Of a stretch of 64,000 nucleotides of DNA, positions 1 to 64,000 are shown in pieces. Made by a program: the position numbers and the translations under genes. This stretch comes from Dimorphilus gyrociliatus. Its lineage: Eukaryota; Animalia; Annelida. The first letter of the stretch is position 1. Every line of letters begins with the position of its first letter. The stretch spans positions 434,001 through 498,000 of the forward strand of contig CAJFCJ010000018.1 of the NCBI GenBank assembly GCA_904063045.1, read 5' to 3'. The notes beneath the pieces were generated by a model. It did not search any database. It worked only from the letters and a program-made list of their open reading frames with translations, and was not told the origin of the DNA.

Positions 1-1358
1 CAACGTATTATTGATGACCTTCGTTTTATATTTTTGAGCGCCAACATAAATATTACAATATGGATCAGATTTGCCTTTGCCTACTAAATTAAAATCTGCT
101 TTTTTCAAGTCTCGAGCTTCATAAACATGTAAACGAATGACTCCTTGTGGAACTGGATACTTGAGTTTATTGAGATCGATACCGTGTCCGAGAGATATGG
201 AATATTTGTTGGGATTCACTAAGTAGTAAGCAAGTTGGTCTTCTAATACAGATCTTATTGTATCGCTACATTGATAAAAATAAATTAACATAGTAAATAA
301 CTCAATACAAGCTCATTACTTTAGAAGGGGAAAGTCCAAAAGATTTGCAACATTTGTTAAGTCGAAGTCAACTGTCTTTATAAAAAAAAATATATGGCAT
401 TTAAAAACGTAATATAAGGAAAACAAACTGGTCGAGTTGTGAAAAAAACACTTAAACCACCAATCAGAGGAACTTTGCCAATTAGTGGACTGAAAAGACA
501 TCTCAGCTGACCATGCACTTGGAGATTCTTTATACCGGCCTGAAATCCTTTTATGGTCACTTTTATTTCGGAATCGCTTGTGAAACTGAAAATAAACTGG
601 ATAGATATGAATAGTCCATTGTTCAAGAAAATACTTGATTTCCATGTCAAGAATTATTTCATCTCGTCGTACATGATCCGTATAAACTTTTATGCCACCT
701 ATTCTGGGGGGTGTATCTCCTACGTCAACCCTTTCAAAACGAAAAGGCTTCAATGACTTTGGTAGCGAGTTACTAATGGAAGGTTCTATAGTATTTTTTA
801 TCAGATCTTGAACGTATTCCCCAATGAATGGCCACATCTGTTTGATCATCTAGACAATATTCATAAAATGAAATTTTTTATTTGAAAGTACCAGCTGTTT
901 TATTATATATAGGCAGGCCAAAGGTAATATATTTTGTATTTACATACCTTATTTAACCACTCCGCCCTTTCTACATCGGGAAAAAATACCTACAAATATG
1001 ATTATTTAAATTATTGTATTATGAAAGGTTCACAAAAACTTAAGGAGTAACTTTTTACCCAAGAGGGTAGCTCGTCCAATCTATTTGTTATAGCTGCTCT
1101 TTCATCCCGCACAGCCTGCTTCGCATATTCCAAACGAATTTCATTTTTTCTTGTGTATTCCTGGTGAGCCATATAAAAAAACAAGCCAAGCAAGATCCAA
1201 CTCGTAGAAAACTGCATATAGCCTGCAAACCATGTCCCTAAGAGGACGCCCGACATTTTGAAATACTTTTTCAAAAGCGTCAGCAGCCTAGGTGGTTCGA
1301 AGGATGTCTTCTTCTCTGTTACAGATTTTTCTTCCTTTACCTCACTTGAACTATCCAT
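1..1358 (-). CDS. ESYT: Extended synaptotagmin (SMP + C2 domains), spliced, 3' end runs off the window
   Basis: ATG at 1358 (MDSSSEVKEEK), then a hydrophobic hairpin. ELPSW|VFFPDVERAEWLNK|MIKQMWP joins across GT-AG introns. SMP domain follows, and the C2 start YPVPQGVIRLHVYEARDLKKAD lies near 100-170. Confidence 0.93.
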
Positions 1359-1956
1359 TCTCGAAACAAGCGTTGCCGTCAAACTTTTCAATACAATGGG
1401 ATACTAAAAAGTTTAAAGAGTTTTGACTAATTATATGCTGACTCTTTAAGATCTCAATTAAAAGTTTGAAAATGGTATTCAAACAAATATTTAAGTCGCC
1501 ATTTTTGAATTATCATTTAGTCCACAGTATCGAGTATGCGTACCTGTCAGATGTCACCACTATTCATATTTTCATAAGGCCTATAAATGATAATATTCTT
1601 GTTGAGTTAACACTTAGATACCGAATTTGCCACTGTAGAACTTATAATAGTTCAAAAGAGTGACACAGTTTACATCGTAAATTACTAATTTACGCCGTCC
1701 TTTCGACAATAATATTTAATCATCTATTTGTTTTTATTCAATAATCAGTTTCATAAAAAGTAGAGAGCATAGACTTTAGAAAACATTTTTTAAATGCCTA
1801 TTTCATTTTGAATCTAGGATTACAAAAAGATATGAGAAGATTTCTCTTCGTAACCGATAAATATATACAATTTTTCGCATGATTCCTTGTTGACGTTAAA
1901 TTGTTCTGTATAGGCCCAATAAGAGTGCTTCAATAGCAAATCTTGGAAATCATGGA

Positions 1957-1968
1957 TAATCTGGCTTA
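1957..1968 (+). promoter_or_regulatory. Inverted pair of K50-homeodomain (Otx/Crx-type) sites upstream of opsin
   Basis: TAATCT-GGCTTA about 75 nt before the opsin ATG, plus GGATTA at 1817-1822. Motif match only. Confidence 0.3.
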
Positions 1969-2039
1969 ACTTAATAAGAGACACGCCCTCCGCATAGAAT
2001 AAAAGCAAAACTTTTTTGTGAATTTTAACACACTTCACT

Positions 2040-3286
2040 ATGCTTGCTTCAAATAAAAGTTGGGCACGTAATTTTTTTTCTGGACAACAAGGGCTTGAAG
2101 TTCATCCATTCTGGCACAAATATGACATTCCCGGAATAAATCCAGCCTATCACTATGGTTTAGGCACTTATATTGGTTTCGTTTGTGTCCTGGGCACTTT
2201 GGGTAATTTGTTAGTTCTCTACCTTTTTACTGTGTAAGTTTGAATAGCTTTGATTAGGTTAATTCTAAAGATTTTTATTAATTGCCTCACAGAACCAAAA
2301 GTCTTCGCTCTCCCTCAAATTTGTTTATTCTTTCGTTAGCGCTAAGCGATGCGACTTTTTCAGCTATCAACGGTTTCCCGCTTTTAACAATATCTTCCTT
2401 TTATCGAAAATGGATATTTGGGAAGTTAGCATGTGAACTTTATTCAATGATAGGAGGTATATGCGGATTTGCGTCAATAAATGCTGTTGCTTTTATTGCT
2501 TTTGATCGATTTTTCGTAATTGCTTATCCATTTGATGCAATGAAAAAAATGACGAAAAAGAGAGCAATTCTTCAAATACTATTTTTATGGGCTTACTCAA
2601 TAGCATGGGCGCTTCCGCCAATGTTTGGCTGGGGAGCTTTCATTCCAGAAGGATTTCAAACAAGTTGCTCTTTCGACTATCTAACATTAACTTTGAATAA
2701 TGTACGTTAATGTAATTTTGGTTCAAGATAGTAATTCTATATTTTTCAGATTAGCTATGTATTTGCAATGTTCACATTTGCTTTCATCTTGCCGGTTCTT
2801 GTCATAATAATCTGCTACATTAACATAGTCCGGGCCGTCTCCAGCCAAGCTAAAACTATGTCAAAAACAGCAGAAAAAATGGGAGCAAAAACAACTAAGG
2901 ATGATCATAAACAAGAAATTCGGTTAGCAAAAATAGCTGCAGGAACTTTTACATTATTTCTCCTTTCGTGGTCACCTTATGCAATTGTTACTATTGGAGG
3001 AATGGCAGGTTTTCCCTGGCTAATAACCCCTTTTTCTTGTGAATTACCTGTAATGTTTGCCAAAATGTCGGCAGTTTATAACCCTTTACTTTATGCCCTA
3101 TCTCATCCTAAATTCAGAGCAGCTCTAAACGACAAAGTACCCTGGCTAACCATTTGCTGCCCAGCCATAGAGACTGCAGCAAAGAGTAGTCGATCTGGAA
3201 TAAAATCTACAACTGCAAAGCAGTCAAACGATTCTTCAACAGCAGTTGAGATGGAAACTGTTGTAGCTTCGACTGTCACAGCTTAG
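2040..3286 (+). CDS. Rhabdomeric (Gq-coupled) opsin, 3 exons (2040-2233, 2293-2701, 2750-3286)
   Basis: 7TM protein with retinal-binding Lys in FAKMSAVYNP, the r-opsin HPK motif (LSHPKFR), E181 counterion in PEGFQTSC and DRF. Both introns are phase-consistent. Confidence 0.97.
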
Positions 3287-3382
3287 CGATATTGATTCGT
3301 AAAACTCTCAAAAAGTATGAATTTTGTGATGACCATTCTAAGGGAAAGTAAACAAAAGTCAAATACCTTTGAGGGTACTTTA

Positions 3383-4762
3383 TTAACTAGACAGGTTCAT
3401 GCACTTTATGTATACGCCACTGAAGTCTTTATTAATATTCAAATTAACGAAATATCGAAAGTCCAAATCTTTGCCTAGAATTATTAAAATGTGCACAATT
3501 TTATCGAATATGTCTGATTCCATTTGAGTATCAAAGTTAAATTTTTTCATTGTAATATTATACAATAAAGCATTGATTTCTCTATGAATAAACTTTCGCC
3601 GATGCATAATACGCTTGGGTGCCCACTTGATAATTTCTATTAGAAGATCCAATCCAATTTTCACTATATTCTCATTAGGAGACTGAAAAAGTTCAAACAA
3701 TAATTCCAATAGTCCTGTCAAATGTCTTACAACAGACAGTCCCAATGAAGGTATAAAAGAAATGATTGTTTCAATCAAGTCACTTCGTTCCAAAATTTTG
3801 TTTTCAAGATACGAATCAAGAATCAGTTTTGAAAATACATCATCCCATCGACCAGGAAATCTTAAGCTGTCTTGATAATATGGTGAAGGTTCCAAGATTT
3901 CCAGATTTAGTTTTATGATTGGATATAATTTTCGTATAATTAATGAAGTTTTCAAATGAGTTTTTTTTTCAAGGGCATCAAAGATGACATATATATACTT
4001 AGATTGCCAGAGGTCAAACCTCTTAGAATTTTCCAAAATCCTTCTAATACAGTTCAATCCCATGATAATGTTTTCAGTTTTAAAATCATCAACAAACAGT
4101 AGTGAAGGAGTTACTAAAACTTCAAGATCATCATGGAATACATTAAGAAAAGAATGCTCAATAAAATATTCAAAAATAACACAATAACCATAATTTTTTC
4201 TCCAACTAGACCGTGTAATTTTTAACTTGAACATTTCAAGAAATTTATTCAGAATTGGCTTTTTGTTGATAACAACCGATATAGAGGAAGTCTTGTAATA
4301 GAGCAAGATAGAGTGAATAATGTTGTCGAATGATGATATTGTATCGTTCACAGGAGTAATCGTCTTCGAAAGATAAATGGTCAAAGTCAGAGTTAAATAT
4401 ATGGAAATGCTTTTTCCCTCCATATTGCAAACTCTGTTTTCTAACAAGAGATATGTGCTGACAATCTTCTCTAAAGATTTCCAAATGAAAGCTCTCTCCT
4501 GAACTGTTTGAGCGACATATTTTTAAATATTTCATATTTAATAATATAAGCTACCTGTTAAGAAATTAAATTGTACATGATCCAATTCATCAGTGTTTGT
4601 GACACAACAATAGTCAATGAGCACTTGTAAATTTTTCTCCATGACGTTATCGCTAATACTAAAATTATTTATTCAGTATGATGCAAGCAGACTTTTATTC
4701 ACTTACTTTTCAGATTTCATCAATTTTTCAATAAGAGGCGCAATTGTTTTGAATGTCTTCAT
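3383..4762 (-). CDS. TTI2: TELO2-interacting protein 2 (TTT complex), HEAT-like; 5' exons approximate
   Basis: 354-aa terminal ORF with PSLLFVDDFKTENIIMGLNCIRRIL, as I recall for the Tti2 family. Upstream small exons start MKTFKTIAPLIEKLMK at 4762. Confidence 0.7.
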
Positions 4763-5131
4763 GTTAAAATACAAGATAATATTAAAAAAACTATATATTT
4801 GAGAAAAAAATTCCAGTTGCGTTTTATTTATCTTAAAAATCTGTGATCAATTTAATATTTAGAAAAACTCTAGTCCGTTATAGTATGACACACTAATGTC
4901 GTCTGCACAGATATTCGACTTCAACCATATTATATGGATCAGGTAACCTGTTTACAAAAGGGCTTGGAATATTTTAAAATTATATTCGTGGCTATCAATT
5001 AACGTAATTTATATTTAAAATTTCCATTGGTAATATTTTTGCAAAAACCGAAATAATAAAACGTCTTCACTTTTAAATACCGGAAACAGCATAAAATTTA
5101 CGAATTATATGCGCGACTTCCAAAAATTCGA

Positions 5132-5160
5132 CCAATCAGCGAGCAAGCTGACATTTTGAA
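5132..5160 (+). promoter_or_regulatory. CCAAT box plus CHR-like TTTGAA element in the TTI2/PRC1 divergent promoter
   Basis: CCAAT at 5132-5136 and TTTGAA at 5155-5160, about 80 nt before the PRC1 ATG. This is the typical layout of G2/M gene promoters. Confidence 0.4.
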
Positions 5161-5237
5161 ATAAACGACGGCGAAGTCCTCAATTTCACAAGAGAACGTT
5201 TTCATGAATTCTACTTGATAATCTGTACTTTAAACTT

Positions 5238-8140
5238 ATGGATTGTGATCAGTAAGTAAAATAATGAAGTAAATTTATTGCTATTGCTTAAGCCTGTTCT
5301 TACAGAGAAGTAGCTGTCGTGATAGACGCCAGCAAAATTAAGGTGTCGGAAGGCATATCACTACTAAGTGAAATATGGAAAGATATTGGAATTAGTGGTT
5401 CTATCAGAACAGAAAGATTGAAGGTTTATACACATTTTACAATTGACAATAGCACTTTCTTACTGTTTTTAGGCCGTGAAAAATCATATTGTTAATATAG
5501 TCGATGAGATGACTAGAGAGGAAAGTGAATTACGAGATAAGCTTTTGAAAAATGTAGAAAAGTTGACGAATGAAGTACAAGATTTAAATAAGGAGCTAGA
5601 TCTTGAAATAGTGACTCCGTCAGAAGAATTAACAATTCTCCAAGTAGGCGCTATGTTTTTAGAATTGATATTTTGTTATTATTATTATTAAATAGTTGGA
5701 AAAAGAACTCAGAAGAAAGAGGGATGATTTGGGAAAAATAAAGCAACAACGAATGAAAGTTGCAGAAGAGCTTAAAGAAGAGGATCAAAAGTATTGCAAT
5801 ATGCTTGTGGTAAGTTTATACCCAAACTAGATGGAATATTAATAACGTGTATGACAGACTACTCCCTACTACCTACCATCCAATTCTATACCGACATTGA
5901 ACCAACTAGAAGAGCTGGAGCAACACATCAAAAAGTCAAAAATCGACTACGATCAAAGACTGGCTACTTTTCAAGATTATCGCTCTAACATAAAAAAGCT
6001 TTTGGACATTTTAGAAATAACCGCAAATGATAGCTTCCAAAGTGAAATAATTAATGAAGATGTATCTGAGTTTTGCTTGTCCAGAGAAAACCTTCAACGT
6101 GTTCATCGGTTAGTAGATTACTACCAAGTGTTTATTCAATTGAAGTAATTTAAAATTGTACTTCAGACTGGAATTAGATTTGGAAAACCAAAAACAATCC
6201 AATATAAAACAAGCAAAGAATCTTCGCGAAAAATTGGAAAGTTTGTGGAATCGTTTGCAAATAGGAGAAGAGGAACGTGGAAGGTTTTGCTCTTTCCATA
6301 CTGGATTTAAACCATCCACTTTAGTGGCAGTAAGTATTGCGGAGAACAAAAAAACATAAAAAGCTAATGGAATACTTTCCCTCATTTAAACTTTCAAGTT
6401 AAGAAAGGAAATAGACAAATATGAAATTCTTAAAAAAGAAAATGTATCCAAAGTTATAGAAGCCACAAGAAGTGAACTAGAAAAATGGTGGGAGAAATGC
6501 TTCTACTCACAGCAACAAAAATCTTCTTTTGAAGAATTTTTTAGCAGTAAGTTATTTAAGTTATATTACCAATTTATATTTTAAATATTTTTACAGTTGA
6601 CTTCACCGAAGAAGTGCTGGAGAGGCATGAAAAAGAGCTAGAAAAGGTCAAAACATTTTATCAAGAAAATGAGTTTATTTTTCAGCAGGTGTTTATTGAT
6701 AACTAAGAAAATTTATACACTTAATTCAAGTTTAATTAAACTTAGATCCACCAATATCAAGCAATGTGGTGGGAGTATCTTGAGTATGAGAGAAGGGCTC
6801 AGGATCCTAATAGATACAACAACAGAGGTGGAAAAATACTCAAAGAGGAAAAGCATCGTAAAAAATTAGAGAAGGAACTACCGAAACTTGAAAATAAATT
6901 ACTGTCAGATGTATCAGAATGGGAATTAAAAATTGGAAAGAATATTCTAGTGGAAGGCGTCCGATTTGTTGACTTTGTTCATATTCAAAAGGAGAATTAT
7001 GAACTGCAAAAACAGAAAGAAAAGGATATAAGAGTGAGAATATTACAGTTTTTTCATTATTTTATGATTTACTGATAATTTTAGAAACAGCAAAAAGAAA
7101 AGGAAATGGAAAAAGAAATGAGATATGGAAGTAAGCCAACCGTAGCCCCAGGGAAGAGGCGTTTTATGGGAACGACAACTCTTGCAACAAAATCTCCTAA
7201 AATTCGCAAAGTGTGTCCGGTTTGTAATAAGTATTTACTGTCTTGATTTATCGCCAAGTTTTTACATTCATATACTTGGTAATAAGCACATAATTACTAC
7301 CAATGTTAAAAGCACTTGAAAGCTTATATGGCAATGCTTCAAGCCTTATTCATTTGCATGCTACCTTTTGCCTCCGTTTTGTTTAGATATGTGTTATTCT
7401 ATACGTTACAGAAGGACGGTGGCGTTTTGAGCTCCGAAAGCGAAGGTAGCACAGCTGTTTCCATTAAGATGAAACATGTTAGTATAGCATTTATGCTGTG
7501 ATATTACAATGTTTCAAGTATCGGCCTTTGCTTAACCCTGCTTGCTTAATTATAATTTTTGTACTCTGAGGGATCAGTGATTTCTACTTCATCATTTCTA
7601 GTTATCAAAAATAACTCTCTGTTAATGTTTTAACTAAGTTTTTGTTTCCCAATTAACGTTTAAACAGGAAAATGAAACCTATCGTACACCCGGTAGAACA
7701 CCTGGAAGAAGTCAGGCTGCTCTTACACCTTTATCTACAATAAAAGTTAAACCTCGGTTGGGTATTAATTATCCTAATTCACCAATGATTCGAAAGGTAG
7801 AAGAAAACTAATTTGTTTACTGTCTGTCTGTTTGGCTGTTGAATCTACAACCAACTATTGAACAAAAATGTTAAAATCATTTTTTATACAGACACCTTTG
7901 AAAAACACCACAGCCGTAAGAAAAGTTCTTTCAGAAAAAAATTCAGAGATATCCAAACGAAACAATGAGGCCTCTATAGCATCTGTTCCTAATTATGCGG
8001 AGTTTGAGGTGGGTGGGCTTTTGTCCATTGTTTCTTTGTGAAAAGTAAACATTTTTTAATTTTAGGAAGAACTCGCTGAAAAACCTAACTGCCGAAGCAG
8101 CGTAATGCCTGGACATGACAGAAAAGTGGCATACTTGTAA
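5238..8140 (+). CDS. PRC1: Protein regulator of cytokinesis 1 (Ase1/MAP65 family), multi-exon
   Basis: LSEIWKDIGI near the N-terminus, coiled-coil exons, WWEYLEYERRAQDPNRYNNRGGKILKEEKHRKKLEKELPKLE, and ASVPNYAEF near the C-terminus. TAA at 8138-8140. Confidence 0.93.
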
Positions 8141-8595
8141 AACTCATATCAATTCTTTTTGCTTAACTTTTTACTGAATCTTAAATTATATATTCACATT
8201 AATTTAAAGGATTGTTTCATATTATTTTTACCTATGTTTCTGATCATATAAAAGAATTATATACATGTATAGAAAAACATGTCTTACAAACGATTACCTT
8301 GAAAAGTTATTAACTTTGGATTACAAGACTTTCAAAATATAATAATAATAGCAACCGAGGATTGCAAAAAAAATTTAAATAAAGTAACGATTATACTATT
8401 TCTTCAACCAGAAGTGTTATTTCATTAATTGACCTATATTTTGCAAATAGTGTTATAGCATATAGGTTAATCAAAGTGTTTATTATTAAAATATTTATTT
8501 TGAATAAAAGACAGTAAGTTTTTCAAAAATAGAATAAAAATTCTAGAATATTCATCTATCGAAACAAAAAAAAATAAAAAAAACATTTCAAAATT

Positions 8596-9873
8596 TTAAT
8601 ATTGAATAAAATCTCTAACTTTAAATGGATAAAGAGCCTGACTAGGAGCTACCAACCAGCATCGGGATCCTCCACGTGTAGCCAATTTAGCTGGAAAATA
8701 TTTTTCTTTTATAAAAACAGCACCATATGGCTGGTCAAATTGAACACTATTTTCGGAACCCAGGTAATTTTTTTTTGCCTCACCCAATATTCCCCCAATA
8801 TATTCATCCATTTCGTCATGTTCTTCAATGTGAATGTCTAGATGTTCCCTCTTATCAAAATGTTTAGCTAAATTAACTCTTACAACCATAGTTCTGGATG
8901 ATTTTCCTGTTGTTACCATCATAGACTTTTCATCTTTTGATTTGCCCATGCTCAAATGTATGTTGCCCATAACATAACCACCAAAATTGCCCCAAGTCAA
9001 ACTGGTATTAACTACTTTATCTGTTGTTATCATTACAACATTGTTTGCAGATCTTACTGAGACTGCATGAAAATATCTGTCATCTAAAACATGCGCAGAA
9101 ACAGACCAACCAGCTTTAGTATCATTTAATAAGATGAGCTCTTCCCCAGCTCTACCAATAATATCAAAACAAAGTGGTAATTTGCTAAGGCTGCCATAAA
9201 CCAAAAAATGAGGATCGCCTTCCGCCCCGGGCACAGATTTACACGATAAAGGCATACAAATGATATCATTTTCTTCATTAGAATCTGTAAATGAACTTTT
9301 TAACATTCTTCTGCCAGATTTTAAAGGTACATTTATTCTCTCGCTTTTTATACAGCCGCAAATTTCTAGTTGCTTACTACATTGGGCGGAGGAAATATTT
9401 ATGGTGCATCCCAAAGTCACTGTTTTCACTTGATTAATATTTAGAGATGTAACAGTATCGTCTGAAGAAGACACTTGCCATGACTGTACACTACTGCCCT
9501 CATTTTTAGACACAACCTACAATATAATACAACCTATGAATATAATTTATATGAATATAATTGAAACTAATACTGACGTCAAGTCGAAAAGCAAAATTAT
9601 TTTCAAGTGGTTTAATTGGAGGAGGTATATTTGCATTCCCGTTGTTTCTAATTTTTAAAGCAACTTTAATTTGCACTGGTTGGTCTCTTTCGACTTGCAA
9701 AATCGCCTCAAAGCCAGGCAAAGCTTCCAAACTGACAGCTTCAATATCAGTCAGAACAGTAGCTATATAACAAATTTTCATGAAATCAAAGATCTAATTT
9801 CATAAACATAAAAAAGGGTCTTACCTGAACCAAACGAAATGCAAGCTATAAAAAAGAAAACCAAACCTGTCAT
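8596..9873 (-). CDS. Secreted protein: signal peptide + Ig/CARDB-like domain + ITIH C-terminal-like domain with GDPH; 3 exons (9873-9825, 9762-9578, 9516-8596)
   Basis: Signal peptide MTGLVFFFIACISFGS, phase-consistent introns, then EGDPHFLVY..LPLCFDIIGRAGEELILLND..GWSV, which resembles the inter-alpha-trypsin inhibitor heavy chain C-terminal domain. Confidence 0.8.
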
Positions 9874-10289
9874 GTCTGCGATTAAAATAAATCTAAAGTT
9901 AGCCTCTAATGTACTTAATATATACGAAATATTGAGTACTGTGCTAGCTTCAGACTGAGTAATTTTTGACATTATTCAAAACAACAAACGAAAAATGTCC
10001 AAAAAAAACTAAATATAGAGAGCAACTCTTTAACTCTATAATATATTGGAATGAAGTCGCCAAGAAATTGAATTTTTTGGAATATGTAAATATTTTTAAA
10101 GCAAAAAAAATCAGCCATTTTGCATTGTTTTAAAACTAGAGTTTAAGTTTACAAGTGCAAAACTTTGTAGTTAAAATAAAAAACACATTTGTCTTCATTT
10201 TAGAAAAAAACCAGGGACAATCATAGCGCGATAAAACGTAAAGCTTGTATTTTATCATATATAGTGTAGTAATTATATATTTGTTAAGA

Positions 10290-13200
10290 TCAGTTTTTAC
10301 AACAAATGGTCCAATCATATATTTTTTTCCATATTGTAGACTCCCGATGAAAAACTCCCTCGAATGTTGCTAAAAATACAAAACATTCATATTTTTTACA
10401 CTTCATATAAAAACAGTACCTCCAAAATTTTCATCTTGAAATTGTGCTTCTGGAATCAGTTCTTTAAGTATATCAACCGACTGGTATGATACCTAGAAAA
10501 AAACTAAAAGAAAAGTTCTTAGGAAATATATTGTATATCTTACTGTCGTGAAAAGTTTTTTGTATTTCTTTGGAAATTTTGAATTTGAAACAGACATCCA
10601 AGTATTGCCTTGATCAAAACTAAGAACAAAAGATCTTTGGTTTTTAGAAATTCCATAAATGACACCATTATCATCAATGCCTAGAAATCGATCCAAAGCT
10701 GGTATCGCTGAAAAAATATACACATTGATTTGGTAAAAAACAGATGTAATATTACCTCTCCACTTTAAATTATTTCTAAAATGACAAAAGCCGCGAAAAC
10801 TGAAAGAAAGGGTGATGTTTTTAAGTTTATTTACTAAAAAGACAGTTTATACTTCACAGAATTGCATATATATATGTTGTTATCAATTTTAAGAAATCCT
10901 CTACTAATATTTAGCATGTCGTTGCTAAATTTAGGACAATCGTTGTAAATTACTGTAAAGACGAAAGGGTAAGAAAGTATTCAGATTTCCTAATTAATAT
11001 AAAGATATACTGTTTTGCGGTAGAAAACACCCGAAGACCTTCATTTTTATGGAAAACGTTTTCGTGTAAGCAGTCTTCTCGAACTCAAATTTTATATGTC
11101 TTGATCCTTGAGGGTTCATGATAATTATATCCTGATTTCCATTAGAAACATTTACACTATGAAATTCGCCTTTCATCCAAATTATACCATCCTGACTGTA
11201 ATATATTTTTATGCCTTTTAAGGTATTTGAAACCGAAGTGTCCTTTACATAAACTGATATTTTAGTTATTCGAGTTAAGTTGCGAAAAAAAACAGTCGTA
11301 TACGGTTTTTCTTCTGCCTTTGTTGGAAGAAGTTGATAATCTAAAATGTAAATTCACTAATCGTTTAAAAATACTTCTTTAATATATATTATCTTACCGT
11401 TGAAAATATTTTCTATACTTTTACCAAATGATCCATCAATGCGACAATTATCCTCTGGTATAAATATTTCTGAGGAACAACCAGTAATTTGTTTCGAAAA
11501 AATTGTTACAGTCTTGAAACTTTTTAAGCTAGACAAAAAAATGTTTCCTTCTGCAAAACTACTATTCACTCTTGGGATCATTTGAAACGAAGTTTGTAAT
11601 AATATCGATGTGTTTCTTTTCAAGTATTTCAAATCGTACATTGAATCAAGGACGTCAAAATTGAGATTTAAGTATATATAATCGGTAAAGAATATTCTCT
11701 TATACTAAAAATATTCTAAAATTAGTATAATTTTTAATGGAAAATAATCACCTTTATTTCAATGCCATATCCAAAACTGATATAATTCACGTCTGGAGAA
11801 GAAAAATTTGTGAAGATTATATTCGAAAATTTTAAAATAGGCGGATAAAATATATGTAGAGTAATGTTGACTGCTTCAGCCTGTGAACTGTTTAAGTGTT
11901 TCAAATATACACCTAATGAGATGTTTCGTCTGTAGAAATATGCTGTTTATGAAATGTTTTTTTTTTAAACAATAAGTATATTTACGGATTAAGAAGCTCA
12001 GAAATTGAGTTGGAAGATAACTCGAGTGATAGTTTTGGATTTTCAAAGTTTGTGCGTTTAATGATCAGATGATGTTCCGTTAACTTTATAACAGAGCCAT
12101 ATTTTAAACCCAAGAGTATAGATATCTTTTGCCTATTTTCATTTAAAACGCTATCGGCGCATTGTAATTCGTAAAGTAAGAATATTTCATTATTTTCACT
12201 ATCTGTGTCTTGCTGACGACTACCAGCTCCTGAATTAGAAACTATGCCAAAATCTAGAATCAGCTTGTCGTTTTGAGAATTTTTGTTTGAAGATGTTACG
12301 TTAATATTATGTTCTCCATTATTCGAAATTGAACATCCAATGTTTTTTCCAATTTTCATGATTTTAACCCAGTTAACAGTTGCTGTTGCAGTGTCTGATA
12401 AATTAGTTTTTATATCAGTCACCAAAGAAAACGTTTCATTTTCCGGTAAAGTTATAATAACAGGGAGCAAAAAAATTTCCGAAGGATAGACTGCTTTTGA
12501 CGATTCGTTAACTGATAGAAAATCGTTACAAAGAAACCAGATTTTTTGAAAACAGAAAATGTTTTACCTTTTATTCCACCATTTGGATTACTTGTAGGAT
12601 TTAATGATTGTTGTTTCACTTCCAAGGCTAATTGGGCTAAAAAAAGCTTTTCACTATTTAGTTCAATAGCAGAACTAAACCAAAACTTGTCAGCCGAAGA
12701 GTTTTTTAATATCCTTCCTATTGCTTCCACTTTTATAACATTGTCTTTTTCAAACATAGATATATTTCTACGGCAAACGCGGCCTAATTTCAATTCCACA
12801 ATATCCATTACATTAGAATTGTTCCTGGAAAAATCTGAATATATTTTTGTTTTAACAAAGAACATAAGAAACCTCGATGAAAACTTCGGCTTAATTGCTA
12901 ATCGTTCCAAACAAGGTATATTTTTTCCAACAAATATGATGTGAGCGCTACATATATCTATTATATTAGATATATTAACAGGAGTAATAAATTTAACACT
13001 CAGTTCTTCATCACTAAAGTAAAATTTGTTTTTACACATTTTAATGAAGTACTAATAAATACCTATCAATTTCAGGATATATCTCTAAAATTGTTCTAAA
13101 GCTTTCTCCTCTTTGAATATATTTATCTTCTTCTGTTTCGTTAACAAATCCAGATCGAGTTATTTTATAATTTATTTGAGTTTTTCCCTGGTAATAAATA

Positions 13201-16200
13201 TAACTTTAAAAAAGAGAACCAAACAAAAATCGCTTACTTTGTTCATCGGCGGTGTTATATTGAAGATAGGACTTTTTTCTTCTATAAAATTATCTCCATT
13301 ATACTTTAGCGACACGTTGATGAAACTGTTGGTATCTAGACCATATTGAGAGAATACAATTTGAGATAAAATTGCTTCAAATTCAATAGTATTTTCATCA
13401 AACGTCTCGTTTAAAGAATAGTTTCCGAATCCTTAAATGGGCAATTAAATGTACTATATCCAAGATTTTAGACATAATTACCTGTGTTGCTAACAATACC
13501 CATATCTAAAGATGCCGTCTGATCGTACTGCAAATAGTTTTCCGTGTGTTTTTCATAAGAAAATTTTAATTGATTTAAACACTTAAAGTTAGAGCCAACT
13601 CTAAGTACTCGAACGTTACAAATGGAGAGAGTACTGCTTGCAATTAGCGTCAAAAACAAATGTGAAGAAGATGATGTTGGTATCTTCATAGAAAACTTGT
13701 ATGGTATTGATGAGAGTCTTCGCAAAGTATGAATTTTTTCATCAAAAAAGATTTTAGGTTTTTCGTCTAAAATATGTGGGTTAAGAAGTGTTGCAATAAA
13801 AGGAAGTTTAATAGTCCATGAATTTTCCCACATGTAATTAATTTTTATATCGATGTCAAAGCTAGAACCTTCCATTATATTTGAATAATTTTGTAATTTT
13901 ACAGTGAAGGCAAGTAGAACCTTGTTTTCTTTTTTTGTATTTTTCGGAAAATCGTTATATTTTAAGTTACAAATAGAACCAAAAGTAGCTTTAAGATTGT
14001 CATACTCGTCATTGTTCTGAGAACTAAAAAATATTGCTTTCATTGATAACTCCTTTGCAGACACACAGTGAATGTTTTCACCCACAAAGAAAACTTCAAA
14101 GGAGCAAATTTTCAAAATTGGTATTGTTGAAATTTGAGGAGAACTCAAAATAATTTCCATAGGATAATTTATAGAAAATTCTTGTGTTTCAATATCAATT
14201 TGTATACTTTTTGTTTCTTCCCTAGCAATTGTGTTATTTTTTGTTGAGAAGTACGTTTTAAAATTTGGTGTTGTGTTATTCTGATAAGGAAAAAGTACAA
14301 TAAACAATTTATTTTTTACTTATTACTTACATTGTTGTATCTTGTTATATTGTCGGAGAGAAAAACTTCAGACTTTCCAACCCAGAGTTTATTATTTGCA
14401 AATCGGAAACCTAAAGTTAGATCAATCTGCGTACCGGAAAGAGCCAAGGAATGATTTAGTACTTGAGTTGTCAAAAGAAATTTCATTTTGTTACTCTCGG
14501 GAAACTGATCGACTTCATAATGTCCTGTGTGGAGGATGTTACCCAATTTCCAAACCGCTTTGTCGTGATATTTCCCATTGTATCTTGATGAATACTCAAT
14601 CGGACAGTTATTATGTTGATGGCAAGTAACACATGGTAGGTTTTTACCACTAAAAACCATTTTTAGAGAACATATTTTTAACCATTCTTGACTTTGATTA
14701 AAAGGTAAAATAACTTCCAATTCATAGAATGACAAAGAATTTTTAGGATATTCAACAACCATTTCATGTAATATTGAGTCGCCTATAAAGACATTTTGAG
14801 GAGTTAAAAGTTCCAATGATACTTTCGGAGTTAAAACCTGAAGGAATTGAGAAATTAAAAATATTCAAATGTATATTTTATACATTACAGTGCTATATTT
14901 TGTTTTGTTTTTAGCTGTAAATAAACGTTCCCCTGTCCAAATATTACTTCCTCCTACATCAACAGCAGCACCTACCCAATAATTTTTTCCAATAAAATTG
15001 TTATTTTCTTGAAGGTGAACAACTATTTCTAAAGTTAACCTATTTTTTATAATCTCATTATCATCTTCTCTTGCACCTTTATTTATAATTTCTCCAAGAT
15101 TCAATCTCGCTTTTTCGTTTGTTATCTTTGTTTTACTTTTATATTGTTCAATATTTAGGTGATCCGTTTTTAAACATTCATAGTTTTCTCCTTTTGAAAC
15201 AACTCTTATATCACATACTGACAAGATATCGGTATGGTTCATTGGTGCAAAAACATCAAGAACAACAGTAGTTACCGCATACGGAATATAAATATCTAAA
15301 ACATATTTCGCCGAAGTTCCAATTTCCAAAAACTCCGGACCCGTAAAATTAAAGGTTGGCAAAATACTCGGAATCTAAAAAACTAAATATTAGAAGAATC
15401 ATTTCAAAACATTCTGCTTACGTGTGTATCCAAAACAGCTGTAAAAGCTGCCTGTCCGACCCAAACTTCTGTCTCGAAATTATATTCAGCTCCAGCGCTT
15501 ATCCAATAAGTTGACCCATTTATAATTGAATTTGGTTTATTTAGAAGAAAAACATCCCACTCTATTACTATCATATTATCTGAAGCTGCTCCACCGCCCG
15601 TACAACTTACATTTCCAAAGTTCAGTATTGCTCTATCGTATTCATCTGTACCATCTTTAGATTCCATGATAGGTTTAAAATTTGAAGGAATGTTGAACTG
15701 TGGATCAACAATCAATTTATTTCCAATTGTTTTCACTTTCACATCACATAATTTCGCGATTGTCGTATCATTATCTGGAGTAAAAAGTTCAACCAGCAAG
15801 TCCGTTGTATAAACTGGAAAATGTATTGCTAACTGAAAAGTAATTTTTGATCCCGGGCGCAGTTCCGTGACATTTTCATATTTTCCGTACTTAATCAAAT
15901 GTAATGTTATATTATCTGGATTGATCGGTGACGTAGGAACGCTCTGAAAAAAGAACAATGCCAATGTATTGATCTATGCAAATCAACAATAAAAAACGAT
16001 ATGTTTTTTCATTATTTTTTACAGATAAGTCATTTTAACAGAGAAATAAGCATTGAGCGAAAATTGACATTCGCCTGTATATTCAATTCCTTTTGTGAAA
16101 AGTTGTAAAGGCTTTTTTCATTTAAATTCTTACCCTCTTTGTCCTTGAATGAAGCGACGGAAGCATATTGTTTATCGGTACATTAAAAGATTCACTTTCG

Positions 16201-16918
16201 TACGAACTGTCTATGAAAAGAGAATTTTTGAGATTCAATTTCTTTTTCTTATCTTCTTCTACAATATTCAAAGTCACAACAGCAGTATCGAAATTATCCC
16301 ATTCATTGGCGTTAGAGGCTTTGACTTCTAAATGAAACATTTGACCAATAGGTAAAATTATATCTTTTTTTAAAAAGATAATTCCCGTTTGCTTTTCTAT
16401 ATCAAAAACATTTTTTTTGTCATTCGTTACCAAATAATAGTCAACATTTGCACATGTACATGGAGTTTGATTGTCTTTACAAATATATTTATCGTTGTCT
16501 TCTGCAAATACTTGAAACACCTCTCTTTTGATAAAATTTCCTTTAGATGCCACGTTAACTTTATAGGATTTTTGAGAAAATTTGGGAGAAAACTTGTTAA
16601 CTGAGGGGAAAACAATTTTTCGATTCTCGTTAAAAAATGAAAAATTTTTTACCATAGGTTTCACAGTTTGTTCCAATGAAACAGTTGTTACAAACACACT
16701 GATTATCTTGGCAAATGCCATTCAAACATCTGAGATTAGGACATTATATATTAACAGAAAATTATTAATATTTTAAATGTAAAAGTGTTTTTTACCGGGC
16801 TACATCACACAGTCCAGAAATTGCTGAAAGGAATATTTATAATTTAACTAGCTTGTGAAAAAATGAAAAAACCTGTAATAAAGGTAAGTAGTAAGAGACA
16901 TATTAGTCTTGTTGCCAT
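10290..16918 (-). CDS. Large secreted multidomain protein: signal peptide, EGF-like, cadherin domain, furin site, ~7 tandem unnamed repeats, F5/8 type C (discoidin), Asp-box C-terminus
   Basis: MATRLICLLLLTFIT signal; CDVARCLNGICQDNQCVCNNCFIGTNC (EGF); cadherin motifs PKFSQKSY..AEDND..FDIEKQTGIIFL; RTKR; repeats with C-x8-G-x-N-x2-C; YYSQDGIIW..KVFGC (discoidin); SFDQGNTW; ends WKKIYDWTICCKN* at 10290. Most joins checked for phase, some internal ones not. Confidence 0.8.
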
Positions 16919-17080
16919 GCTGCCATGAAAGTGACGTTCCAAGCGGCGTTTATCAATATTTTGCGAAGGTCAATAATAAAAAAAACACTACTAAAGAAAG
17001 ATATAACAATTGTTCACTTTTTTATAATATTTATTTAATATAATGCTTTAGGAATTCAAATCACATGATTACAATAAACT

Positions 17081-17715
17081 TTAAGGATTCTTCCATGGTA
17101 GTACTTTCTGTGTCTTCTCGCTGGAGCTTCTATAACGAAAGACGTTTTCCGTAGATGGGGTAGGTCTTCTACCAAATCTGTCAATACCATTACTTTCTCT
17201 TAAAGTAAAACGACTGTTTAAATTTCCGGGTGAGAAATATCGTACACCATATCCGCAAAAATGAAAATCTGCTTTGTTTTCCATTAGTTCAGGTAACCTT
17301 ATTTCGAATCGTTCGGGACATCTTTCTAAAAATTCTGACCAATTTTCCTTTGTTTGATTTATTTCTCGGTTTGAAGTATAAAAGCTTTTAAATGGATTCT
17401 AAAAGGGGTGAAAGTGTTCCAATATAAATTGAATTACATTTCTTTAATGTACCTTACCTCATTCTGTCTGTCTAAGATGTCATATGGTTTTCTTTGTTCT
17501 TTGCCTGGAAGAACAAATTTTGTTGAAGTTTGGCAATGTTCATCCGACAGTTTATTCATATGTGTATCTCTATCAACATTTCTAAACGAAGGCAAGGTAG
17601 GGTAAAAAATACCCTTCTTTATTGCTGTTAACTTTACTCTTGAAGAACATGGATACTTGTATGCATATAAAGGAATATTTAGAGGTACATTATGATTTCT
17701 CTCTCCGAGAGACAT
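17081..17715 (-). CDS. TEPP: TEPP / sperm microtubule inner protein 8 homolog, 2 coding exons
   Basis: FYPTLPSFRNVDRDTHMNKLSDEHCQTST, ENWSEF, FCGYGVRYF and IDRFGRRP..PWK line up with the TEPP motifs I recall (YHPALPTLRHMDRDT..LPDEHCQSTT, EDWSHF, SGYAVRYL, LDRYGQKP). Phase-0 intron at about 17402-17457. RFX-like half site TTAGCAAC at 17749-17756. Confidence 0.8.
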
Positions 17716-17846
17716 TGCAAATTTCTAATAGTGTAGTCAAACTGAATCTTAGCAACGAGACTGGCACGTATTCGAATATTGCTTTTGATATATGATATAC
17801 TTTTATTTGTCTACCTTTTTTCTACTTCTAGCATGCAAAAATGAAT

Positions 17847-18508
17847 TTAATATTTGGGGTTTTTATAAGTTTCCTCATCGACTTCACAAGCAAAATGCAA
17901 AACCGCTGGTTTGACATCTTCTTCTTTCACAACTTTGCGAAATGTGCTGAATTCGTCACCTTTAAAGCGAATGTACGCTCTTGTGTTCGACGTAATTGCC
18001 TATGCATGATAAATTATACAGAGCAAAACACACGTTTTATTAAAATCATACTGATGCCATGTAAGTTGAATTTTCTGATAAGTTAGGTTCAATACCCATT
18101 TTTTTAAGCATAACTAAACAAAGATCTTGAATATCGGTGTTGTATCGTGAATTCGTATTACCAAGGGCCAAAAATCCTTGATCAACACTGAAAATGCTTT
18201 ATATTAGTAAAAGTAGATAAAAATACCAACGTACTAAGCATTATAACAAACAAAGTGAGGCACATTTGGTAAGCAGCATTCATCATCAGTTGAAATTTTT
18301 TGATCGCATGTAACGGGCCGATTAAAAATCATTTGAGAAGAAGGAAATTTTTTTCCTTGACCTAAAAATACTTTTAAAGGTTTAATTGCTTTACATTTTG
18401 ATACTCACAATAGCTGTATTTAGGACATTTATTTATAGTTCCAGTAGGTGATGAAACTGTTAAGCACCAAGAAGAAAAGAAAATGAATAATGTCAATGCA
18501 ATACGCAT
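17847..18508 (-). CDS. Small secreted cysteine-containing protein of unknown family (~170 aa, 4-5 short exons; absent from the ORF track)
   Basis: Hand splicing gives MRIALTLFIFFSSWCLTVSS-PTGTINKCPKYSY|CQGKKFP..TCDQKISTDDECCLPNVPHFVCYNAY|VDQGF..DLCLVM..YMAS|AITSNTRAYIRF..VLHFACEVDEETYKNPKY*. All introns are GT-AG, ~50 nt and phase-consistent. Confidence 0.7.
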
Positions 18509-19343
18509 TTTAGCGAGTTTAAGTTATCTTTAGGATTCTATATGTTCGACTGACAACAACAATGAAATCAAAACGCCACCTAAGTCTAAAATTTCTATAA
18601 TTTTAATTATTTTTGTGTTTTTTGGTTTAATTAAACAATTTCTATTTCGACTTTTTCGCTTTGTTACTTTAATATATACTAAGCTAAGAGTATTTCAATG
18701 ATATCAATGTTAAAAATATCTAAAGTCTTTTTTTTCTTCCCAGGAAAGTAAGATCTAAAGGTTAGCTTTGTTTATTTTTCAACTTAGAACCGTGGTAAGA
18801 GAACAGTTAATGGTGTAAAATTAATTATTTGGTGGTATTGATTTTATTTCATTTGTTAGCTTTTATTGTAAATTTAATAGTTGATTTTCTCATATTAACG
18901 TGATGTTTGAGAAAACTCCGACATTCAATGTACTATTTAGCTCAACAAAAAAATTTCATGAAGAACTATTTTGTTTAGGATCTTTGTAGAACTACTTTTT
19001 TCCATAAAATGTTTACAAACGTTTTATTTTATCTTGTAATTCTATCATGATTAAAAATAACATTGAAAATTCTTTGTTTGATGTATAAATTTTCCTTGTA
19101 AGTTTAAATTATGTAACACTTTTGAAGCTCAAAATCTGTTTTATCGCTCTTTTAGGTTTAACATCAGAATATTTGCAATTTTACGGGAAAGAATGTTATA
19201 TTAGTGTATTTATTGCAAAATGAATGGAAACAAAGAAAATATAAAGGGTACGTTGGAATTTCTCTTTATTTTTTCATAATACCATATGTTATGAAATGTA
19301 TATTTTTTTATTGGAAACTGGTGCCGTTTTATAACCAATTTAA

Positions 19344-21281
19344 TCAATAAGCATCTGGACCTCCACTCTTCCTAAAATCACTTACAGAATGTAGACATAT
19401 ATTTGTAGCATCCCATAAGTTCGTTGTCGAACAGTTACTTTTTATAGCTTGACATACTGCAACCCCTAGTTCAGGACTTTGTTCGACCATTTTATGACCT
19501 CGCTTTTTTAATGCTTGAATTAATGATTTAGGTAGTGCACTCTCATATAGAACCCTATTAGGCATTAACTGATGATGAAATCTTGCAATATTAACTGCAT
19601 CATCTACATCTTTTTGAAGCCATAACGCAAATGCCGAAACTGTTAAGACAGCTGGGGGAATTTTCGTTCCTCCAGAAGCTCCCACAACGAATTTCACATT
19701 TCCTGAAAAATCTGTAAAAATTGATCCGCATGTGCTTGACTGAGGCCTTTTTCCTGGTCTTATTTGATTAGCAGGAGAATTTAAGGCTCCCCAAAAATTC
19801 TCCTTTGTTGAAATACGGCTAAAGTCATCCATTTGATTGTTAAATATAATACCTGTTCTTTCTCCCACTTTTCTTGAGCCAAACGATAAATTTATGGTAG
19901 AAGTGACACTTACTGCATCTCCGTTTGGGGATATTACTGCAACATGAGTTGTGCCATGTGTTTCGGAAATTTCCCCCGCTGGTTCGTAATAAGGAACGTC
20001 GTGTGTCCTATTCATGTCTATTTTCGAAAGTATTCTTTTTATCGTTGACTCTGATAACATGTCTTCAACAGTGTGATTCATGAAACGATTGAAAGAGGGA
20101 TCTCCTAAAAAACTCTTTGCAGCAAATCCGAATTTAAAAATTTCTATTAGACTGTGATATAAATCGACTGATTTTTCGAATTCGCTTATGTTTTGTGGAC
20201 TCAAGTTTAAATGGTCTAATAAATTAAGCATTAGTTGATACGCAGGACCGGATGATGGCGGTGGAGGAGAGTATACTGTAATATTTAGGCTTGATAGATT
20301 TGATTTAACAGGTCTAGCGAAATAAGCTTCAAACTGGTTAAGATCTTCTTTTTTTATTATACTTCCATGATCTTGCAAATCGAGTAATATATCTTCAGTT
20401 AGAGAACCGTTGTAGAATGCTTTAGCACCTTCTTTTGAAATTTTTTTAAGACTTTCGGCGAGATTTTCTCTTTTCAGAATTTCTCCCTCTTTATATATTG
20501 ACCCATCATGTTTCAAAAAGGTTTTCGATAGACTAGGGCTAGATTTTAGCATATCAAAATTTTTCTTGAAAGCCTCTGCTAAAGCGTGCTGGACAGGAAA
20601 TCCTTCCGCTAATTTTATGATAGGTTCAAATAAGTCACTCCAAGGAAGTTTGCCAAATTTTGACCAGGCTTTATGTAAACCTATAAAGAGATAAACTAGC
20701 TATTGCTCATTTTAAAGCGATGCAAACCTGCAATCTCTCCGGGCACAGCAATGGCCCTACCTCCATACATGGATTCATTCGATGGTCTTTCGAATAGTTC
20801 TTCAGATGCTGCTAAAGGGGCTTTTTCTCTTGCAATCTCTGAAACCACCTCATGCTCTCCATAAATTAACATTATATGTCCCCCACCTAAACCTGACGAC
20901 ATAGGTGAAACAACTCCTAGACATAATAGTGTAATAATTGCAGCATCAACCGCACTCCCACCCTTTTTTGCCATTATGTTTGTCCCAAGTGAAGAGCAAT
21001 GCTGCTCATCTGAAGCTACAGTTCCAAATTTACCATAAGTCGACTTTGAGGTACCTTGATATATTACTGGTGCGTAATTAAATGTTTGTGAAAAAGATAA
21101 AACAATAAGTAGAGGCAAGCCAACTCCAATGGCAGCTCCGATCAAAACTGTTAATAAACCACCACAAATACGAAGTTTACTGCAACAGAAATTATGTTGA
21201 TTTTTAATCTGAAATTATAATTTTCAACCTTTTTTTGTGTGTAGAATTTTCCTGGTTTAACTTCGTGTACTCACTCTTCAT
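19344..21281 (-). CDS. GGT: Gamma-glutamyltranspeptidase (type II membrane protein)
   Basis: N-terminal TM anchor, GGSAVDAAI..GLGGG, catalytic Thr in HGTTHVAV, NNQMDDFS, PGKRPQSS and VGASGGTKI. Confidence 0.95.
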
Positions 21282-21293
21282 TTTGCTTAAAAA

Positions 21294-24200
21294 ATGAGGT
21301 TTTGGTAAAACTTAGATTGCCTATTGTTATACGTTAACAATGCTGGTCTTTGGTTTGTCATTGTTTTAAAGTTAACCCCGTATCTTCTTTCAGGCGACAA
21401 AACAGACAACTTAATAGTGTCTTTTACGGAGAGTCGTAGTACTGCAAGTTCCTACAGCAAAGAATGGAGAGAATTATTTTCCAGCGATAAATATTTAGAA
21501 AATTTGAGACAAGCAGGTATTGTTGGAAAATTTAGAAGCTCTAGGTTCAGAAGCGTTTGTTGGAGGGTAATATTCGAGTGGTTTTGACTTTTTAAACAAT
21601 AAAAGAAGTTTTACAGGTGTATCTAGAAATTTTTCCTCCATTGAGAAAAGATTGGATAAATAGTGTACGGAAATCAAGGTCGCTTTACTGTGATCTAAAA
21701 AAAAAAGCAAGTGTTTTTGAAATGATTTTCTTTTTCTATTGTAATTTTTGATAGTTGGTGGTAAATCCGAGATCTACAAGCTGCTCTGACCTAAAGACAA
21801 ACAATCCTCTATCGTTAAATGATGAGGTCAGCATTGAAATACTATATTATTCTTTCAGAAAGATTTTTTAAAATAGAGCCCTTGGAATCAATTTTTTCGA
21901 GATAACCATCTGCGATCAATTATTTATCAAGACGTAGTAAGAACGTAAGTGTCCTTTAAAAAAGTGAATTTTTACTTCTCAAAGTAATTGGTGAAATTAA
22001 AACTCCATATTTAAAGGTATCCGAAAATAGAATTTTTTCACACCGAAACAATAACAACTATGCTTATCAATATACTCTTCGTATACTCTAAACCGCTGGA
22101 AAGCGGCAATAGTCCTTCTTTCTATAGACAGGTGTGATCCATGTATAAAATCCCTTTATAAATCTGTTGTATCTTACTTAACAATCGCATATTAATTTGA
22201 TTCCCGATTAACCAATAGAAATTCCAGCACATGTTTTTACACTATGAATTTTTGATTTAGATTTAGGATTTTTCACTGTTGTGTTCTTTTCTCTACCTTG
22301 TGTTTCAGTTTCCCTAACGTGCAGTTTTTCCAAGATGAGGACGTTCAAGAGCTTATGGTCGATATATTATTTTTCTATGCGAGAAATAATATGAAATTAT
22401 CATACAAACAGGTGTTGTAACCTTCCCCTAGATTAACTGTAGTCTGCAGAAAATTCTTGAAATATGTATATAATTCTTCAACCTAAAGTTTATTTAACTC
22501 TACAGGGTATGCATGAGCTTCTCGCTCCACTTATCTTTGTACTACACAGTGACCATCAAGCTTTCTTACATGCAAAGGAGTTGGAATCATTACAGTACAC
22601 AATTTGTTTAAAATTTTTTTACTTTTAGGATTTTTTTAAATTTTATAAATAACTTAGTTTATAAATTGAATGAAATTTCACAGAAATCTTTTCATAGAAA
22701 AGTAAGATGTAAAAATATGTGATTTAAAATCGCATGTTTTCGCAAAGCTTAACTAAAAAATTTTACTTCTGCCAGCTATATGACTAAATCAACCAGGTTC
22801 TTAACGGCTTTAAGCATTTTCGGTTATGGTTTTTTAGAGTTTTATGGCTTCTATTTTAATAACTTCTAATAATAAGACTAGTTATTAGCTAAAAACTTTT
22901 GACATTTCATGGTGTTGTTTTACCTTCTAGGAGTCTTTGAACGTAGCTGGCTACTTTATATAGAACTTTCCTATTCCCATCATATTTTTATAGCTATCAC
23001 AATAATAATTTTATATACAGAGCAGAAGTACAAGAAATTATGGATCCAAAATATATTGAACACGATGCTTAGTTAGTAGTATTAATCAGAATTGGAAACC
23101 TAATTCTTCCATCAACTATCTTTACAGCACGATGTTTTGTCAAATTATGAAAACAGTTGAGCCATGGTATATATCCAAGGAACTAACATCTCAACAAGTG
23201 GTAAGTTTTGTAAAACTTTCAGAAAAATTCTTATCTACTGTCTTAAACAGCATGTACGAAAGCTATCTCTTGAGCCATTTAGCAAGCAGCATGATGTTAG
23301 TCCATCAAATGCAATTGTTTTCAAGCTTGCGAGAATTCACGACCATTTACTTAAGAGGTTTGATCCCGAACTGAGGAAATGCCTGGAAGATAATGATATA
23401 ATTCCTCAGTTTTATGGAATGTAAGTAAATCTAAAATAAGGTAAAAACGTAATCTACCGGCTCTTCGTTTCAGACGCTGGATCAGATTACTATTTGGTCG
23501 GGAATTTCCAATGCAAGATCTTTTGGTGATTTGGGATGCCCTATTTTCTGACGGACTGAGTTTAGATTTAGTCGACTATATTTTCACAGCCATGCTTATT
23601 TATATTCGAGATCAATGTGGGTGACAACCTAATCTACCAAGAAAATATAAACTTTATATTTTATTCAGTAATAAGCAGAGATTACGCTAGCTGTCTGAGC
23701 GTTCTGATGAGATATCCACCTGCTCCCGATATTCAGTACTTTATTGATTTGGCTTTGCATTTACGTGATCCTAAGGTAAGCTAATCTAAGTTATTTAACT
23801 AAATGTTTAAGCTTTTATTTCAAGCATTATCAGAAACCGGTATCTGCAACTTTTATGAACCATGCCCCTCGCAAGTCTGGTGCTGTCACAAACGAACCAG
23901 TTAAATCCGGTGAATCCGCTAAGAGGACTAGTGTTATTTCAAAATTTTCCTTCAAGAAAGAGAGAAAGGGGAATGAAAGGCCTAACAGTCTATTGGTATT
24001 GAATTCAACTCTACAAGAAAACGCTTTGTCATCTCCTGATGATCGTTATCAAAAAAGAAAATCTTCGGTACCCACTCCTATTTTATCTTCACAAAAAATA
24101 TCTAATTTTTCTAAGTTTCCGAGTCTCTCTGCGTCATCTACAAATTTAGCTATCCCAAATGACTCTCTTTATCAAAATAATTCCAACCTCAGTATCCTAA

Positions 24201-24574
24201 ATCAAGACTCTAAGCCGCCATTTCCTTCAGGGTCTTTGTCGACACCAATTCAAAGCAAACGAATAAATCATTCAGCAAAAAAAATTACAACTGTCGATAG
24301 AGAACATGCAATACTAACCGGTAGACTGAAAGACAAGGAAATTTTGATTAATTTTTGTAGCCTTCAATTAAATGAGCACATTGAAAAATTGAAGAAGCCT
24401 TATAAAGAAATAGACTTGGAAGATATTTTGCGAAATCTTTCTAAGACTCGTGACATTCTAAACGGGACGATAAAACTCCCATCAAATCTCTTGGAAAAAG
24501 AAAATGTTCCGAGAGTGAATCCAATAAAAGAAGTGGAACTAAGAAATGTTAACAATTCTCAAAATTTAGAATAA
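21294..24574 (+). CDS. TBC1D5: TBC1 domain family member 5 (Rab-GAP), multi-exon; start tentative
   Basis: SYSKEWRELF..LRQAGIVGKFRSSRFRSVCWR, IYQDVVRT, YKQGMHELLAPL, IIPQFYG..RWIRLLFGREFPMQDLLVIWDALF, LMRYPP. Confidence 0.92.
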
Positions 24575-24968
24575 ATGTGACCGTTGGATTTTAATTCTAG
24601 AGACTTACTTACCCATAATTTTCAAAGGCAAAGATTGTTTGAAAGCCTCAAAGTCTATAATCTAAATAAATGTCCTTACAGTTAAATATCTTTAAAATTT
24701 TAGTTTTATTGTCGCTAAGGAGAAAATTAAATTACTTTTACCACTGTATTGTATTCTATAGAATTTTAAAAAGTGGACCGCTGTTTAAATCAAGGAAAAC
24801 TTCGAGGAGTTCTCTTAAAACTTGCTTTTGTACATTCGGTTGACACTTTCAACAAGCGTTAGTCCATCCCACCTACACCTATTTAAATGAAATTATTAGT
24901 TAACCATGTAAGGTATGCGGATGAATTGAATACAATACAATAAAATATATGCTTTCATTATTCCTACT

Positions 24969-25465
24969 TTAAAATAAATATTTCCCACCTTGAGATGATT
25001 TAGCATCGCAGGCTACAATTTTTAAACGTTCAATGTTTCCATTTTCAATCATTGCATCTTTAAATTCCACATCGTCCAGAACAAAAGTCCATACATTGTC
25101 ACAAAAACGGTACGTATTTAGGTGCCCTTTGAAATTTGTACGATTTCTTACTCTTTGGGATAAGGCACTGTTAATTGCTCTATCAAATTGTTGTAAAACT
25201 TTCAAAGCTAAGTTCGGAGTTATCTGATTCATCTATGAAAATAATTGAGAATAAGATTATGTTACGTTATATATATATATATAATTATATTGTACATTTC
25301 TAGCCTATATATTTTTACAGGGGAATATGCTTTTGAAATTTTTATAAGTATAAAATACGAAAGACTATTCTATAAGATGAATTAAAACTTAACCGTAATC
25401 AAGTCGTCTAAACTTTCTTGAAGAGTATTTCCCAAAGTTGTCTTGCGATACATTTGATAACTCAT
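24969..25465 (-). CDS. GTF2A2: Transcription factor IIA small (gamma) subunit
   Basis: [24 protein letters not shown]|..[41 protein letters not shown]. Confidence 0.96.
25268..25283. repeat. (TA)8 microsatellite in the TFIIA-gamma intron
   Basis: Read directly from the sequence. Confidence 0.8.
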
Positions 25466-25797
25466 CTCTCTGGCTATTCGTTCTTAACTCTGACAAAGAA
25501 AGAAGAAATTATGTAATACTTCTAATTTCAAGCTCGAATATAAACAAAGATGGCCACGGTGGGACGTACTAAAGTATAGACATAAACCTTAGTGTTCGTA
25601 AAAAATGATCTAATTTTGCTGTGAATTATTCTCTATTATGCGAACACTTCCTCCTTTTTGTCAATCATATATTAGAGTGAATTTTCAAACAGCTGAAAAG
25701 AAGATTATCAGTATTCCCGTGAGAAAAGAATAAAAGTTAAATACAAAAAACCGAATATTTATAGTAACATCCCGTGTTTAGTTATAACCAACGTAAA

Positions 25798-26485
25798 ATG
25801 GATGACAATCAAGTACAAGAACGTAAATCTTTAAAATCGCACAGTCAAACTAGTTATGGTTCAACAAAACAGCATTGTGTGAAAAATGAAACTTTTATAA
25901 AACATGATATTCTGCCAGGTGACACACTTCAGGGAATATCTCTTAAATATGGTATTTCGGTTAGTGTTTATCTAATTATTGTTAACAGATGTTTTCAATA
26001 TACCAACGATACTTCTCATTAATAATGTGTATTATAACATCTAGATGGAGCAATTAAAGAGAACCAATGGAATATGGTCAAACGAGAGCTTGGTTATCTA
26101 CGAACACTTATTAATACCTTCCACCAGTTCAGTTGGAGAATATGCTGTTAGGCGGAAGAATTTAGCTGCAAAAGGAAGAAGTAAAACTATCGACCTGTGT
26201 TCTAGTCCCAAAGCATCTGTTTCTGATATTTTGGAACGTTTTGACACAAATTTAAAAAGTTTAAAATCAAGAGTCGATCAACTTGAAGAGAGTTCAACGT
26301 AAGTTTCAAATGAGATGTTTCCAGAAATTAAAATATATTTTTTTGGCAGCTTTAGCCGGACTTCGTCTACCAATACATCAGAAGATTTAAGAAAAGAACC
26401 AGATCTTGTCATTAGGACAAAGAGGACAGTCTCTTCTTCGTTCAAGGAGTTGCAAAATACTGAAGAAACAATATTTCAATTATGA
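25798..26485 (+). CDS. LysM domain protein (LYSMD1/2-like, no TM), 3 exons
   Basis: YGST motif, then HDILPGDTLQGISLKYGIS|MEQLKRTNGIW..LLIP (LysM), a coiled stretch, and ends IFQL*. Confidence 0.88.
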
Positions 26486-26718
26486 CAAAAACGTTAAACA
26501 TACTCGGTGCTGACAAACTTTTTCTTATATAACAATTTTCAGTATTCATTATTGGAAATACGTCTGATGATTTCATCACCTGAAATCTTCAATATTTCTT
26601 TACAAAACTATTAGAAAAAATTTGTATTTATTTAGTATTCATAGCACATTGTTTGTAAGATTCATATGTATAAATATATAGCAAAGTATGCAGCTAAATT
26701 TTCTATGTCTGTAACAGT

Positions 26719-27198
26719 CTAGAAATCACTCATTGAGTCAGAATCCCATGGGGAGGGCTCTATTTGCTCATCGAAATCAACCTCAACATCATAATTGTAG
26801 TCAGGGTCTCCAGGTTTTCTTGAGTTTTCCTCAAACGTCTTTTCCATTATCTTTTTCTTTAGGGTTAGAGTTTCTTGATCAACTTGGTTTAAGTCTTCAT
26901 CGGGATCTAATCTGTCCATGCTACCCCTTTTTTCAAGACTTGATTTCAAGCTTAAACCATTCATACGATCTTGTAAAACAGTTAACAGCTTAGCCAACTG
27001 TGGTTCAGACACGTTGGCAAGGTGGTGGTAATGACGACCCTTTAGTTCTTCCACAACCCTATTGATACCTGTTCGTTTTGTGAAGTTTCTAAGTGGCATC
27101 ATCCTTTTCCTGGACTTTCCTTGTTCGGTATAAATAAGTATAAGGGCAGGTGGTTCTATATTAAAGCCTATTTTCTTAACTTTTATATCCTTCGGCAT
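26719..27198 (-). CDS. CEP19: Centrosomal protein of 19 kDa, single exon
   Basis: KKIGFNIEPPALILIY..RKRMMPLRNF, DPDEDLNQVD..KKKIMEKTFEENSRKPGDPDYNYDVEVDF, WDSD. Confidence 0.9.
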   Translation of the reverse strand: MPKDIKVKKIGFNIEPPALILIYTEQGKSRKRMMPLRNFTKRTGINRVVEELKGRHYHHLANVSEPQLAKLLTVLQDRMNGLSLKSSLEKRGSMDRLDPDEDLNQVDQETLTLKKKIMEKTFEENSRKPGDPDYNYDVEVDFDEQIEPSPWDSDSMSDF

Positions 27199-27470
27199 GT
27201 TTGTTTTTGTTAACATTCCACCAGCGGATGTTACGAAACTAAACCGGTCATTTTACAAAGTTACCGGTATTATAAGTATTGTAAAACTGATTTCGATTGG
27301 CTGTAAGTAATTGAATAGAATACAGCGATTGGTTGTTGATGATGTAAGCAGTATTTTTACATTGTTCATCAATTTGATGTCAAGGTGAAGGAGAGTGTTG
27401 ATCGGAACAATAGTCGATTGTTCCTCCAGATGCTTTGAGGGATGTCATGTTTCATTAATATTGTTTAGAG

Positions 27471-29127
27471 ATGGCTGCTTCGAACTGGAAATTGGTGCTG
27501 CCTGAAACTGTTGCTCAGTGCATACACGATGACACAGACAAGGTAAAGAATACAATACACACGAAAAACTGAGTACTATACGATCGCTTATTTTTACAGG
27601 TGCTCATCGTAGACAGTCGTTCGTTTCTAGAATATAACACTTGTCACATTGGGAATGCGATAAACGTTTGCTGTTCTAAACTAGTAAAGCGAAGATTGCA
27701 AAAAGATAAGGTAGATTTGCAATGTAATTCTTTAACATAAGCCATTCTAATTTAATGAATAGATTTCAATTGTGGAGCTGTTACACTGTTCAACAAATTG
27801 CGAAACGAATACCGATCGTTTTATCATCGTTTACGACCAATGCACGTCTGATCCAACTGCACTGCCCGTCGATTGTTTTGCATTTGTGCTGGTTTCAAAA
27901 TTAAACACTCTATTCAGAAAAGTTGCATTCTTGAAAGGAGGTTTCCTTGATTTTAAGGCATCTTATCCTTCACTTTGTGAAAGCAAAAGTTGTAATGTAT
28001 CTGGACTGGAAACGAAACCAACGTTAACGAGCATGTCACAACCTTGCATGCCTGTTTCATCTCAGGGACCTACCAAGATATTACCATTCCTCTATCTCGG
28101 TTCGCAAAACGATGCTTTATCTAAAAAGCTATTTGATCAACAGAAAATCACCCACGTTCTAAATGTTTCTACACAATGTCCACAGCCTGAACATGTCATG
28201 GATGCTTATTTCTTTCGAATTGCCATCAACGATAATTATACTAGTAAACTTCTGCCTCATCTAGACAAGGCTTTCTCATTTATAAACAAAGTTAAAGAAG
28301 CAAACGGGAAAGTTCTTGTTCATTGCATGGCAGGGATTTCCCGATCTCCTGCCCTAGCTATTGCATATATAATGAAATATCTGAATATGTCATCAGATGA
28401 TGCTTACAAATTCGTTAAAGAAAAACGGCCTACGATATCTCCAAACTTTAACTTCCTTGGCCAGTTAACTGAATATGAAAAATTTTTAAAGAACGATGGT
28501 CCACCCATACCTCCAAAACTCCTACCGATACAACATCAACCTTCAGCTACACTTCACAGTCCTACCACCGCTTTTTCCCTACTCAGCTTCTCCGAGGCTG
28601 AAGTTCCCATGCCGAAACACGCACTCCCGGCATCATCATTAAGAAATATTCAATTTACGGCCTGCTCCAAACTTCCTTCAAAAGCCAATGTTAGAAGACC
28701 TTTAAGTTTGAATGTGGAGACGGAATCTTTATCATTTAGAGGTTCTCAAGCTTCACCATGTCCCAAACCAGCAGTTAAAAGACCTCTTAGCTTAGGTGTT
28801 GATCCACCTTCACTTTCGTCAAGTAAGCGCCCAACGGTCAGACCGTGCAGCATTGGACTGACAGGAACACCTTTGACACCTCAGAAAGAGGAATCACCAC
28901 CTGCAAATTTTACTTCAGAAATAAGTGAGAGACGTTGTCGAAGTTTCGACAACCTTTTTGCAGATAATGAAGACAATGATGAAATTACAGGAGGTTGTTC
29001 ATTCAGACGGAAACATCCAATGTACAGTAGTATAGGGGGAGGAAGTGTACAGAGTAACAGCTCACCTATTTCATCAGCAGGAAGTTCATCATTACATGGA
29101 AGTAGAGAGTTAATTTCTGTTACGTAA
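27471..29127 (+). CDS. Dual-specificity MAPK phosphatase (DUSP8/16-like)
   Basis: Rhodanese domain VLIVDSRSFLEYNTCHIGNAINVCCSKLVKRRLQKDK, catalytic VHCMAGISRS, TISPNFNFLGQL. Confidence 0.93.
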
Positions 29128-29620
29128 GAAGATTAGAGACCACTAAACCTGGGGAAAAGCCTAGTCAATGCTTTGTTGTTTTCTGTCCTAAAATTTTTGT
29201 AGCTGCACCACTGCAAAATCTATCGTTGTGAAATCTATGCTATATAGTTTCAGTATCTTTAAAACGTGTTTGAACAATTTGATATTTTACATATTTTTTC
29301 CGGGAAAATTATTGCAAAATTAAATTGCAGATATACCGGTTTATTTTAATTTACTCATGTCTTTTGTTTATAACATTTTAAATGAGAAATACAGATTTAA
29401 AATTTATAAAAATTTTAACACTGTTTCGTTGTTTTAATGTCAAGTGAATTTTCGTCATATTTTACTATCAAAACTTGCGGTTAGACGCTTCTCAGCGCTT
29501 GAAGCTAGTCCCGCACTTATTTTCTAAACCAATCAATAAGCTGCAAATATTCTCATTAGCTTTCAAGTCCTGTCAGCCATATTAGAATTTTAAAGCCTTC
29601 GAAATAGAAACTTTAAGAAA

Positions 29621-30606
29621 ATGGCAAGCGCTCAGCTCGAAATCGAACGTTCGTATCATCTAAAAAGAACTTTCAAAAATGTATTAATTTTTTTGTTATA
29701 AAATAGTCGAAGAGCATGATCATGATACGAATATGCAAAACAATACTACAGAAAGTCAAAAAGCTGTTAATATAGAAGTAGTCGATGAGCTCTCTGATGT
29801 TGGTCTGTTTTCTATTCAATTATTATTTTGGATAGCTTGTAAAATTTTGTAATTTTTAAAATAGAATCAGATTTTGCGTTGAAGGCTCATGGAGGAAAAA
29901 GTAAGTCACAAATTGTTTGTCTCAATTATATTTCTAGAATGTTTTTAGTTTGGAGTCAAACTGCGACCAGATTGATGTTGGAAGAATATAGAAAACGAGA
30001 AGAGCAATTCAAAAATCCAAATTACACAAAAAAGCAGCTCTGGGTACATGTTGCAAAAAAGTTACGTGAATCACAGCCTAATTGGAATGTAACGGGGCCT
30101 GAATGCGATAAAAAATTTAGGAATATGAAACAAACCTATAAGAATATTCTAGACAATAACATGTATAACAGTAAGCCAATATCTTGGCCCTACTACTCTG
30201 TTATGGACGAACTTCTTAAAAATGATGAATCGATTCATAATCCAGCTGTTAGTATTATTTCTGTGTAGTTTTTCATTATCTTTAAATATCTTTAACTAAA
30301 TAGATAAATGATTTCGGCTGCGTTAAATATGAAAAACCAACAGCTCACAAATTTAGCGTTCAAATTCTCAATGAAGAATCAGACGACGAAGATTCGCAAA
30401 CTAGTGTAACGAAGAAGAGAAAGACCGAGTCCCCTTCGACCACTAATGCTCCAGAATGGTGGAAGCAATATTCTGAACAAGACCGCCTTTTCAAAAGCTC
30501 TATTCAAAAGTCAATTAATGAGTTGAGAGGCATTTTTAAGCAGAATTTATTAGAACAACAAAGAAAAAATGATTTGATCTCAAAATTACTAGATATTATG
30601 AAATGA
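29621..30606 (+). CDS. Myb/SANT-like (trihelix-type) DNA-binding protein with C-terminal coiled coil, multi-exon
   Basis: WSQTATRLMLEEY..KKQLWVHVAKKL..TGPECDKKFRNMKQTYK..WPYYSVMDELL. 5' exon joins are approximate. Confidence 0.8.
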
Positions 30607-31122
30607 ATATATAAATATTATATATATAAAATATACAACGTTATTGTTTCATAATCATTGCGAATTAAAAAGGAAATCATATTTTTTTAGATTAGTCTTC
30701 TATTTAAACAAAAATATTTTAAATTCAATTTAGTTTAACTAGTTTAGCTATCTATCTTAAACAAGTAAGTTTAAAAATCTCTCTCCCGCCAACAGAGAGG
30801 GGAAACCCCGTTTACAGAAACGAGGTTAGTTCCAAAAATAGAAAAAAATCAGTTGGGATGTTCCGTCTTGATTTATGCTGAATGTGGTGAAGAGAATACA
30901 TCCGTTATCTCGAACTGTAGCTAGAGAGCAATGATAAGTGATAACTAAGTTATGAATTTAGTCTGATTTCTCTCAAATTGTACAGGATTAGTAATGCAGA
31001 AAGAGCAAATATCAGTTCAAATCGGGATTACTGAAATAGCAAGGAAAATATAGGATTCAGATTTTAAAATTTTTCTTTTATTATTTTTTCATAATATTTT
31101 TAAATAATATATATGTAATAAC

Positions 31123-33701
31123 ATGGTTCAAATGACACGGTTCTGTGAGTATTAGTTCTTATTTGTTCGATATAAAAACATAATTAATTTTTCTCAGGTC
31201 TGTTTGTCGCCTGTTTATTTCAAATGGTTTTGTCAAGTACTTTAAAAAAGATTTTCACTGAAGGTGAAAAGGCAACATTAGAATGTAATAGTCGGAATAT
31301 ATTTCCAGTGGTGAGTTTGTCAGTATTATGTGAAAAATGCTCTTAAAACTTTCCTTTCCAGAAAGGAGTATATTGGTTCAAAGAAAAGACGCTTTTGACC
31401 AAAAACAGAACAGTTGTCAGCTCTGATGAACGCCATACAATTCATAATGAGAGGGATTATATTTGGGATTTGTCTATTGCTGATGTCAAAAAAGAGGATA
31501 AAGGAGATTATTTGTGCAGAGTCGAAAGCACTGAGAGTAAAGTAACAAGTGTTTCTCTTGATATACACTGTTGGTTGTATTTTCTCTTAAAATTGAAAAT
31601 ATAAAATCTTTACATTTTAGACAAACCGGAAATCAAATCTGTATTTAATAATATAACACTTCGACGAGGAGAGGATAAGACAGTATCTTGTGTTGCTGAA
31701 GGGAATCCGAAACCTTCTATTTTTTGGCTGAAAGATAATAGACAACACTCAGAAGGGAAGGATTTGAAATTAAAATCAGTAACTACAAATTCGTCTGGAA
31801 AATATACTTGTAAGGCTATGGTGATTGGTAAAAAAGGATTCCAAGATCTTAAATCTTTCAATTTAGCCGTTACAGGTAATTTTGTACGTTTTTTTCTTCA
31901 AATTTTTCTGAAATAAAGTTTTACAAAACATAGACAAGCCAATTATACATATACCGGCCGAACGTATTGTTCAGAAGGAAGGTTCTGATGCAGCTTTGAT
32001 ATGCTTTATACATGCTGTTGACCTCATCCGTGGATACTGGACAAGGAACGGTAAAAAAATCAGTGACTCAGACAAATATCAGTTAGAAAAGTGGAATGTG
32101 TCCAAATCGAATCATCGAACTGTTTTGCGTGTCTTAAAATTGAATCGAAGTGATTACGGTCAATATACATGCCATGCCACAGGATCGTTTGGGGGGAATA
32201 GCAAAACCGCTCTCCTCCATGGTAGGCGAAATTATTTTAGTTTTATTAGTGCATTCAACTTTATCTTTATCAAGGTTAAAATTGTAAAAATTATCTTTCT
32301 TATACAGTCACCTGAGAAATTTAATTTTATTAATTTATTTCCATTTGTAAACAAATGCTTGAACTATCTTATCAATAGTTTCAAAACAATATTTCCTATT
32401 TTAGAGTTTGAAAGTAAAGTCCCGGAAATGTTATCACAACCAACTGATCAGATCGCAAAAATCAATTATACTGCAAGATTTAATTGCACAGTAACTAATC
32501 TTGCTCATTATAATACATTAATATGGTGGCATTTCTCTTATAATGGATGGTTTTTCATTGCATCTTCTGACAAAGCTCTAATTTCAAGGGAATCATATTT
32601 TATGGGCGACAAGTATGATATTGGTAGCGACTTTAGCCTATCAATAAAAAATGTACAAGAAACAGACAGTGGTTCCTATATGTGTGAAGTAAAAAATTTT
32701 AAAAATTTTACAGCTGTATTAACAGTTGCAGGTGAGTAAATTTGCTGTTTTCAATCCTTTCCGTTAATACATACCATTTAGTGTCCTATGTATCATCATG
32801 TTGCATACACTAAACATGCTTTTGTATTGTAAACATTAAACATCAAGGTCAAGTCCACTGTTCAAGGGAAATAGTTGTAAAGTATGGAGACAACAGCGAA
32901 GCTTTCTGTCAAATTCCATATAGTGGACCCAATCCTGGTTGGCAGGCTATTTGGAAAAGTGGAAATTCTTCGTAATGTTTAAATTTTCATCAAAAGTTTT
33001 TTCAATTATTTTTTTTGTTTTAGTTTTTCAGCAATATTTCAAAGTGATTATAATATTTACAATGCAACACTAGCTTTTGCTGCAATAGATCAACATAAAG
33101 AAAAATACGTTTGTGAAATTTCAAGCAAAGACAGGAAATTTTTTACTACTTGTGAATCTTCAATCATTATAAATGGTCAGAATTCTGTTGCATATTATTA
33201 ACATTCTTTCCTAGAAAATTGTTAATTATTTTCATATTTATACATATTAATCAATTAGATGGCAATCACGAAAATTATCATCATTTAAGAGATAAAGAAA
33301 GGATGCTGTTAATTTTAAGTGTTTCTCTCGGAACATTATGCTGTCTACTTCTCCTAATTCTGACAGCAGTTACAATCCATTTTCGTCAAGTTAATAAGAA
33401 CTTCAGGCAAGTATGTACATATTTTTTTAAAGTTAATACAATCTGGATGATTATTGTGATTGCTTGGTGAGAATAATAATTAGCTCCATAATGTATCAAC
33501 TAAACTGCTTCAAGTTTTTCTAAAAATTATCAATTCTATAGGATCAAGAAGAAGAAACGTACGAATCGATTAGGTGGTAATATGCCACTTAACAGACGAA
33601 TGCGCAATAATAGTTCTTCTTTTGAAACTGATGCACTAACTTCGAAAAATGAAAATGCTGACAACATACAGGTTCGAGCCTATGTAGGGGGAATGTATTA
33701 A
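31123..33701 (+). CDS. Type I membrane protein with about five Ig domains, one TM and a short cytoplasmic tail
   Basis: Signal peptide across exons 1-2. Ig motifs LSIADVKKEDKGDYLC, VSCVAEGNPKPSIFW..SSGKYTC, SDYGQYTC, LSIKNVQETDSGSYMC and a fifth Cys pair. TM LLILSVSLGTLCCLLLLILTAVTI. Confidence 0.88.
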
Positions 33702-34282
33702 ATTTACCATATAACTCAATGGCTTGGGTTCGCGATATTATAACGACATCAAAACTCGTGAATATGTTTCAGTATTATACATATTTCATTTTCGTAGGTG
33801 CTTTGCTTTTGCATTGTTTTTCTGAGGCAATTTCTTTATCAAATATGGTTTCTGAATGAATGTAGCATTTTTTGCTTAAGATGTAAACTAGATTGATGTG
33901 GTCAAATTGTTGTTACTTTGTAGCTCATATTGTTAAACTATTATTTAAGTATCGCTCAAATGACTGCAACAGCTATCATCATTCCAGTCAAACTAAATGT
34001 AGTTTTAATTTTGTACTCTGCAAGCCTTTTATTTAAATATACAAGTTTACATAAATATTCTATCAACTATCTTTCAAGTATAAAGGAGTTTATAAGTAAT
34101 AGAAAATTTCTATGTGTATGCCACCTGTACTGTTTAACTATTTATTAATGATCATTTTTACAAGAAATAGATATAAACGCAATAATTGAATTCATACATG
34201 TAAAAAGATATAAAAAAGATCGTGCAAAAAACTAGACTGTCTCGGAATGTTTTTGACAAAATGCAAAACCAGCGCAGCTGTG

Positions 34283-35563
34283 TTATTCGTCAACTGATGA
34301 AAATTCATCGAGAAGATTTCTGACTAAGGCATGATCTTCGTTATCATTATCAAATGTATTTTTCAGTCTAAACCCGCCACTTGGAGTTGTTCTGCAAATT
34401 TTACTATCTTGAACGGGAAACTCTTCGTCACTAGAAAAAGAGGCGGGAGCACTAGGGGATCTTAAGCATTCCGCATTAATTTCATACGAATCATTTAATT
34501 CATTTAAAGGCTTTTGCCTGTCAATAGCCATCTTATTTAAGAATGGATGCGCTAAAAGTTTTTCCGCAGTCCACCTTGAGTTTGGATTAGGGTCCAACAT
34601 TAATTCAATTATGGATCGAAATTCTTGCGAGTAAGCTTCTATAAATCTACTAGGGATCTTCCCAGATCTCAATTCATGCCAAACTTCTCCCCCATTTGGA
34701 AGATCGAGATCACCGGCTAATTCTAAGATGGTCATACCGAGGCTAAATACGTCAGCTGGTGTATTGAATACTCCTTTCATGACTTCTGGTGCTAAATATC
34801 TGCAGTCTCCTTCTTGGGCATCCTTTTCCTTATCCGTTGATAAGTCATACATGATTCCATAATCACCCAATTTACATATTCCGTCCTGTCCAATAAACAC
34901 ATTGTCAGGCTTAACGTCCATATGAACAAGGAAATGGCGGTGCAAGTGATGTAAAGCTTTCAATAAATCAATGAGCCAGCAACAAAGATCACTTTCTGGT
35001 ATACAGTCTAATTGACTGACATATTTATCCAAACTAGCATGGCATAATTCCGTTTGGATAAAAAAATGACGATTTTCTTCCCATGCTGTATAAAATTTGA
35101 CACAATTGGGATGAACTGGGATCTTTCTGTATTTAATCACTTCGCTCATTTTTAGTTTTCTATCTGAATTACCCTTAAAACTGTCAATTGTACGTTTAAT
35201 TGCATAGAGTTGACCATCTTCTTTACTTCTAACTTTGTAAACTTCACCAAAACTTCCAGAGCCGAGCTTAGAGAGTACCGTAAAATTTTCAGACAAAATC
35301 GATTTAGTTTTGTTTAAGTTTTCGATCGATCCTATTTTATAGACATTTAGAGCTTTAATTTTAGCTTGAACATTTGGAGATAAGATCAGGCGATTCCGCT
35401 GTGGTATGACTCGGCTAACTGGCGGTGCACTTCGAGCAGGTTCAGTTATTTCTCTCACAATTCGCTGTCGTTTATCCCTATCTTTTTTTGTAGATAAAAC
35501 TTCTGGTTCGGATAAAAATAGGGGAACGGGTCTAGGCGTGGAAAGCGGTGTAGATAAAGCCAT
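34283..35563 (-). CDS. PKMYT1: Myt1 (Wee1-family) Cdk1-inhibitory kinase, single exon
   Basis: TPRPVP N-terminus, KLGSGSFGEVYKVRSKEDGQLYAIKR, HPNCVKFYTAWEE, FLVHMDVKPDNVF, QEGDCRYLAPE, ADVFSLGMTILELAGDLDLP, and C-terminal RNLL. Confidence 0.93.
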   Translation of the reverse strand: MALSTPLSTPRPVPLFLSEPEVLSTKKDRDKRQRIVREITEPARSAPPVSRVIPQRNRLILSPNVQAKIKALNVYKIGSIENLNKTKSILSENFTVLSKLGSGSFGEVYKVRSKEDGQLYAIKRTIDSFKGNSDRKLKMSEVIKYRKIPVHPNCVKFYTAWEENRHFFIQTELCHASLDKYVSQLDCIPESDLCCWLIDLLKALHHLHRHFLVHMDVKPDNVFIGQDGICKLGDYGIMYDLSTDKEKDAQEGDCRYLAPEVMKGVFNTPADVFSLGMTILELAGDLDLPNGGEVWHELRSGKIPSRFIEAYSQEFRSIIELMLDPNPNSRWTAEKLLAHPFLNKMAIDRQKPLNELNDSYEINAECLRSPSAPASFSSDEEFPVQDSKICRTTPSGGFRLKNTFDNDNEDHALVRNLLDEFSSVDE

Positions 35564-35591
35564 AATCGTTGATTTTTGCTCTACATCAGAC

Positions 35592-35609
35592 TGGCGCCAT
35601 TTTTCCGCG
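35592..35609. promoter_or_regulatory. E2F-like elements in the PKMYT1/RAP1 divergent promoter
   Basis: TGGCGCCA followed by TTTTCCGCG, about 30-45 nt upstream of the Myt1 ATG. Motif resemblance only. Confidence 0.3.
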
Positions 35610-35906
35610 TTTTTTCTTTACCCGTTTTCTTGAACAGTATTGCACAAAATTTTTAAATTTATTTACTATTAATTTATCGCTCAGTGATATTAGGTAATTA
35701 AGAAAACTGGAACAAGTAAGTCCTATTTTAGCGATAGTAGTGTATTTTATCGTAATTAATGCTATAAGTTGCATGACCTGACAAATGGCTAGCAGAAATT
35801 TTATCATAAATATTATTTCTTTTACTAAAATATCCTAGGTCGCAGAAAACCGTTTCAGTTCTTGTTTAATCGAGAGAACCCTTTTCAAATTTTTCCAGAA
35901 AACATC

Positions 35907-37596
35907 ATGACTAAATCGGAAATATTTATCGCTGAAAATGGAAAACCTTTAAAATTCTATCTAAGTCCATGTGATATACGTGATAGTTTACGAAAAAAAA
36001 TTATGGTTGGTCATTTTTATTTGCAAAACCTATTAATCATTTGATTTTTTTTTCAACAGGATCATGGTGGCGAGTTGGTTTTCAGAAATTGTAGAGAAAA
36101 CGTTATCAAGTATAATAATTTATAAAAATAATTTTTGATAATTTATGTATTGAAAATTTAGGCTAACTAGTCCTGGATCCCAAGCATCCAAAGGCGAAGT
36201 CTCTATAGATTTTATCCACGAGAGTATAGCCAAGAAAAAAAAATTAAATCTTGACGACTATACGAATAAAAGTTCTGATCAAGAAGTTTGTAATGACGTT
36301 ATGGCTGCTGTATCTCCTAAATCTGAACAGAGAGTTATTCATAAGTACAGGTACTTAGCAAACAAAGAAAGAGCTATATTATTGCGTAATTTTAGACGTC
36401 AGGCGTACACAAGATCAGACGACGAAGCCATAATAAAATATGTTTGGCGGTCAAATGGTGCACGATTAGTTCGTGGAAGGTCACTCTGGACAAATCTTCA
36501 AGATAAATTGGTAAAGCTGTTATCACATATGTTTTCTAACAATACCGGTAAATATTTTAAAAGCCGAAACAACTTCGAGGTCGTACTTGGATGTCTCTTC
36601 GAGAACGATATCTGAAAATTATTCTTCCCAATCTAAAGAATTATCAATTAGCTCAGAATCAGTATGATATTTTAAGCCAAGCAAAAAGGGAGGATAGCTC
36701 AAAGTCTTATTCCTCCCTTAATCCTGGATCTTTTGCTGATGATTCTGATGATGAGGAAGGTGTCAAAAAACATAAACCGTTTCGTGAGAAATCTGTTAAA
36801 ATATTGAATAAATCTGACAAACTATTAACTGAATCACCCGCCATAACACCGGGAGTCAAAAGAAAGGCGAATGCTCTTAAAGTAGGACCAAAGAACAAAG
36901 ACTTTACCCATTCTGTGGAGAGTGGGCATATAGAAAAAGGTTTAATTTTTGAATAATGAAAATAATTTAAAAAGGTTTTCTTTGCCTATTATAGAAAGGC
37001 CGGGGCGTTTAAATAAAACTCAGCTAAACGAAGAAAATGATAACTATAGAGTTACTCGGAGTTGTAAAAATCGAGAACTGCTGTCTCACAAAAGAAAAAA
37101 AAAATGCTCCACAGACAACGTATCAGTAACGAAGTCACCGAAGGCCCCCAAAAAACTTCAAAATTCAGGAAATAGCATTTCAAAACTGCTTTCAGCTTCA
37201 GATTACATAGAATTCGGTTTGTTATTGTATCAATTTTACAAAAGTACTATATAATTATATACATAATCAGATAAATCTACTTTCCAAAAGAATTTTGCTA
37301 ATGAAATTTTAGAGGTAACTGTTTTAAATTATAATTTATTTATTAGTATTTTGACTATTTGAACAAGACTTCAAAAAATTCCCTCGGACTTACCACGAAA
37401 GCTATGATGTATTGGGCAGTAACTTGTAAAGGAAGTATTTCAAAAACAATTATTTCCATGAAGAGCTTCAGAACATCAGGTGATGACATCTTGGATAGAT
37501 AACTTAGCTATTTTCTAAATACAAATTTTTGTAGAAATGAAATTTTCAGAAGGGGATATTATGAAAAAATTTGAAATATTGGAGTTTTCGTCCTGA
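35907..37596 (+). CDS. TERF2IP: Telomeric RAP1 homolog (BRCT + Myb + RCT), multi-exon
   Basis: IFIAENGKPLKFYL..|DHGGELV..VSIDFIHESI (BRCT); RQAYTRSDDEAIIKYV..VRGRSLW..RTWMSLRERYLK (Rap1 Myb); C-terminal helical domain ending KFSEGDIMKKFEILEFSS*. Confidence 0.82.
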
Positions 37597-38622
37597 AATT
37601 AAGATGAAATTTGATGAACAAAATATAATATCTGTATTATATTTAGGTCAAGTTCTTCCACCTACTTTTCATTCAATATTTTCTTTTCTCAAAGGTTATA
37701 CTTTTGAAAATGTGAAAAATGAAATACTTTTGTTAAGCCAATCCATGTGATGAAAATATACTATTATTCACTGTAAACAGTATAAATTAGATTTTTACAA
37801 TAAAAATATTAAATTGAAATTATAGTATTGATAGATTGTTATAGTTCTAGATGCCAAATGAGTTACTCTTTCAGCTAACCATTCACAGAATGGTCACCGG
37901 TGAGAAAGTAAATAAAAGGCTAGAGGGCACCACATGTGAAGAGTCTCCATATTCTATAATGGCTTTCAAATAACATGTAGGAAGGTCAAGGTTATACTAT
38001 TGTCTTGACTTTCAATATTTTGTTTTTGACAGTACATCCCGTATTCAATGAGAATATTTATTAAGATCGACTTATAGTGTGTTTCAATACTTGATTTATT
38101 ATATAATAATTTATCACATATTTCACATGTACATCTTCTTTTAAGGTATAAAAAACTTCTCATCTGTGTCATTTTTTGATACCAAGTATAAAAAAAAACC
38201 AGAGACTAACAATTTTTTATTATTCTCGAAAAAAGAAAATATCAATATCAAATGTATTAATTCATTGTATACGCTTGATTTATTGAAATGACACACGCCA
38301 AAATGTTCCATCATTATTATGATTCTAACAAATTAAACTTGAATATCTTTCAGGTTTCTACTGTGAATAAGAAAATCTCAAGTTCAAGAAATATTTATAT
38401 TAGATTCTAATGGTAAGAATCTACGTTTTCCACATTCTTTCTCACAAAGCACATATTCAATTCAGAGTATTTTTTTTACTGGTACATTGATAGGTAAATG
38501 TAAGTAAAGTAGTAGTAACTTGAAAGGAAATTAATTTGCTAGTGACTGCTTTAATGTTAAAATATATTGCTTTCATTTTGCTTACATTATTTTTTAAAAC
38601 TGCTTTGCAATTTTGATATATT

Positions 38623-41600
38623 AGCAGTCAAACTGGCAACTGACGGGAAGCAGAATACAGAGGAGTCCGTTTACGAGGATCTCGGCGAATTAAATTTGAA
38701 AGATTCCAGGCATACTCACCGATACTCGGATTCCGCTACATTAACAGGTAATTTGTCAAAGAAGTAAAATATTCAAACTTTCTTATTCTGAATCATCTTA
38801 TAGATATATGCTGTAATAGAGAATTAGACGAAGTTTCCTTGGTTTCTCTAATTAAAGAAACAATTCCTCAATATCGTCTACGGGCTGATACCTTCACAGA
38901 TTTTGGAGGATACGCCAATTCTGGTATAAATTATATTCATTGCAGAAGGACTTTATTAATTTTTACCCTAGATTGGATACATACTCCTGTATTACCAAGT
39001 GATCACGATCTTCCTCTATCGGTCGAAGTTATTGAAGAAACCCTGAATTACTTTAGTATGTTTTATTTCATTTTAGAATTCTTGTACTAGTTAGTATCAA
39101 CGAAAAATTTGAAGAAATGATTTAGCTCTATAGATCATTTTTCTATATTTTATTGATACAAATAATTATTATGTTTATTGATTGTGCGTATCTCGTGACA
39201 ACAAGTTCAGGTGAATAGATCAATAGGCCTTTTTCTATAGCCTAGCTTCTTTATATGAGCTATAATAGGTACATTTAAATTTGTGAGGCTCAAAACTGTA
39301 TAAGAAGATAATGTACTCCAAGTATAAGAAAATATCAGCGATTAAGCTGATAAAGCAATAAATACATTATTAGCCGCAGTTTGAAAATATTATACAGAGA
39401 TCTGAATCAAGGAATCTTGAAATTTGGAGTGATTAATAACACAAGCTTGTGGCAAGAAGCCCACTTATATCTATATTTATTAAGGAAACATGTATAAAAA
39501 CATCTGTTAAATTTGGAATACAATGGTTGAAAATCAATATAAGTCAGTACATAATGCTAAAGATGAAGTATACGAATCCTTTGGGGATAATGGATATAAT
39601 CAACAGCTGATTAGTGAAGGTTACAATAGATGTTTTATTTTGTTTGTGAATATAGCAAGAGCTTATATAGCTCCCTTTTCACCTTGAACTATACATACCT
39701 GTCATGTACACCAATCACGCACCCCTGTTTCTTTTCTTATGGCAGATAGAAAATGCACAATAAGAGCTGCAGTTGAGAGTGATAGATAATAACGATCTAA
39801 TTTCCATTGTATTTGCCAAATTGTGACTCTATCAACTACTGCATCATTGTGATCTAAATTTCAATGTAAATTTCCTTTGATCTTGTAGGTTCTTATTTAC
39901 CTTTTAACCAACATGAAATTTACGTGCACTTGAAATAGTATATTCATTTTTCAGTTTTGTGTGGCGATCGATTGACTCAAATGACGAAAACCTACAATGA
40001 TATTGATGCTGTTACTCATTTACTAGAAGAAGTAGATTTTCAAATAACAAAATAGAAGTATTTAAGTGAAAGTATTATTTTATTTCAGAAAGAGAAGGAT
40101 TTAGAATTGGCTGCGCGAATAGGTCAAAGTCTTCTTGAAAGAAATAAACAACTTGAGAGTCTAAGTGAAAATTTAGAATGTCAATTAGAGGATGCCACTG
40201 AAAAATCCAAGCAACTTCAGCACGAATTGTGTATGAAAGATTCTTTGCTACACTCTTACTTGCAAAGCGATCAAGAAACAGATGTTTTAGAGTAATTATT
40301 TTTATCTCTACTTCAGCTAACATTATACTGATTGCGATCATACTTCACTTTCCAAAGGTCTGAACAAAGGAAGAGTGATGGGAGAGGGGTAGTGTACTTA
40401 GAAGCGTTACAAAAAAAAGTAAATTTTCTCGAACGAGAAAATGAATGTCTTAAGGAAAGAACAGTTCATTGTCTAACTGATACTGATCAACTTGTGTCCA
40501 AGGAGGAAGCACTAGTTCAGGAGTTAATGAAGGAGCTAGAGGTATCCAGAACAAATTCAAATAATTTTCAGACAGAAGTGGCAAATCATTTGGAAATCAT
40601 ACATGATCAAGAAGAGAAAATATTGTTTCTTGAAAATGAGATATCATTAGTTAGAGAAACTGTGAAAAAATTATCTGATGAAAATAATGAGTTAATAATC
40701 ATTATTGAGCATGGCAAGGAAACAGAGAGACTTTTGTCTATAAAGTTGACAGAAGCGGCAGAAAAGCTAAATGAGATGGAAATATCTTTTGAAGAAAAAT
40801 GTAGAGAGTTGAATGATATTAACTTAAGATCAATGTCTGATCACTGTTCCTTTCACTATAGTTCAAATACTGAGTCTCTATTGAATGAACTTAGAACTTC
40901 TGTTTGTAAGGATCCCAACGATCCGGATGGAAAATTTATTCGCCAAATGCAAACACAGCAAGAAAATGCAATTAGTACGCTCAAGTGTGTTAACAAATCT
41001 CAACAATCTGAATTTACCTATGAAATGAGTCAAGGCTGTCTGAACCAAGGATCAATGTTTTTTACAGACTGCGACCGTGAATCTTCAATGGTATCCGAAC
41101 AACAGTCACAGAATAGTTGGGAGAGAGAGCTAGGAAACTTTTCATCAAGGAGATGTTCGTCATTTGGAGCTGACTTTTCATCAAAATCATCTGTCAGTTT
41201 ACCCGGACTTTCAAGCATTTTTAGACACTCTGAGAAATTACAATTAATTAAACCAATTAAAGGTAAAGAAAGCATGACCTTTCTATATTTTAATAAATAT
41301 TACTGATTATAGGTTCAATTACTATGGAGCATTGGCAAAGACTAGCTCATTCAGACCTTACTACCATTCTGAATTTTCGGCCAGGAATTACTTCAAAATT
41401 TTGCAAAGAAATAAATCATTCAGTAACGCAAGGTAATATGCCGTATCTGACTGAATCACAGACCAAGATTGCTTTTATTTGAATTTTTTCAAACAGATCA
41501 ACTGCTGCCTAGAAACTTTCTGAAGGAAAAAAGGTTTAAAAAGCTTATAACTTGATGTATTCTTACGTTTTAATATTTGCAGAAGCAGCGATAGTATTTG

Positions 41601-41877
41601 GAAAAAATTATCACTGAACGAAGAGTCAACGAATAGATCAATAGGCTTAAATTGCCTTTCTGATACAAAGAGTTTTATTCAACTGCGAAATTTACATAAT
41701 AGTTCCACAATTATCGACGCCATCGGTTCTGTAGCTGGCTTTAGCTTGCATGAAAAGACTGATAATCGCAGAGGAGTTCGATTAAGATATTTAGAGTTGT
41801 CTTGTGAATGCCACTCATGTGATGGAAATAATTTGTGTGATACTTGCAAATGTTTAAAAATAACTAGCTATATTTAA
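38623..41877 (+). CDS. TRAK: Trafficking kinesin-binding protein (TRAK/Milton, HAP1-N domain); true start not resolved
   Basis: EVSLVSLIKETIPQYRLRADT, EETLNYF|ILCGDRLTQMTKTYNDIDAVTHLLEE|KEKDLELAARIGQSLL, coiled coil, EKLQLIKPIKG|SITMEHWQRLA. Confidence 0.92.
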
Positions 41878-41950
41878 ATTTTGAGTATGTCAAGTACGGC
41901 ACTTTTGATGCTCTCTTTCTGGACTTGAATTAATATTTTAGAACTCTTTA

Positions 41951-42758
41951 TTAAAAAAATTTTACACCACCATCATCACTTTCAAATATTTCGGCTTTGC
42001 CTTCTTTTTCTAGACATTGTAATGCTCTCTTCAATAACCAGACATCCAAACCATAAAATTCTATAGTTAAAAATTAGCTTTATATTCTTGATTTGAAAAG
42101 AAATTTACCTTGATTTTTTGAATTGTCACCATCGGTAATTTCATAGTATGTACACACTGAATTAAGCATTCCTCTTTCAGTTATCTACGACAGTAGCTCT
42201 TATATTTAACTGTGTAATGAGAAGAAAATATTTAACAGACCCATTTATAAATCAATTTTGCCCATTCATCAGGTGAACGCCACATAACCAGGCATCTATT
42301 TCGCCGTTTATCTTCCCATTCCACATTTCCTGATTCATATGACAAAATTTATTAAGCAACTTAAGATAGTTATATTGTACCTCGTCGACGCAATTCTTCT
42401 AAAATGACATATATTTCGTCAAGATTTAGTTTGCCTTTGAAAATTCACATTTATAGACCAGCATTAGGTAACTGAAAGTACACTTACTTACGATCAATAG
42501 ACCGGTTATAAAATAGCTCTGAAGTTTCTGATTCAGCAACATCGAGAGAATACCATTTTTTGTGTTTATAATAGGAGAGTATTAAGGAACACCAGGTATC
42601 TAGTTGCTTCATTTTCGTTTCAACATTCGGTTGAATCCTGAAATACATATATTTAATATCTTTAATAGAAAAGCAGTATAAATTAAAGACTAAATAGTAA
42701 GAATAGATTACGTAAAAAAAGGTGGAAATTTATGCTGCCAGGGAAATTGAAAACTCAT
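41951..42758 (-). CDS. VPS25: ESCRT-II subunit VPS25, multi-exon (absent from the ORF track)
   Basis: MSFQFPWQHKFPPFFT|IQPNVETKMKQLDTWCSLIL..LFYNRSIDR|KL.., ending GGVKFF*. Confidence 0.95.
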
Positions 42759-43014
42759 TATTGTATCTCTTGCAAAAGTAGTTAATTGACTGAGAGATGT
42801 ACGAAACTACTATGACGTCTGTGGAAGTATTTTCGTAGCAAATCTATGATTTTGAACGTATTTTCAAAGGAATACTGAAAATATTTTGGAATAATAGCAA
42901 TAAAGCAAAATGATACGAAATGATATTTTATGAGCGATAATATGGTATTAACTATCTCATATCTCGCCGACTGATAGATTCTTCATTAAGAATTCTTACT
43001 GCTATACGATCGCA

Positions 43015-44457
43015 ATGATATGTGGCAAAATATTTACTACACTCTCAATTAAAAGTATTTTATGATGACATTGTGTTCATGATTCATTTGAACTTTTCAT
43101 TTCAGCTAACTTAGGTCAAGCAAGATGGATTTCATTAACAAAGACTTGTTTTAGTTCAACCAAGTCCAATTTAAGTTCTCTGAGGAAGAAAACTGGCTTC
43201 TCATTTCAAAATTGCAAGTTGGCTCTTAAGAAATTTGATAATAATTTAATAGAAGTAGGTGAAAATAATTTTTGGAATAGAAGTAAGGCCGTCTTATTAG
43301 GCAGAGAAATGGCTAATGAGTGAAGCTCAAAAAGAAGGTTGGACTAAAGCTCAGAAACTCCAATCACGACCAATGTCGCAAGGATTAATAGGCATTGTAT
43401 GTAATGAAAATTATGGAAGCATGGTTGAGGTGGAAATTGGGATTTTTCAGATTTTATGCTAACAATTTAAATTATTATAGGTGAACTGTGAAACAGATTT
43501 CGTTGCAAGAAACGAAAAATTTCTAGAATTTGTGTATGATATAACAAAATGCTTAAGCAAAAGAGTTAAATCAATGAACCCAGGAAAGGTAAATTAACAT
43601 TTAACGTCACTTATCTTTGATAGAATATCTAAGTGGGTCATATCTATGAATAATTTTCCAATCGTTACACAGAAGCTTTTGTTGAAAGAAGAAGTGTCCT
43701 CTTTAACACTGCCAAGCGGCAAATCGATTTCGGACAGTCTAGCATTAACAATAGGCAGCATCGGGGAAAATATTGCTGTTAGAAGAGCATTATTATTTCG
43801 ATCAGAATCTAATCAACGCATCTCTTCTTACATCCATACTGCTGGTAAAAATTGTAAATTATCATTTTTACTTCTAATTTTTTTCCATTAGGAACAAAGA
43901 AAATTCTTATAAACGATTGTGCAATGGGAAAATATGGAACCATTCTGAGTTTTTCTACAAATAGAGAATTTAACGATTGCTCTAGTGCAGAATTAACTGA
44001 GGCAAGTAAATGTATCTTATTTTTAAAGTATATTTATTGTTTTTACCAATAGATTGGAACGATGATTGGTCAACATATTGTTGGAATGAATCCGAAAAGA
44101 ATAGGTACTATTGAAAATTTGAAGAGCTGTAATAACTCTCATAACAAAGAAAAAGCGGAAAGGACTCAAATTAGTGACATTAGCGAAGAGGAGCTAGTAA
44201 AACAAGTAAATAACTTTTCTTCCATCCTTCGTTTAAGCTAAATGTAGACAATTTTTATTGTTATTAGGTAAAGGTATTCGTTATAAGTATATAAACTTAT
44301 ATAATCGTCTTCTTAGTTCTCAAGGTGCTTTAATATTTATATTTACTCATAGGAATGGTTGTTAAACCCGAATCAAACGGCTGGTAGCTGGCTAAACGAA
44401 AACGGAATTATCATTTCTGACTTTACGCGATTTGAATGTGGAGAAGAAATACTTTAG
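43015..44457 (+). CDS. TSFM: Mitochondrial elongation factor Ts, multi-exon
   Basis: Presequence-like first exons, LSSLRKKTGFSFSNCKLAL, EAQKEGWTKAQKL..SQGLIG, VNCETDFVARN, IGENIAVRRA, GQHIVGMNP, FTRFECGE*. Confidence 0.94.
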
Positions 44458-44812
44458 TATCCAATGTAAGGACAAAAAGGAATTTGAAAAATTTGGTTAA
44501 GATGAACTACAAGGCAGACAGAATATTTCATTGGACTTCTTTGGAGATATTTAATTTCTATTATTATAGATACGTTGTGAAGCCAATTTCATAATAAATT
44601 AATATTTTGCTTGCTACAATATAATTTGTGGTATTAATCATTTACATAATTTATCACAAAGATATCTACCTTTTTAAACGTAGCACTTATCAAAAAATTC
44701 TATCAACAATACTATGATTTGATTTTTTATTTAGGAAATTATACTTTGCTTAAAAATATTTTAGAATATATTTGTCAAACTGTCTGCCAACTAGTTTCAA
44801 AGAAAAAGACCC

Positions 44813-44820
44813 TATATAAA
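44813..44820 (+). promoter_or_regulatory. Candidate TATA box of the neuropeptide receptor gene
   Basis: TATATAAA about 47 nt upstream of the ATG, followed by a GC-richer leader. Confidence 0.4.
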
Positions 44821-44866
44821 TGCAGCGCTTGCTTCCGTCGCGGCAGAGCATAGGGAGAACTCACCA

Positions 44867-46644
44867 ATGGCGTTAAGTCATTCAGATAACTCATCTTTCT
44901 TCTTTAGAAATGTCAGTCAGAAAGAACCACAAAAATATTGGAAGGTATGGTACCAGATGGCATGTTATTTTTATGAAGAATACTCTATAACTATCGCAAT
45001 GAACAGTCTAATAGTTCTATATTTTCTGGACTATTAGCTTTTTAGTAGTATATTAGGTCGAATAAATGATCACTTTATTATCGCTTGTGAATGAAATTTT
45101 TATAGATTAATTTAGGTTTAATCAATTAAAGCTAAGAAACGAAATTTAGTTAAGTACTCTATCTGGTTTCGATTTGACAGATAATTGCTCGATCATTATG
45201 GGTTATGTCTTCTTTTGAAACATAGCAAACGTTAATTAAATGGTAACCCCCACAGGAATTTCAAACTATTTATCTGGGTACAATACTGGTTTTCATACTA
45301 ATTGGAAACGGTTCTGTCCTTGCTGCCATATTTTTTTCCAAGAATCGTGTAAAAGTTCGCATGACTTATTTCATCATGCATCTTGCTGTTGCAGGTGAGT
45401 TTGGATATCTGGATGAAAACTTTCCAACTATCTTGAGTAATAAGACTTATCTCAGAATTATATAATAAAAGACGACTGAAATTTCTGCACAGCTGAGGGA
45501 CATATAATATACAGTTTAATCTCTTAATAATAGCTCATAAAGTTGTGTTCTTTTCTTTTTAGATTTGTTTGTTGGACTTGTAGCTGTCTCATCTGATTTA
45601 GTCTGGAGAATAACTGTTTATTGGTATGCTGGAAATATTATGTGCAAAATTGTAAAATTTTCTCAAGGTTTTATTATGCATGCCTCTTCCTTTCTTCTTA
45701 TATCATTATCCATAGATAGACGAGATGCTATAGTTGAGCCAATGAAGTTTTCTAGTAGTAGTAAGTCATACTAGATTTTTAATGTGAAGTTTAATTGTTC
45801 ATATTTCAGTTAAACGAGCCAAGATATTAGTTTGTGTAGCATGGGTGCTGGCAGCAGTTTTCGCAACGCCTTATACTATTCTTTATAATGAAACAAAAGT
45901 TAGCCATGAGGGAAAAAATGTTACTACTTGTAAAAATACATTCTTTACTAAACCTTGGCATTGGAAATTCTGGTTTAGTTTGAGTATGACAATAGTATTT
46001 TATTTGCCCATTGTTATCATTCTATGTTGCTACGCTCAAATTATTTATGCAATATGGAGAAAATCTACTATTCTACTTGGCAATAGAAGAAATTTTACTG
46101 AAACCTGCAATTTACCTTGTCAAAGGGGAACTAGTGTATCTTCTCGTGGTATTATACCTAGAGCAAAAATTAGAACAATCAAGATGACATTCTTAATCGT
46201 TTTAGGTATGTAAGAGAATTTAATATTTTAAGGTTTAACAATATAGACAATTTTTCAGTATTTATGCTTTGTTGGAGTCCTTATCTTATTATTAACCATT
46301 TGAATATATACGGCGTTCTTTTAGACAATTATAGACCGCTTATTATTTTAGTCAACAGCATGTGCTATTTTAATTCAGTAGCAAATCCAATTATATATGG
46401 AGTGTATTCATCAAAGATATGTCAAAATTTCAGGTAAATTAAAATTAACATTTTTACTTATAATTTAAAGTCTTTTACACTTCTTCGCAGTACATGGCTT
46501 CCGATCTGTAATAGATGTGCAAGCCGTACAGATTCTACTAATCGTCGTCTGTCATCCACATACTACAAATCCTTTGAGAGCACACGACTTTCCACCACAA
46601 GAAAAGAGGCAATTCTAATGAAAAAAATAAACGAAGATGAATAA
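44867..46644 (+). CDS. CCAP / neuropeptide-S receptor-type class A GPCR, multi-exon
   Basis: IGNGSVL, MTYFIMHLAVA|DLFVGLVAVSSDLVWRITVYWYAGNIMCK, SIDRRDAIVEPMKFS, SSRGIIPRAKIRTIKMT, CWSPY, NSVANPIIYG. Confidence 0.88.
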
Positions 46645-47234
46645 TTTTATGCTTAATGCATAATAATCTTTACATTAAAAATTTACAAGTGTATAGCATA
46701 ATATTTTTACCATTCAGATTTATAATTAGTCTTTGCATTTAATGATGTGTGAATGTGTTTTTTTTTCTATTTTATTCGATTGCAAAATAACAAAATTAAA
46801 TTCATTTTATTAATACTTAATTCGTTTGAGTTGATTGAAGATGTTTGAAATCGGCTAAATATCGAACAAGAGTTCTTGAAAGAAGATTCGAGTTGCTAAA
46901 AGTTTTGCATATAGCGCCCTCTCTGGTTTATTTATAAAAAAATAGACTTCACTTTCATTTTTCACTGATATGAGATCTTAGACAAAACACTATTTTTGAC
47001 TCCTATGTCAGGATTAAGCTCTGGATACCAAATAAATATATACATTTTATTGAATAGAATATTTTTGCACATTGATAATTCGAAAATCACAAAAAACCCA
47101 AAAATGATTGAGGTTTGTTTTCAGCCTCAAAATACTCAGAAAGTGGAGGTAACGTCAAAACATGCGCTCCCTCAGCGCGTCTCTGGAATCCTATAATCGA
47201 TTGAGTATGCGCAGAATGATGGCGACGGCGGGAA

Positions 47235-48973
47235 ATGTCTGACGAAAGTGGAACTTTCTTTTATCACTCGCCGAATCATCAAGAAGATGATAGGATTCGG
47301 CGAATGGTAAAATTTGATGAATTAGTAACTCTTAATGTTGGAGGTCAGAAATTTGTGATAGGAAAAGATGTTTTAAAAAAAGTGCCAAATACCAGATTAT
47401 CTGCCATTTGTGAAACTGATGGAAATTACAACATTGAAAAGAAGGAGTATTACTTCGATAGAAATCCAGATTTATTCAACTGCATATTGGATTATTATCG
47501 AACGGATGAATTACATTTCCCTCACAATTATTGTGGTCCGACGATATATAAGGAACTAGTCTATTGGCAAATAGAAGAGGGAGAGATATCTTCATGCTGT
47601 TGGAATAGATATAGAGAATTCGAGCAAGAAAAAAAAATTTTCGCTCAAATAGAAAGAGCTTTTGAGTCAAAGACACAGCCAGCAGAAGTATCCGCAGTCA
47701 TTAATTCGCAGTGGGGCATCGAAACTTGGAGAAGACGTCTATGGATATTTCTTGAGGAACCTATGAGCTCTCGGGCAGCAAAAGTAAGTTATAGAAAATT
47801 CGAAGCTGTGAAGTAGGTATAATGGGGAAATGCTAAGAGATAAAAAAAAGTTCCTAGGACTTTAGGGACGCATAAAGAACGCCTTCAGACCGTTGTAAAT
47901 TTGCATGCATTTCGTAGTCTACAGGGAGTCCATGGAAACGTTCAATATCAGCTCGGCATCAAGCAACGGTGCGGATGACTGCAATAGAGCATTTTATTAT
48001 ATTAGCCATCTTTTTCCCTTCGATTTTTAGCTGTAGTTTAAAAGTTTTGTTTCGATAACCATCGTCTAATTCATATTTTCAGATTTGGACAACAATCTTC
48101 TTTAGTTTCGTCCTTTTCAGTATCGCAATTTTATGTGTGGAAACGCATCCAATAGCTAGAGTTCCAAAAGAATTTAATGAAACAAATAGAACGAGGGTTT
48201 CAAAAAAATCGGTTGCAGTAAATAATCCTAAATTGCAGCTACTATTTACAACTAATCCTCATCCTGTTCTCAACTTTTTCGACAAGTTTTGTGCTTGGTT
48301 TTTTACAGTTGAATTGATTGTCAGATTTTTTGTTGCTCCGAATCACATTAAATTCTTTATGTCTGCCATGAACATAATCGACGTTTTATGTGTTCTTCCT
48401 ATGTGGATTAACAATATTCTTAATATTTTCGAGATCAATCTTATCAAAGAGGAGGATATGTCGTTATTGCCTGTATTCTTTTTACTAATGACCTTAAGAG
48501 TGTTACGAATATGTAGAATACTTCGCTTAGCTCGTCATTACACTGGAGTAAAAATTCTGTTATTAGCACTCAAAGCTTCAATGGCAGAGTTAGCAATGTT
48601 GCTCATATTTGTTTTCATAGTCGTTATGGTCTTTTCTGTGGTAATCTATTATGCCGAATTTTTTAGACCAGACACTTTTGGTTCTATATTTGAGGGATAC
48701 TGGTGGGCAATTATCACTTTGACTACTGTCGGCTATGGTGATATGTACCCAAAGAGCGCTGTTGGCTACATAATAGGGGCTCTTTGTGCCCTGACAGGAA
48801 TCTTAGCTACTGGCTTACCGGTTCCAATTATTGCAAATAATTTTAATTTGTACTATTCGCATGCACAGTTGCAAAATGCCGTTGTACAGCGTAAGAATAG
48901 AAAGCGAACAAAGGAAATGATAGCTAATATAGACTCTGAAAACGATGAACCCTTCGACGAAGAGACCCTTTGA
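47235..48973 (+). CDS. Voltage-gated K+ channel, Shaw/Kv3 family, 2 coding exons (intron about 47784-48082)
   Basis: T1 domain LNVGG..YYFDRNPDLFNCILDYYRTDELHFPHNYCGP..CCW, S4 LRVLRICRILRLARHY, pore TTVGYGDMYP, PVPIIANNF. Confidence 0.93.
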
Positions 48974-51657
48974 CATACTTATGAAATGGATAAGATATTC
49001 CATAGAATATTAGGATTTGTAGGTTTAAAGAAATTTCTTCAATTTTCATAAATTTCTACTTTTACTTTTGAGAATAACAACTTACTTTCTCACTATGCAA
49101 AGATTAGAATTCGAAAAGGCGCACATTTACACGCAAAAATATTTAAGGAAAATTGTAGTGTTTATAAATAATTGAAAGAAAACGAATATTAGTGGTGTCA
49201 CAAGAGAGAAGAAACGTCGAGTAAAACAGATGAATATTGACCAGTTCCACAGTTATATTCACTTATAGAAATGCAATAATTTTTACTGTTCTTTTATTTA
49301 AAGAAGCGTGTAACGAGCGCCTTTCTTCAAAATCTAATTGATGTTCGTGCTGAGACTTGGAACTGATCAGTTAATTGCCATTGGGATCGAAACTTCCGTT
49401 TGTAGAAATTCTTTCTAAATTCATTCAGTTATGTTTGTTTAAAAAAAATACTGACCCAAATCTATCTCATGTTTTTGCTTACGTCTTTTTACTGCTTAGT
49501 ATTTTATTTTTTTGCAAGTATAAGCGGACTATTAATCATTTTTCATATGTACTCTTTCAAATTTTTTATTTTCGTTAATTTTTTTAGTTAAATTTCTTGA
49601 AATAGGAGCAAAACATGCAGCAATGCAAGACAACTATTTTAATTATCTTACAGCTTTCTACTATTAATGCAAAATAGAATCGTATATTAAATGAAGGAAA
49701 CTTAATCTATCTCTTGATGTACTCCTCTATTAAGGCAGTTTCATGATTATTTTGAATTTTAAAAATTTCTGCTAATACATATTTTGTAAATCAATTTATT
49801 CGACTTTAAATTCTCTTAAATAGAAGATATCTGCTCAACTTAGAACGATGTTATTTAATAAACAAACTTTCATTTCTCTAATTACTTAATGGTATGATGA
49901 AGTCGACCACTAGGGAAATGTAATTTTCTCTAGATGTCACTAGGAACATTTTGTCGTGACTTCGAAAGTAAGTTGTATTTTTAATTAAAAGAAAAAAAAC
50001 ACTATAGAACGGGGTGGAGAATCTTCTAATGAAGATTAGAATATATAAAAAATTTTCACTAAACACTCAGTAACTTAACAAAATATCGGTCTGTAACTTT
50101 TTTGTGCTCTAACTGGTTAAAGGAAACAATAGCACAAGCCCTATATAAAAGTTTATTATGCACTTCTAAATTGAAAAGGATAGAGAAAATTTTCAGAATT
50201 TAAATTTCCAAGTACTAAAAGTACTAAAAACGTCATACACAACCTGATCCAACGAAGGAGAACCGAAAAATAGTACTTAAAGAATTAAAATTTAAAACAC
50301 ATCCTCTGAGAGAGGGGTGTAGTAATTTTGCCAACAAGCAAGCACATAATAGAACCATTGAAATGTTTAATGAAATTGTTCATTTTTAGCCTCATTATTT
50401 TTTGAGACACTGAACAGAAACATAATTATTGGAATACCAAAGACTTTATTAAGCAGCTTATTGTGGAGAATAACTTTTAGACTCTTTGAATTCTGACTGA
50501 TTCATGTTATAGGATATCACTTCAACTCAACTTATTTTCATAATACATTTTCTTATTATGTGTTATACACCTCTTTCAAAGTATAAAATATTGCATTTGG
50601 GCTGTAGTTTCTTTGAAAGATAACTTTGATGAGCTGTTCTTCTTATGAAAATTTCTTTTATGCAGTCTTATCAAACTAAAAGAGTCTTTTTCTCAGAGTA
50701 TCCTTTTCTCAGGATGGCTTCATTCAATTGTTCATTTTGAGTTTTCAAAATTACCTAGAAAAATACTTGAACTTTATTCTGATTACTTATTTGTATTTTT
50801 AATCTAATCTACTTTATAAAAAGTTACAAGTTACAATTGTATAGTCAATGAGAATGAAGAGGCGCACACCCAAGCTTCTGACGACTAGAGAGCAAAAATG
50901 TCCCTTATTCACGATTAATCTTAAAGGGCTAATGAAAGAGGCAACCTCAATTATCAAAGTTCTAATATATTTTTGAAAACAATCGATTTCCAGTCTTAAC
51001 GTTTAACCCTAAACCCAATCTTATTAGTTATACAAATACCTAACGCGGAAGGGTTGGTATTTTCACTTAAAATTGTGCTTTTAAGGACTTGATATTCATA
51101 CTCAAAGAAACAACTGGTTAATTTTCGGTGAGAAATAAAATATTTTTGGGCTTGAGGATTTATCATTAGGCTGTTTCTGAAATGTTGTATTAAAATATTT
51201 TATACTTTTTCTTGGTAGCATGTTTACTTTAAAAGTGCTGGTATCGAAGCGATCGATTTTATCAGATGACTAGTGTTGTCATCTACATTCGAAATTTGTG
51301 AAAAGGTAGGCACTAAAAAAACACAATTGGAGTTAATTTATATGTTTAATTTATTTTAAAAGATTTATTTCTATAAACTTTTTATAAAATATCTCCAAAC
51401 TATTACTTCCTGAGTTACGCGGCCTCCGCCAACGTTTCTTCGACGTTTTTACATATATATGGTCAATAAATCATTTTTATTATCCACGTGACCTGGTATA
51501 GCCAGTCATCTTTCGAGAATTCTATGCTTTGTTGTGAATCATCACAGTATTACTACGCAGCTAATCATTGCTTGCACAACATTGCGCAAAAGTTCAACAG
51601 AGGCAAACTACAAAACACTGTAATTGTCAATCCTATATTTTCATAACTCTTAAGATC

Positions 51658-52488
51658 ATGTTTCAACAACTTTCAGAGAAAACTTCACCAATGCTGTCTT
51701 CTTGGCTCTTAGATAAAGAGAGTGATCGCGAAAAAGCGTTCTTCTTTGACGATAACTTGGAGGGAAATGATCAGGTGAGATTTTCTCCAGACTATAGTCA
51801 AATCATGGATAGCACTTTCTCAATCGACACGAATCTGTTATCAGATTTATCCGATTTGAGTGAACTTATCCAAGAGAATGAAGAACCTATCAACTCTATA
51901 GAAATTGATGCGAAAACGTCATCTAATGTACTTTCTAAGGGCAGTGTAAGTGTAGTACCTGAAGACGGTTTGTACAAAAAAGAAACCGAGCCTAAAACTT
52001 TAGCAATTAAGGAGCTATCACAATGTGAACTATTAAGAAAACAAGAAGTTCCTGAAAATGAGGTATCCAAAAACCTTAACAAGGCTGCTATTCAAGCAAA
52101 GGTTAATAGAGAAAAGAAAAAGAAATATATCAAGGAACTGGAAGAAGAAACCAACAGACTAAGAAAGGAAAATTCCATTCTAAGATCAAAGGAGAAAAAA
52201 TCAGAAAAGTCGATTAATATTATGGAAAAAGAAATTCTATATCTTAGATCCGTACTAGAAAACGACAGTCAACTAGCAAATATTATTTCAAACCTCAACC
52301 AACCAGTTAGATTGACTAATTCTTTCGAAGTTTCCAAGAGAGTAATTGAAGAGGATCACGATTATGGAGTATCAGCAAAACGAAGGAGAGTGACCAAAGC
52401 AAACGGTGGAGTTTGTTTGCATGTACAAAGTGGCGATATTAGTTTAGAATTATGTAGCAGATGCTCAGAATTGTCAAATATTTCTTAA
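51658..52488 (+). CDS. CREBZF: CREBZF/Zhangfei-like bZIP transcription factor, single exon
   Basis: bZIP NKAAIQAKVNREKKKKYIKELEE..L..EN, HCF-binding-like DHDY, and C-terminal GGVCLHV..ISLELCSRC. First ATG is at 51658; the ORF track starts at an upstream TTG. Confidence 0.85.
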   Translation: MFQQLSEKTSPMLSSWLLDKESDREKAFFFDDNLEGNDQVRFSPDYSQIMDSTFSIDTNLLSDLSDLSELIQENEEPINSIEIDAKTSSNVLSKGSVSVVPEDGLYKKETEPKTLAIKELSQCELLRKQEVPENEVSKNLNKAAIQAKVNREKKKKYIKELEEETNRLRKENSILRSKEKKSEKSINIMEKEILYLRSVLENDSQLANIISNLNQPVRLTNSFEVSKRVIEEDHDYGVSAKRRRVTKANGGVCLHVQSGDISLELCSRCSELSNIS

Positions 52489-53215
52489 CAAGTTATGGTC
52501 TCAAGAAAAACTAAAACCCCTTACACTTTTTATTATTCTTGTCCATATACTTTGTAATTTTTGATTTTTCAGAGGCTTTTTTTCAAACTTGAAATATATC
52601 AAATATAGTTACTGTTAAACACACATTTTTATGCGAGTTCTGATTTTTGCATTTTCTTCAGATCCTGTAGTGTTTTATTTTGACCTGACAGCAGAGGATA
52701 TAACATTTTATTAGGTAAGACTATTTTTACACAAATTTAGGAAATTTGTTCTTCTGTAGTTTAATCCAATGTTTTTATCTATAGCTATAGCAAAGTACGA
52801 AATATTCTCGTCTGGGAGTAGAAATGCTGAGCAAATAATTTTCTCGTGAAAACTTAGTGTACTATTAGCAACATGTTTAGAAAGAATCCGTTCTGGACCG
52901 CAAATGAAATACACTGGGAATCAGCCCAAGAGACATCCCTGAGGTTGCTAAAAAATCTTTAAAAATTTAAGATCTAAAACTTTAACATGTAGAAATGTAA
53001 TTTCACTTTTTATAAAAGAGAAATCGCTTTAAGAACAGGATATCTGGCCAAAAATTAAATAATTTTGAGAAAAATTTATTTTTCACAATTTCAAGAGTGA
53101 CGTCTTCCTCCTTTAAAGCCAACTCTTCGCCGTTATATAAAAGAAAATCTTAGTTACTAATCAGCCATGCTAAAATGTCTTTCCAAGTGGAAAACTTTAT
53201 CAGTTTGTTTTGCTT

Positions 53216-54619
53216 TTAGAAACCAGATGGCGTTCTAATTTGAGAGTAACTCTTTCCGCATTTTATTATGTTTTTACATTCAAGAGATTCTGGATCATTA
53301 TCATAATCTTCTTGACTGTTTGCATGAGCTATGTAACGATTTTTGTAAATAAAATTAATTGAGTTTTTGATTCGATAGTTATCCCATAATTACTCTGTGA
53401 AATAGATGGGAAAGATAACTTATGGCTCTCTAGAGTTTTTATATAATTATTCAATTGATTAGCTACAGAATTATTCTTTGAGCTAATCCGACCTAAGTGT
53501 AGTATATTATAGTTACAAATTTTCTTAATAGTATATAATGAGGTTTTTATTTTAAACATATAAAAGTATTATCAGTTTGTTTAACACGACTATTTCTCAA
53601 TTTTTCGTTGAGGCTTTTTTTTCCATTACCAAGTAAAACTCAGGCTAAACTACCATCAGGTAGCATTCTATCTACAGGCTTACAACTGTTCCGCATTCTT
53701 TACTGCTAGAAAGTTGAATTACTAACAGTTTCGAAACGCAAAAAATAGGATGTTGTTTATCTAGCTCGATTCCTGTAAGAAAATGCAGGCTTTAATTAGT
53801 TGAACAGCCCTTGTTTTTTTAAATTTTTATTTCTACATTTGATTTAAAATTGATTTTTTAGACAACCAAAAACAGATTATGCAAACGTCTTCTCTATCAA
53901 AGAAAGCTGATTGTTGACTCTCTAATGTGAAATATTATAAACTGTTTAAGTTATTTATTGATTCATTGCCGAATAATGACAGAGCAGGTAAACACAAGCT
54001 TTGAAAGAACAGGCCAGTGGCTTTTTAAGATAGAAATCATAAAGGAAATTCTAATTCGCTATTAAACACTTCAAAAAAGCTTAATTTAACCATTGAAATT
54101 TTTTTACTAGTCCTTAATGAGGAGAGCTTTTATTTCTTCTTATTCGTTTTGTTTTATATAATTACCAATAAAGAATGAAAGCAATGCTCCCTTAACTGCA
54201 AGCAGAGAAATGGTACAAAATGGACCTGTGGAATGCGAGTTGCTTTAAAAAAAAGATATCCGATTTATAGGCTAAGAAGTAAATATAGAATATATAAGAT
54301 CTTTTTAGTCGAAGTTACGAAAATATCAGAATCAAATATTTTTCTTTTATTTATTGTTTAGAGTCACAAAGTGGTAGAAAAAGTTGACAAAAACAATGTT
54401 AGAAAGTAGAAAATCTAAAAGTTGCTTGCATGACGAGTTCCGACCCAGCGTTTCCCAGGACGACGTTCAAACATGTATGGAAGTTAATAAATAAATTAGT
54501 ATCTATAGGCTTTATATGTGGTTCACAATAGGAACGAGTGTGTACTATCGACCGTTTAAGTATAAATTAAGTTGCATATGGAATAGATTCACTTACATTG
54601 CATGATTGATCGTCTCCAT
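53216..54619 (-). CDS. Tentative multi-exon gene of unknown product
   Basis: A phase-consistent model can be built by hand: METINHA|INSHSTGPFCTISLLAVKGALLSFFI|..|IELDKQHPIFCVSKLL..|..|RISSKNNSVANQ..|HANSQEDYDNDPESLECK..GF*. Some splice sites are strong (GTAAGT near 54595, TTTTCTTACAG near 53775) but several are weak, and no family is recognised. Confidence 0.25.
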
Positions 54620-55871
54620 TTTGAATTTTTATTTCTCAAGTCTTCTTGTTAAACCAAATTTGGGAGAGGCGAGCAGATATAAATATGTAGAGAAAGGATT
54701 AAAATTTGAGCCAAATCGATTTTCGAAACAATACCGTCAACATATTGAACAGGCAAAGCAGCAATTCAAATAGAGGAATATTTTAGTTAAAGGTGCGGTG
54801 GCGTCTTAAGTTCTTTAAGGGAGGATTATTTTCAAATTTAAATTTTTTGCCTTCAGTTATGAATCGCCGATTGTTCTGTTTATCCTACATAGTCTCAGGT
54901 ATTCAAAAAATTAGTTTATCAATGTAAATCACGTGACCTTTCTAGAAAAGCTTGCTGACCCTGCTCGCGATCATTTTGAAAAACAATGCACGATTTTCGA
55001 ATAGATCTTACTATCTGTCGAATGAAGATAAGGTTAATTCAATAGGCCTGTATCCTAGTGCGTAGCGAACTGAGAAAAAAATGTTACTATAGCAACAGGT
55101 TTGTCCAATCCGCTCTTGTAGAAAGCCACGTGACTTTTCACGGTCTTTCACATTCAACTAAAAAATATTATCGAGCGAGAAAAATTCGTACGAAATGGTT
55201 GGAGAAATCTAGATTAGAGAGTGCTGAAGGCTATCTAGTATATAGGTTTGCAGATGTTTGGCGCGCGCTATAAAGTATTTAAATATATGAACTTACTGAA
55301 GAAAATGATACAATTGGAGTTTTTGAGGACAGTTTTAGGTCAGTACCTCACGTATTAATAATGTAAACAAAACTTCGACAGATGCGTACTCCGAACTATT
55401 TAATTGAAATCAAAAACCGCTTGTAGAAGTATACCGCAAAATGCTGCAATCTACTCCTTTCTTTTTTATCCTACTTTCTATTACTCTCTCTTGCTCTTAA
55501 TTTCTTCCTCTTGGGTTCTTGTTTTCTTGTTGAGCAATTTTACTTGAGGTCATGGCGTAAAATTTCCTCTTCCCGAAAGTCTACCTCAAGGTCGTCCATC
55601 CATGGATAGCTTTAAATTGCTTGATATAAGGGCCTCTATTCCAGACCGGTTGTTTCCTCGATAAATACGCCTCTTTTCCTAACGAAGAAAGTTGAAAAGG
55701 GATAAAAACGGCGAAAGATCAACGAGCCATACGGTTTTTAATTAATGATAAGGCTGTTGAAAAGCTTAAACGTTTACAGATATTGAAGTAGATGTAGCTA
55801 ATTAATTTCTGTTCTTCAACACTTGCTGAGCGGTTCCAGTAGTACGCTCTAGATGATGCATCATTACAAGA

Positions 55872-56534
55872 ATGAGGATTGTCACCGAACTCTACTCAGG
55901 TGACATTGTAGTTACCAGAATTATTTGATAAAATATGAAATACTTGATATAAAATAAAAAATAGCAATCATAACCCATTTTTCAAAACTCTGTATATACT
56001 TTTGAAAATTTCTATTACCTATAAATCAGTCATTTTGCGCAGCAGTTATCGCTGGCTGTCTAGCCATATCGACCAACGAATGTTCGGCTGAGAATGAACC
56101 CGTTGAGTGCTACGAATGTTCTACTATTGATGGTACTTCCAAAGACTGTGGTGATCCATTTAACGCTACTTCGACGGAAGTTCGATTAACAAAGTGTGAA
56201 GGAGCCTGTGTAAAATGGGTCGTTCACCCTGTTGGAGGTTTGCTTTATTACATTACAAATTACAATTAGCAATATTTTTTTAATAGGAGAAAGAAATTAT
56301 GTTCGGACTTGTTCTACAACCAAAACGATTCAGTTCAAAATCACCATAGCTCTTGTCTGTATGAAAGAGAGTCGATCGGGCGATGGAGAGTTATGTTTTT
56401 GCAGGGAGAATTTGTGTAATCGAGCTAATTCTACTCGAAGCCGTCCTCAGATTGTTCTTTTACCTCTCCTGATAACGCTGTTCCTCCAGCGACCATCTCG
56501 AGCGCCATCTGTTGCTTTTCACACATACAGCTAG
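55872..56534 (+). CDS. Quiver/sleepless-like Ly6 (three-finger) protein, 3 exons
   Basis: Signal MRIVTELYS|AVIAGCLAIS, VECYECST..DCGDPFN..CEGACVKW, |YVRTCS..VCMKESRSGDGELCFCRENLCN, then a hydrophobic C-terminal segment. Confidence 0.88.
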
Positions 56535-56915
56535 TGCACTTGCACGAATTCTTTCTTTACTTATATTTTCTATTTTTTATCACGAATATGAACCACGTTA
56601 GACTTGAAAAAAAAACAAGGATTCATCTGTTTGGATATATAAATGCGTATGAAGTATATCTCTTATATAATTTTTGTTAACTGGCCTTTTGGCCCCGAAG
56701 TAAAATCCAATAAATGGATTACATAAGATGTCTCAGGAGTTTTTCACATTGCAAATACTGTATAACGTACGGAGGAATGGTATTTATTGCTGAGAGACAG
56801 AAAAACTGTTATATTTACACGTGTCTAAACGAAATCACATATTTGCAGAGGATAAAAGTCAAAAAAAGAGCAAAGAGTAACTTTCTAGGAACTACATAAT
56901 ATATAATATGGTAAT

Positions 56916-58433
56916 TTAAAGAATGCATTTTGTATCGTAGTGAATTCGGTCGCACATTTTTCTAGGTTTTCTTCTAAAGAAGGTGACTACTTGACAGCAT
57001 AACCTGTCATTCTCGTCAGTGGTGTCCTTGCAATCATCATCCGTTTCACAATCAGCGCCTAGTACATTAATATAATGGAAAATATTTTAAAGGAGAGAGT
57101 AGTTCTTACCTATGTCTCCACTTTTTCTTCCAGTCTCGGGAACATGAGAATGATGCTGAGAGGGATATCTAGCCAAGCAATACTTTTCCCTATTTGGACC
57201 CAAGGGAACACACCGAACACCTGGCCCACATTCTCCACTGTCACTACATGGGTTTAAATCTTTTTCTTTCATGCAATTTCCTGGACTTTCGGGATGCGAA
57301 TCTGCAAGTTTATTAGCTCGTGAATTGCAAGGATAAGAAACTTTGGTAGCGGCACCTAGTGATTGATTCAACTACTCATAATCAATGCTATTCTGACGCC
57401 ACCAAAGTCAAACGGCTAGTTATTCTATTTATCTAAAGTAATATCCAGAAGGAGCAAAATCCTCAGGGTATTCACAACGACGAATCGAGCATATCGCTTA
57501 TAAACTTGTATATATATATTTTTCTGTACTTCATAAAATCTTGTATGTGATAGCTTTAATAATAATAAAATTATTATTATAAAGATACTTAGAATTCCAT
57601 CATTTCTATCATTCAAGCGCTACTGAAATTAATAACCTCTAAATTCAATATATTGTATGTATTATTTTAAAGAAATTTTAATCACTTTGTTTTGTAGAAA
57701 CAAGCTTAGGCACTAATTTACTAGATAATTTTTCTATCTTTCATGGTCAAAAAATTCTCTTTCCAATGATTTGGCGTGATGGAATTCGTTATAATAAGTG
57801 CACAGAAGAACAACATTTCGAAAACTACGAATGAAATCTATAGAGCACAAAAGTAGGTACCGTCTTCCGTGTTGTCTGCGGTTTAGAGAAAAAGAGAAAT
57901 ATATAGACAGTCTTCAATAAATTATTCACATGAATATATGCTCATAATCAGTTCTGTATATATAATTTTACAGTGCAGAATATGTACTGTAGAATTGAAG
58001 CTGACAATAAATGCCTACAACGAACTCCATCAGTTTCTTTAAGAAGCATTTGTCATTATTGATTTGTTAAATTTTGTTTATTTGAAAAAGTTAAAGCTCA
58101 CTGTTTAATCTGTGATTTCAAAATATAAAAATCTCTTACCAATGAATTCGTCAAACGCCGCACATACGTAACCAGAACAACATCGACGAGTTGCGTAGCA
58201 TTTGTCTCCTGCTCCGCCACACTGTAATTCATAGTTTAGCAATCATGAAAAGATGATATATGCCCTAATGTCATGACTAATCAGAAAAATGCCAGACTAT
58301 GAGATTCAGTAAAACATCACTTGTTAACATTGCTAATTTTTTATGTTATTTAATTAGTTATTTTTTATTTTGATATTAAATATTAATTAAGTATACCAGA
58401 AACTGTAAAGAGACAAAAAAGGAACAAGCGCAT
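56916..58433 (-). CDS. Prohormone-3 / ITG-like cysteine-rich neuropeptide precursor, multi-exon (some small internal exons uncertain)
   Basis: Signal MRLFLFCLFTVS at 58433; exon CGGAGDKCYATRRCCSGYVC (58140-58222); PGNCMKEKDLNPCSDSGECGPGVRC..YC; last exon GADCETDDDCK..RLCCQ..RRKPRKMC..KCIL*. The Cys spacing parallels insect prohormone-3 as I recall it. Confidence 0.75.
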
Positions 58434-58848
58434 TGATATTGTTAACGAAGAATTCCCTAAAGCCCAACTGCACCAAATCGAGGGAGCGTACAGCATCTAA
58501 TTTGAATCAGTCAAGTTTTTTGCAGCTCCTTCTTTTGTAAGCATTTAGAGGGAATATTTCGGTTACAAGAAAAAACTGTACTGCAGATCTGTTTCTCGTA
58601 AAATGATACACAAATGGTAAAACTGCAAGAATCGAAGAACAGTGTAGCTGCACATCAATAACCGATAACGAGAGGAATGGGGAATAATCAATAAACACAA
58701 AGAAACCGCTTTCGTCCAGCATTCTTATAAATCGAATCAATTCGTACCGCTAGGCTTACAAATTTTTATAATTAAGTAAAATCGGATTTGGTCGTTTAAA
58801 TGTCTGAACTAGGTCGATCGACTTTTTCTTATATATCTGTATACGCAT

Positions 58849-58929
58849 TATATATATATATATATATATTATTATCTAATATATACAGTATATCCACTAA
58901 ACAATATATATATATATATACTGTATATA
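58849..58929. repeat. (TA)10 and (TA)8 microsatellites with a 13-bp inverted repeat
   Basis: TA runs at 58849-58868 and 58905-58920. TATATACAGTATA near 58881 is the reverse complement of TATACTGTATATA near 58917. Confidence 0.75.
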
Positions 58930-59767
58930 AATTTTATATATATATTGTCGGTCAAGTATAAAACCGAAATTGCGTGAGTTTCGATCGATGAATTAGATTA
59001 TCTAACTTCAAACGAATCGCGAAATGACTTGAAATTGACAGCAACGCCATGGCATCTCACAAATAAGCAATTAAGTAGAATTGACGGTAATTGAGATTTT
59101 ATTGACTTCCGAAACTAAACATACAAAAAAAAACAAATGAACGAACCCGACCACGTCGTCTTCTGTCGCTTGATGCTCCGACGCAGGACAAAACGACAAG
59201 AAAGTAGAAGATGTACAGTTGGAGCTTCTCCATCGCCAAATGACGTCGCGACGCCGCCTCATTATGCGCGCTCTCTACTAGTTCATATTTATGAAAAAAG
59301 GAAGGCGGAGGGGGGGAGGGTAGAAGTAGATCGACGTTATTTCACAAAGATATCCAGCATCAATAATTACAGAAATTAAAATAATAGAACAGTTAATTTT
59401 TTTTCATTGTTATGGCTTTAAATTTGAAAGCTTAAATAATGATTGTAAGAGTAATAGCTGCTTTGAAAAGTCACCTTCTTATACCCTTTAGAAAGAGGAC
59501 AAAATTTAGAAGAGAAGTGAAAGCAGATTTTTCATAATTCTTTTCTCTCTCATAATTTGAATTCATAATTTATGAATTAGCTACTCAGCAAAAATCCTAG
59601 CTCTGACCTAGCGACATCTGCTTGTGAGTTAAGTGATAAAAGTGTATTTTATACGAAATATCTGCGTATTTTATAACAAGTGAACGAGTACGAGCATGCA
59701 GGTAAAAACTGCAATATACAGTTGTAAAAATCGATATTTCGTCGTAAAACAGAGAGAAAAAGTAAGT

Positions 59768-62700
59768 TTAAAAATCAGTCGATAAAGGAGGGGGTTGTTC
59801 GGAGAACTCCTCGCTACTCGAACACTTTCGGCAGGTAGATAGGGAATGATTTGGAGATGATTTGTCAGATGGGTTGTCCGATAAACAGTGTTTTGAGCAA
59901 AGTGGACCACTGTTAGAGCAGAGAATATGTAACATTTTCATTATACTTTTCACGTCTGTTCTCAAGGAAGAAACCTCTTCGTGAAGTACATTAATTTGGG
60001 AATCTAAACGTCGTATGTCTGATTTTGAAGAATGGTGTGATGAACATTCAAACGTTAGATATTCTTTCTCATTTTCGTCAAGCTCTTCAAATGTTGCAAA
60101 GTCGTTTTTGTTGAATTTCTTTTCTTGAGGAATGGTATGAAGTTGGGGAGCGGTAAAGTAAGTTCGAAGATTCGTATCGCAGTGTGGAAATATTCCTCTC
60201 TTTTTTGTATTTGTCTCGTAACTCCTGCGGCGAGTGTTAGAGACCTCTAAGTCACTCGATAGCAATCTGTCATAATGAAAATACTGTCAATTGGAATCAG
60301 TTTCGCTATAACCACTAGATGGCAGACAGAAAATGTAAATTATATCTATTTTATAAGGATAGCATGAGATATTTAATCAATATGATTTAACGTTACTACT
60401 AGCGTAAATTATTGTTTACTTTGTTAAAACTTCTGCTTGTTTTTCCTCTTGTTGTGTATTATAGGTATTCCTGTTAACTGTAATTGCAGGCATAACAGTA
60501 CAGTCATCATCATCTTCTTCATCAACTTCTTCGTCATCTTCGGAAATCGATGGTAATGTCATCGAGAGACCACCATTTATTTCATTATCCTTTGAAAGAA
60601 AACATGAAAATAAAACTCCTAGATTAAATATTTGTATATGCTCTGCTACTTACAGCATTTTCCATTTCTTCTTTAAGATTATATGTCAAATCGTGTTGAA
60701 TATCTTCTTCAAACTTCTCAACAAATTCCGGATAGACATCCATCAAAGACTGTAAACCTTTCAAGGATAGACATTGTAAATCGCAGTATGTTAAAGACTT
60801 AACGTCGCAGCCGCTTTTAACAATTGCCTTCTTGATGTCAGACAAATGACAGCCAAAGAGGTCCCCTTTTCCTAAAATTGCCACTACCATGCCTTGTTTT
60901 AGAATTTCCATGCTTCCAGAAGAAACGAAAAATATACTCTGAACAGCATCGCCTTTATGAATTAAATATTCTCCAGGGCCACAGAAAACTGTTTTAATTT
61001 GTTGGGCAACAGTTTTAAGACATCCTTGACATGCATTTTCAAACACCGGTAAAGATAATATATCTCTATGAAGATGCATAGAGATGTCTCCTCTCATCTC
61101 TTCAGGGAAATCTTTGAGGATAGAATCCAAGTCGATACCGTTGTTCAATGACCAGCTTGTCTGAAAGAATTCTTGCATTCGAGTCTTTAATGGTTTCGTA
61201 ATATGGTGCGCTCTGATGAAGTCCTTCAAATCTTGTGTTTTTGTATGGTATGTGGTTCGCCGAGCATACATTCGTTGGATGATGGCCGTAACATTACCAA
61301 AGACAAGGGCGTGCATCAGAGCTAAAAATAAAAGCTTATGTAAAAATATAGCAAGAGCTCTGCTTGGTACACACCCCCTATTAGCATTGCAATAATGCTA
61401 AACACTTTTTCTGCATTTGTATTAGCCGAGACGTTACCAAAGCCAACACTCGTTAGCGACGTGCAGGTAAAGTAGAGAGCGGAAATATATGCAGTTCCCT
61501 TAGAGGGAATCTTAAATGTATTGTTTACAACCGGTTCGTCTAGTTTTTCACTAAGCTGGTATAACCATCCATTATTACTAGATTCTTTTATACCAATATA
61601 GTACCAAATGCAGGCCAGCCAATGAGCCAAAACGCTAAACATAGCCATCAGTAAAGTGAGCACCACGAAACTGTATTGTGAATATCTATCTAATTTCTGC
61701 ATGAGTCTCGCAAGACGCAGCAGTCTCGCCACTTTAAGCAAGTGAATTAGTGTTCCCTGTTAGACAAAAAGCGAATTTCTCATCAAAATTTAGAAAAGGC
61801 GGATATTGACAACTTTATATAGATATGGACAAGAGCTTGTGCAAATTATTAGTCAGTGCTTTGGATTAGAAGATTGCACTTATGAGGAGGGGTAAAAATT
61901 CTGCAGAAAAAGATTTGAAAACAATTTCTATAAAATCCTTGTACTAAACGAAAATATCACGATGTTTGATGTAAATAGAACAAACATATATGATTAAGTA
62001 GACTATGAATATGTACAAAGATGCAATATCTTAAGGTAGATGTAACTAAATTAATTATTTGTGTACAATGTGCTAATTTCCTATAAGTTGCTTATACCTT
62101 TGAATAGACCTGAAAAAATTAAACTATTCATATAATTACTAGACTTAGCAAGCCTATTCTTTTCATTACGGAGAATAAGAAAGAAGAAGTAGTGTGATAT
62201 TATTCATTACATAATTGATTATAATTATTATTTTTAAGGTATATACTCAAGAAAGTTTTGAGAAACAGTTAAGATTATAAGTTATGAATTTCAATTTTTT
62301 CTTTAAAATTCATGATCATGAATAACCTTCATGTCTAAAATGGCGAATAGGACAAACAAGCTTTAACTGATTGAAGTATTTTACCTTTCGAAACAGAGAA
62401 GGTTATTTGAAGAAATGAATAGCATCCATAGATTTTATAAAATTATCATTGAATAAAGAAACTTACAGTGTTAACTTGGAAAGCGTAAAGCAGATCAAAC
62501 GGAATTGCTGCAAGCAAGTCTAACAGGAATAAACCACGTAAATAATTTATGGCAATTAATTTCGGTTCGTACACCACTTGACCACTCTTGCTCACATAGG
62601 TTGTTCGAAAGTTAAGAATGATATCTAAAATTTTTAAGACAAATATGTAGTATTTTGTCTGACCTAGACGTTATAATTAGAATTAAGAAATTCATATTTC

Positions 62701-64000
62701 AAATAACTGTACCAATAATAAATAGCATCTCTACCATAACATCACTGACGATGGAAGCCCTTGATTTATCCTCATCAGCACCCGGAGGTGGTACAAAGCT
62801 ATTTGTGCCATTTTTTGGCTGTGACCCAAAAGTAGCATTGTATGGCACAATTATGGCTATATAAAAAGTACAGAATAAAATCAACCAGTCCCAGCCAATT
62901 TTGAATATTCCATAATGTAAAATGATAAATTTGTGCGCTTTAATTTCTTGAACTTTGTATTCTGGAATTTGAGTGCTTCCGGAAAAATTTTTTATCTATA
63001 ATCAATATAATACAGTATATACTGCAATTCAATAGCGACAATAAAAAGCATCAATACTTTATTCAACTGTAGCTTGCTCTTCGTGTTCTTTTGTTTGTCA
63101 AACTGGCCGGATAAATGATAGAGGACGGCTCGGCTGAGAAAAGAAGCAATAAATTAATATTTATATAAGACGGCAGTGTTTAATGCGTGGCATATTCTAT
63201 ATTTATAATAAATCGCTAAAAAATTACTCTCTCTTGTACTCAATGTACATCCAGGGCATTTTAAAGAAATACAAAATGGTATTAGTGCATATTTGCTGGT
63301 GTTGAATTGAAGAAAGCTAAACTATTATTCTTTATACACACTAATTGAATGAAAAAGTAGCATAAGCAAAGTGTTATATTGATTATATTCCATGTAAAGT
63401 AAACATTGTAATAATAAAAGAGAGTAAAGATTGAATAAATTAGCGTTTTGCAGAAATTTGTTCAGTCTAAAAATGACTTGCTGCAAGCTTTATAAAAAAA
63501 GAAACAATTCAAGATACTAATTAGAATAGTCTTTTAACTCCATTTGTGAAACACTTAATAGTGAATTTAAAATGCACCGCAAAAGAAAATAAAAGAAATT
63601 AAGCGAATTCTTACGAATGTCTGTATAAACTGTCGGTAGTCATACCACTGCAAACAGTTTCGGTACAAAAGAAAAATGCAAATATAAGAGATAAGGTTTT
63701 AAAAGTTGGAGATAGTAATACGTATAGTGAAGCATTATGTCTTTTTTACTCATATCACACAAGAAATTATTAATACTATATATCTATTATTAAAATGCTA
63801 CATTTACTTAAACCAATGTTGCAGTTTCAAAGTTCTCTTTTGGTAAGAAATCTTTGTAATTATTTACTTAATTTATTAGTAAAATACTCGGAGACAATTA
63901 GCAGTAATTACCTCCTCCTTCTTGAATATTTGTAGCTGTCATCGGACTTCTCATTACTTGTTTGATCTCCACCAGGTGGGAGGACTACTCCACACCTTGT
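59768..64000 (-). CDS. EAG-family K+ channel, ELK subfamily (KCNH3/4/8-like); 5' part lies beyond the window
   Basis: YSRRRS|RAVLYHLSG (ELK-like), [22 protein letters not shown]4 [13 protein letters not shown], pore [15 protein letters not shown]-linker and cyclic-nucleotide-binding homology domain, C-terminal coiled coil. Confidence 0.95.

Follow-up and report, generated by a model that had tools for sequence, protein, structure and literature searches.

A predicted disulfide-pinned stalk of seven CnaA-like domains, related to a bacterial adhesin domain, in an uncharacterized animal protein family

Introduction

To our knowledge, CnaA-like stalk domains, among them the middle domains of pilins and the DUF11/CLIPPER domains, are regarded as a speciality of bacteria and archaea. 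The pilin middle domains carry an intramolecular Lys-Asp-Asn isopeptide triad (PMC12617251, Table 1), and in a 2025 survey of isopeptide domains the matches found in eukaryotes were dismissed as false positives or contamination (PMC12617251). The window analysed here is a stretch of 64,000 nucleotides from the annelid Dimorphilus gyrociliatus (GenBank assembly GCA_904063045.1, contig CAJFCJ010000018.1, forward-strand positions 434,001 to 498,000), and all positions given below are positions within it. A first-pass annotation had noticed seven tandem copies of a repeat that it could not assign to a named domain, had suggested that they form a rod in a large secreted protein, and had proposed a Pfam check, a profile search of proteomes and structure prediction.

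Repeat array and gene structure

Seven tandem repeats of 162-190 aa each (nominal unit about 160 residues) lie on the minus strand between positions 11988 and 15943, and all seven of the motif strings originally picked out were located there. The array was confirmed as real with leave-one-out profiles, against which every omitted repeat scored 42-69 bits (E 1e-12 to 4e-21), compared with at most 9.4 bits in a control of 200 shuffles per repeat. The G-x-N cores begin at 15730, 15197, 14651, 14085, 13599, 12931 and 12353, and their spacing of 486-668 nt agrees with the period of about 480-670 nt claimed from the first reading. The cysteine consensus, given as C-x8-G-x-N-x2-C, had to be corrected to C-x7-G-x-N-x2-C; R1 has the first Cys of this motif only, together with an extra Cys at column 97, R7 has the second only, and the same gaps in R1 and R7 were seen in orthologues. 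Both the follow-on motif, which reads D-x-A-x3-(L)G-x-V-x-N-x-G, and the late Trp proved to be conserved over 98 repeats from 14 species. The supposition that several repeats sit on exons of their own held for R1, R2 and R3, but R4 shares an exon with the start of R5, and a short intron interrupts each of R5 and R6 (Table 1). Within the compact, AT-rich genome of 78 Mb the repeat is confined to this single gene.

Table 1. Exons and domains of the gene, listed in the direction of transcription
Feature	Positions	Strand	Basis or remark
Candidate signal-peptide ORF MATRLICLLLLTFITGFFIFSQA	16850-16918	-	Read from frames; uncertain, phase into next exon unreconciled
EGF-like six-Cys module, C-x4-C-x4-C-x-C-x2-C-x5-C	16654-16728	-	tblastn of Patella orthologue residues 10-43
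Cadherin-like domain exon	16134-16598	-	PF00028, E 7.8e-6, 26.6 bits (cut-off 28.8)
R1	15422-15943	-	Single exon; 45-48% identical to R1 of mollusc orthologues
R2	14889-15374	-	Single exon; unit modelled by AlphaFold2
R3	14331-14837	-	Single exon
R4	13774-14280	-	Exon in common with first part of R5
R5, first part	13483-13773	-	Exon ends in phase 1
R5, second part	13238-13429	-	Compatible splice phases
R6, first part	13065-13187	-	Phase-2 donor; intron of about 50 nt
R6, second part	12569-13012	-	Compared with orthologues
R7	11988-12509	-	First Cys absent
Eighth domain, exon 1 (canonical DUF11-like type)	11752-11928	-	28.4 bits to orthologue post-R7 profile
Eighth domain, exon 2, extending into discoidin start	11399-11704	-	24.6 bits to post-R7 profile
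F5/8 type C (discoidin) exon	11012-11341	-	PF00754, E 3.1e-5, 24.5 bits (cut-off 28.2)
C-terminal exon with Asp-box SFDQGNTW (10598-10621)	10544-10708	-	Frames
Penultimate exon (...QDENFG)	10421-10492	-	Frames and splice phases
Last exon, ending ...WKKIYDWTICCKN and stop codon	10290-10367	-	Conserved W..CC terminus, as in orthologue C-termini

The gene runs on the minus strand from about 16.9 kb down to 10290 and probably encodes about 1,600-1,700 aa. In the product an EGF-like module and a cadherin domain precede the seven repeats, which are followed in turn by an eighth, DUF11-like domain, an F5/8C discoidin domain and a tail with an Asp-box and a W..CC end. Orthologues begin with signal-peptide-like segments and give EGF_Teneurin matches; in the window, the EGF-like exon has a phase-1 donor after ...ETY. 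The cadherin-like exon and the cadherin region of these orthologues are collinear; their F5/8C domains score 38-60 bits at the position matching the discoidin exon, and their tails also carry the Asp-box S-x-D-x-G-x-T-W. An ORF starting MAFAK... at 16721 was rejected as the gene start in favour of the overlapping EGF-like exon conserved in orthologues, and an ITIH-like ORF at 8596-9873 was rejected as part of the gene, which ends at 10290. The neighbouring genes (opsin, GGT, SPMIP8 and DUSP) are of animal type.

As the start of the gene is not cleanly modelled and the cadherin and discoidin scores fall just below their Pfam cut-offs, it might be asked whether this is a functional animal gene at all, or a gene in decay or an artefact of assembly or contamination. 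The latter view is hardly credible: the repeat exons all keep an open frame, their splice sites are canonical GT-AG and their phases agree, tblastn found the gene collinear with its orthologues from the N-terminal region through the discoidin domain, the tail has the Asp-box and the W..CC terminus, and the surroundings are those of an animal genome. Furthermore, the presence of introns rules out bacterial DNA.

Database searches and predicted fold

The statement that the repeat could not be assigned was upheld as far as described sequence families are concerned. No Pfam or NCBIfam model reached E 1 against the repeats; Pfam run on all repeat exons gave only chance sub-threshold matches (PBECR1, DUF7468), NCBIfam run on R2 and one orthologue gave none, and a search of PDB sequences with a 28-row profile returned one chance match (E 0.38). 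A word-based protein search with the exon of R4 and the first part of R5 was also empty, as expected given the length window of that search. Of three named families considered, no window repeat matched PF16569 (GramPos_pilinBB) at E<=1 or came up to its gathering score, this model being reached only by the bacterial relatives described below, and weakly; the seven repeats gave no Pfam or NCBIfam match to DUF11 (PF01345/TIGR01451); and they did not match cadherin (PF00028, whose units span about 110 aa and carry Ca-binding motifs), a model that only the upstream exon matches.

An initial AlphaFold2 run from six alignment rows gave moderate confidence (pLDDT 76) and generic sandwich matches, and was replaced by a run from 28 rows, with R2 as the modelled unit. 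The models bear out the β-sandwich anticipated in the first-pass annotation and show the repeat as a CnaA-like Ig-type β-sandwich, the predicted fold being that which characterises PF16569. The Lys-Asp-Asn triad was sought across the 98 repeats, and neither a conserved first-strand Lys nor a conserved last-strand Asn was found. Co-conservation of the Cys pair suggests one internal disulfide per repeat.

An animal family with a conserved seven-repeat array

A profile built from six window repeats recovered 381 proteins at E<=0.001, 34 of these at E<=1e-30, bringing together an uncharacterized animal family and bacterial DUF11 proteins. The best full-length relatives, of about 1,450-1,900 aa, have seven repeat stretches each, and orthologues of 1,600-2,000 aa, each with exactly seven repeats, were found in molluscs, annelids, nemerteans, brachiopods, flatworms, arthropods, echinoderms and hemichordates. 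The full domain architecture of the window protein recurs in Ptychodera flava XP_070558199.1, Lingula anatina XP_013418610.1, Strongylocentrotus purpuratus XP_030828382.1, Patella vulgata XP_055958297.1 and Sinanodonta woodiana KAL3853681.1, with the EGF-like and cadherin domains before the array and the F5/8C domain and Asp-box W..CC tail after it, although the window protein is more diverged, its R3-R6 being only 22-30% identical to theirs. A cnidarian relative in Nematostella is built differently, with DUF11-like and repeat domains alternating as they do in bacterial proteins.

Each of the seven contiguous repeats has its nearest counterpart at the matching position of the array in other species. 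In a tree of repeats, position required 8 label changes, where the minimum possible is 6 and shuffles need at least 58, and the R1, R2 and R7 clades had supports of 97-100. Since the repeats cluster by position across species, the seven-repeat array is ancient. It is contiguous within a large protein, and a simple hydropathy scan of several orthologues showed signal peptides and no membrane helix, in keeping with the earlier suggestion of a secreted protein.

Every relative whose name was looked up is an uncharacterized animal protein, family members have neither a name nor a Pfam model for the repeat, and a literature search by accession and locus names returned no paper on them. A word-based search with the Ptychodera orthologue found four close deuterostome relatives only. 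None of the clusters for which names were retrieved belonged to a vertebrate, an insect or a nematode; a real absence from these groups would account for the lack of earlier work on the family.

Relationship to bacterial adhesin stalk domains

Outside animals, the window repeat profile matched giant bacterial DUF11 proteins at E 1e-20 to 1e-8. In these the matching unit is a second, non-isopeptide type of domain that interleaves with the DUF11/CLIPPER domains, here called 'alternate', which overlaps weak PF16569 matches and was placed by comparing single-domain positions through local profiles. In the reverse direction, a profile of the bacterial domain gave scores of about 16-145 bits against the full-length proteins from animals. 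Alignment of the two profiles with hhalign gave 99.2% (E 7.5e-20, 127 columns) with the motifs aligned, a comparison that is partly circular because the bacterial alignment was selected with the animal profile; the control against canonical DUF11 gave 2.3%. Language-model features in the ESM Atlas also placed DUF11 clusters nearest (score 0.94). On the strength of these reciprocal profiles, the seven repeats are remotely homologous to a domain from the stalks of bacterial DUF11/CLIPPER fibrillar adhesins, and in this respect the repeat is no longer unassignable. Were the repeat a novel type limited to one lineage and unrelated to any described domain, this would account for the lack of matches among Pfam, NCBIfam and PDB sequences and for the empty search with the R4-R5 exon, but such a reading is contradicted by the hhalign match and the CnaA-like fold and is considered extremely improbable.

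The possibility that the region following R7 hides an eighth copy of the repeat was examined and rejected (hhalign 1.5%). The post-R7 profile of the orthologues aligned with bacterial canonical DUF11 at 84% (E 7e-6), which is suggestive, at most, of an eighth domain resembling canonical DUF11 and distinct from the seven repeats.

A further reading is that the repeats are strongly diverged animal cadherin, Ig or FN3 domains whose bacterial likeness reflects convergence on the β-sandwich. A cadherin domain does lie directly upstream, and the lists of similar folds include integrin, complement MG and transglutaminase sandwiches. Against this, among the proteins checked the repeat profile recovered no cadherin, Ig or FN3 family, the matches examined being the seven-repeat family and bacterial DUF11-type proteins, and the unit of about 160 aa is 1.5 times a cadherin repeat. 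Moreover, the G-x-N, D...FG-x-V-x-N and D-x-I-v-v-E motifs align with the bacterial domain, a canonical DUF11-like domain stands beside the repeats, and the Nematostella protein alternates both types like bacteria. Descent from these animal domains is accordingly judged very unlikely.

Discussion

It is proposed that the seven repeats form a rod in the middle of a protein secreted to the extracellular space, a stalk of disulfide-pinned CnaA-like domains, homologous to the bacterial 'alternate' domain, that would space adhesive ends; we put the probability of this reading at roughly 0.7. A Cys-Cys bond would pin each domain in place of the bacterial Lys-Asn isopeptide, and the eight domains together could make a stiff stalk tens of nanometres long, holding the N-terminal EGF/cadherin end apart from the C-terminal discoidin end in matrix or cell-surface adhesion. 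Discoidin (F5/8C) domains bind sugars, lipids or collagen.

With the same domain identity, the repeats could instead be binding modules, as in cohesins, MSCRAMM adhesins and lectin-like sandwiches, and not a passive stalk. This is thought unlikely, given that their nearest sequence relatives are the stalk units of bacterial adhesins, that dedicated binding domains already occupy both ends of the protein, and that conservation falls on residues of the core and turns (G, N, P, W, Cys), not on a surface patch. A rigid extracellular stalk is the likely role.

With somewhat less assurance, though on balance favoured, the family may be seen as an animal lineage whose rod derives from a bacterial two-domain stalk module (a DUF11/CLIPPER-like domain plus the 'alternate' CnaA-like domain), vertically conserved, alternating in the cnidarian and arranged as seven plus one in bilaterians, with a disulfide for the isopeptide. 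In that case it would be the first lineage of such domains to be accepted in eukaryotes, either inherited from bacteria or acquired from them by transfer before cnidarians and bilaterians diverged. This raises the testable question of whether there was an ancient transfer between bacteria and the stem lineage of animals. An intron-bearing animal gene with orthologues in at least 8 phyla and a fixed seven-domain array carries clear relatives of these domains. A conserved family of about 1,800 aa, annotated so far only as uncharacterized, would thereby gain a name and a fold, and a new Pfam or InterPro entry would be justified. It would also provide a natural example of a single fold in which an isopeptide seems to have given way to a disulfide.

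Among described systems, the CnaA-like middle domains of Gram-positive sortase pilins (PF16569; LrpA 8WB8, EbpB 9LJ6, CppA 5XCB, BcpA 3KPT, RrgB 2X9W) are only 9-15% identical in sequence to the animal repeats and have the isopeptide triad, whereas at those places the repeats show neither a conserved Lys nor a conserved strand Asn. The seven repeats differ from the DUF11/CLIPPER domain itself (PF01345, PDB 9IFR) in their hhalign score and in having no isopeptide triad. The bacterial 'alternate' domain (e.g. Verrucomicrobiales MCF6313106.1), homologous by reciprocal profiles, stands one-to-one with isopeptide-type DUF11 units and has no Cys pair, whereas the bilaterian copies follow one another seven in a row and have a conserved pair. 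The two are nevertheless similar in length, both without the conserved N-terminal Lys, both tandem in long secreted proteins, and share the G-x-N turn, D...(F/L)G-x-V-x-N-x-(G/d) and D/N-x-I-x-v-E.

Organization of the repeat gene

The long open frames on the minus strand at 11985-15973 contain all seven motif strings from which the first-pass annotation had proposed a tandem array of extracellular repeats (R1-R7). The array was confirmed by a leave-one-out comparison, in which each omitted repeat scored 42-69 bits against a profile of the other six, compared with no more than 9.4 bits for shuffled sequences (200 per repeat). Successive G-x-N cores were separated by 486-668 nt, in agreement with the proposed interval of about 480-670 nt, while the motif itself, given as C-x8-G-x-N-x2-C, was corrected to C-x7-G-x-N-x2-C. 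Unit borders were set from splice sites and phases, and the claim that several repeats occupy their own exon was found to hold for R1, R2 and R3. The halves of R5 and R6 were joined, together with the codon-spanning residue, in the alignment and the leave-one-out test (2 of 98 rows in the derived profiles and two of seven leave-one-out rows), and no conclusion depends on these joined rows. The window protein was searched exon by exon.

Positions of the repeat gene's parts in the window, and of the alternating domains in a Nematostella vectensis relative
Feature	Position	Strand	Remarks
Signal-peptide-like ORF	16850-16918	-	probable gene start; splice phase could not be made to fit
EGF-like six-Cys exon	16654-16728	-	
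Cadherin exon	16134-16598	-	PF00028, E 7.8e-6
Seven repeats	11988-15943	-	
R1	15422-15943	-	own exon
R2	14889-15374	-	own exon
R3	14331-14837	-	own exon
R4	13774-14280	-	intronless continuation into R5a
R5a (first half of R5)	13483-13773	-	same exon as R4
R5b (second half of R5)	13238-13429	-	after phase-1 intron
R6	13065-13187 + 12569-13012	-	intron of about 50 nt between halves
R7	11988-12509	-	splice sites and phases
Eighth domain	11752-11928 + 11399-11704	-	exons match post-R7 profile in order
F5/8C exon	11012-11341	-	PF00754, E 3.1e-5
Asp-box exon	10544-10708	-	
Short exon	10421-10492	-	
Last exon	10290-10367	-	ends ...DWTICCKN
N. vectensis alternating domains	residues 263-347, 379-530, 559-642, 674-825, 845-957		within residues 97-957, after EGF and cadherin

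The EGF-like coding frame (16654-16743, minus strand) is overlapped in another frame by a 199-aa ATG-started ORF (MAFAK..., 16125-16721), an annotation trap that an ORF caller would choose as the gene start. An ITIH-like ORF at 8596-9873 (minus strand) was rejected as part of the repeat gene, since its position past the stop codon makes it a gene of its own; it contains a GDPH motif and matches ITI_HC_C weakly (E 0.014).

The window is AT-rich (GC about 30-36%) and crowded with intron-containing animal genes encoding an opsin, a gamma-glutamyltransferase, SPMIP8 and a dual-specificity phosphatase. On the same strand, the repeat gene is immediately preceded by the separate gene for SPMIP8 (sperm microtubule inner protein 8; exon 17437-17724, minus strand, PF22574, E 2.8e-13). 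Judged by eye, two ORFs at 2282-3286 (plus strand) resemble a rhodopsin-type opsin, with a Lys located within the FAKMSAVYNPLLY helix-7 motif. The gamma-glutamyltranspeptidase-like gene at 19344-21145 (minus strand) and the dual-specificity-phosphatase-like ORF at 27772-29127 (plus strand) were likewise assigned by eye; with intron lengths of about 50-60 nt, they indicate a very compact animal genome.

A conserved animal family

Within its own genome (78-Mb assembly, 349 contigs) the repeat is confined to this one gene. A profile of six window repeats, searched against 1.84 billion representatives, matched 381 proteins at E<=0.001, of which 34 reached E<=1e-30, and every name looked up read "uncharacterized", "hypothetical" or "F5/8 type C domain-containing". 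Relatives came from deuterostomes (Ptychodera, Glandiceps, Strongylocentrotus, Antedon, Anneissia and Amphiura) and from Lingula, Owenia, Lineus, Macrostomum, several molluscs, shrimp and ticks; a shorter Nematostella protein was also matched. Our impression, from looked-up names only, is that vertebrates, insects and nematodes are without the family.

The best-scoring full-length matches were about 1,450-1,900 aa long with seven matched stretches apiece, those of molluscs being closest to the window gene, which is collinear with the family. Seven contiguous repeats were present in 24 of 26 full-length members checked, and six in the two others, which were more diverged. In the members examined, the F5/8C domain lies about 170 aa past R7, and an Asp-box is present in the tail of all of them and a W..CC C-terminus in most. 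Several have an N-terminal signal-like segment and almost none a membrane helix. The conserved Cys pair was found in 79-80% of 98 repeats, with both residues in 64 of 70 R2-R6 units; R1 always lacks the second Cys of the motif and uses one at column 97 instead, and R7 lacks the first. In a tree of the 98 repeats from 14 species, with window R5 and R6 entered as single-exon pieces, repeats grouped by position (8 label changes against a minimum of 6 and at least 58 in shuffles), the R1, R2 and R7 clades having support of 97-100. As repeats cluster by position across species, the seven-repeat array was fixed before the sampled phyla diverged.

Relationship to bacterial adhesin domains

The repeats had been considered unassignable to any named domain, and they indeed gave no match in Pfam (2025 copy), NCBIfam or PDB sequences; a bacterial domain was, however, matched. 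The same six-repeat profile matched giant bacterial proteins (2,800-6,300 aa, E 1e-20 to 1e-8), DUF11-rich and named isopeptide-forming fimbrial proteins, in which match mapping revealed two domain types in alternation. The canonical DUF11 type, in which Lys, Asp and Asn are conserved, matches TIGR04226 and TIGR01451. The animal profile targets the other, 'alternate' type, which lacks the Lys and, where Pfam gives positions, overlaps weak matches to PF16569 (GramPos_pilinBB), described as CnaA-like with a Lys-Asp-Asn triad in the paper renaming DUF11 to CLIPPER (PMC12617251).

In the reverse search, the 'alternate' profile matched full-length animal proteins at about 16-145 bits. Comparison of 98 animal repeats with 22 'alternate' domains by hhalign gave 99.2% (E 7.5e-20, 127 columns), in register at the G-x-N turn and across the D...G-x-V-x-N motif with the strand after it, a comparison not fully independent since the animal profile had selected the bacterial alignment. 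Canonical DUF11 gave 2.3% against the animal profile, which served as the negative control, and 87.6% against the 'alternate' type. Structure provided a separate line of evidence: the AlphaFold2 model of R2 (28-row alignment; pLDDT 90.9, pTM 0.85) is an all-beta sandwich, as had been predicted from the hydrophobic pattern. ESM-Atlas features independently indicated DUF11 clusters (0.94).

The eighth domain, the approximately 170 aa between R7 and the discoidin (F5/8C) domain, did not resemble R1-R7 (hhalign 1.5%) and resembled canonical DUF11 (84%, E 7e-6). In the Nematostella protein (XP_032234226.1) the order is EGF, cadherin, DUF11-like, repeat, DUF11 (Pfam E 1.2e-4), repeat, DUF11-like, an alternation shared with the giant adhesins of bacteria. 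A 3442-aa protist transcript (P0095, Fabomonas tropica transcriptome) has the full bacterial-type 'alternate' and DUF11 arrangement, and could be either bacterial contamination or a second eukaryotic occurrence.

Discussion

Eukaryotic matches were deemed false positives or contamination in the CLIPPER paper (PMC12617251), and the orthologue accessions and locus names are mentioned by no paper in the literature searched. We therefore conclude that the family extends a known domain class with a eukaryotic branch that lacks the isopeptide and bears a putative disulfide, and that its architecture is new. The repeats share fold class and ancestry with the bacterial domain and stand in tandem between terminal binding-type domains, in orthologues with signal-peptide-like starts and, in almost all, without a membrane helix. 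The main alternative is that the repeats are themselves binding modules. We favor a structural role, in which the conserved Cys pair would form a disulfide stabilizing each sandwich, taking the part of the isopeptide in the bacterial relatives, and the eight domains would form a stiff rod between the EGF/cadherin and discoidin ends. Such a rod may act in matrix or cell-surface adhesion, much like the stalk of a bacterial fibrillar adhesin (PMC12617251).
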